A DNA stretch of 64,000 nt from an uncultured Candidatus Saccharibacteria bacterium (GCA_964478595.1 CAYZIN010000004.1:557-64556), one strand, 5' to 3'. Counted from the first letter of the stretch, positions 1 through 64,000 are shown. Program-made: numbers and translations. Notes: generated by a model from the sequence alone, not told the origin.

Positions 1-1778
1 AAGGTCAGCGAGATCTTGTTTTTGTCCTTGTTGTCTAGCTGGTTGGTTTGGGTTTTAAGCTGCGACCAGTTATCGCCATTGGAATTGTAGCGAACGATGC
101 TAACCGTTTTGTATTTGCCGACCTTTTTTGCCTCCGGATAGGCCGCAACGTTAATCGGTTTTTTGAACGAGTTAAACTGGCTGCCGTCCTGGGTTTTGCA
201 CGCAAGTTGGTATGGGCCATACATTAGAAGCAGCGGCTTTAGTCCCTTGAGACTTTGGTTATTGTCCGAGTTAATCACAATCGAACAACTGGCGGCAGCG
301 TCTAGGGAGCCAACCGGTAAAGTGGCTCGAATAATTCCGTCGGGACTGGAGATTAGCGTACCTTCGGCGGTGGCCTTAAACTCACCGGTCGTGATATTGG
401 TTTTAGCGTATCCCGAAGCGTTACCGGAGTTATCAACCGCCTTCACGCGATAGAAATAAGCGGTCTTGTAGGCCGTGGTGGCATCGGTAAATTGGGCCGT
501 GGTTAAACTCGACGACAGTGTAACCCACTTGGTTTGATCCAGCGACCGTTCGATTTGGTAGCCCTTTAGCCCACTACCGCCGGTATCGGCCGACGCCGAC
601 CAGGACAACATTACAATCGATTTGTCCGCACCAAGAACAGCTTTGAAATTACCGGGGATACTCGGCGCCGTGGTGTCGTTAACATGAGTACCACCGCCGT
701 TATTTCTACCACCGCCATTGTTACCGCCTCCAGTCGGCGGCTTCGGGCAGGTGGAATTGTCGGTACCGGCACCGCAACCGTGGGGCGGGGGTGGCGGACA
801 GGTCGAATTATCGGTGCCCGGGCCACACCCATGGGGCGGAGGCGACGCAGTAACATTCACCGTCACACTTTTAGTAGCGCTATTACCTCCTGAATTGGTA
901 CAAAACAACGTGTAGGTTTTATTACCTAAAGTGCTGCCAACATTCACAGCCGTACCAGTACTTGAAGTCGGTTTCGATCCGGTCCACGAATTGCCGGCAG
1001 TACAGCTCGTAGGGCTGTTGGTGGCCGACCATCTAAATGTCACATTGGTGCTCTGCTGGGCGGAGGCCGAGCTGGAGTTATTGACGGTAAACGTCACCAC
1101 CGGTGCAGGCGGCAAAGTAGGCGCACTAACTTTTACTGTCCGGGTGGTTTCGAAATGCCAAATGTCGTTACCGCAGTACAGGTCAAAAGTATAAGTCCCG
1201 GCTACGTTTGAAGCGTGATGGTCTTCGTCGCCATTGGCTGGTTTGTTGCCAGACCAGTTTGTCGTTGGAGTCCTAACCGTACAGCTGTCGGTCGTTGAGC
1301 TGGTGCGCCAACTAAAGTGCATGATTTGGTTGGTCGTAGCATTGGCCGGAGTGCCGCCGTAGGTACAGTTACCGGCAACGCAAAAACTGGTGATATAAAC
1401 CTTGGCGGTTTCGCGGTTAATACTGGCCCAAGTTTGCGAGCCAACCACACCGTCGGGCGACAACCCGTGACCCCGCTGATAAGCAGCTACGGCGTTTTGA
1501 GTTTGAGAACCGAAGATGCCGTCTTGGGTCAGATTATTACTCGAATACATATCCAAATCCCACTGTAGATACTGGACACAGGCTCCAGAGCTGCCATTCT
1601 GGAGAGTCGGATAGTTTGTGCAGGTATAGGGATTCCCGTTATCGGTGTTAGCGAAAATAGATTTAGCGACGTAACCAACGGTAATCGCCAACGCCGCCAC
1701 CAACAGCAGATTTACAAAAGTAAAACGGCGACGAGTGCGCACCAGCTCTTTATGATGGGGATGATACTTGGCTGGCAT
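1..1778 (-). CDS. Large surface/secreted protein, 5' part only. The ORF runs off the window start. It has an N-terminal hydrophobic signal or anchor, a PG_binding_1-like peptidoglycan-binding domain, Ig-like modules, a duplicated Cys motif (PPPHGCGxGTDNSTCP, two copies) and an FN3-like domain.
   Basis: Manual minus-strand translation from the ATG at 1778..1776 stays open to position 3, with codon low-coordinates on multiples of 3. It is absent from the ORF track, presumably because no stop falls in the window. The peptidoglycan-binding motif reads CVQYLQWDLDMYSSNNLTQDGIFGSQTQNAVAAYQRGHGLSPDGVVGSQTW. The FN3-like stretch reads APSIPGNFKAVLGADKSIVMLSWSASADTGGSGLKGYQIER...YFYRVKAVDNSGN. The plus-strand ORFs 163..1568 are the antisense frames of this gene. 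Confidence 0.6.
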   Translation of the reverse strand, partial: MPAKYHPHHKELVRTRRRFTFVNLLLVAALAITVGYVAKSIFANTDNGNPYTCTNYPTLQNGSSGACVQYLQWDLDMYSSNNLTQDGIFGSQTQNAVAAYQRGHGLSPDGVVGSQTWASINRETAKVYITSFCVAGNCTYGGTPANATTNQIMHFSWRTSSTTDSCTVRTPTTNWSGNKPANGDEDHHASNVAGTYTFDLYCGNDIWHFETTRTVKVSAPTLPPAPVVTFTVNNSSSASAQQSTNVTFRWSATNSPTSCTAGNSWTGSKPTSSTGTAVNVGSTLGNKTYTLFCTNSGGNSATKSVTVNVTASPPPHGCGPGTDNSTCPPPPPHGCGAGTDNSTCPKPPTGGGNNGGGRNNGGGTHVNDTTAPSIPGNFKAVLGADKSIVMLSWSASADTGGSGLKGYQIERSLDQTKWVTLSSSLTTAQFTDATTAYKTAYFYRVKAVDNSGNASGYAKTNITTGEFKATAEGTLISSPDGIIRATLPVGSLDAAASCSIVINSDNNQSLKGLKPLLLMYGPYQLACKTQDGSQFNSFKKPINVAAYPEAKKVGKYKTVSIVRYNSNGDNWSQLKTQTNQLDNKDKNKISLT

Positions 1779-1824
1779 ATCGGGTTAACTATACCTTAAA
1801 AACCCTTATGGTTAAACAAAAAAA

Positions 1825-2640
1825 TTACTTGGTTCGTTTAGCCGCTTTGAGCCATCGCTCTTTGCGAGCTTGTTCCGCCTCATGCGCCAAGGCCTGCCCG
1901 AGGCTGCCGCGATAACGCCTGATCAGTTCGAAATCCCAAACCAACGCAATCAAAACAATAACGTATAGCCAGACACGCGAATCCAAATACGAAGCTTTTT
2001 CGTAAGCTGCAAACCCAAGTAGCAATCCAATCCACCCTATTACTTGAGTTTTCAGTAAAACTGCGCCGCTAACCTTAGCCGCAGCGGTCGATCCGCGATA
2101 TCTTTTCGACAATACCAATCGGTAGATCCAACCGCCTACCACTACCGCCGCGAATAGCCCGGCCAAAATAAATATTTCGGTTCGGTTTGGGCTGGCGCTT
2201 AAAAAGTGAAACTGCTTTTGCAGCCTGGTGGTATTAAATAACACCGCCATCACCAGACCCAATCCTATTCCGCCCACTACCTCAGTCGGTGTGTGACCTT
2301 TAAGATACCCCTTTGGTTCGGGCGGCAAATTCAAATGTCCGGTCAATTTCCGCAGTAAAATCGCATGTTCGCCGGCCATCCGCCGAACTCCCAAGGCGTC
2401 ATACATGACGATTCCAGCCAGTACCGCCGTCACGCCAAACTCCGGGCTCGTCGGCCCGTTTAAGATCAAAGCCACGGTTGTTAGCGAAGTTACGACCGCC
2501 GAATGAGCGCTGGGCATTCCGCCCGACACATACATCATCCGCCAATCGATATCACCCCTAATTGCTCGCACCATGAACTTCAGCACCTGCGCCACCAACC
2601 ACGCCGCAAACGGTACCACTAAATACAAACTACTCTTCAT
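1825..2640 (-). CDS. Divergent PAP2 / DUF212 (YuiD-like, acid phosphatase/vanadium haloperoxidase-related) membrane protein with an extra C-terminal multi-TM extension
   Basis: N-terminus MKSSLYLVVPFAAWLVAQVLKFMVRAIRGDIDW...GGMPSAHSAVV is typical of DUF212. Several hydrophobic segments follow. Confidence 0.6.
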   Translation of the reverse strand: MKSSLYLVVPFAAWLVAQVLKFMVRAIRGDIDWRMMYVSGGMPSAHSAVVTSLTTVALILNGPTSPEFGVTAVLAGIVMYDALGVRRMAGEHAILLRKLTGHLNLPPEPKGYLKGHTPTEVVGGIGLGLVMAVLFNTTRLQKQFHFLSASPNRTEIFILAGLFAAVVVGGWIYRLVLSKRYRGSTAAAKVSGAVLLKTQVIGWIGLLLGFAAYEKASYLDSRVWLYVIVLIALVWDFELIRRYRGSLGQALAHEAEQARKERWLKAAKRTK

Positions 2641-2785
2641 TGTCGTCTTCCATTCCGCAATCGATTTCAGCGTCGCACTTTGGGCAATACCAGGTACCTT
2701 CGTCGTCTTGCACCATCAAAGTTCCGCAGTTTTCACAAACCTTTGGTTCTTCTTCCGACTTCGGAGCTGGTTTTGGCTTGGCCAT
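2630..2785 (-). CDS. Small acidic zinc-ribbon protein (51 aa) with C-x2-C-x13-C-x2-C; not in the ORF track
   Basis: Manual translation gives MAKPKPAPKSEEEPKVCENCGTLMVQDDEGTWYCPKCDAEIDCGMEDDNEE. AAGGAG lies 4 nt upstream of the ATG (2785..2783). The stop overlaps the start of the DUF212 gene by 11 nt, suggesting an operon. Confidence 0.45.
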   Translation of the reverse strand: MAKPKPAPKSEEEPKVCENCGTLMVQDDEGTWYCPKCDAEIDCGMEDDNEE

Positions 2786-2821
2786 TATGCTCCTTAGAAT
2801 AATCTACCTTGCAGTCGGTGG

Positions 2822-5065
2822 CTAGTTCTTGTGAGCTCTAACTTTGCGTTCAATCCCTAGCAGCGCACCCGAACCGAGTAGTAGTAGCGCCATAACCCCA
2901 AACAACAGGCCGAGTTTGTTGGCAGCTTTTTTATTTGCGGAGATATTCGGCACATTACTAGCTGCTGCGATCGAGATGTTGCCGGATGACTGGTTGGTGT
3001 TGTTGGTTGTGACTTGAGCGGATCCCCCGCTCGGAGCTGGGTAGTAAATAGCGCTGGTCGAGGTCGGACCATTTGTGGTTGGAATCGTTCCCCCACCCAC
3101 TGCGGCGGCGTTGCCGGCTGCGGTGTCTTGGCCCACGCTCCCGAACCAGTTACCAAAGACGTTGACTACCAATACCCCGAACCAGTGTTTCAAGTTTAGG
3201 TGGCTGCCCAGAATGTTTACCACGTTTGCCGCCACGCCAGCATTACCGGAAGTTGCCGATCCAGCGTTGGTGTTTCGCGTGACTGAGGCGTCACCGGAGA
3301 TGGCACCGGCGTTGATGTTGTTGTTGATGGTGCTAGTTGGAGAGTAGTTAACGTCGAGGTTACCGTTGGTTGAGCTTGAGGCGTTGTTGGTCGAACCTGG
3401 ACCGGTACCATTATTAGAAACCGTTGTATTACCGCCAAGCAGACCAGATTGGCTTCCGCCAGTCGAAGGCAGGTTCAAGATCGCTCCCATCCAGTGACCA
3501 AGCACATTGACCAAAACCAGTACTGCGTTGTCGCCAACCACGCTTTCGTTGTCGAGATTATAGGTGTTGGTATTGGTCGTCGCATTACCGGTTGTGGCGG
3601 CGCCTGCAATAGTATTTTGGTCGACGTTCGCGTCGCCAGACTGAGCACCGGTTCGGAGATTGTTATTGAAGGTCGATTGCGAAGTGTCGGTTATGTTGCC
3701 CGTTAGGTTTGAGCTTGAGTTGGCGGTGTTGTTTGAACCGGCGCCTGTGTTGGTGTTAGAAGCCGTGGCTGAGGATCCGCCCCCCGTGCCGCTCGCTCCG
3801 CCATTGCCGCCGATTAGGCTGTCTAAAAAGCCAGCTGGGAATAAGATGTCGCCGTTAAGGTCGCCGAAGATATTCACCATGCCGAAGAACGAACCGCCGG
3901 CGCCGATGGCTGAATTGATCATGTTAACGAGATTTAGCTCGACTGCCGCATCACCGGTTTTGGCGTTGCCGGCGTTGGTGTTGGCGTCGATGTTGGCGTT
4001 GCCGGACTGAGCCAAAAGGTCGATATTGTTGGTGATACTGCCATTGGGCTGATAGTTGACCGTCAAATCTTTATTAGCATTGGTTTGGGCCGTGTTTTGT
4101 GAGTTCGGGCCAGTATTACTATTCGAATCGAGTACGCCGCTAAAGCAGAAGTAGCAACCAATTCCGCCGCCGCCGCTGCCCGACATGGTCGGGTTCAGCG
4201 TAACGTCCCCGGTGTGATTGCCGAAGATGTTATCAACGAAGTAAGCCAGTGTGCCGCTCCCCCAGGTCCAACCCGAGTTAATCAAGTTTAGGAAGTTGGA
4301 AACTACATTTGCCATACCGGTCGAGGCGTCGCCGGCGTTGGTGTTGTTGGTAACGTTAGCATCGCCGGTTGTGGAGGTCGAAGTTTGGCCGTTAGTTATG
4401 CTTGCCAGTGCCAAGATGTTAAACAGCGCACTGGCGTTGTTATTGAGTATCGCGTTGTTAACACTGTTGGGACCGGTGTTGGAGTTGGATGGGTCGATGC
4501 CGAGCAGGGCGGCCAGTTTGGCTTTGGTTGAATCGGATGAGGCACCGACTAACATTGGGTCGTTAGCGGCAATGCCTGTGGCTTGCCCGCCGACTCCGGC
4601 ACTGCCGGAAACTTCGGGGGCGTAGTTAACGTAATACCAGCCGCTGCGCGAATCGTAGCTGTAGTAAGGACTTAGCCAGTTGCCGCTGGCGCTATCCCAG
4701 TAGAAGCTGGCCTGATTGGTGGCCACCCAAGTGCCCGTCTTGGAATCGAAGGCGTAGGTCGGGATAGGGCCAGTCGGCTTAGTGGGGCCTGTAGGCTGAG
4801 TCGGCCCAGTAGTGGTTGTTGGCCCAGTCGTTGATGCTGGTTGCGTAGTAGTTGAAGGATCGGTCGGAGTAGTCGTCGACGGATCGGTTGCGGTTGTCGT
4901 TGAAGGATCGGTCGATTGGGTAGTTGAAGGATCTGGAGTGGTCGAGGATTGGGTCGTGTCGGTAGGAGTGGTGGTATCGTCGGCCAAAACTAAGGCTGGC
5001 ATTGCCAAGACACTCAGCATGACCGCGATAATGGTGCTAGATAAAATTTGCTTTAGCTTTTTCAT
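2822..5065 (-). CDS. Large secreted, anchored repeat protein (747 aa). It has a signal peptide, a Thr/Pro-rich mucin-like linker and about four ~70-aa Asn/Gly/Ser/Thr-rich repeat modules (SGDANVxxNTNAGxAxTG ... NVVN.LG..LNL..WFG..VVNVFGNWFG), then a C-terminal TM with an RK tail.
   Basis: Canonical signal peptide MKKLKQILSSTIIAVMLSVLAMPALVLA. The repeats are visible in the translation. C-terminus is KLGLLFGVMALLLLGSGALLGIERKVRAHKN. Antisense plus-strand ORFs (e.g. 4251..4625) are artefacts. Confidence 0.75.
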   Translation of the reverse strand: MKKLKQILSSTIIAVMLSVLAMPALVLADDTTTPTDTTQSSTTPDPSTTQSTDPSTTTATDPSTTTPTDPSTTTQPASTTGPTTTTGPTQPTGPTKPTGPIPTYAFDSKTGTWVATNQASFYWDSASGNWLSPYYSYDSRSGWYYVNYAPEVSGSAGVGGQATGIAANDPMLVGASSDSTKAKLAALLGIDPSNSNTGPNSVNNAILNNNASALFNILALASITNGQTSTSTTGDANVTNNTNAGDASTGMANVVSNFLNLINSGWTWGSGTLAYFVDNIFGNHTGDVTLNPTMSGSGGGGIGCYFCFSGVLDSNSNTGPNSQNTAQTNANKDLTVNYQPNGSITNNIDLLAQSGNANIDANTNAGNAKTGDAAVELNLVNMINSAIGAGGSFFGMVNIFGDLNGDILFPAGFLDSLIGGNGGASGTGGGSSATASNTNTGAGSNNTANSSSNLTGNITDTSQSTFNNNLRTGAQSGDANVDQNTIAGAATTGNATTNTNTYNLDNESVVGDNAVLVLVNVLGHWMGAILNLPSTGGSQSGLLGGNTTVSNNGTGPGSTNNASSSTNGNLDVNYSPTSTINNNINAGAISGDASVTRNTNAGSATSGNAGVAANVVNILGSHLNLKHWFGVLVVNVFGNWFGSVGQDTAAGNAAAVGGGTIPTTNGPTSTSAIYYPAPSGGSAQVTTNNTNQSSGNISIAAASNVPNISANKKAANKLGLLFGVMALLLLGSGALLGIERKVRAHKN

Positions 5066-5157
5066 TGTTTCCTACCCCTCGTTTAGTTGCTTCTGGATTA
5101 TTTCGGGATTGGGCCCGAAGGCCCGCTCCCTTAACACCGCTCAAGAACTAGAGTCAA

Positions 5158-5736
5158 CTAGAAGCTGACGGTAGTGGTCGAGTTGCTGGTGTTGTTTGCG
5201 CTACCAGTGGAAGCGCTGCCGGCGTTGGTGTTGTTGGTGACTGAAGCGTTGCCAGAAGTTGAGTTCTGGGTGTTGCTGTTGGTCACGTTAACATTCGCGG
5301 CGTTGGTGACGGTCAGAGTCTGGTCGTTGTTGAACGTCTCGTTGTTGTTCGAGTTCGCACCAGTTGTGCTGATCGTACCGTTGTTGTTGCTGCTAAAGAA
5401 GCCAGCCCAGTTCGTAGTACCTACACCAGCTCCGGACACGTTGGTCGAAGAGCTGTTGCTGTTGGTGGCTGATCCAGTAGTAGCGCTGCCGCCGTTGGTG
5501 TTAGAGTCAACGGTTGCAGTACCGGAGGTCGAGGTCTGGTTGTTAGTGTTAGAAACAGTGGCAGTCGGAACATTAGTAATGCTCGCGTTCTGCGTGTTAT
5601 TAACGGTCACCGTGTTAGTTGAAGTAGCACCGGTGTTCGAAATGGTTGCGCTGTTAGCAGCCGCCATTCCGATTCCAAGACCGACCGTAGCTAGAGCAAT
5701 CGCACTGTAGCGAAGTAAAGATGTTTTCATCCTCAC
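5158..5736 (-). CDS. Secreted Asn/Thr/Ser-rich repeat protein (192 aa). It shares a conserved ~70-aa N-terminal module (ISNTG..NT..V.N....I.N.P....V.NTN.Q.(T/A)TSG.A.V..NTN.GSA..G.A.N) with the genes at 6325..6954 and 39056..39886.
   Basis: Signal peptide MRMKTSLLRYSAIALATVGLGIGMAAA. Motif GNASVTNNTNAGSASTGSANN. No C-terminal anchor. Confidence 0.65.
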   Translation of the reverse strand: MRMKTSLLRYSAIALATVGLGIGMAAANSATISNTGATSTNTVTVNNTQNASITNVPTATVSNTNNQTSTSGTATVDSNTNGGSATTGSATNSNSSSTNVSGAGVGTTNWAGFFSSNNNGTISTTGANSNNNETFNNDQTLTVTNAANVNVTNSNTQNSTSGNASVTNNTNAGSASTGSANNTSNSTTTVSF

Positions 5737-5856
5737 ATTCTCCTTTCTTATTTATTTAGTTAATGTTTTTCGGGCTTGGCCCGCCCCGCATCTTTCTCTG
5801 CCAAGACGCCGGGTGGACCAAGTCCTGGAACATTTCACTTAAGTTGTTAATTCGCA

Positions 5857-6318
5857 CTAGTTCGAAACCGAGATACTGCCTTCACCGCTTTGGAACGCTG
5901 AAACACTATTGTCGTTGCGAACAAAGCTGAAGGTGCCTCCTCCGGTCGAGACGAAACTGTTGCTCGAGCCGGTTGAGGAGTTGGACTGAACCGTGATCGT
6001 AACCGATCCATCTGGGTGGCCGATCGTACTGGTCCCGCCTGACGTAAAGCTACTAGTGGAATTTCCACTCACGCTTACGCTAACTGCAGGCGTTTGGACC
6101 TGCGCTGGCGCTTGGCCATTTAGATCGATTCCCACTCCGTTGACCGTTACCTCCGGTTGCTCAGTTGTTAGAACCTGGCCAACCAAAACTTGGTCGGAGT
6201 TGGCACTAATGTCATGAGCAATCCTGGCCTGGCTAGCGACCGCGGCCGCCGCAAGAGCTGCGGCGACGGTCAGAGCCAGAGTCAGTTGGATTGGTTTTAC
6301 TTTGAAAGTACTCATCAT
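5857..6318 (-). CDS. Small secreted Ser/Thr/Gly-rich protein (153 aa)
   Basis: Ala-rich signal peptide LTLALTVAAALAAAAVASQA. Low-complexity S/T/G body. Sits inside the repeat-protein cluster. Confidence 0.5.
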   Translation of the reverse strand: MMSTFKVKPIQLTLALTVAAALAAAAVASQARIAHDISANSDQVLVGQVLTTEQPEVTVNGVGIDLNGQAPAQVQTPAVSVSVSGNSTSSFTSGGTSTIGHPDGSVTITVQSNSSTGSSNSFVSTGGGTFSFVRNDNSVSAFQSGEGSISVSN

Positions 6319-6324
6319 CCCTCC

Positions 6325-6954
6325 TTAGAGGCTGCGTTCCTTACGCACCGCGTAAACCGCGCTGCCAGCTGCCCCCAGCAAGCTCATTAGAGCCGCTGCG
6401 GCTAGCAATCCGGCGCTGAGTCCGCGTGTGTGGTTAACCGCTGCCAAATCTTGACTGCCGTTACCAAGCACTCGGCGCAAAGCCGAAACGTCGATGACTC
6501 CGGATGCACCAGTGGCCGGCAACATACCGCCGCCGACGCCACCAGCGCCGCCAGTAGTAGCTAGGGCCAATGCACCGCCGCCGACGCCACCCGAAAGACT
6601 TCCACCGCCTCCCGGTAAGCTGCCGCCGCCAAGTCCACCGCCAATACCGCTGCCGTTAATACTAGTCACAAAGCTGTTGTTGTTACTGGCTGACCCAGTT
6701 GAAGCACTTCCAGCGTTGGTGTTGTTGGTGACATTGGCGTCACCGCTAGTTGCAGTCTGGTCGTTGGTGTTGTCAACGGTCGTAGTTGGAGTATTAACAA
6801 TCGTTGAGGTCTGGTCGTTGCTAATCGTAGTTGTGTTGGTCGAACCTGAACCAGTGTTTGAAATACTGGCGCTGTTGTCGGCCAAAGCACTCATCGGAAC
6901 AGCACTCATAAGACCTGCAATCGCTATACTCGCTACTAATCGTTTTGCAATCAT
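6325..6954 (-). CDS. Secreted repeat-family protein (209 aa). It has a Gly-rich segment and a C-terminal LPATG ... ALRRVL ... TM ... RKERSL region.
   Basis: Signal peptide MIAKRLVASIAIAGLMSAVPMSALA. N-terminal module homologous to 5158..5736 and 39056..39886. The LPATG motif lies about 30 aa before the TM rather than directly before it. Confidence 0.65.
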   Translation of the reverse strand: MIAKRLVASIAIAGLMSAVPMSALADNSASISNTGSGSTNTTTISNDQTSTIVNTPTTTVDNTNDQTATSGDANVTNNTNAGSASTGSASNNNSFVTSINGSGIGGGLGGGSLPGGGGSLSGGVGGGALALATTGGAGGVGGGMLPATGASGVIDVSALRRVLGNGSQDLAAVNHTRGLSAGLLAAAALMSLLGAAGSAVYAVRKERSL

Positions 6955-7839
6955 TTACATCCACCTCCCTTCTTTCCCTATTAGTTGTTTGGTATCTGAC
7001 GCCACAATAAACACAGGCGCAGCCCCTTTGGGACCGGCCTGTATTTCCACGCGTGGTGTAGCAAAAGAAAGGAGAGAAGAACCCGAAGCGTCACTGCGAG
7101 GAGCGTGCTGGAAACCGCTGCGACGTAGGTATGTCATAAAGCTTGAAGTAATTAGGAGCAGGACCGCCAGCCAAGCAATGCTGCCCTGGCTAGGCAAAAC
7201 GTTCCGTAAAGCTGCGAGGCGCAGGGCCATGCCTCGGCCGAAACCGCCGCCTGAACCACTTGCAGCTGGGGCCACCGAACCGGTTGGACCAGTCGGTGCC
7301 GGCAAGCTTTTGTTATTGTCCTGAACCGGGGCAATAGGAGTCGGTTGATTAGCTGAATGATTTAGGGCGATTGGCGTCTGGGGGTTTTGGGTGGCCGGAA
7401 TAGCCAAGTTAACCACCCTGCCGTTGCCGTCGGTGTAGTTGGTTGGCGTGTTTGCAGATGAGGTCAAAGTAGTTGGAGAGCTTACGGCAGAATCCGCCGT
7501 AGATGCCGGAGCCGTAGTGGCTGACTCGCCCGTTGGCGATACCGGAGCTGACGAAGTTTTAACGTCTGAAACTGTGTTGGTTTGATCAGTAGTGGAGGTG
7601 TCCACCGACTGAGATGATTGCTGATCGTTTTCGACCTGAATAGTCGAACCGGAGTCGTTAGTAACCTGAACTTGGGAGGTCGATTTAGTTTCAACGGTTG
7701 AGCCGGGGTCGGTGTCAGCATGAGCTAGGCCGCGAACCATTAAGGTTGCGACTAAGACTGAGAGTGCAGTAACACCAAATTTGGCGAAACCTAGTTTTCT
7801 CAACACTTCCCTCAAATTAAAAATGTCTCCCCACCACAA
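6955..7839 (-). CDS. Ser/Thr-rich secreted or anchored protein (294 aa; start uncertain). Its C-terminal LPAPTG ... ALRNVL ... TM ... RRSG region resembles that of 6325..6954.
   Basis: Hydrophobic segment KFGVTALSVLVATLMVRGLAHA followed by an S/T/Q-rich body. C-terminal TM IAWLAVLLLITSSFMTYL plus RR. Confidence 0.5.
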   Translation of the reverse strand: MWWGDIFNLREVLRKLGFAKFGVTALSVLVATLMVRGLAHADTDPGSTVETKSTSQVQVTNDSGSTIQVENDQQSSQSVDTSTTDQTNTVSDVKTSSAPVSPTGESATTAPASTADSAVSSPTTLTSSANTPTNYTDGNGRVVNLAIPATQNPQTPIALNHSANQPTPIAPVQDNNKSLPAPTGPTGSVAPAASGSGGGFGRGMALRLAALRNVLPSQGSIAWLAVLLLITSSFMTYLRRSGFQHAPRSDASGSSLLSFATPRVEIQAGPKGAAPVFIVASDTKQLIGKEGRWM

Positions 7840-8020
7840 GTTCTTTCCCGATAGGTCGACAGAACGCTCACAACAATACTCTTAAGGCTGCTATTTATTC
7901 ATTGTGAATAATGCCTAAACATTTAGCGGAAGGCTGCGCCAATTTAGTCAGAAAGCAGCATAAGTTATTTGAATTTTGCATAAGCAAAATGACCAAGCAC
8001 TTTGCACAAAGCTTACGCTT

Positions 8021-10572
8021 TTACTTTTCTTCTATTTGAGTCTGAGCCGGGTCGTCGGGTACTTCTTCAACTTTTTCTTCGATTTGCTTTTCGGCAATCA
8101 AAGCTACGGAGGCTACCTTATCACTTTCGTTAAGCTTCATAATCCTAACGCCCTGAGTAGCTCGGCTAATTAATGAGATCTTCTTCAGCGGGGTTCGAAT
8201 AACCTGCCCTTGAGTTGAAACAGCCACCAGATCGTCCTCGATGCTAGTAATCGCCCGTACATCAACGATCTTACCGGTCTTGGGTGTAACAACTCCAGCT
8301 TTAATGCCTACCCCGCCGCGATTGTGAGTCGCGAACTGGCTAATCGGCGTTCGTTTGCCATAACCGTTCTCGCTAACAACCAGGAGCTGACTTTCGGGCA
8401 TGGCCACGTCGGCCCCTACCACCGTGTCTCCGGTTCGCAAGCGAATACCACGAACTCCTCTTGTCGCCCGACCCATCGGACGGGCATCTGACTCCTTAAA
8501 GCGGATCGACTGGGCCATCATCGTTGAAATAATAATCTCGTTCTTGCCGCTGGTGAGTTTGACCCACTTCAGCTCGTCCCCTTTGTCGAGCTTAATGGCG
8601 ATCAGACCCGATGAACGAACGTTAGTATAATCCTTAAGCGGGGTTTTCTTTACGGTTCCCATCTTGGTCGTCATAAACAGGTAGCATTCTTCGGGCATGT
8701 TGTCCTTTTCGAGCGTCACGAGCGATGTGACTTTCTCGTCCGGGGCTAACTGAAGCAGGTTCACGATCGGTGAGCCTTTGGCTGTGCGTGACGCCGGCGG
8801 AATTTCGTGGACTTTGAGCCGAAAAACCCGACCCATATTAGTGAAAAACAGCACAAAGTCGTGGTTTTGAGTTAGCACCAAATGCTCAACCACATCCTCT
8901 TCCTTTGTAACCATGCCAATAATGCCTTTACCGCCGCGGCCTTGAGATTTATAGGTGTTGGACGGCACGCGCTTGATGTAGTTGCCGGTGGTGAGGGTTA
9001 CAATTACCTGTTCGTTGGGAATTAGTTCTTCTTCGCTGAATTGGTCTAACTCGGTAGCGATAATCTGCGTTCGGCGCTTGTCGGCGAACTTTTCTTTTAG
9101 CTCAATCAATTCTTCCTTAATAACCCGCAAGATTTCGTTGGGATCGGCCAGAATTTTTTCCAGTTTGGCGATCAGCTTAATTAGCTCCGCCAATTCATCT
9201 TCAACTTTTTTACGCTCTAGGCCCGCCAGACTGCGCAGTTGCATTGCCAAAATCGCTTTGGCCTGAGGCTCGGTCAGTTTGAATTTCTTGATTAAGTTCG
9301 TCTGAGCCTCTTCGGTGGTCCGGCTGGCGCGGATTGTGGCAATAACTTCGTCGATATGATCCAGCGCAATCTTTAAACCTTCCAAAATATGGGCTCGGTC
9401 TTTAGCTTTGCCTAATTCAAATTCGGTGCGGCGCCGCACTACCGTCTGACGGTGCTTGATGTACTCCCGCAGGATCATTTCTAAAGACAAGATGCGCGGC
9501 TGAATGCCATCAACCAGCGCTAACATATTAACGTGGAAGGCCGTTTGCATTGGCGTCCACTTATAAAGCTGGTTCAAAATTTTATTAGGGTATGAATCCT
9601 TTTTCAGATCGACGACGATTTTAACTCCATCACGCGAGCTTTCATCGCGCAAGTCGGAGATACCTGTCAGGCGCTTTTCCTTAACCAGATCGGCAATCTT
9701 TTCGACTAAAGCGGCTTTGTTAACCGCGTAGGGAATTTCGGTAACCACAATCTGGAAGTCGCCCTTTTTTCCTTCTACTATCTCGGCTACGGCTCGTACC
9801 ACAATACTGCCCTTGCCGGTACCGTAAGCCTGGCCAATAGCGGTTTTACCGTAAATCACTCCCCCAGTCGGAAAATCTGGGCCTTTTATAAATTTCATTA
9901 GATCGGTAGCCGTTGCCTCGGGGTTTTCGATTAAGTGCGTAATGCCGTCAACCACCTCGCCTAAATTGTGCGGCGGGATATTGGTGGCCATACCTACGGC
10001 AATACCCATTTGGCCATTTAAAAGTATGTTTGGTAATTTGGCTGGCAAAACGACCGGTTCCCGCTGGGAGCCATCATAGTTGGGCCGGAAATCCACCGTT
10101 TCTTTATCGATGTCATAAAGCAGCTGTTCGGCAATCGAGCTCATTCTGGCTTCGGTATAACGCGGAGCGCCTGGCGGGTCGCCGTCCATCGAACCGAAGT
10201 TACCTTGACCATCAACCAGCGGGTAGCGCATCGAGAAATCCTGGGCCATGCGGGCCATGGTGTCGTAAATTGCAGCGTCGCCGTGCGGGTGATATTTACC
10301 CATGACTTCCCCGACGACGGTGGCGCTCTTACGGTATTTGGCCGCGTGACGCAGCCCCATGGTGTTCATGGCATGCAAAATCCGGCGGTGGACTGGCTTT
10401 AAGCCATCCCGAACATCTGGCAACGCCCGAGCCACAATCACACTCATCGCGTAATCGAGGTAGCTGGTTTCCATTTCGGACTCAATTGTCCGAATCATCA
10501 CACCGTCAACTACCTGGTTGGGCTCCGGCGGGGTTGGCTGTTCGAAATTTAACTGTCCATTGTCTTCGTCCA

Positions 10573-10573
<1 letters not shown>
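8021..10573 (-). CDS. gyrA: DNA gyrase subunit A
   Basis: Full-length GyrA. Motifs include AAMRYTE-like GKYHPHGD and the active-site Tyr region. The ATG at 10573 overlaps the gyrB TGA by 1 nt; the tool start at 10576 is a TTG. Confidence 0.95.
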
Positions 10574-12648
<2,075 letters not shown>

Positions 12649-12786
12649 TCAAAAAAAATTGACGCCTCAACGCCCTTCATCACGATCAATTATAGCTTAT
12701 CTCGGAGAAAAAGCCAAGCATTATGGCAATATTTCCAATCTATTTACTCCTGGATTTGCTGAAGCATAAGTGGTTTAATTAGGGCA

Positions 12787-14010
12787 ATGTTTGTTAAGCT
12801 GGTCCAAAATCTGAATTTTGCCCCCGGGCTGGGTTCGCAGCTAACTTTTTATGTACGTAGACTGCGCAAAGAAGCCATAACCCGCAAGCTGTCGGTCTTT
12901 GCCGGGATTGGCCTGGTGGCGTTTCAGGTTTTGTCTATCATTGCCCCCGCTACTTCAAGTATCGCTGCCTCAACCAACGACATTATCTTTGGCGGTTTTT
13001 CGGGCAAAGCCGGGTTGCTGCAAGTTTACGACAATGGGCTGGCCGGTCATCAGTCAGCATCAGAAATCCAAGGAATCTACAATTACTTCGGCATTAGCCG
13101 CGACGACATTGCCGCCATGACGACCACCTCGGTCGACAGCTCCAACACCGGCCTTTACTCAATGGGTCGCAATCCTCACTGCGCCCAAGACCAACCGGTA
13201 TCTATTAACGGCACCAGCTATTACCTGCGGCCGCTCCATTGTTGGGACGCGTCTGGTACACATAGTGTTTATCCGGCTCTTCACGGGTTTCGCCACAGCG
13301 ACCAGCTCGATTTTTGGGTGCTGCAAGCTTGCGGCAACCTCGTCTTTGTTGGTATCCCTCCGCAGCCGCCAACCATCACCCACAAACCCCCGCCACCGCC
13401 ACCACCCCCTCCGCCTCCGCCACCAAAAATCCCCAACATCGATCTAGTTAAACAAGCTGTAAACTTGCGCACCGGCCAAGATGCCAACGGCACCACCGCC
13501 CAGCCGGGTGACACAATCGAGTACAGTCTGTTTATCCATAACTCCGGCAACGGCGCTTACAAGAACTTCAATCAAATCGTCGAAAACCTCAACGACATTC
13601 TTGAGTACGCCGACTTAATCAGCGCTGGTGGTGGCACCTTAAACACCGCCAATGGCAATTTGCGCTGGCCGGCAGAAACCATTAAGGCCCACACTACAAT
13701 TACCAAGAAATTCCAAGTCCGGATTAAAGATCCAATTCCCTCAACCCCGGTTTCTTCGTCCGATCCGTCCTCGTTCGACCTGCGATTAGACAACGTTTTT
13801 GGCAATCGGGTTTCGATAATGGTCCCGCCCCCGCCAGCTAAACAAATCGAGCTAGCTTCAACTCAGCTGCCCCAAACCGGTGCCGGACTCGACATTGCGA
13901 TCGTCCTGGCTTTTGTAGCCATCAGCGTTTACTTCTACTCCCGCAACCGCCAGCTAGTTACCGAGGTTAACATTTTGCGGGCTGAGCAAAATCATGGAGG
14001 AGGTTCCTAA
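12787..14010 (+). CDS. LPXTG-anchored cell-surface protein with a 13-residue poly-Pro run and a DUF11/CARDB-like domain
   Basis: C-terminus is LPQTGAGLDIAIVLAFVAISVYFYSRNRQ: a sortase motif, then a hydrophobic stretch, then a basic tail. Contains HKPPPPPPPPPPPPPKIP. DUF11-like stretch TGQDANGTTAQPGDTIEYSLFIHNSGNG. N-terminal TM/signal present. Confidence 0.7.
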   Translation: MFVKLVQNLNFAPGLGSQLTFYVRRLRKEAITRKLSVFAGIGLVAFQVLSIIAPATSSIAASTNDIIFGGFSGKAGLLQVYDNGLAGHQSASEIQGIYNYFGISRDDIAAMTTTSVDSSNTGLYSMGRNPHCAQDQPVSINGTSYYLRPLHCWDASGTHSVYPALHGFRHSDQLDFWVLQACGNLVFVGIPPQPPTITHKPPPPPPPPPPPPPKIPNIDLVKQAVNLRTGQDANGTTAQPGDTIEYSLFIHNSGNGAYKNFNQIVENLNDILEYADLISAGGGTLNTANGNLRWPAETIKAHTTITKKFQVRIKDPIPSTPVSSSDPSSFDLRLDNVFGNRVSIMVPPPPAKQIELASTQLPQTGAGLDIAIVLAFVAISVYFYSRNRQLVTEVNILRAEQNHGGGS

Positions 14011-14558
14011 TGGAGCAAGAGCCGCGCCAGTCCCCAGAACAGCAAAAAAGCGCTGAACAAAGCATTGAACTCGACAAAATTGCCGCCGAGGCCCTACGCC
14101 AAATTGAAAAATCGGCGGAAATTGTTACCGAAAATGCCGCCGAAAAAATCGAGCTGGCCCGGGCTAAAATTGAACAGCAACCGGAAACTCCTAAACCGGC
14201 CATCGCCGAAAAAGAACGAGCCAAAGCCCACCACCCTACCGGGCTAGACAAAAAACGGGCATATTGGCAAACCATGGACGCCATGCAACGCCGGCTCAAA
14301 CCGGCCAGCCGAACATTCTCAAAGGTCATTCATGCCCCAGTTGTTGAAAAAGCCAGCGACTTTGCCGGCGCAACTATCTTTCGTCCGTCGGTTACTTTAG
14401 GCGCAACCACAACCGCCTTGGTCGTTGGAGCCTTCTTTTATATAACCGCCCGACACTTCGGCTTCGCTCTGCGCGGATCGGAGTTCGTCTTGTTTCTGGC
14501 CGTTGGCGCCATTATTGGCCTGTTCGTGGAGCTGATCGCCAAACCCTTCCGCAAATGA
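14010..14558 (+). CDS. Hypothetical protein with a charged, Glu/Lys-rich N-terminal region and two C-terminal TM helices
   Basis: ATGG overlap with the stop of the upstream gene. C-terminal hydrophobic segments. Confidence 0.5.
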   Translation: MEQEPRQSPEQQKSAEQSIELDKIAAEALRQIEKSAEIVTENAAEKIELARAKIEQQPETPKPAIAEKERAKAHHPTGLDKKRAYWQTMDAMQRRLKPASRTFSKVIHAPVVEKASDFAGATIFRPSVTLGATTTALVVGAFFYITARHFGFALRGSEFVLFLAVGAIIGLFVELIAKPFRK

Positions 14559-14800
14559 AAATCCCGGTAGGGTTAGTACTTTCATCTCTCGCTTTCATTA
14601 CGGGCGTATTAGTGATATTCGATCTGGTCAGTGGATCAATTTTCTTGGGTATTGGGTTGGTTTTCGGGACCGTCGGACTGATTCTATCGTCAGCGACCAA
14701 GTCTAAACTGCAAATAATTCTGAGTGTTATTGCCCTACTCCCATTAGCACTGCTAATTGGAGAAGTTATCGGTTTGGGCGGTTCAAGTAGTCCTCTCTAG
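14555..14800 (+). CDS. Small polytopic membrane protein (81 aa)
   Basis: Three hydrophobic helices. ATGA overlap with the upstream gene. Similarity to VirB2/TrbC pilin is speculative. Confidence 0.4.
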   Translation: MKIPVGLVLSSLAFITGVLVIFDLVSGSIFLGIGLVFGTVGLILSSATKSKLQIILSVIALLPLALLIGEVIGLGGSSSPL

Positions 14801-17637
14801 CCCTGGATGATGTTGCCGTGCTCGTCGACGGCGATTTCGCCAGGTGCGACTTCTACGGCTTGGGACTCAGGCTGCGGCATAACAACTGCGCCTGGCGCCG
14901 GACGAGCTGAAGAAGAGACAAGGTCGTGCTCTGGCGGTGCCGGTGTCGGAACCGGCATATGCTGAACAGGAGCTGGCGGAGCAGGTTCAACTGCGGGCTC
15001 TATGACTTGCCCTGGGGCTGGCGGGGCCTGCTGAGGTTCTGAGGCTGGGGTTGGCTCAACCGTCGATTCAAGAGCCGGCTCGGGTTGAGGTGGAGGCGGA
15101 GCTGGTTGCGGAGCCGGAGCAGAGGTTTGAGCAGCAGCAACAATCTCCTCAGGCTTTTTAAATGAAGATAACGATAAACTCTCTGCTTCTTGGGTCGGCT
15201 CTGGTTGTTTGGGTTTTAGCGCCGGTAAACTGCCCATGCGAGTCATAATATCGGTGCTTACTTTGTCGCGGGGACGGCCAAACTTGGCCGCGGACAGCTG
15301 TTTAACCGCCTCAGACATTTCCTTACTAGCAGTTCCAACCGGCGGCAAAGACAGCATACTAAACGGTTGCGAAGGCAAACCGGCAATCATCAACTTCACC
15401 ACCGCATAGAAGTTCGGCAAATTCGAAAGATCTCCTCGCTCAAAAATCGGAGCAAACTGTTTCACCAAATACTCGGCATCGTCCGGGCCGGTACGAAACG
15501 CAGCCATCGTGCCAACGTTGCCAAACACCGCCTCCCTAACTTGATCGTTTAACTGCCCAATAAACTGGTTGGCAACGATTAGATTCAAGCGGTATTTCCG
15601 GGCTTCAGACAGAATCGTCGCGAACGAATCGGTCGAAAAATTCTGAAACTCGTCAACGATTAAACTAAAGTCGGTCCGCTCGGCTTCCGGAATCTCGGCC
15701 CGGCTCATGGCTGCTGCCTGGATTTTGGTAACCAGGATCATTCCCAGCAGCTGCGAGTTTAACTCACCAACTCGTCCTTTGCTCAAGTTGACGAGTAAAA
15801 TTTGCCGCTTATCCATAATTTCTCGCAAATTAAACGAGCTCTTCGTCTGCCCGATAATATTTCTCATCATTTCGTTATTCACAAACGCCCCAAATTTCGA
15901 GACGAACCAGCCTAGCACCTCACTCTTGTGGAAGTCGCTGGTTTGGGCCATCTCCTTCGTCCAAAAATCAACCACCGTCGGGTCCTTAACGTATTTAAAT
16001 TTGGCCTTCAAAAACTCGGTATCGGTAAAGACCTTTGGCACTTCTACAAAAGTAGAACCGTTGGGGTCGCTCATTAAAGTCAGGGCCGCGTTTCTAAACC
16101 AATGCTCATAGCGCGGGCCAATAATGCCGGTGTGGCCCGGGTCGTAAAGTCGATAAAGCATATTGATCGATTCTTGAATAATAAAATCGCGCTGCTCGGG
16201 GTTTTGATATTCAAACAAGTTAAGACCGAGCGGGTTAGAGGTATCGGCCGGGTCGAAGTAGATAACGTCTTCGGCGCGATCCTTGGGCACCAGACCGAGA
16301 AGTCGTTCGGAGGCGTCACCGTGCGGATCTATAAATACGAACCCACGCCCAGCCATCATGTCTTGCAGGGCAATGGTTTCTAGCATGGTCGATTTACCGG
16401 TACCGGTTTGGCCGACGATGTAGACGTGGCGTCGGCGGTCGTCTTCGGCTAGTTTGATTTCTTTTTTCTGTCCGCGGTATTCGTTGTAACCCAACAGCAC
16501 ACCCTCGGTCGCCACGTTGGACGGGGCGTCCGCATGTTTAGCGCTTTCGCGCTGGACTTCGGCGGTTGGGGTAAAGCGCGCTTCCGGCAAATGGAAAATC
16601 GTTGCCAGTTCGTTGCTGCCCAAGACTAGACTGTTGAGTTCGGGCGGGAAGAAACGAAAAATAAAAGCGGTCACCAGGCCTTGCTTGTCCCGGGCCGGCA
16701 CAAACTGAAAACCATTGCTCGAAGGGTCGTCAAACAGCGCGAATGAAGCCGTAATATTTTGCAGCAGCGCAGGCGCCGAGGCCGACACATCCGAAGAAAC
16801 TAAGATTCTAATCAGACTCTCGTAAGCAGGTTGGCGGATTTTATTTTCAATCCCTTCGGCAACGGCCAACTCCAAGCTACTGGCTTGCGGGTCGGCTGGT
16901 CCGGTCTCTCCCGAAGACTTAGGGGCTTTAACCGCCGCATGCAAAAAATCTTTGGCCGTAAATTTGAGGCTGGTTTTGCGGTTATGGCGAATGTCATCAG
17001 CCAACCGTTCGGCGCTTTTAGTCCAGGTTGGAGCCGCCGGTCGCAGTAGAATTTGAATCCCCACTCCGTCACCTGCCTTCAGGTCAGACAGAGTGTTTAA
17101 AATAGCCTCCAAAGGATCGCGCTCAATATTTTTATAGGTACGAATCGGATACGCTTTATCTCGTTTTAGCTCAAGCTCACCGCCGGCCACGCCGTCCAAT
17201 TTACCGTCCGGATTAAAGAGGTTGTGGTCCTCGGTTTGCTCGAGCCTGGCACCTGGATACGCCGAAGCAATCGCCTTTTCTACCACTGGAACTAAGGCCA
17301 CAGGGACAGCCGCATAAAATTTGATGTTGCCAGCCGAAGCGATAATTTCTAAACCTACGTGGCGCTGGCCGTAAAAGTTACTTTTAAATCCTCGCTGGGC
17401 AGTACCCGCCAAAATGTTATATAACACCTCAGCTTGGGCTATCTGCTCTTGCATAGAAGCCTTTTGGTCGCCTCCCTGTGCCGCATCGGAGCTGCGGGGC
17501 GGCAAATGGATTAAAACTGGCACCATCTTGAGACCGCGCTCAATACCTTTAGCTCGCCGCAGTATTCGCCGATAAGCATAGTAAGCCACCGCGGCCGAAA
17601 TCGCCGCCAGGCCCACAAAAACTACAATTAAGCGCAT
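14797..17637 (-). CDS. Large membrane-anchored P-loop ATPase of the type IV coupling protein (VirD4/TraG/TraD-like) or HerA/FtsK superfamily, with a ~150-aa Pro-rich C-terminal tail
   Basis: N-terminal TM. Walker A HVYIVGQTGTGKST. Walker B LIVDEFQNF. The proline-rich C-terminus reads PAPQPAPPPPQPEP.... Confidence 0.6.
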   Translation of the reverse strand: MRLIVVFVGLAAISAAVAYYAYRRILRRAKGIERGLKMVPVLIHLPPRSSDAAQGGDQKASMQEQIAQAEVLYNILAGTAQRGFKSNFYGQRHVGLEIIASAGNIKFYAAVPVALVPVVEKAIASAYPGARLEQTEDHNLFNPDGKLDGVAGGELELKRDKAYPIRTYKNIERDPLEAILNTLSDLKAGDGVGIQILLRPAAPTWTKSAERLADDIRHNRKTSLKFTAKDFLHAAVKAPKSSGETGPADPQASSLELAVAEGIENKIRQPAYESLIRILVSSDVSASAPALLQNITASFALFDDPSSNGFQFVPARDKQGLVTAFIFRFFPPELNSLVLGSNELATIFHLPEARFTPTAEVQRESAKHADAPSNVATEGVLLGYNEYRGQKKEIKLAEDDRRRHVYIVGQTGTGKSTMLETIALQDMMAGRGFVFIDPHGDASERLLGLVPKDRAEDVIYFDPADTSNPLGLNLFEYQNPEQRDFIIQESINMLYRLYDPGHTGIIGPRYEHWFRNAALTLMSDPNGSTFVEVPKVFTDTEFLKAKFKYVKDPTVVDFWTKEMAQTSDFHKSEVLGWFVSKFGAFVNNEMMRNIIGQTKSSFNLREIMDKRQILLVNLSKGRVGELNSQLLGMILVTKIQAAAMSRAEIPEAERTDFSLIVDEFQNFSTDSFATILSEARKYRLNLIVANQFIGQLNDQVREAVFGNVGTMAAFRTGPDDAEYLVKQFAPIFERGDLSNLPNFYAVVKLMIAGLPSQPFSMLSLPPVGTASKEMSEAVKQLSAAKFGRPRDKVSTDIMTRMGSLPALKPKQPEPTQEAESLSLSSFKKPEEIVAAAQTSAPAPQPAPPPPQPEPALESTVEPTPASEPQQAPPAPGQVIEPAVEPAPPAPVQHMPVPTPAPPEHDLVSSSARPAPGAVVMPQPESQAVEVAPGEIAVDEHGNIIQG

Positions 17638-17638
17638 G

Positions 17639-18028
17639 CTACTTGTCCTCTGGCTCGAGGTCGATCCCGTAGCGTTTCTTTAGATAGTCGGTTTGCAAAT
17701 CCTCTACCGCCTCTTCTTCCGCGTGCGGGTCCCCGGCGGTTTTTTTGACAACCTCCTGGGCTTTGTCGACCCACTCTTTCTCAATCACATCAACATCATC
17801 GGCAATTGAAGGTCCAGTCACCTTTGGGGCTGATTTAGCAGCAGGCGTAGAGGGCTTAGCAGGCGTCGCTGGAGTTACCGGCTGTTGATTTGCGGGTTTG
17901 GTAGGTTCGGGTACAGCGGGAGCATCGGTTTGGCTTGGCTGTAAGCTCTCGGCTGGCTTAACCGCCTCGGTGTTGGGTTGGCTCTCGGGAGTGGACTGAG
18001 GATTTTCCATTGGTTTAAATTTTACCAT
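17639..18028 (-). CDS. Hypothetical Pro/Thr-rich protein (129 aa) immediately upstream of the ATPase
   Basis: Low-complexity Pro-rich N-terminus and acidic C-terminus. No clear SD. Confidence 0.4.
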   Translation of the reverse strand: MVKFKPMENPQSTPESQPNTEAVKPAESLQPSQTDAPAVPEPTKPANQQPVTPATPAKPSTPAAKSAPKVTGPSIADDVDVIEKEWVDKAQEVVKKTAGDPHAEEEAVEDLQTDYLKKRYGIDLEPEDK

Positions 18029-18065
18029 TTCAGATTAGAAGTGTCGTGCTTAGTTGCGGGTTTGG

Positions 18066-20930
18066 TTAACGGATTTCGGCTTTGAATTTGGTCTTGAGGG
18101 CGTTCGAGATTTTACTTAAGCGATCTTCAACCTCGGCATCGGTCAAAGTTTTGGCAGAATCGGACATGACTAGCCGAAAAGCTACCGATTTTTTGCCGGC
18201 AGGAATACCTTGGCCCGAAAACTCACTTAAGTAAGTTGCTTCGGCTAGATCCTCGTCAATCGCCTCGGCCACGTCTTGCCAGCTAGTTTTTTGATTAACC
18301 ACAATCGACAAATCACGTTTAGCGGCGGGAAATTTGCTTACCGGTCGGTAATTTGGTCCCTCGGCTGCAGAGGTTATGGCCAGCAAATCGACCTCCAGAT
18401 AAGCCACCGTCCCCTTAATTTTGAATTCAGTCACCACATCGGGATGAACCTCACCAATCCAACCAATCTCCTTGCCTGAAAGTAAAAGCTTAGCCGCCCG
18501 ACCAGGATGCAGGCCAGCGGTTTTGGCTGGTTCAATCTTTACACCAACCTTAAACTCCCGGACCAGCCGATCGAGTGCCGCTTTAACGCTTGCGTAGGGA
18601 TTATCCGCTTTGGCAATGGCGGCGATTTTCGTTGGTTCAGACGGCAACTTTTTGGGCTGAGTGGGTAGGTAAACCTTCGAGACCTCAAACAAAGATAGCT
18701 CGGGGGCGTAAGTTTGATTTTTACCCAGAGCATTGAGCAAACTCGGCAGGAGCGTGGTGCGCAAATAGGCTTGCTCGATCGACATTGGATTGCGGACTTT
18801 GAGATGTTCTCCTAACTTGCAGCCCGAACGAGTAATGTCATCCGCCGACACAAAGGAATAGGTCATCACTTCAAACATTCCCAAAGCCTTCATTGCTTCC
18901 TGAGCCTTCCATAAATTTGGCCAATACTGGTCAAACTCAACTTCGCTAGGCTGCCAGGCCGGTAATTTGGCGGGGACCTTGTCATACCCCGTTAGCCGAG
19001 CAATTTCTTCAATCAAATCTTCCTCGGTCTTTAGATCGGTCCGCCACCACGGCGCCGTCACCGCCACATAATCATCCAGGTTCTCTACGTGCCGCCGCGC
19101 GCCAATGTAGCCAGGATTCTTGATATAAACCTCAACATCGACCACCTGCACCTTTCGATCACGAATCGGCAACTCTACCCACTTAGCATCCCTATACTCA
19201 TAGCGACGAGCGTCGATAACTTTGCCATTACCAATATAAATTCCGTCATGGCCAACCAGACCCTTGTAAGCAGTTTCAAGCTTTTCGTACTGTCCGGTTT
19301 GAGCATTCTTTCTATAGTAATAACCCACAGTTGAACTTGGTTGTTTCGATGACTTTTCCGATTGGATTTCGGCCAAAGTATATTCGCCTTTGCCTCCAGT
19401 TTTAATACCTTCATAAAACAAAATGTCACCGGGACTTAGCTCACCCGTGTGCACCGGCCGGCCAGTTTCTAGCTGAGCCGGGGCGGTGTGCCCAACCCAG
19501 AGGCCGATTAACGAGAAAACATAATCAATAAGGTAGCCGCAATCGAAAGCTTCGATTCCGTTCTTCTTGAAACTGGCCCCCCAAACGTATGGTTTTCCAA
19601 GGTGTTTTTTGGTTTCGGCCACGACGTCAAACGGTTCAGCTTCCAGGCCGGAGCGGTGCAGCAATTTAGTAATCTCCTCGCGGGAAATTTTGTACCCCAA
19701 AAACTGCTCTAGCCGGCTGGAGCGAATGCCGATATGTTGAATCCACGGCCAAACCAGCAACTCGTCGGCTACGGCAGAGGTAACCTTAGCTTTAGCGTAC
19801 TTGCTTAAATAATCTAGTGCCCGAGCCAATGCAATCGGCGCCAGTTGTACCGGCAAGTTTCGCTCGAACCGCCCACTGGCATCGGTCCGGTTGCCATGAC
19901 GAATGGCGGTTTTACGAATGGTGGGTGCGTCAAAGCTGGCGCTTTCTAAAATAATTTTGGTTGTCTTGTCGGTAATCTCGCTACCGGCACCACCCATCAC
20001 CCCCGCCAAGGCGATCGGCCCGGAGGAGTTGGCAATGACGACATCTTCGGTAGTTAATTTACGGGTTTGCCCGTCTAGGGTTACCAATTTCTCGCCAGAC
20101 CCAGCATGTCGCACAACAATACTTCCCCTCACTTTCGCCGCGTCGAAAGCGTGCAGCGGCTGGCCGTATTCCAACATTACATAATTGGTTATATCAACGA
20201 CGACACTAATCGGCCGCAAACCTGAAGCCAGCAATCGGCGCTGCATCCAATCGGGGGTTTTTTGGTTCGGCTCGATAGATAACTCAACAGCCATATAGCG
20301 CCGAGTCTTAGTCGATTTATCGACTTTAACCTTTGGAGCAGCCCCTTTCTCGGGTAATTGATGCTCGATCGGTTCGTGCACCTTCTCGCCCATGAACGCG
20401 GCTGCTTCCCGCGCCAACCCTATAACCGACAATAAATCCGGTCGATTGGCGGGCGTATAGACATCGATAATCGCCGACTCAGGCCAGATTTCGGCCACCG
20501 GTTGGCCGACCCTAGCACTTGGTTCTAAAACTAAAATACCCGAGTGATCATCGCCTAAACCTAATTCCTGAGCACTTGCAATCATCCCGGCCGACTCAAT
20601 CCCCCGAATCGTGGCTTTTTCGATCTTTAAACCTGTTGGCAAAGTCACTCCAGGGGCTACATAAGCCACCTTTTGACCCTCCGAAACGTTCGCGGCTCCA
20701 CAGACAACCGAAATTTTGCCTTCGCCAAGGGATAATTCGACAATTTTTAATTTATCGGCGTTTGGATGCTGAATAACTTTTTTGACATCTGCTACTACGA
20801 CATGATTGTCTAGTTTGGGTGTATAAATTATTTGTTCTATTTCAACGCCGATTTGCTCCAAAGCATCCGCAATCGTTTTTGGATCGTGCTTGCCAATATA
20901 TTCTGCCAACCATTCGGCACTAACTTTCAT
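18066..20930 (-). CDS. pheT: Phenylalanine--tRNA ligase beta subunit with a large insertion containing NlpC/P60-like and B3/B4 domains
   Basis: tRNA-binding N-terminus, B5 domain, and C-terminal FDX-ACB-like domain. Start overlaps the pheS stop. Confidence 0.9.
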   Translation of the reverse strand: MKVSAEWLAEYIGKHDPKTIADALEQIGVEIEQIIYTPKLDNHVVVADVKKVIQHPNADKLKIVELSLGEGKISVVCGAANVSEGQKVAYVAPGVTLPTGLKIEKATIRGIESAGMIASAQELGLGDDHSGILVLEPSARVGQPVAEIWPESAIIDVYTPANRPDLLSVIGLAREAAAFMGEKVHEPIEHQLPEKGAAPKVKVDKSTKTRRYMAVELSIEPNQKTPDWMQRRLLASGLRPISVVVDITNYVMLEYGQPLHAFDAAKVRGSIVVRHAGSGEKLVTLDGQTRKLTTEDVVIANSSGPIALAGVMGGAGSEITDKTTKIILESASFDAPTIRKTAIRHGNRTDASGRFERNLPVQLAPIALARALDYLSKYAKAKVTSAVADELLVWPWIQHIGIRSSRLEQFLGYKISREEITKLLHRSGLEAEPFDVVAETKKHLGKPYVWGASFKKNGIEAFDCGYLIDYVFSLIGLWVGHTAPAQLETGRPVHTGELSPGDILFYEGIKTGGKGEYTLAEIQSEKSSKQPSSTVGYYYRKNAQTGQYEKLETAYKGLVGHDGIYIGNGKVIDARRYEYRDAKWVELPIRDRKVQVVDVEVYIKNPGYIGARRHVENLDDYVAVTAPWWRTDLKTEEDLIEEIARLTGYDKVPAKLPAWQPSEVEFDQYWPNLWKAQEAMKALGMFEVMTYSFVSADDITRSGCKLGEHLKVRNPMSIEQAYLRTTLLPSLLNALGKNQTYAPELSLFEVSKVYLPTQPKKLPSEPTKIAAIAKADNPYASVKAALDRLVREFKVGVKIEPAKTAGLHPGRAAKLLLSGKEIGWIGEVHPDVVTEFKIKGTVAYLEVDLLAITSAAEGPNYRPVSKFPAAKRDLSIVVNQKTSWQDVAEAIDEDLAEATYLSEFSGQGIPAGKKSVAFRLVMSDSAKTLTDAEVEDRLSKISNALKTKFKAEIR

Positions 20931-21940
20931 TAAAACTGCTCCAGGAATTTTAGGTTAGGCCGCCATAGGTATCTTAAGTCGTCTAGTTGGTACTTAACTG
21001 CCGCCAACCGCTCAATCCCGGTGCCAAAGGCAAACCCAGAATAGACTTCAGGGTCTATTCCAACGTTACGAAGCACCTGAGGGTGGACCATTCCGGATCC
21101 TAGAAGCTCAACCCAACCGGTATTGGCACAGGTCGCACAACCCTTACTCTGGCAGATCGGACAAGAGGCGTCCATCTCGATCGAAGGCTCGGTGTAGGGA
21201 AAGTAATTCGGACGCAAACGGATTTTGGCTTCCTTGCCAAACAGCGCCTGAGCCATCGCAAGTAGAGTTCCTTTTAAGTCGCCTATCCCGATCCCTCTAT
21301 CGACCACCAGCCCCTCAATTTGGGTGAACATCCAGATATGAGACGGGTCTTCGTCTTCGTTGCGGTAGACTTTGCCGGGCGCGATGATCCTAATCGGCGG
21401 TTGGTGTTTCTCCATATACCGAATCTGCACACTTGAAGTGTGCGTCCGCGGCAAATTTCCATCCTCCAGATAAAAAGTATCTTGCATGTCCCTGGCTGGA
21501 TGATCCTTACCGATATTTAAAGCTTCGAAGTTATACCACTCTGTCTCGATTTCAGGGCCGTCAGCCACTTTAAAACCAAGCTGCCAAAAAGCCTGCACCA
21601 CTTCGCGCAGAACCTGCGACACCGGATGTAAATGGCCAATAACGGGACCTGCCGGAGCGGTAAGATCTAGTAGATTGGATTTCACCTGACCCTCGAGGGC
21701 TGCACCCTTGAGCGTAGCTTGCTTTAGCTTTAACCACTGCTCTATTTTGGCCCGTGCCTGGTTGGCTGCTTGGCCGGCCTTAGCTCGATCCTTCTCGGGC
21801 AGCGTTCCTATTTTCTTCAGCTGTGCCGTCACCACTCCACTTCTGCCAAGATATTTAACCCTAAGCTGCTCAAGTTGCTTGAGCTCGGTTACCGAGTTTA
21901 TAGCTTTCTCGATATCAGCCAAGGTTTTTGTATCAATCAT
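20930..21940 (-). CDS. pheS: Phenylalanine--tRNA ligase alpha subunit
   Basis: Class II aaRS motifs (FRPNYFPYTEPS, GSGMVHP). Likely true start is MIDTKTLADIEKA at 21940, forming an ATGA overlap with the upstream gene; the tool start at 22066 is an upstream extension. Confidence 0.9.
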   Translation of the reverse strand: MIDTKTLADIEKAINSVTELKQLEQLRVKYLGRSGVVTAQLKKIGTLPEKDRAKAGQAANQARAKIEQWLKLKQATLKGAALEGQVKSNLLDLTAPAGPVIGHLHPVSQVLREVVQAFWQLGFKVADGPEIETEWYNFEALNIGKDHPARDMQDTFYLEDGNLPRTHTSSVQIRYMEKHQPPIRIIAPGKVYRNEDEDPSHIWMFTQIEGLVVDRGIGIGDLKGTLLAMAQALFGKEAKIRLRPNYFPYTEPSIEMDASCPICQSKGCATCANTGWVELLGSGMVHPQVLRNVGIDPEVYSGFAFGTGIERLAAVKYQLDDLRYLWRPNLKFLEQF

Positions 21941-22311
21941 GCCCGTGACCTCAAGAATACTTCTACCAAAAGCATGACAGCCAGGATTAAGCCGGCATCG
22001 CGCCAGGTTAGCTGTCGCAATGAGGACAAAGCTAAAACCGCCACGATGACTCCACCAATTAACCATCCCTGTCGCCAGGAGTTTTGTAGCAATTTCTCGG
22101 CGGTGTTTTGGATGCGTGGGATTTTTAGCTTGAGCCTAAATAAACTGCAGGCCACCAGATCGGCAGCTACTAGCAGCAGGATCAAAAACCAGACCGTTAC
22201 TCCAATCGGGCCGATCGACTTAGGCGTAATCGCAAACGTAGAAGCCACTAGAGCACCCAGCCCGGCCAAGCCAAAAACCAACATTAAAGAATAATTACTT
22301 CTCGCACTCAT
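21937..22311 (-). CDS. Small 3-TM membrane protein (124 aa)
   Basis: Hydrophobic helices. Translationally coupled to pheS. Confidence 0.5.
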   Translation of the reverse strand: MSARSNYSLMLVFGLAGLGALVASTFAITPKSIGPIGVTVWFLILLLVAADLVACSLFRLKLKIPRIQNTAEKLLQNSWRQGWLIGGVIVAVLALSSLRQLTWRDAGLILAVMLLVEVFLRSRA

Positions 22312-22320
22312 CTGTCTAGA

Positions 22321-22359
22321 TTATAACGGATCGGCTACCTTGAAACTATAACCATAAGC
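22321..22359. repeat. 39-nt exact direct repeat, copy 1 (ttataacggatcggctaccttgaaactataaccataagc)
   Basis: Identical to 22426..22464. Contains the core GAAACTATAACCATAAGC. Confidence 0.85.
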
Positions 22360-22425
22360 CGAACGGCTTCAAGCTTCTTTCCAATCCGTTGAAAGCTTCC
22401 CTTTATTTAAAGACGAGGAAGAAGC

Positions 22426-22464
22426 TTATAACGGATCGGCTACCTTGAAACTATAACCATAAGC
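22426..22464. repeat. 39-nt exact direct repeat, copy 2
   Basis: Identical to 22321..22359, 105 nt downstream of it. Confidence 0.85.
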
Positions 22465-22478
22465 TCAAACGGCTGAAA

Positions 22479-24191
22479 CTACGGCTTAAAGTGTTTAAGT
22501 TTGACGATTATCGGACCGCTGAGTCCGAGCAAGGCTGCCACAATGAGGGCTATATAAAGAGTCCTTGGCTGCGCTGGGTTACCAGCAGGGGTTGGGGCCG
22601 TTGTAGGATTAGTAACATTGCTTTCGTTTTGGGACGCAGTTCCGTTTGCATTATCGATCGCCGAAATCGTATTTCCCAGATCATAAAACCCGTTTGGGGT
22701 TGCTGGGGGCGAGGTTGGGGTTGCCGTTTGCGGAACTGGCTTTGTGATAGCCATCGAATAACTCCGCGAGTCGCTATAGGTCCCCCCGTCGCCATTAGTA
22801 TCCGTGACGGTAACGGTAAAACTGTAGCTGCCGACGGCAGTCGGTGTCCCATTGATTACTCCGGTAGACGAATTTAAGCTTAAGCCGGGCGGCAAAGCAC
22901 CAGAGCTCAGACTGAAATTGGGCGCACCCTGGCTACCCGATACTGGAATAGTCGAGGCGTAACTTGCACCCAATGTCCCGTCTGGCACCGTCGTTCCGGT
23001 AAGATGGACGAAATTGAAGACAAATACCTTCCCCCACTCATCTGACACAAACAACCGCCGCTCTTTCGAATCGTAGGCATCATCTATACCAGCAGGGTTG
23101 CAAAAAAGTGTCCCGTCGGCACTGCAATCGGTATTAGTGGTCGTGAAGTCTGCCTGATCCAAAACAGCGAAGGCGTCCTCACCATCACTAACAGATGACA
23201 TGTCAAAGCCGATTACTCGCCCATCGTCGGAATCATTTACAAACAACAGATGTTGACTCGGGTCATAAATTAAACCCCATACAAAACCAAAGCTGTGACG
23301 GGTAGCGCCGTCACTATTAAGGGTATTTAGGTCCGGCTGCCCGACCACATGAGTTGCTGGCATACCGTCGATGATTCCCAAAGAGAGGTCAAATACCATT
23401 ACTCTGTCCTGGGGGCCGTCACCGACCATCAGCATTTTTAGGGATGGGTCGTAGGCCAAACCGGTTGGCCCGTCGAAACCAAAGGCGTCACTATAGAAAT
23501 TTTCAGTCGAGAAGTCGGGCTGACCCAGGACGTTGCTAGCATCCATCCCATCGGTTATACCGCCGGAAAGATCAAACACCAACACTCGGTTGTTGCCCCA
23601 ATCGGCAACGAACAATCGGCTTTGATCAGCATCGTAGACTAATCCCATAACATTCGAGTTGATAGAGCTTTGATCCAGAGAGCCGCTGGGAGCTGTGTCG
23701 AAGTCCGGCTCGCCAAGCTCGTGACTGGCGTCCATGCCATCGATAACCCCACCCGACAAATCGAACACCAAGACTCGACCGTTACCCTGGTCAGCTACGA
23801 AGAGTCGGTTGTCGATCGCGTCGTATGCCACGCCCGCTGTGTGGTTGAACCCGGCGTGTCCCGCTCCCGGATTTGTACCGTTTAAATCGGTTTGCCCAAG
23901 CACATTGTCGGCTACATGGTCGAGGAGTTGGTTTTGGGAATCGAGATCATAAATTAGCACGCGGTTAGCGGTTGTATCACTCACAAACAAGCGATGATGA
24001 ACTGAATCGAGCGCGGTCGAGAAGGGCACGTTAAGAAAGGTGTCGTTTGTACCGGGCCCCATCTGATCGCTGGGGCCGTAAGGTGTAGCGGCTAGCGCTT
24101 TAGCAGAAAAAAGTGGAGACAGCACCAGCCAAGACAAAAATAATGCCAATCCGGCAAGCTTAACTTTGAAGAATTTTGATTTGGCGGACAT
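22479..24191 (-). CDS. NHL-repeat beta-propeller protein with C-terminal Ig-like region and a TM anchor
   Basis: Repeated blades of the form LFVSDTTANRVLIYDL, LFVADQGNGRVLVFDL and LFVADWGNNRVLVFDL. N-terminal signal peptide. Likely ATG start at 24191, preceded by GAGG; the tool start at 24209 is a TTG. Confidence 0.75.
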   Translation of the reverse strand: MSAKSKFFKVKLAGLALFLSWLVLSPLFSAKALAATPYGPSDQMGPGTNDTFLNVPFSTALDSVHHRLFVSDTTANRVLIYDLDSQNQLLDHVADNVLGQTDLNGTNPGAGHAGFNHTAGVAYDAIDNRLFVADQGNGRVLVFDLSGGVIDGMDASHELGEPDFDTAPSGSLDQSSINSNVMGLVYDADQSRLFVADWGNNRVLVFDLSGGITDGMDASNVLGQPDFSTENFYSDAFGFDGPTGLAYDPSLKMLMVGDGPQDRVMVFDLSLGIIDGMPATHVVGQPDLNTLNSDGATRHSFGFVWGLIYDPSQHLLFVNDSDDGRVIGFDMSSVSDGEDAFAVLDQADFTTTNTDCSADGTLFCNPAGIDDAYDSKERRLFVSDEWGKVFVFNFVHLTGTTVPDGTLGASYASTIPVSGSQGAPNFSLSSGALPPGLSLNSSTGVINGTPTAVGSYSFTVTVTDTNGDGGTYSDSRSYSMAITKPVPQTATPTSPPATPNGFYDLGNTISAIDNANGTASQNESNVTNPTTAPTPAGNPAQPRTLYIALIVAALLGLSGPIIVKLKHFKP

Positions 24192-24204
24192 TTTGGTTTT
24201 GTGC

Positions 24205-24240
24205 CTCAAAAAGCTTATGGTTAGATTCTACCTCGTTAAA
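24205..24240 (-). promoter_or_regulatory. Copy of the GTAGAA-CTA-ACCATAAGC intergenic motif, in minus orientation, just upstream of the NHL gene. It contains a TAGAAT -10-like hexamer.
   Basis: Minus-strand read is ggtttaacgaggTAGAATctaaccataagctttttgagg. It is related to the repeats at 22321/22426 and 25085..25140. Confidence 0.35.
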
Positions 24241-24303
24241 CCAGATTGGGCAACCAAATGGAAAGAGCTCATTGCTGAGCCCTTTCCAGACTTGCAACGA
24301 GCT

Positions 24304-24627
24304 CTACTTCTGAGCGTAAATCAGGCTGTGCCCAGCCTTGAACTCTGGTGCCGCCGGGTCCCCTCTTTGGAGCCCCAAGCCTGGCAGCTTGGCCGAGTGA
24401 TCGGTCAACCCTTTCGGGATATGCTGCTCGACCTCGGGCACATTGGCGCTCGACGTAAGCGCCGCCAGTTTGGTCGCACCGGTGGAAACCGGTCTTACTG
24501 CTGCGGGAGCGGCTTGGCTGGTCATCTCATGACCTGGTCCGCAATTTGCCGCAACCTTGCCACCTGTTGCCAGGACGGCCATGGCCGCGCCGGCTACTGC
24601 CACCCTGGCTACCAGTTTGGCTTGCAC
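24304..24627 (-). CDS. Possible small Ala-rich secreted protein (about 107 aa) with a GTG start
   Basis: AAGGGAGG lies 5 nt upstream of the GTG at 24627. Signal-peptide-like start MQAKLVARVAVAGAAMAVLATGG. The longer tool ORF (start 24687) would begin inside the terminator region. Confidence 0.3.
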   Translation of the reverse strand: MQAKLVARVAVAGAAMAVLATGGKVAANCGPGHEMTSQAAPAAVRPVSTGATKLAALTSSANVPEVEQHIPKGLTDHSAKLPGLGLQRGDPAAPEFKAGHSLIYAQK

Positions 24628-24710
24628 TACCACCTCCCTTGAGGTTGGAAATACCGAAACTACAGGAAGCATATCGTACGCCCACACCTGTAACCCGTCA
24701 AGGATTCAAC

Positions 24711-24736
24711 AAAAAAATCCCGAACAAAATCGGGAT
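24711..24736 (-). terminator. Strong rho-independent terminator on the minus strand
   Basis: Stem ATCCCGA / TCGGGAT, loop of 6 nt, followed on the minus strand by a 7-U tract (plus-strand aaaaaaa at 24711-24717). Confidence 0.75.
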
Positions 24737-25080
24737 ACGTTAACGGGGCGACTAGATCCGCCCATTATTTTGAAAATATGGCGCCTGTCGCCCCGTAGAC
24801 GGTTCCTACACCGAGTGGGCGTAGAAGCCGTAGAAAGAGCTCCAGCTTAAGGTGATGCTCGCATAACGACCCTCCGTTTACCTTAAAAGGCTGGCAATGC
24901 AGCCCCCACCACTGTGTGGCCGACCGGAGACCCGGACGCCGACTACCCCAGTGGGGTGAGTCCGAATTAGATATAAGGGGGATACATCTAATCCGGGCTG
25001 ACCCCACCGCCTGTGGAAGCTGATGTTTTATCGAGGAGAGACCCCGATGTTTTGGTTTTTAAAGAACCGAACATAACCAC
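24737..25080 (-). ncRNA. Candidate structured non-coding RNA (about 340 nt, GC-rich, nested hairpins). Identity unresolved; tmRNA or RNase P RNA are the candidates to test.
   Basis: There is no credible ORF. The only ORFs (24765..25007 and the plus ones) are low-complexity. Numerous GC-rich hairpins, e.g. GGGGCGAC...GTCGCCCC, CCGAATTAGAT...ATCTAATCCGG and CAGCCCGGA...UCCGGGUC. The region is bounded by the trpS stop and the strong terminator. Confidence 0.3.
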
Positions 25081-25084
25081 TTTA

Positions 25085-25140
25085 GCATAAGCTTTATGGT
25101 TGTGTCAAGACTCCTATGGTTGTAGTTTCTACATCGTTAC
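25085..25140 (-). repeat. Two adjacent copies of the ACCATA(A)AGC motif in minus orientation (GTAGAAACTACAACCATAGG and ACACAACCATAAAGCTTATGC), between the trpS stop and the candidate ncRNA
   Basis: 18/22 identity to the core of the 22321/22426 repeat. Contains a TCTTGACA -35-like octamer. Confidence 0.4.
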
Positions 25141-25150
25141 TTCGAGAGGG

Positions 25151-26137
25151 TTACAAAATTCCGACAGCTTTTTTTACCTCTTCCAGTTTTGGTTCAGCAA
25201 TCGCGTTGGCTTTTTCCCTACCCTGATCCAATACTTTCGCTAAGTGATCGGGGTCTTTGGTTATCTGATTAAAACTTTCTTGCAGCTTTAAGACATCAGC
25301 CGAGATTAAATCAGCTAAATCATGTTTGAAATTGCTATAACCCTGGCCTTCATACTCTTTTTCCAAAGTTTTAATAGTTTTCCCAGAAGCCGACGAGTAA
25401 ATAGTGAGTAAGTTTGAAATTGCGGGTTTGTCCGGCGAAAACTCTACATTATTGCCCGAATCTGTTACCGCCCCTTTAACTTTGTCTTCAATCACTTGTG
25501 GCGTATCGGACAATAGGATATTGCCCGAGTCGTCATCGTCGGATTTGCTCATCTTCTCATTTGGATTCTGCAGATTCATGATTCGGGTACCAGTTTCAGC
25601 CAAGGTTGCCACCGGCAATTTAAAGATGTTGCCGTAAAGCTTATTGAACCGGTCGGCGATATCCCTGGTCAGCTCTACATGTTGGCGCTGATCGTCTCCT
25701 ACCGGCACTTCATCGGGGCTGTAAAGCAAAATGTCAGCTGCCATCAACACTGGGTAATCGAATAATCCGACTAACTGGCCCTCTGATCCTATCTTGCGGG
25801 ATTTGTCCTTAAACTGCGTCATTCGAGATAACTCGCCCATGGTAACGTAATTATTCAGAATCCAGGCTAACTCCGAGTGAGCCGGAACGTGGGATTGCAT
25901 GAAAATAACAGCCTTATCCGGATCGATCCCGGCCGCCAGCAGCCAAGCAACGGCGTTTAGGCTGGCCTGTTGCAAAAATACCGGTTCAGGACGAACCGTT
26001 AAAGCATGAAGGTTAGGCACAAAATAGAAATTCTCCGTTTTGTCTTGGTCGGTCGCCCAATGCTTCATCGCACCAAGATAATTACCTAGAGTTGGTGTCT
26101 GGCTGGTCGGCTTTAATCCGGAGAGCAACCGCTTCAC
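25151..26137 (-). CDS. trpS: Tryptophan--tRNA ligase
   Basis: Class I aaRS. HIGH-like region and KMSKS (EKMSKSDDD) present. Confidence 0.95.
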   Translation of the reverse strand: MKRLLSGLKPTSQTPTLGNYLGAMKHWATDQDKTENFYFVPNLHALTVRPEPVFLQQASLNAVAWLLAAGIDPDKAVIFMQSHVPAHSELAWILNNYVTMGELSRMTQFKDKSRKIGSEGQLVGLFDYPVLMAADILLYSPDEVPVGDDQRQHVELTRDIADRFNKLYGNIFKLPVATLAETGTRIMNLQNPNEKMSKSDDDDSGNILLSDTPQVIEDKVKGAVTDSGNNVEFSPDKPAISNLLTIYSSASGKTIKTLEKEYEGQGYSNFKHDLADLISADVLKLQESFNQITKDPDHLAKVLDQGREKANAIAEPKLEEVKKAVGIL

Positions 26138-27087
26138 TCCTCTTCCTCCGCGCCCACTGCGGCGGGCTGTTTAAGGCTCTTTGGTTCGTTTCCGCCAGTT
26201 AGATGGTTGGCTGACTCGATCTTGGCGCCAAGGCGGTTAAAACTCGACGAGGCGTTATCCATTTGGGCCTTAGCGTTAGATAAATGCTTTTGGACTAAAT
26301 TAAATTCGTCGGCAAAACGCCGTGTGTCACCCTGAATATCCTTCAAGAAATTCATCACTTCCTTGGCCCGTTCCTCAATCATATCGCCTTCAAGCGACAA
26401 CAAGATGATACCGAGGTAGTAGGTAAAGGTATGCGGCGAGACCAGAAAGACTCGAAGCGAATTTGCATAAGAGTCTAGGTCGGTGTTGGTCATGATTTCG
26501 TAGTAGACCGCTTCTCCCGGAACATACATGAGGGCAAAATCGACCGTACCTTCTCCGGGTAAAATATATTTTTTAGCAATGTCGGTGATGTGTTTTTTTA
26601 CATCCGAAATGAATAGTTTGTGAGCGCTCGCCTTCTCGGCCTCGTCTTTGGCTTGAACGTATTTTAGATAATTTTCAACCGGAAACTTAGAGTCGATAGG
26701 AATTAGACCGTTCTTGGTCTTGATGACGGCGTCGACTTTGGCGTGGGTTTTAAACTCGTACTGCAAACGATAATTCCCCTTGGGAATATTTTGCTTAATC
26801 AGATCACCCATCAGCCGTTCGCCAACATTGCCGCGCAGTTTAGGAGACTTCAAGACGTCTTGAATATCCTTCAGGCCTCGGCCAAGCTCCTGCATTTTGC
26901 CGAGCTCGTTTTGGAGGCTACCAAACACTTCAGCTGCTCGATCAAGCCGCTGGTTCATGTTGGTTAAGTCCTGCTTGAGTAGACCCATCCCAGAGTCATT
27001 TTTGAGCTCCGAGATTTTGGTAAACAGCAGCAAGAAACCGCCAACGACGGCCGCTAAAACTACGACTCCTACCAGTAACGCTTCCAT
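26134..27087 (-). CDS. rmuC: DNA recombination protein RmuC
   Basis: N-terminal TM, coiled-coil, and conserved RmuC C-terminal domain. ATGA overlap with trpS. Confidence 0.8.
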   Translation of the reverse strand: MEALLVGVVVLAAVVGGFLLLFTKISELKNDSGMGLLKQDLTNMNQRLDRAAEVFGSLQNELGKMQELGRGLKDIQDVLKSPKLRGNVGERLMGDLIKQNIPKGNYRLQYEFKTHAKVDAVIKTKNGLIPIDSKFPVENYLKYVQAKDEAEKASAHKLFISDVKKHITDIAKKYILPGEGTVDFALMYVPGEAVYYEIMTNTDLDSYANSLRVFLVSPHTFTYYLGIILLSLEGDMIEERAKEVMNFLKDIQGDTRRFADEFNLVQKHLSNAKAQMDNASSSFNRLGAKIESANHLTGGNEPKSLKQPAAVGAEEEE

Positions 27088-27105
27088 AACGCTTATTCTA
27101 ACAGA

Positions 27106-27714
27106 TTAGGCGCGAACGCCGAGAGATTGCAGCTGAGTGACCAGCGGTTCGTAGCCGTTGAATTTGATAGCGACAATTCCCAGAGCCTCAGCCCCCGCTA
27201 CGTTTTCCGACAAATCATCGATAAAAATCATTTCCTGAGGGGCAACTCCCAAACCATCGGCCAGTTTTTGAAAGGCCTCTTTGTCCGGTTTACGACAGCC
27301 GATTTCGTTACTCATTAAAGCTACGTCGAACCGATCAAAAATATGACGAGTTCTATTAACCGCAACATGTGGAGCCGTCGTGTTTGATAGTAAACCGAGC
27401 TTGTAGCCGTTTGACCGTAGCCTATCGACCAGATCCAGCATGTGGGGAATTTCTGGAGTTTGTTGCTTTAGGTCACCAACCCAAAGGTCCAACATGCTTG
27501 GATCATATGATTCACCTAACCTACGCGCCACCTCCTGCCAAAACTGCTGCGGCGACATTTCACCCCTTTCGAACGGTTTCTCAACCTCTTCAAAAATCGG
27601 CTGAAGTTGGGTTATGGTAACTCCCAACTTTGCCATGGTCCGCTCATAAAAAACGTGGATGCTGTTTTGAATCAACACCCCGCCTAAATCAAAACCAATC
27701 GCTTTTATCGTCAT
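27106..27714 (-). CDS. HAD-superfamily hydrolase (phosphatase)
   Basis: Motif I FDLGGVL. C-terminal IFIDD motif. Confidence 0.8.
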   Translation of the reverse strand: MTIKAIGFDLGGVLIQNSIHVFYERTMAKLGVTITQLQPIFEEVEKPFERGEMSPQQFWQEVARRLGESYDPSMLDLWVGDLKQQTPEIPHMLDLVDRLRSNGYKLGLLSNTTAPHVAVNRTRHIFDRFDVALMSNEIGCRKPDKEAFQKLADGLGVAPQEMIFIDDLSENVAGAEALGIVAIKFNGYEPLVTQLQSLGVRA

Positions 27715-27770
27715 CTTACTTATCTTAAAACAAAAAAGGCCTCAGACGAGACCTCTTTTGCATTTAACGG

Positions 27771-28175
27771 CTATTTCCAGACCGCTAAAATCGCACCCAT
27801 CGAAACTAATGCCACTAGGTAATACCCAACGTTAATAATATAAAGCTCCCAGCTGCGATCCTCGAAAACCTTTAGACCGAGGAAAGTTGTCGCCACAAAC
27901 CCGAGCCAGGCCCATAGACCGGTAATAGCGCCGTCCATAGCCGTAGTTGAGTTGGTGTAAGCAACGAAATGAGCCAAGATGTAGGCCATTACCAACGCCC
28001 CTGCAAACATATATACGTACATTGTTGGTTTTGCTTTGATCTCGGCCTGGGTTTTACCTAGGGCCTTCATCCAGGGCTTAGCAAACAACGCCTTGGAATA
28101 CCAGATTGCGCCAATAATCATGTCTGCCACCCCGGCAACCAGCACAGCCACCATATTCACTGAAACAGTTGTCAT
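27771..28175 (-). CDS. 4-TM membrane protein (DUF-type)
   Basis: Hydrophobic helices throughout. Confidence 0.5.
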   Translation of the reverse strand: MTTVSVNMVAVLVAGVADMIIGAIWYSKALFAKPWMKALGKTQAEIKAKPTMYVYMFAGALVMAYILAHFVAYTNSTTAMDGAITGLWAWLGFVATTFLGLKVFEDRSWELYIINVGYYLVALVSMGAILAVWK

Positions 28176-28218
28176 AAAATATCACCGCCTTTCTGCCGAC
28201 AATTATCCGCCTATCAGG

Positions 28219-28986
28219 TTAGGGACGCAACTCAGCTTTACGGGAGGCATCAATGTATTGGCAATATTCGCAGTCCGGGCTCGAGGCTGGAAATTCGTTG
28301 GCGTTTAACGCGCGGTGAATCTCGGTAACTTTCGGTTCCACCCAAGAGTCGTCGCCCTTATAGGGTAGTAGCGTTAAGTGAAACTCCAGCTTGGCATCAA
28401 ACTTAGGTTTATCGTTTTGCCCGTTGGCGTAAACGAAGTAACCAGTCTGGCTGACGTTGAAACCATTTTGGCGCAGCAGCCATTGGTAGATCTCCATTTG
28501 TCGTTTATAAGACTGCTTCCACCTATCCTCTAGAGTAATTTCAGCGTTCTTACTGGTAGCTTTATAGTCAACTACGATTAACTCTTCGGCTGAATTGATC
28601 CAAATGTCATCAACCGCACCAAAAACCACGAAATTAGTGGGGACGTGGTGGTAACGCACCCCATGAAAGTTTTCCCGCCACTTCCCTAGGTTTGTGTGGC
28701 CGAACGGCACCGCGTCGACTGCGTAATGTTCCATGATTGGGTGGCGAGTGCCGGCTATCCGGTGGGCGTCAAACTCTTTTTTGAGTAGGGTGTCGACCGC
28801 AGAGTTGAGCAAAAATGGCGGAGTTGACGGCTTTGAAACGGCCAGCCGCCGGTCAAAGTAAAAGCAGCGCGGACAGCGAACGTAGTCCTCGATCTTCGAT
28901 CGACTGATTTCGTACGGTTTGGACGCACCCGGAGTATAGATGTTTCGCACCCTGTGATAAGCCACTAGCCTTACGGCAACCCCCAC
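28219..28986 (-). CDS. PD-(D/E)XK nuclease (Cas4/RecB-like) with a four-Cys cluster
   Basis: N-terminal CPRCFYFD motif. Core IVVDYKAT (D-x-K). C-terminal CEYCQY. No CRISPR or cas genes nearby. Confidence 0.6.
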   Translation of the reverse strand: MGVAVRLVAYHRVRNIYTPGASKPYEISRSKIEDYVRCPRCFYFDRRLAVSKPSTPPFLLNSAVDTLLKKEFDAHRIAGTRHPIMEHYAVDAVPFGHTNLGKWRENFHGVRYHHVPTNFVVFGAVDDIWINSAEELIVVDYKATSKNAEITLEDRWKQSYKRQMEIYQWLLRQNGFNVSQTGYFVYANGQNDKPKFDAKLEFHLTLLPYKGDDSWVEPKVTEIHRALNANEFPASSPDCEYCQYIDASRKAELRP

Positions 28987-29124
28987 TTTGCCTCTAATTT
29001 ACCATACTTATTATGACGAACAAAAAACGAACAGTCAAGCTTCTCTCTTGACTCATAGGAGTAAAATATTAAATAAGCAAAAGCGTAAAGCTTTGGGTCT
29101 CGTTCATTGAGGAAGGAGGCAGAG

Positions 29125-29637
29125 ATGGATTCCGATAAGCCGGTGTTGATGCCTTGCTGCAAAGCCGAGCTGTCGGTCGGGGAGTTGGTCATGCGATCGT
29201 TGATCCTGTATTGCGACAAGTACCCGGGTCTCTATGTGGTCCGGACGGCCTGTCCCAACAACCGCTGCCCCGTCGAGTTCACCTACCGGTTCAACCGGGT
29301 CGACAAGGTCGATGGCAAGGAATGCTATATCGACATCGTTAGCCCTTACCGCAAGCTCGGCAGTTTGGAGGTCCGAGACAACGATGCGACCCAGGAAATC
29401 TGCGATCGCTACCGCGAGCAGTTCGGTAACGAGCCCCTGTCCGGGCACCTGATCGGCTCCAACGCCGAGAAAGCCCTCAGGGACTTCCACCGGGAAATGA
29501 ACAACTTCGGGTTTGCCTGGCAGATCGAGACAGTCTGGGACAACGAGCCGCTCGATCTGGTCAGGGAAGTAACCAGCATGCAGCAGGAAGCCCGGCGTCG
29601 CTTCGGCTCACTCCACGATCTCCCCCGAAGCGCCTAG
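29125..29637 (+). CDS. Hypothetical Cys-rich protein (170 aa), GC-rich, next to tRNA-Pro
   Basis: GGAGG lies 6 nt upstream of the ATG at 29125. N-terminus MDSDKPVLMPCCKAEL...C...C..C. About 60% GC versus about 50% in flanking DNA. A hairpin terminator follows at 29650..29675. Confidence 0.5.
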   Translation: MDSDKPVLMPCCKAELSVGELVMRSLILYCDKYPGLYVVRTACPNNRCPVEFTYRFNRVDKVDGKECYIDIVSPYRKLGSLEVRDNDATQEICDRYREQFGNEPLSGHLIGSNAEKALRDFHREMNNFGFAWQIETVWDNEPLDLVREVTSMQQEARRRFGSLHDLPRSA

Positions 29638-29649
29638 CTCTAATTCGAA

Positions 29650-29690
29650 CGCCCCCGGTCACTCGACCGGGGGCGTGCACGTTTATAAAT
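29650..29690 (+). terminator. GC-rich hairpin (CGCCCCCGGTC / GACCGGGGGCG) after the 29125..29637 gene
   Basis: 11-bp stem with a 4-nt loop, followed by the T/A-rich gtttataaat. Confidence 0.45.
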
Positions 29691-29692
29691 CC

Positions 29693-29768
29693 TGGTCGGG
29701 GTGGCGGGACTCGAACCCACGGCCTCACGCACCCGAAGCGTGCGCGCTACCAACTGCGCCACACCCCG
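29693..29768 (-). tRNA. tRNA-Pro (anticodon CGG), CCA encoded
   Basis: Manual cloverleaf: acceptor CGGGGTG/CACCCCG, D-arm GCGC-AGTTGGTA-GCGC, anticodon stem CACGC/GCGTG with loop TTCGGGT (anticodon CGG, G37), T-arm GTGGG-TTCGAGT-CCCGC, discriminator A then CCA. The plus-strand ORF 29675..30004 overlaps it and is spurious. Confidence 0.85.
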
Positions 29769-29798
29769 AACCGGTAAATTATACCTTTGTTATCAGAG

Positions 29799-30263
29799 TT
29801 AAATCCAGCGTGAACGGCGAACGATTCTACGTCGGCCGTAAACCGCCAAAGCGCCAAAGTTTTTTTCAATTACTTGACGCCAATTATCTTTCAGCCATTT
29901 CTTCTGCTTTTTGTATAAGTCTTCCAGCCCCCTCTCGGCAAACTCGGCCCTCATTACCCCGCCAGCATGCGGCTGTTGGTACTTTTGTTCTAGAGGCGAG
30001 TTAAAGCCATGGGCGTAGTGGCTCATCTCGTGCACCAAAGTAGCCGTTACCACATACTCCGGAATCTCCGGATCACGAAAAAGACCGTTCATAGTAATTA
30101 CGCTGGTGGAGCGATCTCTTGGATCGAGCTTGAGCGAGCCGAGACGAGTCTTGGCCCTTCTACCGTATTCGATCCGTACAATATTCTCCTGGGGTACATC
30201 GGCAAAATACTTATCCCATATCTCATCAAGCAGACCGTGCAACCAGGCTTCGTCACGTTTCAT
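29799..30263 (-). CDS. SprT-like / WLM-type zinc metallopeptidase domain protein
   Basis: HExxH motif in TLVHEMSHYAHGF. The start ATG (30263..30261) overlaps the uvrD-like TGA in an ATGA arrangement. Confidence 0.6.
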   Translation of the reverse strand: MKRDEAWLHGLLDEIWDKYFADVPQENIVRIEYGRRAKTRLGSLKLDPRDRSTSVITMNGLFRDPEIPEYVVTATLVHEMSHYAHGFNSPLEQKYQQPHAGGVMRAEFAERGLEDLYKKQKKWLKDNWRQVIEKNFGALAVYGRRRIVRRSRWI

Positions 30264-33118
30264 TGAATGTCCTCTTCTCCTGAACCCCAATAACGATAGG
30301 CAATGCACTTATGATACATGCTTTTGTTGGGCTCAAACTTGCGGTCACGAATGTCTGCAGCCGTTTTAATCAGCTTCTCGCGGTGGTTGTGCAGTATCTG
30401 CGGCGAAAGCTTGGCCCGTCCCTCTACGCCCGTTACAACGTAATCTAAAACCACCTCGGCCGGGGCTTGGCCGGTCATTGCCTCAACCGCCAAAGCATAG
30501 GTTCGTAACTGAAAATTATTTTTGGCCTTTTGATTTAACTTCTCGGCGTCACGGAGCCGACCGGTTTTAAAGTCGCGGATTTGAAGACCAGACTCGGTTT
30601 CAAAGGTGGCATCGATGCGGCCTTTGAGCCTAAGCTTGGCTTCGTTTAGCGAAAATCTGATCGACTCCTCCGACGATACTAGCTTGTCTTTGCGAGATTC
30701 CTCGCGCACAAAAAACGACCGCAACGTATCGGCGGCTTTTTGCTTGGCTTGGTCGGCTTCAACACCGGTGCGGTAACCCTGATTGCTCCACCCCTCCTCA
30801 AGCCGAGATTCTAACTGATCCAGACCGATCTTATCCCCGACTTTCCTACTCTGGTAATAATCCTCAAACAGCTTGTGCAGCAGACTGCCGAAATTGACGT
30901 TGGGCCCCATTGGAGAGCTGATCTTTAGAACCTTTTCCAGGTAAAACTCGTAAGGACAGTCTAAATACTTTTGAAGATCGGTAATGTTTAGCTCCAACCA
31001 GCCATCGGCAGACTCGAACGGCAAGCTACCGCTGTGCCACTGCATGGTTGGCGGAGCAAAACGTTCTAGTTGGGCCGCTGCCTCTTCCAGCTTGTTGGTT
31101 AGTTGCAACGGGGCCACTGGCCGTTTGAGTTCCTTAGGACCAAAAATTTCAGGTAAAAATGGGCTTAACTTACGTTCACGGCCCCCACGATCAAGTTGCG
31201 GAACCGACAAAACCAAATTGGTCTTGGCGCGAGTAATGGCGACGTAGAGCAATCGCCGTCTTTCGTGCTCGGGCGGCAATTGTAGATCATTAGACAAAAT
31301 CTCCTCGGGCAGCTCAACCCGATTTGGTACCGCTAAACTTGTCCAGGCTTCCCGAGTGTTGTTCATAAGAAAAACGGTTTCAAACTCCAACCCCTTAGCC
31401 GCGTGGACCGTCAAAAGCGCTACCCCCCTGTCGTCGCCAGCCAGCTCGTGAGCCTCAATCTGCGGGGGTTGCGGAAAGAAGTTTAGATAAGCCGAGAGTG
31501 TCGGCTCGGTCGCAACGGCTTCGTATTCTTGCATTTGGTTTAGAAGCAGTTGTAGGTCCTCAAAGACTCTTAACATCCTAGGCGTGTTGCCGGCTGAGCT
31601 AATCCATTTTTCACTCAGTCCGGTCGTTGTCACCAACCGATACGCTAGTTCGCTAACCCCAACTTCGCCGGCCCAACGCCGCCACTCATCCAGTTGTGCA
31701 CTGACCGACTTTGATCTCTCGGTTTGAATTAAGTTTAAGGCTTCCTCCGTCCCCACTAACTCTTTTCGCATCAATTCGGTGAGTTGCCTAACCTCTTCCG
31801 ACGGCCAGTCAAAAAATGGACCGAGCAGCAGTTGGATTACAGCCTCGTCGTCAACCTGAAAAGCCAGCCATCGCAACAAATGCCACAAATGTAGCATCTC
31901 GCGCGTCTCAAAGATGTTGACGCTACTAACTAGACGATAAGGAATGTTGCGGCGGCGTAAGAAGCGCGATATGGACTGCAGGGGCAAATGGGTAGTCGAC
32001 AATACCCCAATATTCTCGGCTACCTCCCCGTCTTTTAACCGCTCGGAAATAGAATCGGCGATGCCGCTGAATTCTTCCTGGCTCGATGGGTAAGCCTTAA
32101 ATTCCGGGGCATACCCCAATAGCTCGCCCTTAAGCCTTTTATTAACTCCCAGCTTCACCTCTAGCCGCTCTGGGTTATTGTGCTGGATTAACTGGTACGC
32201 TACATCCAGAATTTTCTGGCTCGAGCGATAATTTTGGGTTAAGACCACCGGGCTTTTAAGCTCAAAGTGCTCGGCAAACTGCAGGATATTTTCAATTCGA
32301 GCCCCCCTAAAGCCATATATCGCCTGATCGTCGTCACCAACCGCAAAAATATTGCCGTTTTTAGGCACAAGACAACGTAGCAACAAATCCTGGGCCAAAT
32401 TGGTGTCTTGATATTCATCGACCAGTACGTGCCGGTATTGCTCCCGTAGCTTTTCGGCAACGTTTGGCCTTGCCTGCAAGAGCCTTAGAGGAAGTGTGAT
32501 TTGGTCGTAATGGTCAATTAGACCGTAGCGCTTTTTCAGAGTTTCGTAGAGACGGTAGATTTTGAGCCGGTCACTGGCTTCATCGAGATCAAGGGGATGG
32601 ACTGCAGACGTTTTGAGTTGTTTAACGTAGTTTTCAAACTCTTCGACCGAGGTGTCGTTATTTTGCAAAGCTTCGATGTAGTCAACGCTGCCAGAAATAA
32701 AGTCCAACAGATTTGAATGGGTTGAATAGTAACTCAGTTCAGTCTCCGAGAAATGTTGTCGTAGCAACAACATTTTTGTGTTTTTACTCAGCAATTCAGC
32801 TCGATTTGGCAATCCGGCGTGATGTCCGAACCGAATTAAAACCTGTGAACCAAAAGCATGAAAAGTCATGACGTTTATCTGGTGCGCAGACCAACCCAAC
32901 AGGCTATCAAGCCGGTCTATCATCTCTCCCGCTGCTTTTTCGGTAAAAGTTAAAGCCAGGATTTCGTCGGGCTTAGCCAGTTTATTCTCAATTAGGTACG
33001 CAATCCGCTGACCGATCACTTCGGTTTTACCGGTGCCGGCTCCAGCCACTACAAGCAGCGGCCCTTGGCCGTGTTCCACCGCCCGTTTTTGCGCTGGATT
33101 GAGATTGCTTACCCCCAT
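30260..33118 (-). CDS. UvrD/PcrA-family ATP-dependent DNA helicase with a C-terminal PD-(D/E)XK (RecB/Cas4-like) nuclease domain
   Basis: Walker A VVAGAGTGKTE. UvrD motifs across the helicase core. The C-terminal ~250 aa contain YLDCPYEFY and a Cys-rich tail. Confidence 0.9.
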   Translation of the reverse strand: MGVSNLNPAQKRAVEHGQGPLLVVAGAGTGKTEVIGQRIAYLIENKLAKPDEILALTFTEKAAGEMIDRLDSLLGWSAHQINVMTFHAFGSQVLIRFGHHAGLPNRAELLSKNTKMLLLRQHFSETELSYYSTHSNLLDFISGSVDYIEALQNNDTSVEEFENYVKQLKTSAVHPLDLDEASDRLKIYRLYETLKKRYGLIDHYDQITLPLRLLQARPNVAEKLREQYRHVLVDEYQDTNLAQDLLLRCLVPKNGNIFAVGDDDQAIYGFRGARIENILQFAEHFELKSPVVLTQNYRSSQKILDVAYQLIQHNNPERLEVKLGVNKRLKGELLGYAPEFKAYPSSQEEFSGIADSISERLKDGEVAENIGVLSTTHLPLQSISRFLRRRNIPYRLVSSVNIFETREMLHLWHLLRWLAFQVDDEAVIQLLLGPFFDWPSEEVRQLTELMRKELVGTEEALNLIQTERSKSVSAQLDEWRRWAGEVGVSELAYRLVTTTGLSEKWISSAGNTPRMLRVFEDLQLLLNQMQEYEAVATEPTLSAYLNFFPQPPQIEAHELAGDDRGVALLTVHAAKGLEFETVFLMNNTREAWTSLAVPNRVELPEEILSNDLQLPPEHERRRLLYVAITRAKTNLVLSVPQLDRGGRERKLSPFLPEIFGPKELKRPVAPLQLTNKLEEAAAQLERFAPPTMQWHSGSLPFESADGWLELNITDLQKYLDCPYEFYLEKVLKISSPMGPNVNFGSLLHKLFEDYYQSRKVGDKIGLDQLESRLEEGWSNQGYRTGVEADQAKQKAADTLRSFFVREESRKDKLVSSEESIRFSLNEAKLRLKGRIDATFETESGLQIRDFKTGRLRDAEKLNQKAKNNFQLRTYALAVEAMTGQAPAEVVLDYVVTGVEGRAKLSPQILHNHREKLIKTAADIRDRKFEPNKSMYHKCIAYRYWGSGEEDIQ

Positions 33119-33145
33119 CTAGCCTTAGTATAACAAGTTTGCCAG

Positions 33146-35248
33146 ATGGTTTTGCCCGTTAAAAAATGTTATGCTCCCCTCAAGGTGGGTGAGTTAATTA
33201 TCAGAAGTTCAAAACTCTTCCCCGCTAGCCGTCAAGCAAATTCGGCCAGCGTCGCTACTGCATTTATTTTTGAGCCTAACGACAAACAGCAACAGATCGG
33301 CGAACTGTTTGTTGTAATCGAGATTTTAAGCGCTGCCAACAAACCCGAAAAAGTAGCTGATTTGATTATCGAAGCTTTCGGAAAGGCCTTTTACGCTCCA
33401 AAAGATGATGATGAAGAAGATGGCGAAGGTGAAACCGCCGCCCGGTTTGATGTTGCGATAAAAGCCGTTAACCAAGACTTGGCCCACTACACCGGACACG
33501 AAGACGCCACCTGGATCGGTAAAACTAGCGCTATTTTGGCGGTTGCCAAAGAAAACGAGCTCCACATTACCAGCACTGGTTCAGCAGAAGCCTACTTGGC
33601 ACGCAAAGGTCATCTCGCCAAGATTGACGCTACCGACCACGAGCATCGACACCAAACACATAAACCATTCACAAATATTGCTAGCGGTCACCTGGAAAGC
33701 GGCGACCGGCTGCTATTTTCAACGCCTGCATTGCTACGAATTCTGTCTCGTAAAGAAATTACCGATATCCTGTCTGACTCAAATGCAAACGCGGCAGCCG
33801 CCGAAATTGCCGAAAGAATTGAACCCGAAACCGGCTCAGAAAGAGTTGCCGCCATCATCGCGGAGGCTACGACCAGTGAAGCTATTAGCGGCGAACCGTT
33901 ACCCACCGAGTCACCTTCAATTGCTCTGGGTCCGAAAGGGCGGCGGTTTGACTCGATCAAAGCCAAGGCCACTCCGCTGTTGCAAAACGCCAGTACTCAC
34001 GCAAGACCGCTAGCCGGCAAAAGCGCAGAGCTGGCTCAACGGAGTTGGCACTACACTAAATCAAACCTTGGACCCAAAGCTCGTCAGCATGGTCTAAGCT
34101 TTGTCGGTTGGCTACGGAGAAAGCTGCGAAACCCTAAGCAACGAAAGTTCGTTTTCGTTGGAGTGATAGTTGTAGCCTTAGCCCTCTTTTTCATTATTTT
34201 CTCGATGCTAGGATCAGGATCGAAGTCGGCGGAATTTAAAATATATGACCAGGCACTCAGCGAAGCTCAATCCGGACAGCAACTTTGGCTCTCCGGAAAC
34301 AAGACGTCTGCCCAAAGTAAGCTCCAGGCCGCGAGCAGCGATCTGTCTAAACTAGCCAGATACAAACCGGCCAAAAGCTTTGATAAAGCCCTCTCAAAGC
34401 GTAAACACAGTGGCTTTGATCCAGCCTCGGTCGGAGGCTTGAAAAATTTAATCCAAAACCTCCTTGACCAAATTACCGGACTTACTAGGACCAGCGGCAA
34501 ACCAATAGCTACTCTTTCAGGGGTTTCAGATCCAACTTTTCTTGAGGTAATCGCCAAGAATCTAGTGGTTGTCAGCAGCGACAGCTCGCCCTCTATCACT
34601 ACCGTTACAACCGACACCCACAAAGTTTCAACCAAAAGCGTTAAGCAGGTCGGCAAAGTAGTGGCTACGGCCGTCGGAGACGACAGCGTCTACTTACTGA
34701 CCGACAAGCCCGACGTCTGGGCATTTAAGCCTTCTGACGGCTCTCTAACTGAGCTAAGCGCCAGCTGGGTCAACGGCAAAGCCATCGCGACCTACAACGG
34801 CAATATCTACATCTTGCGCGATGATAATTCGCAGGTTATGAAATTCGCCAAAACCGGATCGGACTTTAGCGACCCAACCACCTACCTGGCTTCCGGACAA
34901 GAATCAAACCTTACGGGAATGAACGCTCTGTTCGTTGACGGCTCGGTCATTACCGCCGGCAACGGCATTGACCGCTTTTTCACCGGATCTCTCGCCCAGC
35001 AGGCCAAGAATCTGCCCTCCGACTTTAAGAACATATCCGAGGTCAAAACGTTTTCCAACGGAAATTTGATACTTGCCCTCGATCAAGCCGGCCATTTGGG
35101 AACACTAAACTTTGATGGCGGCAGCATTACTTTCTCGAAACAATTCTTAGTTTCAGGCGAAACGCTGGGGGCTTTCTCCTCCGGCGATGCTACCACAATC
35201 TACGGACTCTCAGGCAATAAAGTCTTTAGCTTTAGCCTGTCACCTTAA
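33146..35248 (+). CDS. Large single-pass membrane protein (700 aa). The cytoplasmic N-terminal alpha/beta domain (about 330 aa) is possibly PP2C/SpoIIE-like. The C-terminal domain is extracellular and beta-rich.
   Basis: Central TM KFVFVGVIVVALALFFIIFSMLGS. No confident family motif recognised. Confidence 0.45.
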   Translation: MVLPVKKCYAPLKVGELIIRSSKLFPASRQANSASVATAFIFEPNDKQQQIGELFVVIEILSAANKPEKVADLIIEAFGKAFYAPKDDDEEDGEGETAARFDVAIKAVNQDLAHYTGHEDATWIGKTSAILAVAKENELHITSTGSAEAYLARKGHLAKIDATDHEHRHQTHKPFTNIASGHLESGDRLLFSTPALLRILSRKEITDILSDSNANAAAAEIAERIEPETGSERVAAIIAEATTSEAISGEPLPTESPSIALGPKGRRFDSIKAKATPLLQNASTHARPLAGKSAELAQRSWHYTKSNLGPKARQHGLSFVGWLRRKLRNPKQRKFVFVGVIVVALALFFIIFSMLGSGSKSAEFKIYDQALSEAQSGQQLWLSGNKTSAQSKLQAASSDLSKLARYKPAKSFDKALSKRKHSGFDPASVGGLKNLIQNLLDQITGLTRTSGKPIATLSGVSDPTFLEVIAKNLVVVSSDSSPSITTVTTDTHKVSTKSVKQVGKVVATAVGDDSVYLLTDKPDVWAFKPSDGSLTELSASWVNGKAIATYNGNIYILRDDNSQVMKFAKTGSDFSDPTTYLASGQESNLTGMNALFVDGSVITAGNGIDRFFTGSLAQQAKNLPSDFKNISEVKTFSNGNLILALDQAGHLGTLNFDGGSITFSKQFLVSGETLGAFSSGDATTIYGLSGNKVFSFSLSP

Positions 35249-35697
35249 TGGCGGGGCACCCAATCCCAGTAGTAACCTGTACCGTTTACTTCGAGGATAA
35301 ATTCCTAGTTATTCGTCGCCACGATGCTGCCAAGAAGTTCGGTGGAACTTGGGGTTTCCCGGGAGGCAAAGTTGAAGTGGATGAAACCATCGCCGGCGCT
35401 ATCAAACGCGAGGTTAAGGAAGAGACCGATCTCGAGCTGGAAGACAAATTCTTTTTGCTTGATTCGTACTTCTACCCGGGGTCACTTGGCATCCACTTCG
35501 CAGTCTTTGCCACCTCAGACAAAGTCACGACCGAACCGGGTGTTGAGTATCAGTGGCTGAGTGATCTACCGGACCTCCAAAAGCTGCCACGCATACCCGG
35601 AATCGACTACCATATCAATCGATTTGAACAGTTAAAAAGCCAACCCCCAATTTCCCTCAGGGAAATCGACTACACACCAGACAAATACATCAACTAA
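35248..35697 (+). CDS. NUDIX hydrolase
   Basis: Nudix box GGKVEVDETIAGAIKREVKEETDL. Confidence 0.85.
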   Translation: MAGHPIPVVTCTVYFEDKFLVIRRHDAAKKFGGTWGFPGGKVEVDETIAGAIKREVKEETDLELEDKFFLLDSYFYPGSLGIHFAVFATSDKVTTEPGVEYQWLSDLPDLQKLPRIPGIDYHINRFEQLKSQPPISLREIDYTPDKYIN

Positions 35698-37329
35698 CTA
35701 CATCTTTTTGAGCGGTTTGATACCTAGAATCGCGAAATAACTTTCGAAAAAAGAACTAATTTGTTGTACAAAATACAACTTTTCGCCCGCCTTTTTATCT
35801 TGTAGGTCTAATATGCGCTCATTTTCGTAGTAGTCGTGAAATAGCTTAGCCAGATCTGAACCGAAGAAAGCTAACGCATGTACTCCGAAATCCTCACAGA
35901 TTGACTCGAGAAGTGCAGGAAACTTAGAGGCCAATCGTACAATTCCCTGCTCTCTCCCGGAGAGGTCTTGAACCCTCGATCCTACCGACAGTTTTTTAGA
36001 TTTAGCTTTCTCAAGAATTGAGTTTGCTCGAACATAGGCGTACATAACGTACCAATACGGGTTTTTCTGGGACTGTTCCTTGGCGAGGTTAAGGTCAAAG
36101 TCCATATGACTGTCGGCTGAGCGCATCAAGAAAAAGAACCGCGCCACATCTGAACCAACCTCCTTAATCAACTCGTTGGTAGTAACGTAAGTCCCCAAAC
36201 GTTTGCCCATCTTCACCTCTTTGCCATCTCGCATCAGCCTGACGAACTGGTAAACCAGAAAGTCTAACCGTCCCTTTAACTTTAACCCCTGCTCTACCAT
36301 CACCTTTAAAGATAGCGTTTGCCCCGAGTGATCGGCTCCAAAGACCTTAACGGCACCATTAAACCCACGTTTTTTGAAAATGTTTTCGTGATAAGCAAGA
36401 TCGGAACCCAAATAACTGATGTCCCCATTGCTCTTTCTTAGGACACGATCTCGGTCATCACCAAATTTAGTGGACAGGGCCCAAACCGCCCTATCCTTTT
36501 TCTCGGCAAACCCAGACTCAAGTAACTCATTCTCAAGTCGATCGTAGTCGCCCTTCTCGATAAGATCTCGCTCGTTAAACCAGTGGTCCATCTTGATATT
36601 CATGTTGCGAATCGCCGGCTCGATGTAGCGCTGCCTGATCGCTAAGGTTAAAGCCTTAGCCGCTTCCATGTCGGATTTTTCTAACTCAACCCTAAATTCT
36701 TTAGCCAACTCATCTAAATAAGCGCCCTTATACTCCTGTTCACCTTCTTTGAGTCCGGCCGAAATTCTGGCGGAATCCACCAACTTCATAATCTGAGTGC
36801 CGGCGTCGTTGAAGTAGTATTCTCGAGTAACTTCGTTACCTTGCGACGCCAGTACGTTCGAAAGAGTATCGCCAATAAATCCCCCTCTAGCGTTGCCGAT
36901 GGTGAGCGGTCCAGTCGGGTTAGCCGAAATAAACTCTACCTGCACTTTTTGGCCTTTTCCCAGGTTAGAGCTGCCGTAAGTCTGATCGATTTTGGCCAGT
37001 TCTTTTATCCAGACATCGCTCTTGAGCACAAAATTTAAATAGGGCCCTTCGGCTTTAACTTCCTCGATTTGCGGACCGGCTAACTTAACGGCCAAAGCTG
37101 ATGCAATCTCAATCGGTTTTTTACCAGTCTGTTTAGCTAATTCGAAAGCCACATTACAGCTAAAATCACCCTTGCCTTCGGGCGCATACTCGATAACCGC
37201 TTCAACGTCGTGGTTAAACTGCCTTTTGGCCTCAGTCCTAACTAAATTTTGCAGTTCGGTTTTCACTCTCCTGATTATACGAGGTAAAATTAGCTGGATG
37301 AAAGTTTTAGCCAAAAACCGCCGTGCCAA
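35698..37329 (-). CDS. argS: Arginine--tRNA ligase
   Basis: Class I aaRS with HIGH-like and KMSK-like (KMGKR) motifs. The annotated ATG start overlaps smpB divergently; an internal GTG start about 22 codons downstream is possible. Confidence 0.9.
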   Translation of the reverse strand: MARRFLAKTFIQLILPRIIRRVKTELQNLVRTEAKRQFNHDVEAVIEYAPEGKGDFSCNVAFELAKQTGKKPIEIASALAVKLAGPQIEEVKAEGPYLNFVLKSDVWIKELAKIDQTYGSSNLGKGQKVQVEFISANPTGPLTIGNARGGFIGDTLSNVLASQGNEVTREYYFNDAGTQIMKLVDSARISAGLKEGEQEYKGAYLDELAKEFRVELEKSDMEAAKALTLAIRQRYIEPAIRNMNIKMDHWFNERDLIEKGDYDRLENELLESGFAEKKDRAVWALSTKFGDDRDRVLRKSNGDISYLGSDLAYHENIFKKRGFNGAVKVFGADHSGQTLSLKVMVEQGLKLKGRLDFLVYQFVRLMRDGKEVKMGKRLGTYVTTNELIKEVGSDVARFFFLMRSADSHMDFDLNLAKEQSQKNPYWYVMYAYVRANSILEKAKSKKLSVGSRVQDLSGREQGIVRLASKFPALLESICEDFGVHALAFFGSDLAKLFHDYYENERILDLQDKKAGEKLYFVQQISSFFESYFAILGIKPLKKM

Positions 37330-37729
37330 TTTTGATTACACCATCACTGAAAAGCTGGTGGCGGGCCTTTCCTTATCCGGTGCCGAAGTCAAAAGCATTA
37401 AAGCGGGACATATTAGCCTAAAGGGCGCCTACGTTAACGTTTTAGGCAGCGAGGCTTTTTTAATTGGCTCCCACGTTTCTCCTTACCAAAATGCAGTCAA
37501 CTTCGAGCCGGAACGCTCGCGCAAACTCTTGTTGCACCGCAAACAAATCGACCACCTATTAGACCAACGCAACGCCGGCCTGACGGCTGCACCACTGGCG
37601 GTGATTGAGCAAAAGGGCTTAATTAAACTCGAAGTTGGTATTGGGAGACCCAAAAAACAATTGGACAAGCGAGACAGCCTTAAAACGCGGCAACTCGAAA
37701 GAGAATTGGCTAAAAAATTAAAGCGCTAG
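37298..37729 (+). CDS. smpB: SsrA-binding protein SmpB
   Basis: MKVLAKNRRANFDYTI...GAEVKSIKAGHISLKGAYV is canonical SmpB. The tool ORF is extended upstream. Confidence 0.9.
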   Translation: MKVLAKNRRANFDYTITEKLVAGLSLSGAEVKSIKAGHISLKGAYVNVLGSEAFLIGSHVSPYQNAVNFEPERSRKLLLHRKQIDHLLDQRNAGLTAAPLAVIEQKGLIKLEVGIGRPKKQLDKRDSLKTRQLERELAKKLKR

Positions 37730-37995
37730 CCGCGGCGATGAAAACCAATAGATAAGTCGTGCCTAAAGGCTGCCGCGATGCGAACGATCGTCGCCAAAGT
37801 CGGGTTGGCGTCACCAGATTCAATCCTGGCAATCTGGGCCTGGGTCGTACCAATTCGCTCAGCCAATTCGCGTTGAGAAATACCGCTAGCAATACGGTGT
37901 CTTTGAATATCGCCACCTAAAATAACCGCTGCCGCCCGTCCCACCTGCTTATGGGTTTGGGGCTTGGGGCGCCGATAACGCCTCACATTATCCAT
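37726..37995 (-). CDS. XRE-family helix-turn-helix transcriptional regulator
   Basis: HTH_3 core ISQRELAERIGTTQAQIARIE. Confidence 0.75.
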   Translation of the reverse strand: MDNVRRYRRPKPQTHKQVGRAAAVILGGDIQRHRIASGISQRELAERIGTTQAQIARIESGDANPTLATIVRIAAAFRHDLSIGFHRRG

Positions 37996-38054
37996 ATATT
38001 AAATTGTATCATAACCCTAAAGCTTAACCTGGAGATATCATAAATGATGTCAGT

Positions 38055-38684
38055 CTAGAGTTCGACGCTGTCGCCGTTTTTGAGGTCGATTACCCGATCC
38101 TTACCGGCTTTTTCGATAAACTCGTCCAGGCTGGGCTTAAAATGGCCTTCGTAATGGATCGGAATGATCTTTTCGGCCTGAATACCATCTGCGAGGTCAA
38201 TCGCGGCTTGTAGCGGGTCTGGAAGGCTGCTACCGATCGGTGCGGCCAAGTTGTCCGCCTTTAGCCCGCTAAGCTTAAGGCCGTCTCCGGGGTGAAACAG
38301 CAGACCATCAATTAAATACCCAGTGTTTTGCGGTAGCTCCACAGGCAGTCCAGTTCCAACCAGCGGAAAGTGTGGTAAATCAAGTGCTTTAACCTTGAAA
38401 CCAGCTACTAAAAACTCCTCGCCATCCTTAACCGTAGTGACCGGAATTTTAATCTTAGATGCCACATCGGCATTGGCATAAATTTCTACGTCGGCTGCTT
38501 TGAGTTGATCGATGATCGACTCATCGAAGTGGTCGGGGTGTGAATGCGTATACAAAACCGCCTCGACTAGACCAAGGTCCTGAAGTTTATACTTTTCGGC
38601 CACTAGGTTACCTGGGTCGATCAGAATGCATTGCCCATTTTTGCAAAGCACCAGGCAGGACTGAGGATATTTTGTTACTTTCAT
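38055..38684 (-). CDS. Metallo-beta-lactamase-fold hydrolase
   Basis: HxHxDH motif (YTHSHPDH). Confidence 0.8.
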   Translation of the reverse strand: MKVTKYPQSCLVLCKNGQCILIDPGNLVAEKYKLQDLGLVEAVLYTHSHPDHFDESIIDQLKAADVEIYANADVASKIKIPVTTVKDGEEFLVAGFKVKALDLPHFPLVGTGLPVELPQNTGYLIDGLLFHPGDGLKLSGLKADNLAAPIGSSLPDPLQAAIDLADGIQAEKIIPIHYEGHFKPSLDEFIEKAGKDRVIDLKNGDSVEL

Positions 38685-38798
38685 AGACTGGAAAGGATTT
38701 TACATTAGTCGGAGGTTAGGAAATTTGTGTGATCATAAAAAGTTTAGTCAAAAAATTAACGAATTTTTGGAATTTACAAAAAAACAGAAAAAAAAGTG

Positions 38799-38827
38799 TT
38801 GACAGTGGTTATGCTAATGCCTTAAAT
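38799..38827 (+). promoter_or_regulatory. sigma70-like promoter: TTGACA, 17-nt spacer, TTAAAT
   Basis: Exact -35 consensus. Spacer gtggttatgctaatgcc (17 nt). -10 is TTAAAT. Sits in the AT-rich intergenic region upstream of the repeat-protein gene at 39056. Confidence 0.45.
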
Positions 38828-38884
38828 TCGTCTTAGGTACCTGTACAAAAAAAGTATTCAAAACAAAAACTCAACAACTTCCAC

Positions 38885-38916
38885 AGAAAAAACGGCTTTC
38901 CCAAGCCGTTTTTTCT
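38885..38916 (+). terminator. Intrinsic terminator-like hairpin (AAAAAACGGCTT-TCCC-AAGCCGTTTTTT), usable in both directions
   Basis: 12-bp stem followed by TTTTTTCTTT on plus. Its symmetry gives a U-tract on minus too. Confidence 0.5.
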
Positions 38917-39055
38917 TTACCTGTTTTTCCGTCTAAAAAAGCTTCGGAAAATTCCAAAATTTTTCTGCAACCAAATGCCTTTTTTGAAAGTTCTTCTAAT
39001 TCTAGTTAAACCGCTTCGATTTATACTTAAATTCAATTAAACATGTGGAGGGTAA

Positions 39056-39886
39056 ATGAGGCGACTTTTACTTCGCTACGCCATTCCGGCAGTAGCAGCC
39101 TTAGGATTAAGCGGCACGATGCTGGCCGCGAGTACAATAACAATAACGAACACTGGATCGGGGTCTAACAACAGCGCCAGTGTCAGCAATAACAGCACAC
39201 TGACCCTAGTTAATACGCCCAACGGGGTTGTGATTAACACGAATAACCAAGGCGCTACCTCGGGCACAGCCAACGTCAGCGGTAACACCAACGGCGGGAG
39301 TGCAGTTTCGGGAGGTGCGAACAATAACAATAATGGCTCAACGGTCGTAACCTTTGGTAGTGGCTTTACGATTGCCGGCGGTGGCGGCGGATCAAACAGT
39401 GCCACTATCTCAACCACCGGGCCGGGTTCGAATAACCAAATTACTATCAGCGGTAACAGCACGGCCACGATCATTAATGCGCCAAATGTTAACGTCACCA
39501 ACTCCAATAGCCAAAACGCTTCTTCTGGTTCGGCTAACGTTAGTAACAACACCAACGGTGGAAGCGCAGTTAGTGGATCGGCCGGGAATACTAACTCAAG
39601 TAGCACTACTGTTAGTGCCAGTGCGCCAACGATCACTTTGCCTGGCGGTGGCGGATCAAATAGCGCGACTATCGCAACCACCGGGCCGGGTTCGAATAAC
39701 CAGGTTTCGATTAGCGCTAACCAGAACCTGACCGTGACTAACGTCCCGACAGCAAACGTTACCAATACCAACACTCAAACCGCCAATTCCGGCACAGCCA
39801 ATGTTTCCGGTAATACCAACGCTGGCAGCGCCGTCTCTGGAAGCGCCAATAACTCAAACAGCACAAGCACCAGTATCTCAATCTAA
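39056..39886 (+). CDS. Secreted Asn/Thr/Ser/Gly-rich repeat-family protein (276 aa). Paralog of the 2.8-7.8 kb cluster, with internal ~270-nt-spaced intragenic repeats.
   Basis: Signal peptide MRRLLLRYAIPAVAALGLSGTMLAA. GGAGGG RBS. Repeated module GGGGSNSATI(S/A)TTGPGSNNQ... and SG.ANVS.NTNGGSAVSGSA. The antisense ORF 39076..39774 is rejected. Confidence 0.7.
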   Translation: MRRLLLRYAIPAVAALGLSGTMLAASTITITNTGSGSNNSASVSNNSTLTLVNTPNGVVINTNNQGATSGTANVSGNTNGGSAVSGGANNNNNGSTVVTFGSGFTIAGGGGGSNSATISTTGPGSNNQITISGNSTATIINAPNVNVTNSNSQNASSGSANVSNNTNGGSAVSGSAGNTNSSSTTVSASAPTITLPGGGGSNSATIATTGPGSNNQVSISANQNLTVTNVPTANVTNTNTQTANSGTANVSGNTNAGSAVSGSANNSNSTSTSISI

Positions 39887-39905
39887 AAAGCCAGCCTAAA
39901 AACTT

Positions 39906-39938
39906 TTAGGGCCGCCCCGCTTGGGGCGACCCTGGTTG
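39906..39938. repeat. Partial copy (hairpin only) of the cassette junction module: agggccgccccgcttggggcgaccct
   Basis: The same GC hairpin as 40669..40694 and 41269..41294. Lies between the convergent ends of 39056..39886 and 39945..40649. Confidence 0.7.
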
Positions 39939-39944
39939 GTTCGT

Positions 39945-40649
39945 CTATCGAACGCAGTTGGGCTCAAGTTCGTCGATCACTTTGCGAGCTTCGTTGATCT
40001 TGGTTAAATCTTCCCCGGCCGCTACGAGAAAATCATAGTGATCCTTGAGACATTCCTGAACGACCCAAATGACCGGCGGAGCCAGGGGCATTAACTCCTC
40101 TGCCAGCTCGTCGCAATCCTCATGCTCACGAGCCGTCTCGACTAGCTCATCGATCTCCTTGCCGAAGTCCTTCAACTCGAGCCCAAGCTTTGGGTCGATC
40201 CCGTTGAGTGCTTTGGCGAAATCGTTGATGTCGCTGAGCGTCTCGAGTTCGTCGAGGAAATCCGACCGATCAAGCAGCCTCTGACCATACTCTCCGAGAT
40301 CCGCTTCGTTGTCGTGCTGAGATATCTCGAAAAAAGCTTCCACGACAGGACTTAGGGCATCGCTAATCTCGATGATCCCAGTTAACTCGCGACCGAGCTC
40401 GGCGATTTGCTGATCGCTATGGATCGACATCCGCTTGGCCAACTCGGAGAGTCGAGCCTTGAGTTTCTCGGCCGGGCTGGCTTCGGGCTCGTCGTTGAAG
40501 ACGAACATTGAGCCGATAACAATCAGGCCCATGAGGTCCTGAGCGACCTTTTGCATAGTCGAATCCTTCGACTGCTGCAAAGCAGTCTGCAGTTTCACTA
40601 GACTTTGCAATTCCACAGGGAACTCCCATCTCTCGATTGGCGTGTTCAT
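39945..40649 (-). CDS. Hypothetical highly acidic, helical protein A (234 aa), first cassette of the array
   Basis: Its start ATG and first 7 codons (MNTPIER) lie inside the repeated junction module. Distant similarity to 41311..41958 (shared DFAK(A/V)L and acidic helices). Confidence 0.6.
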   Translation of the reverse strand: MNTPIERWEFPVELQSLVKLQTALQQSKDSTMQKVAQDLMGLIVIGSMFVFNDEPEASPAEKLKARLSELAKRMSIHSDQQIAELGRELTGIIEISDALSPVVEAFFEISQHDNEADLGEYGQRLLDRSDFLDELETLSDINDFAKALNGIDPKLGLELKDFGKEIDELVETAREHEDCDELAEELMPLAPPVIWVVQECLKDHYDFLVAAGEDLTKINEARKVIDELEPNCVR

Positions 40650-40704
40650 TATAGCTCATAAATACTTAAGGGCCGCCCCGCTTGGGGCGACCCTACTTGG
40701 CGTA
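40622..40704 (-). repeat. Cassette junction module copy 1 (~83 nt): GC hairpin, then TTAAGTATTTATGAGCTATA, then ATGAACACGCCAATCGAGAGATGG
   Basis: Near-identical to 41222..41304 (one mismatch; 600-nt period). Includes the start codon of the downstream cassette. Confidence 0.85.
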
Positions 40705-40992
40705 TTTACGACTTTGTGAGTGCTTCCACCTGAGATATTGCCCGAAAGCCGAGTCGACCGGCTCAGGCGGCGGAGGAGGGTTCTCGATCTCGGTCAGAGT
40801 GCTAGCCAGCAGCAACCCGCCCTTACAGGGGCTACCGCCGTGATCAATCACTGTTTTCAGCAACTGCGATACCTCTTGGTCGCTCGCGGTAGCCAGGCCG
40901 TCTTCTACCTGCCAGGGATCGAAGAAGTCGCAACCGCTGGAGATGTGTTCACGAATCGCTTCGGCGATCCGATAGCGTTTCTCCAGATCCAC
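40693..40992 (-). CDS. Hypothetical small acidic protein (99 aa)
   Basis: ORF with plausible composition. Its C-terminal codons overlap the junction hairpin. Confidence 0.45.
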   Translation of the reverse strand: MDLEKRYRIAEAIREHISSGCDFFDPWQVEDGLATASDQEVSQLLKTVIDHGGSPCKGGLLLASTLTEIENPPPPPEPVDSAFGQYLRWKHSQSRKYAK

Positions 40993-41021
40993 GATGCCTC
41001 CTATATGATCCGAGATGAGCG

Positions 41022-41216
41022 CTATTGCTTGATCAATTCGGTCACCCGCCGCAAGACTTCACTGACGGTGATGCCGTGCTTTGCGGCTACTTGCCTCAAA
41101 GCAATCGCGACGTCGTGATCGACCTCAACGGCAGAAAAACCGGGAGTCACGATCACCACACTGCAGTCAGGGCCTGGCCCCAGGGACACGTTGCGATATC
41201 CAATTACGGTATTCAC
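41022..41216 (-). CDS. Hypothetical small protein (64 aa, GTG start) with an RHH/antitoxin-like C-terminus (ITVSEVLRRVTELIKQ)
   Basis: Begins 8 nt after the stop of the 7-codon uORF MNTPIER* created inside junction copy 2. Confidence 0.4.
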   Translation of the reverse strand: MNTVIGYRNVSLGPGPDCSVVIVTPGFSAVEVDHDVAIALRQVAAKHGITVSEVLRRVTELIKQ

Positions 41217-41221
41217 GATGA

Positions 41222-41304
41222 GCTCCTATCTCTCGATTGGCGTGTTCATTATAGCTCATAAATACTTAAGGGCCGCCCCGCTTGGGGCGACCCTACTTGG
41301 CGTA
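41222..41304 (-). repeat. Cassette junction module copy 2. Its embedded ORF start reads ATGAACACGCCAATCGAGAGATAG: a TGG to TAG change leaves a 7-codon uORF.
   Basis: 83 nt, one mismatch versus copy 1. Confidence 0.85.
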
Positions 41305-41310
41305 GAAGAA

Positions 41311-41958
41311 CTAAAGAGGCTCTTCTTCTTGGAAGTCAGGGGGCTGGCTGTCTATGAGCTCTTGCAGAGACTGGTGGTTGGGATCTTCCCGGTAATCCGG
41401 TTCTTGTGGGGGCTCGCCTGGGGGTGGAATGAGATCGGCAAGATCTGCGCCTTCGAACACGCCCATGTTGGCTCCTCGGAGCACGGCGGCCGGCTTGTCA
41501 TTGCCGGCAGCAACTTCCCTGAGTTTCGCGGTCAGGTCAATCTCCTCGAAGGTTGATTGTGCGAGACGGCCTGTTTCCAGTAGCGACGCTTCAGACATTG
41601 CGAGAATGAACTCAGCCGCGTCGTTAACTAGCATTGACGCTCGAGCTGATTCCGAAACTGCAGCTAAAGCCCGAGCCGCATTGACGCAGAATTCCAAACC
41701 CTCCCGGGCCAGCAGAAACTCGTCGTCCCACTCCGGGAACTGGATTCTTTCCCAGAGTTTATTCCCGAGCTCTTGGAACTCGGGATCGACCGTGTCGTTG
41801 ATAAGTACCTTGGCGAAATCTTCGACCGTGTCGGCATCGTCAAGTGCCGCGAGCAGTCCCTTGAGATCAAGCAGACGAGTTATCTCTGCGCCGATCTCGG
41901 CAAGATCGTTGTCGGTCGACTTGCAAAGAGTTTCAGCCAATACTTCAACATTAGCCAC
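41311..41958 (-). CDS. Hypothetical highly acidic, helical protein B (215 aa, GTG start)
   Basis: Its 5' UTR (ccgCCAATCGAGAGAacGGAGTTCCtT-GTG) is homologous to codons 3-10 of gene A. Acidic C-terminus. Confidence 0.55.
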   Translation of the reverse strand: MANVEVLAETLCKSTDNDLAEIGAEITRLLDLKGLLAALDDADTVEDFAKVLINDTVDPEFQELGNKLWERIQFPEWDDEFLLAREGLEFCVNAARALAAVSESARASMLVNDAAEFILAMSEASLLETGRLAQSTFEEIDLTAKLREVAAGNDKPAAVLRGANMGVFEGADLADLIPPPGEPPQEPDYREDPNHQSLQELIDSQPPDFQEEEPL

Positions 41959-42000
41959 AAGGAACTCCGTTCTCTCGATTGGCGGAGTTATTGTACCAGA

Positions 42001-43785
42001 TTAGGCGGCGAGTTCGTATTGTTTGAGCAAGGCCTTGCGTTGGCGCAGCGGTGCGGTTTGAAGCGCCAGCAATTCGGCGTAGATGCCACCTTCGAGGTCC
42101 GCCAGCTCCTCCGGCGAACCCAACTCGGCTACTCGGCCGCCCCGCAGCCCAACGATCATGTCGACGTTTTGAATGGTGGAGAGTCGGTGGGCAATGATCA
42201 TGGTCGTACGGCCCTTCATCAGCCTCTCTAACGCGTCTTGGACCTCGCGCTCGGCCTTGGAGTCAAGCGAGCTGGTTGCTTCGTCCAGGATGAGGATAGG
42301 CGGGTTTTTGAGTATGGCTCGGGCAATCGCAATGCGCTGTTTTTGCCCGCCGGAAAGTTTGACTCCCCGCTCACCAATTTCGGTGTCATAACCTTGGGGC
42401 AGTTTCTTAATAAAGTCATGCGCGTTAGCGGCTTTAGCAGCTTTAACCAAATCCGATTGCTTAACCGTTTTCTGGCCGTAGCCAATATTTTCTCGGACAC
42501 TGCCGGAGAATAATGCCGGATCCTGAAACACGACTCCCACCGATGACCGCAGCGAACTCTGAGTAACCTTGGCAATGTCTTGCCCATCAATCAGAATCTG
42601 TCCGGAGCTGGGTTCATAGAATCGCAGCAGTAAATTCGAAACCGTCGTTTTACCTTCGCCGCTTTCACCGACCAGCGCTACTTTCATCCCCGGCTGAACC
42701 TTAAACGACACATCTTTGAGCACTTTTTTACCACCCCCATAAGCAAAGTCGATGTCCTTATAAATAACACCGGCGTCTTTGACTTTAAGCGCCCGGGCAC
42801 CCGGTTGATCCTTAATGGCAGCTTCTTGCTCCATAACTTTAAAGTAATCTCGGCTGCCGGCTTTGGCTCGCTGGACTTGATCGATAATAAAACTCGAGGC
42901 AAACAGCGGGAACTGGGCTTGAGCTACCAGCTGCAACATTAAGGTCATCGTACCCAGGCTGATTTGCTGTTTGTAGGCCTGGTAAACAATAAAGCCGTAA
43001 ATTCCGAAAAAGACCACGCTTAGCCCAACCCGGCGAATCACATCGTAGCGGTGCCACTCGGCCGACTGAATTTTAGTTTGCCTCTCGATCGATTTTCGCT
43101 TACCGGCAAAAATTCTCGACTCCACCAGTTCCTGAACAAAGGATTTGACTACCCGAACTTGGCCGACCGCTTCAACGAAACGGCCTTGGGCAAAGTCGGT
43201 GTCCCGGTTAATGCCCTCTTGTTTTTTCTGCCAGGCTCGAGAGGAGAGAGTTGTCAGCCACATATACAGCGGAAACAGCGCGGCTAGCAGAATCGCCACA
43301 GGCGGAGAGTAGTAGGCCAAAATCCCGATTGTAATCCCAGCGGAAAGGAAAAAAGTCAGAAAGTTGTTGGTAAAAGCCTGGATCAGTTCACTAACGGTCA
43401 CGATGCTGCGATCGAGCCGAGAAGTAATCCGGCCGGTAATTTCATTGTCGAAGTACTCCATCGGCAAAGACAGAATGTGGTCGTAGTAGCGCTGAGACAG
43501 CAGAGTTTTGAGTTTGGCACCTAGCTGATCGCCTAAGTAGCCGGCGAAGTTATCGAAGAAAGTTTCAATCAGTGCCACCACCAAAATCATCACAACCCAG
43601 AAAATGAAGAAGCTGGCCGCAACCGGGTGACCTTTATTGATTTTGACCAAACCGTCGACGATGAACTTGAGGAAAAACGGCGTGGCTTGGCGGAGTAAGG
43701 AAATTAAAATTACAAAAAAGCCGGCCGCTAGGTAGTAACGCTTTAGCGACCAAGAATATTTAACGATTTTTAGCAGATCTCTCAC
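42001..43785 (-). CDS. ABC transporter, fused permease/ATPase (MsbA/exporter type)
   Basis: Six-TM N-terminal domain. Walker A GESGEGKTT. ABC signature LSGGQKQR. Walker B ILILDEATS. Confidence 0.9.
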   Translation of the reverse strand: MRDLLKIVKYSWSLKRYYLAAGFFVILISLLRQATPFFLKFIVDGLVKINKGHPVAASFFIFWVVMILVVALIETFFDNFAGYLGDQLGAKLKTLLSQRYYDHILSLPMEYFDNEITGRITSRLDRSIVTVSELIQAFTNNFLTFFLSAGITIGILAYYSPPVAILLAALFPLYMWLTTLSSRAWQKKQEGINRDTDFAQGRFVEAVGQVRVVKSFVQELVESRIFAGKRKSIERQTKIQSAEWHRYDVIRRVGLSVVFFGIYGFIVYQAYKQQISLGTMTLMLQLVAQAQFPLFASSFIIDQVQRAKAGSRDYFKVMEQEAAIKDQPGARALKVKDAGVIYKDIDFAYGGGKKVLKDVSFKVQPGMKVALVGESGEGKTTVSNLLLRFYEPSSGQILIDGQDIAKVTQSSLRSSVGVVFQDPALFSGSVRENIGYGQKTVKQSDLVKAAKAANAHDFIKKLPQGYDTEIGERGVKLSGGQKQRIAIARAILKNPPILILDEATSSLDSKAEREVQDALERLMKGRTTMIIAHRLSTIQNVDMIVGLRGGRVAELGSPEELADLEGGIYAELLALQTAPLRQRKALLKQYELAA

Positions 43786-43879
43786 TCGCTCTATTCTACC
43801 CTCGCGGGCGTAAGACTCAAAGCTTAAGACGCGAGAAGGCCCCCAACTTAGCGCTGGGAGCCTCTCGAGTTACCGGGGG

Positions 43880-44293
43880 TTAGGCAGGGATCTTGACGTG
43901 TTCGTGGACCTCTTGGCGGATCTTCTTGATCCGCTCGGCGGCGCTCCTGGTCAATGCGTCGAACCCATCGAGTTCGAGGTAGACCGGGGCCGAAACATCG
44001 CCGGTGATGCCCATCAGGGCGTTGTACAGCTGCGCTGGAACCTCGACCATGATCTCGCCGTTGACCTCGACCGGTGCCAAGTGCGAAGCACCTGCCCAGT
44101 CGCCTACTCGGTCGCGAGCCGCCATGAACACCTCGCATTGAGGCAACGAGCAACTCGCTTCGTCGTCCCTCCAATGCTGTCCAAAGCCGAAGTGATCGGG
44201 ACCGTGACCAGCCATGCGCTGGCAGTACGGTGATGAGTACAACTGCGGAAACCGAACACGGTCGCAGCTATCAACTGCACCTTCATTACCCAT
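43880..44293 (-). CDS. Hypothetical protein (137 aa), GC-rich (about 60%)
   Basis: AGGAGG lies 5 nt upstream of the ATG at 44293. Unrecognised family. Confidence 0.5.
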   Translation of the reverse strand: MGNEGAVDSCDRVRFPQLYSSPYCQRMAGHGPDHFGFGQHWRDDEASCSLPQCEVFMAARDRVGDWAGASHLAPVEVNGEIMVEVPAQLYNALMGITGDVSAPVYLELDGFDALTRSAAERIKKIRQEVHEHVKIPA

Positions 44294-44361
44294 CTCCACC
44301 TCCTAAGGTCCGAGCTGCTATCGACAGCGTTAGCGTTATTGTCTACCTTTAGCAAAATATT

Positions 44362-45432
44362 TCAAGGCAGCTCGGCGGCCGAACGAACCCTAGGCATTGT
44401 AAAAACTCCCGCTAGAGTTTGAGTCATGCCCTTCGCGGTTGTCACTGCGCTGGTAAAACCCGCCTGCTGCACCAAGCTAATCGTCAGTGCGTTAAAACTG
44501 CCGTAAGGGTAGGCGAAGCTAGAAACACTATGGCCAAGTTGGTATTCAATCGTAGCTTTCGAGTCGAAGATTTCGCTACGTTGAACTTCTGCCGGCTGCG
44601 CCGATAAAGCCAAGTGGTTTACAGTATGGGCCCCAATTTCAATCAAGCCGCTGCGATCAAGTGTCTTAATTTGATCCCAGTTCAAATACGAATCACCGCA
44701 AGCTTGCGCCTGGTTGTAGCGACGACCGGCCCCAATGCACCAGTTACTAGCTGCGCCGCCGGTGATGATGTAGTAGGTTGCTTTCATCTGGTATTTTTGC
44801 AACAACGAAAAAGCTTTGAGCTGGGAAGAAAACCCATCGTCGAACGTAATAATCACCGACTTGCCGGGCAGAACGCTGCGGCCAGACAAAGCATCAACCA
44901 GCTGGTCGGGCGTGATTGTGGTGTAGCCTTTGGCTCTAATTGCTAGCAGCTGCTGCTCAAAATCCGGGGGCGTGTAATGGTAAATCAGAATAGGGACGTT
45001 CACACCGGCGGCCACCGCCTGGGCTCTCGCCGCTTGTTCTGCCTTGGCAGCCGCGGCTTCGGCTTCGGCCCGAGCCTTATTTTTTTTGATCAACGAATTA
45101 TTCCAACCGATCAGATTTCCGGTCAGGCTGCTAATCTGGATTTTGGCAATAGCGTATTGCCCGGAATTGAAAATGTTCGCCCGAATCTCGTCCAGCTGGG
45201 AATTAATTACGCTCGCTTTAACAACCTCAATCCCGCTTTGTTTTTCTGTGGCTTCCAACCTTTCGATCCTCAGCTCAAGATCACTCAAGCCCTGCTCGGC
45301 ACTATCTTTGGCCTGACCGCTAAATTGGCTAACCGCCGCCCTAGCCGGCAACATAACCCCGGCGATGATAAAAAACGCCAAGGCCAGGCCCTTCCACCAA
45401 CTGCCGTAATCAATCCGCTTGCGCTTTGCCAT
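44362..45432 (-). CDS. Polysaccharide deacetylase (NodB-homology) with N-terminal TM and coiled-coil
   Basis: NodB motif IITFDDGFSSQ. N-terminal anchor and Ala/Gln-rich coiled coil. Confidence 0.8.
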   Translation of the reverse strand: MAKRKRIDYGSWWKGLALAFFIIAGVMLPARAAVSQFSGQAKDSAEQGLSDLELRIERLEATEKQSGIEVVKASVINSQLDEIRANIFNSGQYAIAKIQISSLTGNLIGWNNSLIKKNKARAEAEAAAAKAEQAARAQAVAAGVNVPILIYHYTPPDFEQQLLAIRAKGYTTITPDQLVDALSGRSVLPGKSVIITFDDGFSSQLKAFSLLQKYQMKATYYIITGGAASNWCIGAGRRYNQAQACGDSYLNWDQIKTLDRSGLIEIGAHTVNHLALSAQPAEVQRSEIFDSKATIEYQLGHSVSSFAYPYGSFNALTISLVQQAGFTSAVTTAKGMTQTLAGVFTMPRVRSAAELP

Positions 45433-45498
45433 TGCCTTGATTGAATCACATCCACCTAGAAGACGAAAGCCCCGAAGGACTTATCGTCTCGGGGCTCA

Positions 45499-45882
45499 TT
45501 AATGAACTAACTCGGCGAAACGCCGAAGCAAATTCTCGATCCGTTTCACCTGCTCGTCAAGGCGAACCTGCTCATGACCAACGCCGCCGCCATTTCTTAG
45601 GGTTGTGGCCGTCAGGGTCATCCTCGAGAGATCACTGCTCAGCTGAGACTCGGCTTCACCCTTGCTCTTCACTTCGACATCGATGAAGTGCTGCAACTCA
45701 AGCGCTCGCTCGAGCAGGTCGACGCTACCGTGCACGGCTGTGTAGTACTTACTTCCACTTTCCAATCGGCCGATCACACGCTTAAAGCAATCTCGATCAG
45801 CTTCAAGGTGCTTGCGTACGTTCTCGTCGAGCTGTTTCGGCATGGGGCCTTCGGCCGGCATCCATTCGGGTCGATCGCTCAC
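45499..45882 (-). CDS. Hypothetical protein (127 aa), second gene of a two-gene GC-rich operon
   Basis: AAAGGAGA RBS. A hairpin lies downstream at about 45455..45485. Confidence 0.5.
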   Translation of the reverse strand: MSDRPEWMPAEGPMPKQLDENVRKHLEADRDCFKRVIGRLESGSKYYTAVHGSVDLLERALELQHFIDVEVKSKGEAESQLSSDLSRMTLTATTLRNGGGVGHEQVRLDEQVKRIENLLRRFAELVH

Positions 45883-45891
45883 AATTCTCCT

Positions 45892-46086
45892 TTAGTCGAA
45901 GTTGCAGCAGTTGATCTTGCCCTTCACCACTCGGACGTGATCGAGCTTACCCTCGATCGTCATGGGGTAATCACCGTCCGGCACAATCCCCGGCCGGGGT
46001 AGTTCAGGGTGTCCCGCACGCGGCGGGAAGTCGTAGACGTCGACGAACTGCCGGTTAATCTCAGCGATGTAATCTGTCCACCACAT
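45892..46086 (-). CDS. Hypothetical small protein (64 aa)
   Basis: GAGAGGAG RBS immediately upstream of the ATG at 46086. Confidence 0.5.
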   Translation of the reverse strand: MWWTDYIAEINRQFVDVYDFPPRAGHPELPRPGIVPDGDYPMTIEGKLDHVRVVKGKINCCNFD

Positions 46087-46139
46087 CTTCGGCTCCTCTC
46101 AAGTTGCGCCGTCCAGTATGAAGATTTTACACCTAAATC

Positions 46140-46171
46140 AAAAGCACCCGAACCGTAGTTCTGGTGCTTTT
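46140..46171. terminator. Bidirectional hairpin AAAAGCACC...GGTGCTTTT
   Basis: 9-bp stem flanked by A-runs and T-runs on both sides. Confidence 0.45.
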
Positions 46172-46725
46172 GGTGGAGCTGCGGGGAATTGCACCCCGGT
46201 CCGCGAGATAACGCTTCAGGCTACTACAGGCTTAGTCCGTTTGATTTGTTTCTTTTCCAAACCGCCACACAAGCGAACAAAGATAGCGATTCGGAGCAGC
46301 CCAAATCTTAGCGACGAGTTAGGGCAAGCTCATCGAGCAACCAACTAAATGGCGCCGGATTAACCTAGTTGGCGTCGGTTAAAAGGCGGCTTTCGAACTT
46401 AAGCGAAAGCGGGTACTAAATCGTTGCGAGTTAGTAAGGTTGCCTATAACGCTGGCAAGCGGCCTGCAACACTGAAGTGTCAAAGTCCCACGTCGAAGCT
46501 GATCAGCCCCTCATCGTCGCAGCTACCTCCAGCTTACGCAAGATTTGCTTGCTGCAGCTTACCGGTGCTGCTCCTCTCGGCTCGTCAAACAGTCGTTTCA
46601 CTCCTTCGGATTGACTCGCCGGGAATCACATTGAGCTCGAGTATTCTAGCAAAATATTGTGGATTTTTCAACGCCGCCGGTGTAGAATACCGGCGCGTTA
46701 TTCGAACGAGTACCAAGGAGAGAAA

Positions 46726-47205
46726 ATGATTCCGACAACCGCCAGTGAGATCATCAACCGTGCCCATCTGATCATCAGCGCCGAGCCGCCGATCTATTCG
46801 AACTGGATACTGGAAGGGCCCAAGAACAATCCAGCTACACCGCTTGCCGTGGCCGCTGCCGACATCGACGATATCGGTTGCGCCGTGTACCAGTTGGCAG
46901 TTGTGAGTGACAAGATCGATGCTCTTGCGGTCCGCCGCAAGATACTTGGCTATGAAGTCCCGGTCGCGGCCACTCAAGCGCAAGTCGGGCTCGACAGACT
47001 CTGGGACCACAACCCCGAGTTCTATCCGGCCTTCGTCGCCGCCAGGGCCGCCAGGGCTAACATGCCGCTGATGCTGATCGCCTTCACGCTTGATGCAAAC
47101 GACGAGCTCATTGCGATCCTCTATCACCCCATCGACGTACCCACTTCTTTCGCGATCGATACGTTCAAGGACTTGATAGCCGGTACCATCGCTCTCCACA
47201 ACTAG
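46726..47205 (+). CDS. Hypothetical protein (159 aa)
   Basis: AAGGAGAG RBS 3 nt upstream of the ATG at 46726; the tool start at 46657 is an extension. The antisense ORF 46585..47199 is rejected as Arg/Asp-rich. Confidence 0.5.
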   Translation: MIPTTASEIINRAHLIISAEPPIYSNWILEGPKNNPATPLAVAAADIDDIGCAVYQLAVVSDKIDALAVRRKILGYEVPVAATQAQVGLDRLWDHNPEFYPAFVAARAARANMPLMLIAFTLDANDELIAILYHPIDVPTSFAIDTFKDLIAGTIALHN

Positions 47206-47252
47206 CCCTTCGATTTAGGCGAAATGCCTTCCAAATCGGAGGGCTTTTGCTT

Positions 47253-47777
47253 TTAGAGACTTAGAGTGCCGCCGATTTCGCCGAGCCTGTTGAGGCTAAT
47301 CCCGACTGAGCCGCTGGGCTGCAGTTTCGCTCCGTCAACGTAGGCGGTAGCAGTAATTCGATAGTCGTATTCGGTATGGCTAAGCAAACTGGCGGCTTTT
47401 TCGACACCTTGAAGCATACCGGCGATTTGGGCTGTCGCTTCTCCGCCAGGCATCATATCTTGCAGCGCTGCTCCAGCACTTTGATCGATATTTAACTGAA
47501 CCGTTTTCGTTTCGCCGGGCTGAATCTGAAATGACGTGTTGTCTTCACTTTTATAAATAGCTTGAGGCACGGTGTTTGTGGTGGCATCGGCTGAAGCGTT
47601 TCGCTGAATCCTAAGCAGTTCTACCTTGAGACCTTTGACGGTCTGGGGGCTTTTAGTAGTAACGGTCACCGTCACCGGAATGGCTTCGCCACCAATCTTA
47701 GCCGAGCTTGGCGCCGAAACAGCCACATGCACCCCACCAATATTTAAAGCCTTTTTGAAACCGCTAAATAAACCCAT
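47253..47777 (-). CDS. Spo0M-like (sporulation-control protein / arrestin-like) protein
   Basis: N-terminus MGLFSGFKKALNIGGVHVAV resembles the Spo0M family start. The tool ORF is extended upstream to 47918. Confidence 0.5.
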   Translation of the reverse strand: MGLFSGFKKALNIGGVHVAVSAPSSAKIGGEAIPVTVTVTTKSPQTVKGLKVELLRIQRNASADATTNTVPQAIYKSEDNTSFQIQPGETKTVQLNIDQSAGAALQDMMPGGEATAQIAGMLQGVEKAASLLSHTEYDYRITATAYVDGAKLQPSGSVGISLNRLGEIGGTLSL

Positions 47778-48193
47778 GCTGGCAATATAACATGCCAAGT
47801 TTCGCTCATGCTTGCATTGTTGTCTCGCCGCGGAGTACGGTGAAAATCTAAAGGAGCGCGCGTCCATAAGCCGCCGGTTTTGGCGGCTTTTTTGGTACAA
47901 AAAAATGCCTTTCGGCAAAAAACAAGAACCCTGGCAAACGTTTTTTGTTCGTCAATTTTTGGTTTTTGTATGTCCAGACCGACTACTCTAGCACCTAGAA
48001 AGTGATCTGGTTTTTGCCTTAGAGCGGTGCGGCGCGAGCCATTGCCGTGTTCCTTTTATTCGCTTCCCTCCAGGCTGGCTGCCCAGCAAAAAGCTTACGC
48101 TTATTCTACACGCACGTTCCCGTGTCGACAACGCGGTGTATAATTTCAGTGAGCGGCAAGGGCCGCTTGTTCTATCTCCAACCGGAGGTCCAA

Positions 48194-48673
48194 ATGCCAG
48201 AGCTTGGGACGGAAATCCTCGACCTTATTCGCTTGCGCGAAGAGGCGCATAGAGAGATCACACGGAAAGTTGCCGAACTCCAGCTGGTGTGCGAACACCC
48301 GAGTCTCATCCAATTCGACGACGACGAAAACGCGAGCACCGTAAACATGCACAACGGATGGAGGCTGTGTTTGACTTGCGGTGTCGAGGAAGAACCTCGG
48401 CCAGACCGACATGGGTACGGGCGATACTTCTACGTACTTAAGTCGGAAGACGTTACCCACGTCGACATGCTCAACTACGCTCTGCGGCAGCCTTTCCGCG
48501 GCTATAAGGTTCAGTGGAGATGGTGTGTGGGCATACTCGGCGAGCAAGGTCACCCACTACCGGCAACTGAAGCGGTTTACGGCATGACGGAATGGCTTTG
48601 CAGGGAGCACAAGCGGCAAAACGACGAGTATTACCGGCACCAGCCGCAGGTTGTCAGGATGACGGCCCCGTAG
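48194..48673 (+). CDS. Hypothetical protein (159 aa) with a CxxC pair
   Basis: GGAGG lies 6 nt upstream of the ATG at 48194. Confidence 0.5.
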   Translation: MPELGTEILDLIRLREEAHREITRKVAELQLVCEHPSLIQFDDDENASTVNMHNGWRLCLTCGVEEEPRPDRHGYGRYFYVLKSEDVTHVDMLNYALRQPFRGYKVQWRWCVGILGEQGHPLPATEAVYGMTEWLCREHKRQNDEYYRHQPQVVRMTAP

Positions 48674-48717
48674 CAATGAGTCCCGAAGGAACAGCGATTC
48701 CTCCGGGACTCGCTGTT

Positions 48718-49008
48718 TTAAAACTCGATCCAGAAGTATTGGCAGCCTGAGGGACCAAAGTACGCCGCGTGGGATTCATTTGAGCCGATGGTAATCTTAT
48801 CGCCCGGCTTCATTACGTGCTCGCCATCATCAAGCTTCAATTTCATTTCACCATCAACGACCACCAGAATGTGATGCTCCGGATGCTTGTGCGCGTCGAG
48901 GTGATCGTTCGGATCTTCAACAATCAGCTGCGGTTCAAATCCTTGCGACTCCAAGTCCTGCCGGATCTGATTATTCTCCCAGTTTTCATATTTCCCCGCC
49001 TCAATCAC
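48718..49008 (-). CDS. Cupin-domain protein
   Basis: Cupin motifs (HKHPEHHILVVVDGEM...GD.I.I). ATGA-type overlap with the upstream aminopeptidase. Confidence 0.7.
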   Translation of the reverse strand: MIEAGKYENWENNQIRQDLESQGFEPQLIVEDPNDHLDAHKHPEHHILVVVDGEMKLKLDDGEHVMKPGDKITIGSNESHAAYFGPSGCQYFWIEF

Positions 49009-50207
49009 AGCTTGAATTGGCCGTCTTGGTAGATAACTTTTTTGGAGCCGTCGGGCAAGGTGGCGGTGACTTTGCGGCGTTCGGTCGAGATAATGTCGGT
49101 GTGGACAGCGCTTTCATTAAAGCCCATTTTCTCCCACTGCTTTTTGGAAACTTTCGATGGATCACCGCGATAACTTTCTTGATAAGCGTTGCCCAGGGCC
49201 ATGTGGGTGTTACCTTGCTTCCCGCCAAAGTTTTCATCAAACAGTGTCTCGCCCATTAGTTTAGTAATCCGACTCATCCGGCCATCAGTCAAGGAGTATT
49301 CACCAATCTTATCGGCATTTTCAACCGCAATCATGTCGGTCAAAATCTTCTGGTTTTTCTTAGCCGTCGCTTTCACCACTCGCCCTTTTTCGAACTTCAG
49401 CTTGATGCCCTCAACTACATTGCCGTAACGATAAAGCGGCTGGTTGAAAGCGATTGTGCCTTCGGTTCCACGCCAATCCGGTGAGATGAATAACTCAAAC
49501 GAAGGGATGTTGGCGCCGCGCCCACCCAACCAGCCGCGATCGACCCCGAGTTTAACTTTGAGATCAACGTTGTCCCCCTCAACGTGCAGCCATTCGATTT
49601 TGAGGGCGTTAAGTACCCTAATCAGTCTTTTCTGCTCGGCAACAATCGACCGCCACTTAGCGATCGGATCTTTTTCGTCGAGATAACAGCCCAAAATAAT
49701 TTGCTCCCAGTATTTTTCTAAACTCATCCCAACGTCTTTGGCCATCGCCGGGGTGGCAAATGCCGCTAGCGTCCAACTGAATTTACCCTTATTCTCCTTC
49801 TCGTTGCGCCACTGCATGTAGGGTTTAAAGGTTTGGCTTTTACGCATAATCTTGGCGCTATCGACGCCGCTGAGTTCGTACTTGTCGTGCTCAGCGATGA
49901 TAAAAATCGAGTGATCGATTTGGTCGATTAAGCCTTTGTAAAACTTAGCCGGGAAGTGATCGAGCTGATGCTCGGCCGCCAGCTCGTAGTACTCGTGATG
50001 AGCCACGTCGTCGGCGCCGTACATCAGCAGCATATGGGCGCCGCTAGCTAAAATCGATCGACGCAAGTGCGGGATAAAAATCTTGGCGGCTTCTGGAATA
50101 GAAACCATCACCGTCTCGCCTTTTTTAACCCCTTTGCCGCCGCTAAGAGCGAATTTGACGAGCAGGTCGGCGTATTTTTGGAGAGTTTTCTCGTCGGGCT
50201 GATACAT
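49005..50207 (-). CDS. Aminopeptidase, M29 (AmpS/PepS/aminopeptidase T) family
   Basis: Full-length similarity pattern to the thermophilic aminopeptidase T/S family (start MYQPDEKTLQKYADLLVK). Confidence 0.8.
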   Translation of the reverse strand: MYQPDEKTLQKYADLLVKFALSGGKGVKKGETVMVSIPEAAKIFIPHLRRSILASGAHMLLMYGADDVAHHEYYELAAEHQLDHFPAKFYKGLIDQIDHSIFIIAEHDKYELSGVDSAKIMRKSQTFKPYMQWRNEKENKGKFSWTLAAFATPAMAKDVGMSLEKYWEQIILGCYLDEKDPIAKWRSIVAEQKRLIRVLNALKIEWLHVEGDNVDLKVKLGVDRGWLGGRGANIPSFELFISPDWRGTEGTIAFNQPLYRYGNVVEGIKLKFEKGRVVKATAKKNQKILTDMIAVENADKIGEYSLTDGRMSRITKLMGETLFDENFGGKQGNTHMALGNAYQESYRGDPSKVSKKQWEKMGFNESAVHTDIISTERRKVTATLPDGSKKVIYQDGQFKL

Positions 50208-50314
50208 GCTGATTAGTTTATGGTTTCAGTCAAGCAATTTACAGCTTAAGCATTAACTATTCCGCTTATGGCTATTTTGTTGTAATCTAATTGGGTAACG
50301 TTAGGAGCATTTAA

Positions 50315-50479
50315 ATGGCCAAGGTTCAAAGAGGTTTCGAAGCTGGCGGTGTTGCCCTCGTTGGCAGCACTATCCTAGGTTTCGCGGTCGGTCTGTGGAA
50401 CAGCAGCGTGTTGATCTACACCGTCGGCGGGCTTGGTGTCGGCTTTTTGCTAATGGCCGTTTTCCGAATGTCAGACTAG
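50315..50479 (+). CDS. Possible small hydrophobic membrane protein (54 aa); not in the ORF track
   Basis: AGGAGC lies 6 nt upstream of the ATG. Translation MAKVQRGFEAGGVALVGSTILGFAVGLWNSSVLIYTVGGLGVGFLLMAVFRMSD. Confidence 0.35.
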   Translation: MAKVQRGFEAGGVALVGSTILGFAVGLWNSSVLIYTVGGLGVGFLLMAVFRMSD

Positions 50480-50481
50480 TT

Positions 50482-51495
50482 CTACTTCGGGCGGTTAAAC
50501 ACGGCTTTGGCGGCGTTCCACACGGAATCGTCGCCAAAGTGCGTTTTACGGTAGTACCACCACTCTTCACCCCAAAAATCAATCCGTTTGATGCCAGTAG
50601 CGCGCGCAAATTGATCGGTTTCATAAATGCGGTTAACGTCAAAGGCCTTATCCTGATCGGCTCGGCTCAAATGCTCGGTGCCAACCTTACCCCAGGGCTC
50701 GGCTTGCAGTTCGTGAATGAAAACTTGGCTATTTAGGTAGCGCTCGATCAACGCCGCCCGCAGCCGAAACCACAGCGCTGGAAACGGATAGTTTACGAAA
50801 TGATGTGTGATGGTTTGATCGTAGACTCGGCGATACACCGAAAAGCCCGTCTCCTGCCCCCTTGGCGCGTCTAGCGGCAGGCCGTATTCATTGCTCACGT
50901 TCATGTCGATCGGGCGAGAACGGTCGAGGTTTTTAACCAGTTCGTACTCATGTTGGAGCTGACCGTGGGTAAAATCTGGACACCGGCCAAAAGCCGTCAA
51001 AAGTGCTTCATTCTCCAACTGGTAATCCTTCAGCTGCGGGTTGTTGCGATAGTGCATAACGACAGCGGCCAGAAATTGATCAATATCTTCAAATTGCTTG
51101 TCGCGCGATACCCAGCTTGGAAAATGACACTCTGGATAGCGGGGTTGGCGCAGCCCAATCGCCAGACTGACCTTGGCGTTGTATTGCTTGGCCAAATTAA
51201 ACTGCCAATCCAGCTGCGAAAAATCAAATTGGCCGGGCTGCGGTTCCAGCTGGTCCCAATAGCTCATCAATCTGACTTGCTGAGGGTGAAGATCTTTGAG
51301 CCCAGCCTCCAGCGTCTGCGCCGGATCAACTCCAAGTTCACTGGCATACTTGGTCGAAAAACTAAAACCGTAACTGTATGACTGGTTTTGATGGATCTGG
51401 TTGAAATGATCGAGCGCCTCGGTAGAAAGCGCCACAAACCCCAAATAGGCAATCGCCACCGCCCAACCAACCCGCTTTAGCCAGCGCTTTCTCAC
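50482..51495 (-). CDS. Putative TIM-barrel glycoside hydrolase (GH5/GH113-like clan GH-A), membrane-anchored
   Basis: N-terminal TM. Aromatic-rich body with a QLENEAL-like catalytic NE motif. Confidence 0.45.
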   Translation of the reverse strand: MRKRWLKRVGWAVAIAYLGFVALSTEALDHFNQIHQNQSYSYGFSFSTKYASELGVDPAQTLEAGLKDLHPQQVRLMSYWDQLEPQPGQFDFSQLDWQFNLAKQYNAKVSLAIGLRQPRYPECHFPSWVSRDKQFEDIDQFLAAVVMHYRNNPQLKDYQLENEALLTAFGRCPDFTHGQLQHEYELVKNLDRSRPIDMNVSNEYGLPLDAPRGQETGFSVYRRVYDQTITHHFVNYPFPALWFRLRAALIERYLNSQVFIHELQAEPWGKVGTEHLSRADQDKAFDVNRIYETDQFARATGIKRIDFWGEEWWYYRKTHFGDDSVWNAAKAVFNRPK

Positions 51496-52628
51496 TCCAA
51501 CATCCCAGCAATAAACTCGGCGATCTTCGGAGCTGCGTTGGCATCAAACTTAAGCTTTTCGATATTGCTTTCGACCGCTTTTAAGTTTGCCGGATTTTCG
51601 ATGAGATCGACTATTTTAGCTGCCGCCTCATCCGGGTTTGTCAGTACCCAACCAACTCCTTGCCGCTCAACCAACTGCGCATTCGGCTCCTCTTGCCCGG
51701 GAACCATATCAATCACTACCACCGGCCGCTTGGCCGCAAAGGCTTCGCACAGCGAAATCCAGCCGGCCTTACCCACCACCAAATCGGCAGCCGCTAGCAG
51801 CTCGGGCATATTTCCAACAAACCCCAAAACAGCGGTCGAGTCGATAAACTTGAGACGCTCGAGCCTGGTTTGGGTGGCTTTATCCTGCCCGGTCACATAA
51901 ACAAACTGGGCACCGGTTTTAGTTTTAGCCAACAGCCGGGCCACCGACAGTAATTTGCGATTGAGCCCCAGCCCCCCGCCGGTTAGCAAGACCGTAAATT
52001 TACGCGGATCTAGTCCCAACTTGCGGCGAACCTCTAGCCGGTGAGGCAAGTTAGCAAAGCGCGCATCGAGAGGGAACCCGAGGTAATGCATAATCTCTTT
52101 AGGTGCGCCCAACGCAGCGGCAAACTCAATGGTTTCGGGGGTCGAAACTAGCACGGCATCTTCGTTACTCATCAGCCACATTTTGTGTACGTCACCTGAA
52201 TCGGTAATCAAACTGACGACTTTAACTTTTTTGGGCCACGGCTGCCCCTTCACCGCCAAAGCTACCGCGTAGCCGATAAACCAAAAGGTTGAAATCACAA
52301 GGTCCGGATCCTCCCGCCGCAAAATTGCTTCGGCGTCGGTCTTAAACACGGTTGCCAGGAGCTTGCGCATAATTTCGTGCGAGGAATCGGTGGCGGCGTA
52401 AAAGGCTTTGTAGGGGTAACCCTTCAGATTACGCACCGATTGGGTGTAAAACGGCACGAAGATTTTGTCGAGCGAAACGACCAGCTTGGCTTCCTTGAGT
52501 GCATCGAGGACTTTAACCTCAAACCGACCCGGAAATACCTGCTCGATAGCAGCCGCGATTGCTTTAGCCGCAGCCGTATGACCTCCACCCAAAGAGGTCG
52601 TCAAAATTAAGATTTTCGGCCTTTGCAT
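51492..52628 (-). CDS. GT28-family glycosyltransferase (MGDG synthase / UgtP-like diacylglycerol glycosyltransferase)
   Basis: MGDG_synth N-domain (ILILTTSLGGGHTAAAKAI) plus GT28 C-domain. Confidence 0.8.
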   Translation of the reverse strand: MQRPKILILTTSLGGGHTAAAKAIAAAIEQVFPGRFEVKVLDALKEAKLVVSLDKIFVPFYTQSVRNLKGYPYKAFYAATDSSHEIMRKLLATVFKTDAEAILRREDPDLVISTFWFIGYAVALAVKGQPWPKKVKVVSLITDSGDVHKMWLMSNEDAVLVSTPETIEFAAALGAPKEIMHYLGFPLDARFANLPHRLEVRRKLGLDPRKFTVLLTGGGLGLNRKLLSVARLLAKTKTGAQFVYVTGQDKATQTRLERLKFIDSTAVLGFVGNMPELLAAADLVVGKAGWISLCEAFAAKRPVVVIDMVPGQEEPNAQLVERQGVGWVLTNPDEAAAKIVDLIENPANLKAVESNIEKLKFDANAAPKIAEFIAGMLE

Positions 52629-52683
52629 GACGCACCTAGTATACCGTATACCCCGAGACTCAAACCTGTTATGCTAGGCGCAA

Positions 52684-53640
52684 ATGAAAGCGGGCGGACC
52701 GAAGTTTGATACCAAGTCGCGCGTTAAGGGTGGTGAAATTCGCAAACACTACTTCCTTGACCGCTACATTGTGGTGGCGCCGCTTAGAGGTAAACGGCCC
52801 GACGCTTTTGCCGAGCCGCAATCCCACAAGACCGAAAGCTACCTCTCACCAGCCATCGAAAAAGAAAAGTCGATTTTAGAAATTAAAGACTCTAAAGGCT
52901 GGACGGTTAAGGTAATAGAAAATAAATTTCCGGCGTTGTCGCTCGACAATCCAGCTGCCTTTGGCAAGCAAGAAATGGTAATCGAAACTCCGTTTCACAA
53001 CCAAGAATTTTCGGAGCTGTCGCTCGCCCACATCGAAAAAATATTTGATGCCTACAAGTTGCGCGTTAAGGCGCTGCAGCAAGTTGAAGGCGTGGCTTAT
53101 GTAGCCGTTTTTAAAAACGATGGTCCAAAAGCCGGGGCAACTTTAGCTCACGCGCATTCTCAAATTGTTGCTCTGCCGCTAATACCGCCGGTCGTCGAAA
53201 CCGAAGCCGTGGCTTTTGACCAATACCGCATGCACCACGGCACCTGTCCCATCTGCGACATCATCGCTTGGGAAAAACAAGAAAAAGAGCGCATTGTTTT
53301 TGAAAACGATCACCTAATTGCTATCTGCCCATATGCTGGCAGCGCTCCTTACGGAGTCTGGGTCATCCCCAAGCACCACAAGGGCACTTTCGGTGAACTC
53401 TCCGAAAGCGAACTCCACTCCACCGCCGAGGTTCTCAAACTTATTTCCGGCCAGCTGGACAAGTACGGCATCAGCTTTAACTTCTTCCTGCAAGATTCGC
53501 TGCCCGAGCAGAATCATCACTTCGTACTCAAGGTTGAACCGCGTCCAAATGTGTGGGGCGGGCTGGAGATTTCAACCGGCGTTATTATCAATCCCGTTCC
53601 ACCAGAGTTCGCCACAAACTGGTATAAATCGAATAGATAA
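52684..53640 (+). CDS. Galactose-1-phosphate uridylyltransferase-like (GalT / HIT superfamily)
   Basis: HxHxQ active site (LAHAHSQIVALP). Zn-binding C..C...H pattern. Confidence 0.75.
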   Translation: MKAGGPKFDTKSRVKGGEIRKHYFLDRYIVVAPLRGKRPDAFAEPQSHKTESYLSPAIEKEKSILEIKDSKGWTVKVIENKFPALSLDNPAAFGKQEMVIETPFHNQEFSELSLAHIEKIFDAYKLRVKALQQVEGVAYVAVFKNDGPKAGATLAHAHSQIVALPLIPPVVETEAVAFDQYRMHHGTCPICDIIAWEKQEKERIVFENDHLIAICPYAGSAPYGVWVIPKHHKGTFGELSESELHSTAEVLKLISGQLDKYGISFNFFLQDSLPEQNHHFVLKVEPRPNVWGGLEISTGVIINPVPPEFATNWYKSNR

Positions 53641-53644
53641 CAGA

Positions 53645-53685
53645 AGACCGGGCTCTTACTGACACCCGGTCTTATCTGTTTATTT
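53645..53685 (+). terminator. Intrinsic terminator after the galT-like gene
   Basis: Stem AGACCGGG / CCCGGTCT, then tatctgtttatttt. Confidence 0.7.
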
Positions 53686-53689
53686 TGGA

Positions 53690-54110
53690 GGGATTTCTCC
53701 CAGGAAGACTTGCGCGGAGCGACCGCTCTTCCTTTGGCTATTCAGCCCTTCCCTTCCTGGCTGAGTGGCTACCTCCTAGCGGCTTCTGCTCATCGCGTAT
53801 TGGGGTCCTGCCCATACGGACGAGGCGAGGAGCACGCACTTTCTTTCAGGACCCCGCTTGGCTTGTCTCAGACGAACCGAGACTCACCAAGCAAGGTCAC
53901 TGAGCCGCTAAGCGTCATCAAATCGACACTCCTAGCTCCTTTTCCTTACCTGGCTTTCGCCATGGACCGCGACAGTCAGTCGCGATGTTCCAGCGGGGTC
54001 CTTGTCGGTCTCGACGAGGTTTCCACTGGAATCCAAATGCCATTTCTGGCGACGCCAATCTTAACACTCAGCCTCGAGGTAGTCAATATTATAAAAGCTA
54101 AACAAAAATC
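53690..54110. ncRNA. ORF-free, GC-rich, hairpin-dense ~420-nt region. Candidate structured ncRNA or decayed gene. Strand and identity unresolved.
   Basis: The only ORFs (53685..53903 and 53710..54147, plus strand) have implausible composition. No minus-strand ORF of 60 aa or more. Read on the minus strand there are weak resemblances to RNase P J11/12 (UGAAAG..GUGCG) and GCCAAA motifs, but no P4 partner was found. Confidence 0.25.
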
Positions 54111-54114
54111 CAAA

Positions 54115-55002
54115 TTAGTTGTAAGTTTTAGCAGCTTCCCAGGCTAATTCGAATACAGCCCGCAATCCTTTTGCCAACTCCGCACTGTCTATCGTTACCC
54201 CAATTGGCCGAGGGCCCGAGAGTGAGAGCAAAATAATGTGGTTACCAACCACGTTGAAGTCACCGTTGAAGGGAAATTTATCGAGCGGAACAAATTTAGA
54301 CTCTCGATTTCTGGCTTTATCGCTGCCAGCCAAAACGGCGCCTCGTTTTGATGTGTAAATGATTCTGCTTCGTATTCCCAGCTTGGTCCTCTCGGGGTTA
54401 GAGGAAGCTTGGCCAAATTCTGGAAAGAATTCAAATAGCTGGTCGAGGTTACTGACCCCAAAAATTGGGCCTTCCTTACGATGTTGGGCCAAGAAAGAAG
54501 CCATTATAGATTTGATCCCCTCTGGGTTGTCGTAATACTTCACACTTGGAGCGTCTTGGGGGAGACTTTTGAGTGTTTTTAGTTGGGGCAATAAGTCCTC
54601 AAACGCTTGCTTTTGGTCTTTCACCTCTTGCTCTTTTTTAGCAACCAGCCGACGAAGGGCTACCGGGTCTTCGGCGTTGAAAAAAGTTTTCTTGCCCTGG
54701 GAAGTCTGACTAACAAGTCCAAGGTTGGCGAGTGACTCTAAAATTACGTAAGTCGTCACGCGTTTAATGCCCGAGTGGTCGGCTATTTGCTGAACAGTGG
54801 CCGAACCCAAAGCTAAATTAGATAAATAAACGCGGGCCTCTTTCTGAGAGAGCCCAAGGTCCTCAACTGATTGAATAAGCTGTTCATCCATGGTCTTATT
54901 ATAATGTAAATAGTCTCTGACAACAAGCTTAGAAAGAAAAGTCTTGACTGTTCGTTTTTTGTTCGATATTCTTCTGGCAACGGGCGGATTAAGGAGATTC
55001 AT
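54115..55002 (-). CDS. TrmB-family transcriptional regulator
   Basis: N-terminal winged-HTH (LGLSQKEARVYLSNLALGSATVQQIADHSGIKRVTTYVILESL) plus TrmB C-terminal domain. Confidence 0.75.
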   Translation of the reverse strand: MNLLNPPVARRISNKKRTVKTFLSKLVVRDYLHYNKTMDEQLIQSVEDLGLSQKEARVYLSNLALGSATVQQIADHSGIKRVTTYVILESLANLGLVSQTSQGKKTFFNAEDPVALRRLVAKKEQEVKDQKQAFEDLLPQLKTLKSLPQDAPSVKYYDNPEGIKSIMASFLAQHRKEGPIFGVSNLDQLFEFFPEFGQASSNPERTKLGIRSRIIYTSKRGAVLAGSDKARNRESKFVPLDKFPFNGDFNVVGNHIILLSLSGPRPIGVTIDSAELAKGLRAVFELAWEAAKTYN

Positions 55003-56503
55003 GATTGCTAAAGTTCACGCCCCCGCCAACATCGGGCTCGAAGGCCAGCTGGTAGAAGTCGAATGCGACATTAACCACGGGCTCCCCTCCGTAACCGTGG
55101 TTGGTCTCGGAGATAAAGCCATTGTCGAAGCCCGCGATAGGTTACGCAGCGCTCTCAAAAATACTCGCCTCAATTTGCCACCCAAGAAGCTAACGCTAAA
55201 TCTGGCACCGGCCGACTTGCCAAAAGACGGTACTAGTTACGATCTTGCGATGGCAGCCGCAGTTTTATGCGCCAGTGGCCAGGTTCCTGCGGAGAGTTTG
55301 AGCGATAGTTTGCTGCTCGGGGAGTTATCGCTCGACGGCAGAGTACGGCCCGTAAAGGGCTCATTGCTGGCGGCGCGGTTGGCAAAACAGAGAAAATTGA
55401 ACAAACTTTTTTTACCGAAAGCCAATGCCGGTGAGGCCTCGGCCGTGAAAGGCGTTGAGATTTTTCCGATTGAGAATTTGGGCGAACTTTACTCCCACTT
55501 GATAAAACAAACCCCTCTTTCACCTTACGTTTCCAGGAACAAACCTGTTGAAACTGATGTCGATTGCACAACAAATCTGTCAGAAATTTACGGGCAAGAG
55601 CAAGCTAAAAGGGCCTTGGAAATCGCCGCTGCAGGCGCCCACAATATCTTGCTATCAGGCCCGCCCGGCAGCGGCAAAACCATGCTAGCTAACGCTTTGC
55701 CGGGACTACTGCCGCCTTTGAGCGAAGACGAAATGATTGAAATCACCCAAATTCATTCACTGGCCAGTAGCCAAGGTAGCGGACTAATTACCCATCGACC
55801 TTTCCGATCACCTCACCACACCTCAAGCAGTGTGTCGTTAATTGGCGGCGGCACTTATCCTCGTCCTGGCGAAATCAGCCTTGCCCACCTTGGCGTATTG
55901 TTTCTCGATGAATTCCCCGAGTTTGCGCGTGGCGTGCTAGAGGCATTGAGGCAACCCCTCGAAGACGGCGAGGTCACGATAGCTCGCGCTAACGGTACAC
56001 TTAAATTACCTGCAAAATTCATGCTAATTGCCACCCAAAACCCATGCCCTTGCGGATACCATAATGACCCTGTCAAAGACTGTAGCTGCAGCTTGGCCCA
56101 AATCCATGGCTACAACCGACGGGTATCGGGGCCGATTCTAGACCGTATCGATCTGGTGGTGAACGTGGCTAGGGTTGAAAAAGAGCACCTGCTAGAAGCT
56201 AAGCGCGGCGAAGCCAGTCGGTCGGTAGCGACCAGAACGCTCAAAGCCAGACAAACTCAGACTCAGCGCTTTAGCCAGCCAAAAACTAACTCGGAAATGA
56301 CAAACTCCCAGATAAAGCAATTCTGCCAGCTAGACGCCGAAGCACTGAGCTTAGCAAATCTTGCGGTCGATAAATTCGGTTTATCTGCTCGCAGTTATAT
56401 GCGCCTACTTAAAGTGGCCAGAACGATAGCCGATCTAGATAGTGCAACCGAAATTACTAGTGCTCATCTGGCAGAAGCGCTGCAGTATCGTTCAAATACT
56501 TAG
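55001..56503 (+). CDS. comM: Mg-chelatase-like AAA+ ATPase ComM/YifB
   Basis: Lon-like N-domain, AAA+ core (LSGPPGSGKTM, FLDEFPEF), C-terminal domain. AAGGAG RBS ahead of the ATG at 55001. Confidence 0.9.
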   Translation: MIAKVHAPANIGLEGQLVEVECDINHGLPSVTVVGLGDKAIVEARDRLRSALKNTRLNLPPKKLTLNLAPADLPKDGTSYDLAMAAAVLCASGQVPAESLSDSLLLGELSLDGRVRPVKGSLLAARLAKQRKLNKLFLPKANAGEASAVKGVEIFPIENLGELYSHLIKQTPLSPYVSRNKPVETDVDCTTNLSEIYGQEQAKRALEIAAAGAHNILLSGPPGSGKTMLANALPGLLPPLSEDEMIEITQIHSLASSQGSGLITHRPFRSPHHTSSSVSLIGGGTYPRPGEISLAHLGVLFLDEFPEFARGVLEALRQPLEDGEVTIARANGTLKLPAKFMLIATQNPCPCGYHNDPVKDCSCSLAQIHGYNRRVSGPILDRIDLVVNVARVEKEHLLEAKRGEASRSVATRTLKARQTQTQRFSQPKTNSEMTNSQIKQFCQLDAEALSLANLAVDKFGLSARSYMRLLKVARTIADLDSATEITSAHLAEALQYRSNT

Positions 56504-56746
56504 AAACTTGGAGAGTGTAGTTTCGATCGCAGTGTGGGTAAACAACACCCAGAGACCGAATTCGATTGCCACAAATACAGTGCAGATAACTAGAATGTGC
56601 CTGGCTTCACTTTTGGCGTAGCCGAACTCTTCGACTTCGGCCTCGACTACTGGTTTAGCAGACGCAACTTCGCCTACCGTCGATGTCTCCTCCGAACGGG
56701 TTTTGGCAATTTTTTGGCTGCGGGTTTTGCGTTTCTTCTTGGCCAT
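56492..56746 (-). CDS. Possible small protein (about 84 aa): Lys-rich N-terminus, acidic middle, C-terminal TM. Low confidence.
   Basis: ORF convergent with comM. No SD. Confidence 0.25.
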   Translation of the reverse strand: MAKKKRKTRSQKIAKTRSEETSTVGEVASAKPVVEAEVEEFGYAKSEARHILVICTVFVAIEFGLWVLFTHTAIETTLSKFLSI

Positions 56747-56799
56747 ATCGCAACCAGTATAACTCAAGTGCTAAAATAACAGCACTAAACCTAGGCGGC

Positions 56800-58431
56800 A
56801 TGAACCCAACGAGCTCTCACTGGAATCTGCGAACTAAAACCCTACTGGCGATCGGCGGTGTCTTACTGGCTATGGTTTTGGTGCTCTATTTTGCAACAAA
56901 TCAAATTTTAATTAGCAGCTTCTCAACCGTTGAAACCAGCGTGACCAACCGAGACGTAAGTCGAGTAACCGATGCACTAGGCGACGAAATAGATTCGATC
57001 GTAAACTTTACCGGTGACTACTCCGATTGGGACGAAACTGTAAAGTTTATTAAAACCGGATCCCAGGCCTACATCGACTCCAATCTTCTACCCGCAACCT
57101 ACGAAAACCTCAAGATCAACCACTTTGCCTTCTTAAATACCACGCCGAAGCTAATTGTCGGTAAGGATTATGATCTTGGAAACGGCAAACTGCTGCCCAT
57201 ATCGCAGGATTTAGTTAAACACTTCAAGGCTGGTGATTCTCTACTCATCCACAAAGATCATGATGATATCAAAAAGGGGTTTTTAATCCTTGAGGGCGGG
57301 CCCGCAATGATAGCCTCACGGCCAATCATGGACAGTAATGGCGAGGGACCCATAGAGGGGTCGGTTGTGACCGGCCGCGATTTTAACCAAGACGAGATAC
57401 AGGCGGTAGCTGCCAAGACGCATCTGTCGTTTAAGGTTTTTGAACTTAACGGCCAAAACTTACCTGCCGACGTTGTCGCGGCCAAAAAAGAGCTCCAGAC
57501 AAAGTCGATCTACGACGCACCAAAGGACCATAAGACCATATACGGATACACCATTCTAAATGACCTTTATGGTAAGCCGCTTTTGATTACTCGGGTTGAA
57601 GTGCCGCGCGAGGTCTATTTGCAAGGACTCAAGGCTCGCAATTATGTGGTAATCTCCCTGCTCTCGATCGGTATTGCCTTTTTGCTAATGGCGCTAGTTT
57701 TAATTACCCGCATTTATCATCACGACCAAGAGGTCCAAGCCTTGAAAGACCGTTTTATTGCGATTGCCTCGCATGAACTGCGCACTCCGCTAACCTCACT
57801 AAAAGGAGGCGTCGACCTCCTGAAAATCGCGAAGCTGCCGCCCGAAGTCCAAAGTCCGCTGCGCATTATCGAGGAAGGGGTGGGCCGGCTCAAGGAGCTA
57901 ACCGATGAGCTAATCAATGTCGTAACAATCGAAAAAGGCCAAATCAAACCACAGTCCGAGTTGGTCAATATCGGCAATCTAGTCACCGAGGTATGCCAAA
58001 GCGATGAAGCCATCGCCAAAGCTAGAAACATTTCCCTCAGTTGTGACGTTGCGCCCAACCTACCTGGTCTAACGGTCGATCCGCGCCTAATCCGTAACGC
58101 CGTCCACAACCTGGTTAACAACGCCATTAAATTCACCGACAAAGGCTCGGTCGCAATCAAGGTTTACCAGACCAACGATAATCTGGTTATTGACGTTGCC
58201 GACACAGGACCGGGCATTAAGGGGGAAGACGTACACTTTTTGTTTAAGAAATTCGGCCGGATTGGTTCACTCAGCGAAGGTTTTAAGGAAGGCAAAGGCT
58301 TGGGTTTGTATCTGACGAAACTAAACGTTGAGGCCCACCACGGCAAAATTGAGCTCAAAACTTCTCCGAACGGTTCAACTTTTAGCATTTTGCTGCCTCT
58401 GCCGCACGTTGCCAATCAACACACCGCCTGA
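56800..58431 (+). CDS. Sensor histidine kinase: two TMs with a periplasmic domain, then HisKA, then HATPase_c
   Basis: H-box IAIASHELRTPLTSL. N, G1 and G2 boxes (NLVNNAIKFT, DTGPGI, GLGLYL). Likely start MNPTSSH at 56800. Confidence 0.85.
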   Translation: MNPTSSHWNLRTKTLLAIGGVLLAMVLVLYFATNQILISSFSTVETSVTNRDVSRVTDALGDEIDSIVNFTGDYSDWDETVKFIKTGSQAYIDSNLLPATYENLKINHFAFLNTTPKLIVGKDYDLGNGKLLPISQDLVKHFKAGDSLLIHKDHDDIKKGFLILEGGPAMIASRPIMDSNGEGPIEGSVVTGRDFNQDEIQAVAAKTHLSFKVFELNGQNLPADVVAAKKELQTKSIYDAPKDHKTIYGYTILNDLYGKPLLITRVEVPREVYLQGLKARNYVVISLLSIGIAFLLMALVLITRIYHHDQEVQALKDRFIAIASHELRTPLTSLKGGVDLLKIAKLPPEVQSPLRIIEEGVGRLKELTDELINVVTIEKGQIKPQSELVNIGNLVTEVCQSDEAIAKARNISLSCDVAPNLPGLTVDPRLIRNAVHNLVNNAIKFTDKGSVAIKVYQTNDNLVIDVADTGPGIKGEDVHFLFKKFGRIGSLSEGFKEGKGLGLYLTKLNVEAHHGKIELKTSPNGSTFSILLPLPHVANQHTA

Positions 58432-58443
58432 TATACAAGATCT

Positions 58444-58929
58444 ATGATGGTGGAAGTAGCTTTAGGGGTTCTGGGAGTGGCGGTCCTGTATTTGGTTTAT
58501 CTGAATTGGCGTCTCCAAGTTCGTTTTAAAAGAGCGTTGGGCGGCTCGGGCACCGGTAATTTAGAGAAGAAATTGACCGACTATTTCGGGCGTATTGGTG
58601 ACATCGAAAAGCGCCAAGACATTGCCAGCCAAACTCTAAGTGAGCTCTCTTTGCAGACCGATCTAGCTTCACAAAAAATTTCAATCGTCAGATTTAATCC
58701 ATTCGGTGACAGCGGTGGTGACCAAAGTTTTTCACTGGCAGTATTGGACGCCAAAGATTCCGGGTATGTTCTGACCAGTATCCACGGGCGGGAAAACTCC
58801 CACATTTACATCAAGCCAATCGATCTGGGAGTCAGTAAATACACCTTATCCAAAGAAGAAAAACAGGCAACTCTTCAAGCCGCCAAGCGCGTAGTGCCAA
58901 AAGCTAAAGCAAAGGAGAGGCATGGCTAG
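58444..58929 (+). CDS. DUF4446-family protein
   Basis: N-terminal TM, then RFNPFGDSGGDQSFSLAVLDAKDSGYVLTSIHGRENSHIYIK, typical of DUF4446. Confidence 0.65.
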   Translation: MMVEVALGVLGVAVLYLVYLNWRLQVRFKRALGGSGTGNLEKKLTDYFGRIGDIEKRQDIASQTLSELSLQTDLASQKISIVRFNPFGDSGGDQSFSLAVLDAKDSGYVLTSIHGRENSHIYIKPIDLGVSKYTLSKEEKQATLQAAKRVVPKAKAKERHG

Positions 58930-59305
58930 AAAAGATCTTCCCCTGACCGAAACAGAAACCGTTATTGGTTCCGGGGTCAAACTAAAAGGTACCCTGCAAA
59001 GTGACGGTGACATTTCAATCGATGGGGAGCTAAAGGGGGCAATCCGCACCAACGGCAATTTAACGATTGGTCCCAACGCCCAAATCGAGGCCAACGTCTC
59101 GGCTCAAAATGTTCGGGTTGCCGGCCAGCTTGAGGGCAATATAAAAAGTGAAAACGAAACGACTATTGAAGGCAGCGGCAAGGTCAAGGGCGACATCCAC
59201 ACCTCATTGTTATCGATTCAACACGGCGCTATTTTCTCGGGCCAAACCAACATGCGGGAGTTGCCAATATCTAAAGCTGGGGTTGAGGCCGACACGAAAC
59301 CGTAA
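58922..59305 (+). CDS. Bactofilin (polymer-forming cytoskeletal protein)
   Basis: Beta-helical bactofilin repeats (G.L.G....G...I.G...G). Start overlaps the upstream gene. Confidence 0.8.
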   Translation: MARKDLPLTETETVIGSGVKLKGTLQSDGDISIDGELKGAIRTNGNLTIGPNAQIEANVSAQNVRVAGQLEGNIKSENETTIEGSGKVKGDIHTSLLSIQHGAIFSGQTNMRELPISKAGVEADTKP

Positions 59306-60198
59306 TGTATTACTACATTCTCAATCCAGCTGCCGGGCGGGGCAAAGTCGGACAAATCGAACAGCGTTTGCGTGACCGGCTAAAAGAGTTGGGCATATCC
59401 GGTGAATTCGCTAAAACTACCGGTCCCACCGATGCCACCAAGATGGCCTACGCAGCGGTTGCCAAGGGCGCCAATACTATCGTGGCGGTGGGCGGTGACG
59501 GTACCGTCAACGAAGTCATAAACGGTATCAAGAGAGATAACGTTGCCGTCGGGATTGTACCGGTTGGCAAACAAAACTCGCTGGCCAAAAAGCTTGGTGT
59601 TTATAATTGGCAGCAGGCTACTGAGCTACTGGCGAGTCGACGACTATCAGCATTTAATTTAATGGCGGCTGGATCACATTATTTTTTATCGAATTTAGAC
59701 ATCGGTTTCGATGCAGACTTCGACAAGCAGGTTGAAAACGATCAAACGGGGTTTAAGAATCGGTTTAGGGAAATCCGCCAAACCCTAACCCACACCAAGC
59801 ACTTCGAAACATTCAAGTGCAAGCTGACTATCGATGACGATTTAAAACTTGAAGCAGAAGTTTTTAGTCTAGCCATTACTAACCAGAAAGTTCAGGACCC
59901 CTCCGCTCCCAACAAATTAGTTATAACTTTCTCCGAACGGCCAACCAACCGCCAATTAGGCAGCCAGGTCCTTAAACTACTCTCAGCCAAAGCCAAGCTT
60001 GACGAAAACTTTACCTCGCGGCTACTCAGCCAGCGGGTGCTGATTGAGACCAACCCAGAGCAAAGCATCATGATCGACTCGAAGCTGTCGGGTCGAACTC
60101 CGGTAGCGGTCCGTCTAACTGAAAAAAAGATCCGGTTCGTTTGCGGCAAGGACTTGCCTACAGCCACCAAAAAGCCGCCAGCTGTAGTTGACGCCTAA
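59305..60198 (+). CDS. Diacylglycerol/lipid kinase catalytic-domain protein (YegS/BmrU-like)
   Basis: DAGK_cat motif AVGGDGTVNEV. ATGA-type overlap with the bactofilin gene. Confidence 0.8.
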   Translation: MYYYILNPAAGRGKVGQIEQRLRDRLKELGISGEFAKTTGPTDATKMAYAAVAKGANTIVAVGGDGTVNEVINGIKRDNVAVGIVPVGKQNSLAKKLGVYNWQQATELLASRRLSAFNLMAAGSHYFLSNLDIGFDADFDKQVENDQTGFKNRFREIRQTLTHTKHFETFKCKLTIDDDLKLEAEVFSLAITNQKVQDPSAPNKLVITFSERPTNRQLGSQVLKLLSAKAKLDENFTSRLLSQRVLIETNPEQSIMIDSKLSGRTPVAVRLTEKKIRFVCGKDLPTATKKPPAVVDA

Positions 60199-60236
60199 GT
60201 CGCTTCTCTGGTAAGATTACTCGCGCTTGAAAGAGA

Positions 60237-60800
60237 TTGGCCATCAATAAAATTCGCTTGAACCGAGAAATCACCGCCCGTGAGGTTCGCCTCATTGGGG
60301 CCGACGGTGAGCAGTTTGGAGTCGTGCCCGTTTCCGAGGCACTCGCCCAAGCCGAACAAAGCGGATACGACCTGGCCGAGATAGCACCCAAAGCCACTCC
60401 GCCGGTGGCTAAGTTGCTTGATTGGGGCAAGTATCGCTACGAGCAAGATAAGCTTGAGCAAAAAAGCCGCAAAAAGCAAAAGCAGATTGAAGTTAAAGGA
60501 ATTCGGATGGGGCTTAAAATCTCCGAGCACGACCTTGAGGTTAAACGAGGGCACGCTCGCCGGTTCCTAGAAGAGGGACACAAGGTCCGCATTGCTCTCC
60601 GCTTCAAAGGCCGGGAAATTACCCGTCCAGAATTAGGCAGGGCGGTTTTAACCAGGTTTGCCGAGTCGCTCGACGACATAGAAATCGAGCAAACGCCGGA
60701 GCTAGCCGGTCGCGAACTAAGTATGCTTTTAGGAAAAGCCAAACATGCCAAAGCTGAAAACTCACAAATCGACACAGAAGAGAATCAAAGTATCGGGTAG
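60237..60800 (+). CDS. infC: Translation initiation factor IF-3
   Basis: Canonical IF3 N and C domains (INKIRLNREITAREVRLIG...). Non-ATG (TTG/ATT-type) start, as is usual for infC. Confidence 0.9.
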   Translation: MAINKIRLNREITAREVRLIGADGEQFGVVPVSEALAQAEQSGYDLAEIAPKATPPVAKLLDWGKYRYEQDKLEQKSRKKQKQIEVKGIRMGLKISEHDLEVKRGHARRFLEEGHKVRIALRFKGREITRPELGRAVLTRFAESLDDIEIEQTPELAGRELSMLLGKAKHAKAENSQIDTEENQSIG

Positions 60801-60945
60801 CGGAAAACTGCTACGCCGCAAAGCTTCTAGTTCCCACAACTTCTTCCCTAAACAAACCAAAACCAAGCGCGGGTTCAGTAAAGATATGCAATTATCACAT
60901 AGCGATTTAGCCAGAGTTAAGAAACTGGTAAGGAACCAGCAATGA
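60745..60945 (+). CDS. rpmI: 50S ribosomal protein L35
   Basis: [27 protein letters not shown] is canonical L35. Its 5' end overlaps the infC 3' end by about 55 nt. Confidence 0.9.
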
Positions 60946-61292
60946 GAGTAAAGCGCGGGGTTACCGCCCACAAAAGACACAAGAAAATAGTTAAGCAAGC
61001 GAAGGGAATGATCCATTCGCGCCGCTCTTCAAGCCGTAAGGCTAACGAAGCGGTTATAAAGGCGCTGTCTTACGGCTACCGCGACCGGCGCAACCGCAAA
61101 CGCGACCTGCGCTCACTGTGGATTACCCGTATTAACGCGGGGCTTGGCGATGATATGTCCTATTCGGTTTTTATTAACGGCCTCAAAAAAAGCGGCATCT
61201 CTCTAGACCGCAAGGTCTTAGCTGAGCTGGCCGCTACCGAACCAAAGGCCTTTAAAGCCGTAACCGAGGCCGCCGGAAAAGCCCTTAAATAA
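60942..61292 (+). CDS. rplT: 50S ribosomal protein L20
   Basis: [22 protein letters not shown] is canonical L20. Confidence 0.92.
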
Positions 61293-62412
61293 GCCGCTTC
61301 CCGTCTCTGTATTTGTCCGCCACTAGCTGGCGGATTTTAGTTTGGAAGATTTTTTTATCGAACTGCTTTGAATGTTCTCGCAAAACTTCAGGGCGAAATT
61401 TGAGCTTGGTAAAGCTTTTGATGGCTAGTATTAGCGCGCCACTGGTTTGGGGCATAAAGAGCACACCGGTCTTGCGATCGATCACCGTCTCCGCAGCTCC
61501 ACCTTTGCCGTAGGCGATTACCGGGGTACCGGCGGCCTGAGCCTCAACTGGCACCATGCCATAATCCTCCTCTTGGGGATAAAGCACAGCGCGGGCGTTG
61601 GCGTAAAGCTGAGGAAGCTCTTTTTCCGATACAAAACCCTTAAATTCAATATTAGCCTTGGCGCGCGAACGCTGCTCTGCGATTGCCTCACCCGTGCCGG
61701 CAATAACTAGCGGCAAGCCAAGCCGATTGAATGCGTTTATGGCTAAATCTAGACGCTTGTAAGCCACTTGGCGACCAACAATCAGAAAGTAATCGCCATG
61801 ACGCTTCGTGAGCTTTAGGAACCTCTCTGTTTCAGTTGGCGGGTTGATCACTTCTGCATCGCGGTCGTAATATTTTTTAATTCTACCCTTAATATAGTTG
61901 GACTGAGTCACAAAGTAGTCGACCTTTTGAGCTTTGTGGTAGTCATACCACCTGAGCGGTCCGATAATCAGCGGTAAAACCAGCCTTGCTAGTGGGTTCA
62001 GCCAACCAAACGGCGGATGCTTGAGGTACCAATCGTAATCGCTCCAGTAGTAACGAATTGGGGTATAGCAGTAACAAATATGGATGGTGTTTGGCCCGGT
62101 TTTGACGTACTTGGATTCAGCGCTCGACGAGGATATAACGACGTCATAATCAGAAAGGTCGAGTCCGCGGAAAGCCATCGCTCGTGCGATCGAAAACAGT
62201 TGGTGCTTGCGTTTGGCTAAACCGATTTTGTTGAGCCAAGTGGTCCGAATGTCGGCGTTTTTAAATTGCGGAAATTTTGACGGATCGTAAGCTGCTGTAT
62301 AGATCGGGGCGTCGGGCCAGATTTCATGCAATGCCAACACAACCCTCTCGGCTCCGCCGTAGGACACCATCCAGTCATGGACAATCGCAACCTTCAAGCT
62401 AGTAAGCTCCAT
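61285..62412 (-). CDS. GT4-family glycosyltransferase
   Basis: GT-B fold with the EX7E-like C-terminal motif region. Confidence 0.8.
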
Positions 62413-63838
62413 TTTTCTTAAACAGGGTGAAGATGGTTTTAAGTAAAATCTTAATGTCTAGCCACAAACTCCAGTTTTCAACGTAATAAATGTCGAGCTT
62501 AACCCGACCCTCAAAACCGACATCACTACGGCCAGAGACTTGCCACAAGCCAGTCACACCGCACCGCAACGCCAAGATTTTCGGCAGCTCTTCACCGAAC
62601 CTATCGATCTCGTTTTCAAACATTGGCCTCGGGCCAACCAAACTCAAATCACCTCTCAAAACGTTAATTAACTGGGGCAACTCATCCAGCGAAGTCCGGC
62701 GCAAGAATCGCCCAAACCAACTTACTCTTGGGTCATTGGTTAATTTATTTTCTTTACGAAACTCGGCGATCAACTCCGGTCGCCCCATTTTTTCAAAAGC
62801 TTCTTCTTCGCTTTTTACACCATCGCCGACGCTAAATTTGCGCAGCATCGTACGAAATTTTAGAATCGAAATCTTGTGATTTTCCCTGGTCAAACGCTTC
62901 TGTCTATAAAGGGCTGGACCAGGATCAGTTAGCTTAGCTATTAGCGCGATTATTAACATCAAAGGAGAGAAAATAATTAAGGCCAGTGTTGCACCAACTA
63001 CATCAAAAGCCCGCTTAACAATCCTTCCCCAACCATCCAGCGGTGTGTGTCTGATTTCAATCGTCGGCTGTCCGTTAATGATTGCCAGCGTTGAATTAGA
63101 CGCAAACACTCCAAATTGGTTCGGCACAAACCGGTAAGCTAAATGATGATTGGTCGCGTACTCGACAAGCTTGATAACTTCTTCAGGTTCTAAATCCGAG
63201 TCAGCTTGAATAATCTCATCCAGCCTTGGTGATAGTGCTTCATCTAGTGTTTTATAAATTCTTAAATCTTCAAAAGCCTGACCTTTGGGTTTGGCTGTGT
63301 CAAACAAGCCAACGAACCGATACCCCGTTAGGTCTGTGTCGTTGAGACCTGAAAAAATCTGCTCGGCGATTGGCCCCGATCCTACCAATAAGGTTCTGCG
63401 AATGCCGATGTTGTAACTGAAAAGATAACGCTGAATCGCCCGCATTATCTGGCGGCCCAGGCTAACGAAGATAAAACTTAAGACGAAGGCGTAAATCGGA
63501 ATCGAACGTGACGGAAAAAGCGGTTTGTGCGTCAAAAAATCAAATAGAATCATTACCATAGTGCCACTCATTACGGCTACTAAAACCTTACCTAGTTCGG
63601 CAAATCGGCCACGCTGACTTGAGAGGTTATAAAGCCCACTCACAACGAAAATAATCAGCCAAATAGGAGCTGCCAACAAAATAATTTTGAGAAATAATAT
63701 AGCGCCGATCGGGTTCGCTACAGGCCGAGCATCAATTTTGACCCGAATAATATAAGCCAACACAAAAGCGGCCGTAATCGCCAAAAAGTCGATCGGCACC
63801 TGCAGTAAACTAAAAATTAATTCGCTCTTTTTCCTCAT
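62399..63838 (-). CDS. Polyprenyl-phosphate sugar phosphotransferase (WbaP/exopolysaccharide biosynthesis initiating transferase)
   Basis: N-terminal TMs plus C-terminal bacterial sugar transferase domain (GPRPMFENEIDRFGE...LRCGVTGLWQVSGRSD). Confidence 0.85.
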   Translation of the reverse strand: MRKKSELIFSLLQVPIDFLAITAAFVLAYIIRVKIDARPVANPIGAILFLKIILLAAPIWLIIFVVSGLYNLSSQRGRFAELGKVLVAVMSGTMVMILFDFLTHKPLFPSRSIPIYAFVLSFIFVSLGRQIMRAIQRYLFSYNIGIRRTLLVGSGPIAEQIFSGLNDTDLTGYRFVGLFDTAKPKGQAFEDLRIYKTLDEALSPRLDEIIQADSDLEPEEVIKLVEYATNHHLAYRFVPNQFGVFASNSTLAIINGQPTIEIRHTPLDGWGRIVKRAFDVVGATLALIIFSPLMLIIALIAKLTDPGPALYRQKRLTRENHKISILKFRTMLRKFSVGDGVKSEEEAFEKMGRPELIAEFRKENKLTNDPRVSWFGRFLRRTSLDELPQLINVLRGDLSLVGPRPMFENEIDRFGEELPKILALRCGVTGLWQVSGRSDVGFEGRVKLDIYYVENWSLWLDIKILLKTIFTLFKKNGAY

Positions 63839-64000
63839 CGTTGTAACGCTTATTGTACATCTTTAGAAAAACCCCGCCCTAAAGCGAGGTTCTTCTTATG
63901 CCAGGCTGCCTGTAAGCCGGATTCTGTCTAGAATGGCTATCTATCTAGGCCAGCTGTTACCAACTGGCTCAAGCGGCTATCGTTGACCGTAGCGAGCAGC

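Follow-up and report, generated by a model that had tools for sequence, protein, structure and literature searches.

A putative fast-changing islet of orphan genes with near-identical predicted terminator-promoter/leader junctions in a Saccharibacteria genome

Described systems that resemble the locus

Integron arrays consist of unrelated small orphan genes which lie in tandem on the same strand and are split by a repeat which forms a hairpin and is near-identical within a genome but different between relatives. Their gene content varies at a fixed site. All of these traits are also found in a locus of ~2.1 kb inside a 64-kb window (the whole stretch of DNA analyzed here) from a metagenome-assembled genome (MAG) of Saccharibacteria (TM7/CPR), for which an earlier note had proposed integron-like cassettes. 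However, integrons have IntI, whereas no integrase, transposase or other recombinase was found among 47 ORFs tested in the window, every gene next to the locus being covered. There was also no Phage_integrase Pfam match and no Y1_Tnp, RAYT or IS200-like gene among these ORFs. The attC site is an imperfect palindrome of 57-141 bp with R''/R' boxes and extrahelical bases, whereas the palindrome found here is perfect and 26 nt long, and the R-box motif GTTRRRY/RYYYAAC is present on neither strand of the repeated module. Most integron cassettes lack a promoter and depend on Pc; here, a TAnAAT box and a Shine-Dalgarno (SD) sequence precede each unit, and there are only three units. The two ends of the module are complementary over no more than 3 nt in a row, so there are no terminal inverted repeats (TIRs). 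Target-site duplications (TSDs) are lacking as well: the flanks CAAAGTCGTAAA/CCTGTGGAATTG and CTTTAGTTCTTC/ATCGTGAATACC share nothing. Within the 64 kb, nothing thus speaks for an integron-like site-specific system.

Phage morons are self-contained promoter-gene(s)-terminator units between conserved neighbours, and the islet resembles them in being present here and absent from a close relative. It differs from them in its core-chromosome context, in the lack of phage matches for the locus (PHROGs and phage collections) and in the promoter/leader and terminator sequences shared by all of its units. REP/BIME, Correia and MITE elements are likewise short GC-rich intergenic palindromes at the 3' ends of genes, and Correia-type elements can add promoters; the repeat described here is not dispersed (all three copies lie in 2.1 kb) and comes without TIRs, TSDs and RAYT or transposase genes. 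Type II toxin-antitoxin (TA) operons with a ribbon-helix-helix (RHH) antitoxin are similar in gene order, with a small putative strand-helix-helix protein ahead of a second small gene at a short distance, and in that only some relatives have the pair. In contrast to these operons, the RHH match is non-significant here, the second protein could be placed in no toxin family and no operator repeats were identified.

The immunity arrays of polymorphic toxins (CDI, Rhs, T6SS/T7SS) also consist of small, fast-evolving acidic orphans with repeated junction sequences, and the earlier note had suggested an orphan immunity/effector array. Here, however, a toxin gene is lacking, and the junctions contain no displaced C-terminal pieces of toxins. 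No toxin domain was found; the genes next to the locus encode an ABC exporter and a secreted repeat protein, the junctions consist of non-coding, predicted promoter/terminator sequence rather than leftovers of a coding region, and PADLOC and Pfam gave no immunity match. This suggestion was therefore not upheld. Finally, the locus has features in common with the concerted evolution of paralogous regulatory regions: the non-coding flanks are ~100% identical while the coding sequences are unrelated or only ~26-31% identical, and copies are uniform inside one genome but diverge from species to species. Concerted evolution usually concerns rRNA and tRNA operons, tuf or surface-antigen families, whereas here it would concern a terminator-promoter-leader spacer in a tiny CPR islet.

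Architecture of the units and their junctions

The locus is flanked by a conserved ABC exporter gene on one side and by the gene of a convergent secreted repeat protein on the other side. The wider neighbourhood (ABC exporter, SmpB, ArgS, tmRNA) belongs to the core chromosome and not to a prophage. Four tandem minus-strand genes had been noted before, and this was borne out: the ORFs exist, and a codon model trained on the long genes of the window rates frame 0 of each of the four as coding. Their scores of 0.15-0.33 fall inside the range of the training genes (minimum 0.135, mean 0.26) and indicate host-like codon usage. All four proteins are orphans in a collection of 15 billion proteins. 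With a probability of roughly 60%, we read the locus as a small, lineage-specific and fast-changing islet of three transcription units, the junctions of which would have been copied or homogenized by homologous recombination. Unit 1 would consist of gene B, unit 2 of a 64-aa and a 99-aa gene, and unit 3 of gene A. Judged by their sequence, the three units are probably independent transcription units which are co-regulated. They would follow a common plan, with a TAnAAT -10 box, a spacing of exactly 5 nt, the leader CGCCAATCGAGAGA, GGAG and GTG at the 5' end and an 11-bp GC hairpin as an intrinsic-type terminator at the 3' end.

The junctions of the units form a direct repeat of 85 nt (40620-40704 and 41220-41304) with two mismatches and a start-to-start distance of exactly 600 nt. 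A module of 83 nt with one mismatch had been described earlier; the repeat and its period were confirmed. On the minus strand, the mismatches are located at repeat positions 78 and 83 and the first 77 nt are 100% identical. Since both mismatches fall into the last 8 nt, a recent tract of 77 nt appears to abut an older, constrained SD region. The repeat unit comprises the whole spacer from stop codon to SD, and the direct repeats bracket an insert of 515 bp with two genes. Within the module, a terminator-like hairpin is followed by TAnAAT, a conserved leader of ~25 nt, GGAG and GTG. Junction copy 1 (40620-40704, minus strand), between the 99-aa gene and A, contains the hairpin at 40669-40694, TATAAT at 40648-40653, the leader at 40629-40642 and GGAG at 40623-40626, followed by GTG 40616. 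Junction copy 2 (41220-41304, minus strand), between B and the 64-aa gene, contains the same elements at 41269-41294, 41248-41253, 41229-41242 and 41223-41226, followed by GTG 41216. Junction 0 (41959-42000, minus strand) lies between the ABC exporter gene and B and has an extended -10 box TGGTACAAT at 41990-41998, the leader CGCCAATCGAGAGA at 41971-41984 and GGAG at 41965-41968, followed by GTG 41958. By comparison with the other two, junction 0 is an older, diverged copy of the putative promoter/leader without hairpin, and the diverged fragment noted earlier ahead of the fourth gene corresponds to this third CGCCAATCGAGAGA copy.

From its anatomy, the module is the spacer in which the predicted terminator of one unit meets the predicted promoter/leader of the next, and it encodes no protein. 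This agrees with the earlier view that a junction links the 3' end of one transcription unit with the 5' control region of the following one. In contrast, the start codon and first seven codons which had been assigned to the module do not hold: in copy 2, ATGAACACGCCAATCGAGAGA runs straight into TAG (MNTPIER*), and the start of the 64-aa gene (GTG 41216) lies 10 nt further downstream. The sequence taken for the MNTPIER codons is read as a predicted -10 box with a 5' UTR. It was also noted correctly that the genes behind the junctions differ. They are unrelated apart from a weak paralogy of A and B. The repeat is no trivial tandem duplication of one gene, a possibility considered in the earlier note.

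The leader CGCCAATCGAGAGA occurs in three minus-strand copies (40629, 41229 and 41971) and, like a promoter segment of 27 nt, is confined to the locus within the 64 kb. In all three units of the window, TAnAAT is located 31 nt upstream of GTG, and GGAG 6 nt before it. The -10 sequences stand in the same register, twice as TATAAT and once as the extended form TGGTACAAT. TAnAAT near start codons is the common promoter signal of this genome, e.g., TAGAAT 7 nt before the start of the ABC gene. A recognisable -35 box was not found at the three promoters, and a generic sigma-70 scan flagged none of them. From their agreement with the consensus, we regard the TAnAAT boxes as predicted -10 promoters. 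The leader is probably a shared operator or a translation-initiation element which co-regulates the units.

The hairpin AGGGCCGCCCCGCTTGGGGCGACCCT is 26 nt long, with a stem of 11 bp (9 G-C pairs, one G-U pair) and a loop of 4 nt. Three exact copies were found at 39908, 40669 and 41269 and none elsewhere in the 64 kb, while the chance expectation is zero; a common REP-like element spread over the genome, another possibility raised in the earlier note, does not agree with three of three copies lying within 2.1 kb. Folding is strong compared with shuffled sequences (z = -3.9 to -4.9), and the stem starts 2 nt (99-aa gene), 13 nt (A) or 22 nt (B) after the stop codon. Copy 3, which consists of the hairpin only (39908-39933, minus strand), lies between A on the minus strand and the convergent gene of an N/S/G-rich secreted protein (39056-39886, plus strand). 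It is followed by AAAAGTTTTT or, in the transcript, the U-tract AAAAGUUUUU, and a terminator scan flags it as terminator-like. The earlier claim of a hairpin with no U-tract is right only in part: copies 1 and 2 are followed by the U-rich UUAAGUAUUUAU without a clean U-tract. By its sequence, copy 3 is probably a bidirectional terminator and, judged by its position, it is likely the ancestral copy. The hairpin in general is best read as an ordinary predicted terminator, because similar GC hairpins with a weak or no U-tract separate other genes of this genome. The earlier idea of a processing, stability or recombination site instead of a classical terminator found no support.

Acidic proteins A and B and the sister genome

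Gene A (39945-40616, minus strand) encodes a protein of 223 aa from GTG, with a pI of 4.3, a net charge of -28, a predicted all-helical structure and an internal repeat motif of ~40 aa. NCBI annotates the same 223-aa protein from GTG 40616 (P0001, 100% identity and coverage), and its homologue in the sister genome L001 begins at the equivalent position. A form of 234 aa starting from ATG 40649 was rejected: its extension of 11 codons has a coding score of ~0 vs. 0.33 for A. The L001 protein (142 aa, 39% identity over the C-terminal 122 aa) is the sole homologue found for A. Gene B (41311-41958, minus strand; coding score 0.255) encodes a protein of 215 aa with a pI of 4.05, a net charge of -32 and a Pro/Glu-rich C-terminus. 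Among 5.8 billion clusters it found only itself, and it is a weak paralogue of A across the N-terminal repeat motif. The roles guessed previously for these proteins (immunity, effector, DNA mimic or anti-restriction) found no backing: Pfam, NCBIfam, PADLOC and PHROGs gave no significant match, and the predicted structure of A (pLDDT 45) is too poor to use.

Synteny with L001 extends to either side of the locus, with protein identities of 89% (ABC), 85.5% (M29 peptidase), 68% (ArgS) and 62% (MBL-fold protein). At the same site, it contains only a 78-aa gene and the A homologue; B, the 64-aa and the 99-aa gene are absent from the syntenic site. TGGTACAAT, 5 nt and CGCCAATCGAGAGA stand ahead of the A homologue, with TAnAAT at a near-identical distance from the start codon. 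The element TGGTACAAT-5nt-CGCCAATCGAGAGATAGGAGTT is 100% conserved, while the adjoining intergenic DNA is unalignable. From this one interspecies comparison, the leader is, as far as sequence can tell, older than the repeat tract and under selection. L001 also has a hairpin repeat of its own (48 nt, copies 96% identical), which differs in sequence from that of the window and follows both the 78-aa gene and the A homologue, the latter in the position equivalent to copy 3. The same duplication is seen in a separate Logan assembly. Terminators which are alike within each genome and unlike between genomes are a signature of local copying or conversion. Since the set of genes at precisely this site changes from species to species, the earlier proposal of cassette shuffling by homologous recombination at the junctions fits in part, but exchange through the junctions themselves is only possible. 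Among other genomes, the promoter/leader was recovered in L001. GTDB representatives (185,579 genomes in the case of the hairpin), viral contigs, phages and plasmids contain neither the hairpin nor the leader nor the promoter segment of 27 nt.

Origin of the repeated junction and its meaning

The repeat pattern looks like local recombination in an islet of fast turnover rather than a new cassette system. The 77-nt identity of the two junctions would result from a recent homologous-recombination event, in which either the resident junction was duplicated upon insertion of the 64-aa/99-aa pair or gene conversion took place between the junctions. The identical tract would end where the unrelated coding sequences begin. 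Saccharibacteria are described as naturally competent, with integration of DNA via homologous recombination (PMC10633639; PMC10187176).

It is unlikely, but conceivable, that the locus serves as a recombinase-independent landing pad, where the shared promoter/leader and the hairpin are portable homology arms and RecA inserts, deletes or swaps junction-gene-junction DNA. The donor DNA, circular or linear, would arrive by natural transformation or be looped out of the array of a relative, analogous to an integron but without IntI and attC. Direct repeats around a 515-bp insert are the expected leftover of a Campbell-type or double-crossover insertion, and the inserted genes are unrelated orphans. 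In addition, the syntenic sister genomes differ in genes, each with its own local hairpin duplication, and natural competence (PMC10633639) is given. However, a duplicated full junction was seen once, in one of two genomes in all, and neither donor arrays nor excised circles nor presence/absence polymorphism turned up. The module occurs in no other collection searched, a homology of 77-85 nt is short for RecA to exchange efficiently, and one ordinary insertion or gene conversion yields the same pattern.

Another reading concerns the inserted gene pair itself. The 64-aa gene (41022-41216, minus strand) is the first gene of unit 2, and its product, a singleton cluster, has a possible strand-helix-helix in the C-terminal 35 aa. 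It had been called RHH-like in the earlier note, and this is a sub-threshold hint: the Pfam scores for RelB (E=0.015, 15.6 bits, cut-off 22.4) and FitA-like_RHH (E=0.087, 13.2 bits, cut-off 27) are both below threshold. The AF2 monomer shows helices at 34-47 and 51-63 (pLDDT 74-87) and no confident strand, and Foldseek lists CopG, Arc, VapB and AtaR for it only at E = 4-9, so neither sequence nor fold gave a significant match. The 99-aa gene (40693-40992, minus strand), the last three codons and stop of which (YAK*) fall within module copy 1, encodes an orphan which found only itself among 5.8 billion clusters and has no match in Pfam, NCBIfam, PADLOC or PHROGs. Because this gene has its own GGAG 5 nt before GTG and starts 26 nt after the stop of the 64-aa gene, the two genes probably form an operon, as predicted from their arrangement. 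That they are a selfish TA-like module, which landed between B and A, carried the junction along or copied it, and represses the shared promoter/leader through the 64-aa protein, we consider quite improbable. Gene order, gap, own SD and sizes do fit type II TA operons, RHH proteins are among the top fold matches in addition to the weak Pfam hints, the pair is absent from L001 and the three predicted promoters agree from about +1 to +14, a possible operator. But all RHH evidence is sub-significant (Pfam under gathering thresholds, Foldseek E>1) and the 99-aa protein matches neither a toxin family nor any other protein. The leader lacks an inverted or direct repeat of the kind usually bound by RHH dimers, and L001 has an identical leader but no homologue of the 64-aa gene.

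At the RNA level, predicted folds in some leaders bring the SD into pairing with nucleotides that overlap the -10 box. Such hairpins would form solely on read-through transcripts, which hints at an RNA-level role outside the promoter-terminator model. A cis-acting RNA element on one polycistronic transcript from the ABC exporter promoter would go further: the hairpins would block 3'-5' exonucleases or mark processing sites, the SD would be masked by the leader hairpins and TAnAAT would be incidental. We regard this as very doubtful, even though the genes all follow the ABC gene on one strand, a clean U-tract is missing from hairpin copies 1 and 2, and in the folds of copies 2 and 3 the SD region pairs with a 7-nt complement which coincides with the -10 box or comes directly after it (AUGAGCU/AGCUCAU, AACUCCG/CGGAGUU). 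These pairings are not position-conserved over the four leaders, and folding is unexceptional for the junction-0 leader, which has no GC hairpin (z = -1.5), and for the L001 junction (z = -1.15). The -10 hexamer stands in exact register, with TGGTACAAT in both species. In Rfam, nothing in the locus reached gathering thresholds, and at E<=10 only rli32 was listed (15.9 bits vs. a gathering score of 100), which was not credited as a match.

REP elements carry a GTAG head, and Correia-type elements supply promoters and RNA-processing sites. A small mobile repeat of the REP/BIME, MITE or Correia-like kind with an outward promoter, which landed repeatedly in the locus, would agree with GTAG in front of the GC-rich perfect palindrome in two of the three copies, but is extremely improbable, as this GTAG overlaps the stop codon of the 99-aa gene, the third copy has CCAG, the other ~62 kb hold no copy, the hairpin is missing from the representative genomes and viral contigs searched, and the TIRs, TSDs and transposase-type genes mentioned above are lacking. 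An assembly artefact, by which strain variants were collapsed or chimerically joined to give the 600-bp unit and the duplicated junction, is scarcely credible either: the window comes from a MAG contig (64,591 nt), and near-identical short repeats are classic sites of mis-joins, but the copies show two differences, each is bordered left and right by unique sequence with intact ORFs, reads can span the repeat since 85 nt is below typical read lengths, and the independently assembled sister MAG has the same design, its hairpin duplication being present in the separate Logan assembly, too.

It is a rather remote prospect that shared promoter/leader and terminator act as homology arms for the capture, duplication or swapping of orphan genes at a fixed site by RecA only, with A and B as a fast-evolving family for host or phage interaction. 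If the homology-arm reading were true, it would mean integron-like gene capture without an integrase in naturally competent, recombinase-poor Saccharibacteria, and the locus would gain importance if population data showed gene swapping mediated by the junctions, because this would be integrase-free gene capture. If the plain reading of a fast-changing islet with locally copied junctions is right, the locus is a tidy but ordinary case of how new orphan genes gain expression in a reduced CPR genome, where genes of a variable islet are each framed by a copy of a resident promoter/leader and terminator. A and B would represent a family of strongly acidic helical-repeat proteins which is very small, restricted to this lineage and has no known relatives. 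The predicted TAnAAT-N5-CGCCAATCGAGAGA-N2-GGAG element, together with the 11-bp GC hairpin, may serve as a candidate set for genetic tools in Saccharibacteria.

Gene layout and repeated junctions of the islet

The islet is located on the minus strand between an ABC exporter gene (42001-43785, minus strand, 594 aa, domains ABC_membrane and ABC_tran), whose 3' end adjoins it, and the convergent gene of a secreted N/S/G-rich repeat protein (39056-39886, plus strand). Read on the minus strand from 42300 to 39700, the exporter gene is followed after a 42-nt spacer by gene B (41311-41958, 215 aa), an intergenic spacer, the 64-aa gene (41022-41216) and, 26 nt after the latter, the 99-aa gene (40693-40992). 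A second spacer leads to gene A (39945-40616, or up to 40649, depending on the start codon), which is separated from the convergent gene by 58 nt. Gene B lies in the same reading frame as the exporter gene; between them (41959-42003) lie a TAA stop and 14 sense codons, none of which is a start codon. Five codons after the TAG stop of gene B itself, a second in-frame TAG is found inside the repeated module, in register with the 99-aa stop codon. The islet (39945-42000) has a GC content of 0.53-0.57 and a GC3 of 0.58-0.67, slightly above the long genes of the window (mean GC3 0.55; window GC about 0.51), and the neighbouring orphan ORFs at 43880-44299 and 45499-45882 have the same bias.

For the junctions between the genes, a repeat finder detected a direct repeat of 85 nt at 40620-40704 (copy 1, between the 99-aa gene and gene A) and 41220-41304 (copy 2, between gene B and the 64-aa gene). 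The copies are 98% identical and start exactly 600 nt apart. Their two mismatches are at positions 78 and 83, counted on the minus strand, so that the first 77 nt agree fully. A 26-nt palindrome, AGGGCCGCCCCGCTTGGGGCGACCCT, occurs three times without mismatch (at 39908, 40669 and 41269), and a search of the 64 kb that tolerated 3 mismatches gave no further copy (chance expectation: 0 matches). The leader CGCCAATCGAGAGA is also present three times in the window, always on the minus strand (at 40629, 41229 and 41971), and the 27-nt segment between hairpin and leader occurs in the window only in the two full modules. By these counts the repeats described in the earlier note were correctly observed; they are real and non-random. 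The 7-mer ACGCCAA, found twice 60 nt apart in the module, was considered as a pair of operator half-sites and dropped, its chance being about 0.2 in 85 nt by a rough estimate.

Searches of larger collections gave no match to a 24-mer of the hairpin in the GTDB representative genomes (185,579) or in viral contigs (IMG/VR), and none to the promoter and leader pattern in the viral contigs. The leader pattern CGCCAATCGAGAGANNGGAG had 22 matches in JGI metagenomes. These look like chance matches, because none of them is accompanied by a TAnAAT box, the hairpin or related genes; such matches are expected for 18 specified bases. The whole locus had no match among INPHARED phages and PLSDB plasmids by distant blastn.

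Predicted promoters, leaders and terminators of the three units

For comparison, 70 nt of upstream sequence were listed for every plausible gene in the window. Three islet units are in perfect register, with TAnAAT, 5 nt, CGCCAATCGAGAGA, 2 nt, GGAG, 6 nt and GTG, and their -10 boxes read TATAAT, TATAAT and TACAAT. In the same listing, TAnAAT near the start codon appears as the usual upstream signal of this genome: TAGAAT is located 7 nt before the GTG of the ABC exporter gene, and TAGAAT or TACAAT precedes the genes starting at 27087, 24209 and 63838. In many window genes (starts 43785, 27087, 24209, 63838 and 38684) the box lies just 7-19 nt upstream of the start and a Shine-Dalgarno sequence is missing, which suggests that leaderless or very short-leader mRNAs are frequent in this Saccharibacteria genome. 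Unlike these genes, the islet genes have a leader of about 25 nt with GGAG.

According to the earlier note, each module also contains a start codon and the first 7 codons of the following gene. This ATG directly follows the -10 hexamer (TATAATG), with no Shine-Dalgarno sequence in front of it. In copy 2 it opens a 7-codon ORF, MNTPIER*, which is ended by the TAG of TAGGAG (41225-41248, minus strand), and the start of the 64-aa gene is the GTG that follows GGAG. In copy 1, a single G/A difference (TGG for TAG) lets the same ATG read on into gene A. The NCBI record for A (P0001, 100% identity and coverage) is a 223-aa protein starting from the GTG at 40616. The 11 extra codons upstream of this GTG have a coding score of -0.007, compared with 0.332 for A, and the A homologue in L001, the syntenic locus of a sister Saccharibacteria genome, starts (ATG GAG...) at the position of this GTG (GTG GAA...). 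On these grounds the supposed codons are a predicted -10 box and 5' UTR, and the claim is not supported: the module is without coding sequence. A similar mini-ORF, MVSPIER*, is found at the corresponding position in L001 (12134-12157, plus strand). As the main reading, a uORF or leader peptide was discarded, since its ATG overlaps the -10 box and is preceded by no Shine-Dalgarno sequence, and since the third leader has no ATG. The mini-ORF is probably a by-product of TAnAAT-G and the conserved leader, and on any read-through transcript it would be a uORF overlapping the Shine-Dalgarno sequence.

The palindrome folds into a hairpin with an 11-bp stem and a 4-nt loop, and the folded segments reach z = -3.3 to -4.9 against shuffles. 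The stem begins 2 nt after the stop codon of the 99-aa gene, 13 nt after that of A and 22 nt after that of B. Behind A, between the convergent genes, the hairpin is followed by AAAAGTTTTT and is flagged as terminator-like by a terminator scan; behind the two internal copies stands the U-rich UUAAGUAUUUAU. This genome commonly has GC hairpins between genes whose U-tract is weak or missing. According to the earlier note, the hairpin may be something other than a classical terminator. All three hairpins are most simply read as intrinsic-type terminators of uncertain efficiency. A rival reading makes them sites of RNA processing on a polycistronic transcript, with the four genes lying on one strand; each unit has its own TAnAAT box, and Rfam gave no family at the gathering threshold in the locus, the single match at E<=10 being rli32 (15.9 vs 100 bits).

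Islet proteins and comparison with related genomes

The frame-0 codon scores of the four ORFs are 0.15-0.33, within the range of the long conserved window genes (minimum 0.135, mean 0.26), and the scores are negative in nearly all other frames, with the exception of the 64-aa antisense frame (0.131). We treated the four orphan ORFs as real genes with host-like codon usage. A and B are highly acidic proteins: A has a pI of 4.3 and a net charge of -28, B a pI of 4.05 and a net charge of -32. An AF2 model of A from a 2-sequence alignment is all-helical, at an unusable confidence (pLDDT 45). A, B and the L001 protein have a weak repeated motif of about 40 aa in common (type D..L.ELG..L...L), with a BLASTP E of 2e-4 for A against B; segment z-scores for the motif reach 7. 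All four islet products are singleton clusters originating from NCBI. When 5.8 billion clusters were queried by an indexed search, neither A nor B nor the 99-aa protein matched anything but itself. An exhaustive HMMER run with A on 1.84 billion representatives found, besides A, only its 142-aa homologue from L001 (P0005) and one spurious ankyrin-repeat match. Pfam, NCBIfam, PADLOC and PHROGs gave nothing significant for the islet proteins.

The 64-aa protein had been described as RHH-like. It has sub-threshold Pfam matches to RelB and FitA-RHH, and its AF2 model (pLDDT 65) contains two moderately confident C-terminal helices. Foldseek of this model against the PDB gave no match with E<1, with CopG, Arc, VapB and AtaR among the non-significant ones, and a PDB sequence search found designed helical repeats only. 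Since the family matches are sub-threshold and the fold matches non-significant, the description stands as a lead, not as a result; the same matches bear on a rival explanation of the locus, in which the adjacent 64-aa and 99-aa genes form a toxin-antitoxin-like selfish pair.

A close relative of the ABC exporter, with 89% amino acid identity, is found in L001 (CAZJNH010000003.1, from a Candidatus Saccharibacteria MAG); more distant copies are present in other Saccharimonadia. Both flanks of the site are collinear between L001 and the window, at a nucleotide identity of 66-80% and with protein identities of 88.9% (ABC), 85.5% (M29 peptidase), 67.7% (ArgS) and 62.4% (MBL-fold protein). In L001, the interval from the ABC gene to the convergent N/S/G-rich gene measures 0.87 kb and contains only two genes. 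The first encodes an unrelated protein of 78 aa and the second a protein of 142 aa that matches the C-terminal 122 residues of A at 39% identity, which makes A the most diverged protein of the syntenic block (39% vs 62-89% for its neighbours). L001 lacks counterparts of gene B and of the 64-aa and 99-aa genes. The L001 A homologue is preceded by TGGTACAATggtctCGCCAATCGAGAGATAGGAGttctATG, which has the same extended -10 as is found before window gene B and a leader/Shine-Dalgarno region that agrees 100% with window copy 2 across 24 nt. Around these elements, the intergenic sequence cannot be aligned between the two genomes.

L001 has its own repeat of 48 nt with a GC hairpin, located after the 78-aa gene and after the A homologue (12078-12125 and 12595-12642, 96% identical), and this hairpin differs in sequence from that of the window. 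Within each species the islet units share the hairpin of their neighbour and between species the hairpins differ, as would be expected if, once the species had separated, the hairpins were copied locally or underwent gene conversion. This pattern does not fit an ancient conserved element, nor a mobile repeat that is dispersed. The other Saccharibacteria loci with an ABC exporter (L004-L014 and L044, 47-61% identity) could not be used as comparators because synteny, A/B homologues and local hairpin repeats are all absent. Exact-sequence contig look-ups had nothing on record for the window proteins; for P0005 the only contigs retrieved were that of L001 and one of 1.3 kb from Logan, belonging to the same organism.

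The secreted protein has a signal-peptide-like N-terminus, is Asn/Ser/Gly-rich with reiterated 'SGSANVSGNTNGGSAVSG' motifs and a 264-nt internal DNA repeat, and is kept in L001 (12654-13514). It belongs to no Pfam or NCBIfam family and is possibly a beta-solenoid or amyloid-like surface protein. On the other side of the exporter gene, the tmRNA (46171-46510, minus strand) lies on the exporter strand in the window and on the opposite strand in L001 (7940-8282). A 139-aa orphan, a polysaccharide deacetylase and a 127-aa orphan of the tmRNA-ABC segment are absent from 21.8 kb of L001, and the ORFs at 46585-47199 and 47253-47918 are likewise without counterpart there. The segment 43880-47918, adjoining ssrA, is a second variable or inverted segment. 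The ssrA gene is a classic integration site of islands.

Origin of the junctions

Our best explanation, to which we give a probability of about 0.6 overall, is that the islet consists of three promoter/leader/terminator units whose junctions were copied or homogenised by homologous recombination. What was observed is that the three units have the same geometry, that the repeats are confined to the locus and that genes turned over at a syntenic site; the hairpin is homogeneous within and divergent between genomes, and the leader is identical across species. Each unit would be transcribed from its own TAnAAT promoter and end at the hairpin. The leader, at about +1 to +25, may serve all units as a common control element that co-regulates them, be it an operator or a region for translation initiation. 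The identical 77-nt tract would be a recent product of homologous recombination. Either the pair of 64-aa and 99-aa genes may have entered between B and A, duplicating the resident junction, or two older junctions may have undergone gene conversion. The end of the tract coincides with the beginning of the unrelated coding sequences, and both mismatches are located in the last 8 nt, next to the Shine-Dalgarno sequence, which fits a recent tract abutting an older, selectively maintained Shine-Dalgarno region.

Natural competence and the integration of DNA by homologous recombination are traits of Saccharibacteria (PMC10633639), so the junctions could in principle act as homology arms. An exchange of units between strains at these arms, which is the cassette shuffling of the earlier note without an integrase, is unlikely in our estimate; one duplicated junction and the comparison of two genomes argue for it. 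In a further rival explanation, a REP/MITE-like element would have been inserted several times at the locus; the module lacks a target-site duplication and terminal inverted repeats (the longest run is 3 nt). Among the 47 window ORFs tested against Pfam, which include PheS, Trp/Tyr-tRNA synthetase, ArgS, IF3, RmuC, bactofilin, glycosyltransferases, a histidine kinase and other housekeeping and envelope functions, there is no integrase, transposase or RAYT. Integron-like cassettes, as suggested in the earlier note, fail in the membership tests run, as neither an integrase among these ORFs nor attC R-boxes in the module were found, and the suggested immunity/effector array fails in such tests as well. 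No relevant paper on integrons or hypervariable islands of Saccharibacteria came up in a literature search. An assembly artefact, finally, would be a product of the near-identical copies in one contig, and the leader recurs in a second genome.

What remains, in a CPR genome, is an islet of orphan genes that is restricted to its lineage and has a standardised frame of promoter, leader and terminator. It is a variant of well-known phenomena, namely variable islets, moron-like autonomous units and the concerted evolution of regulatory DNA.
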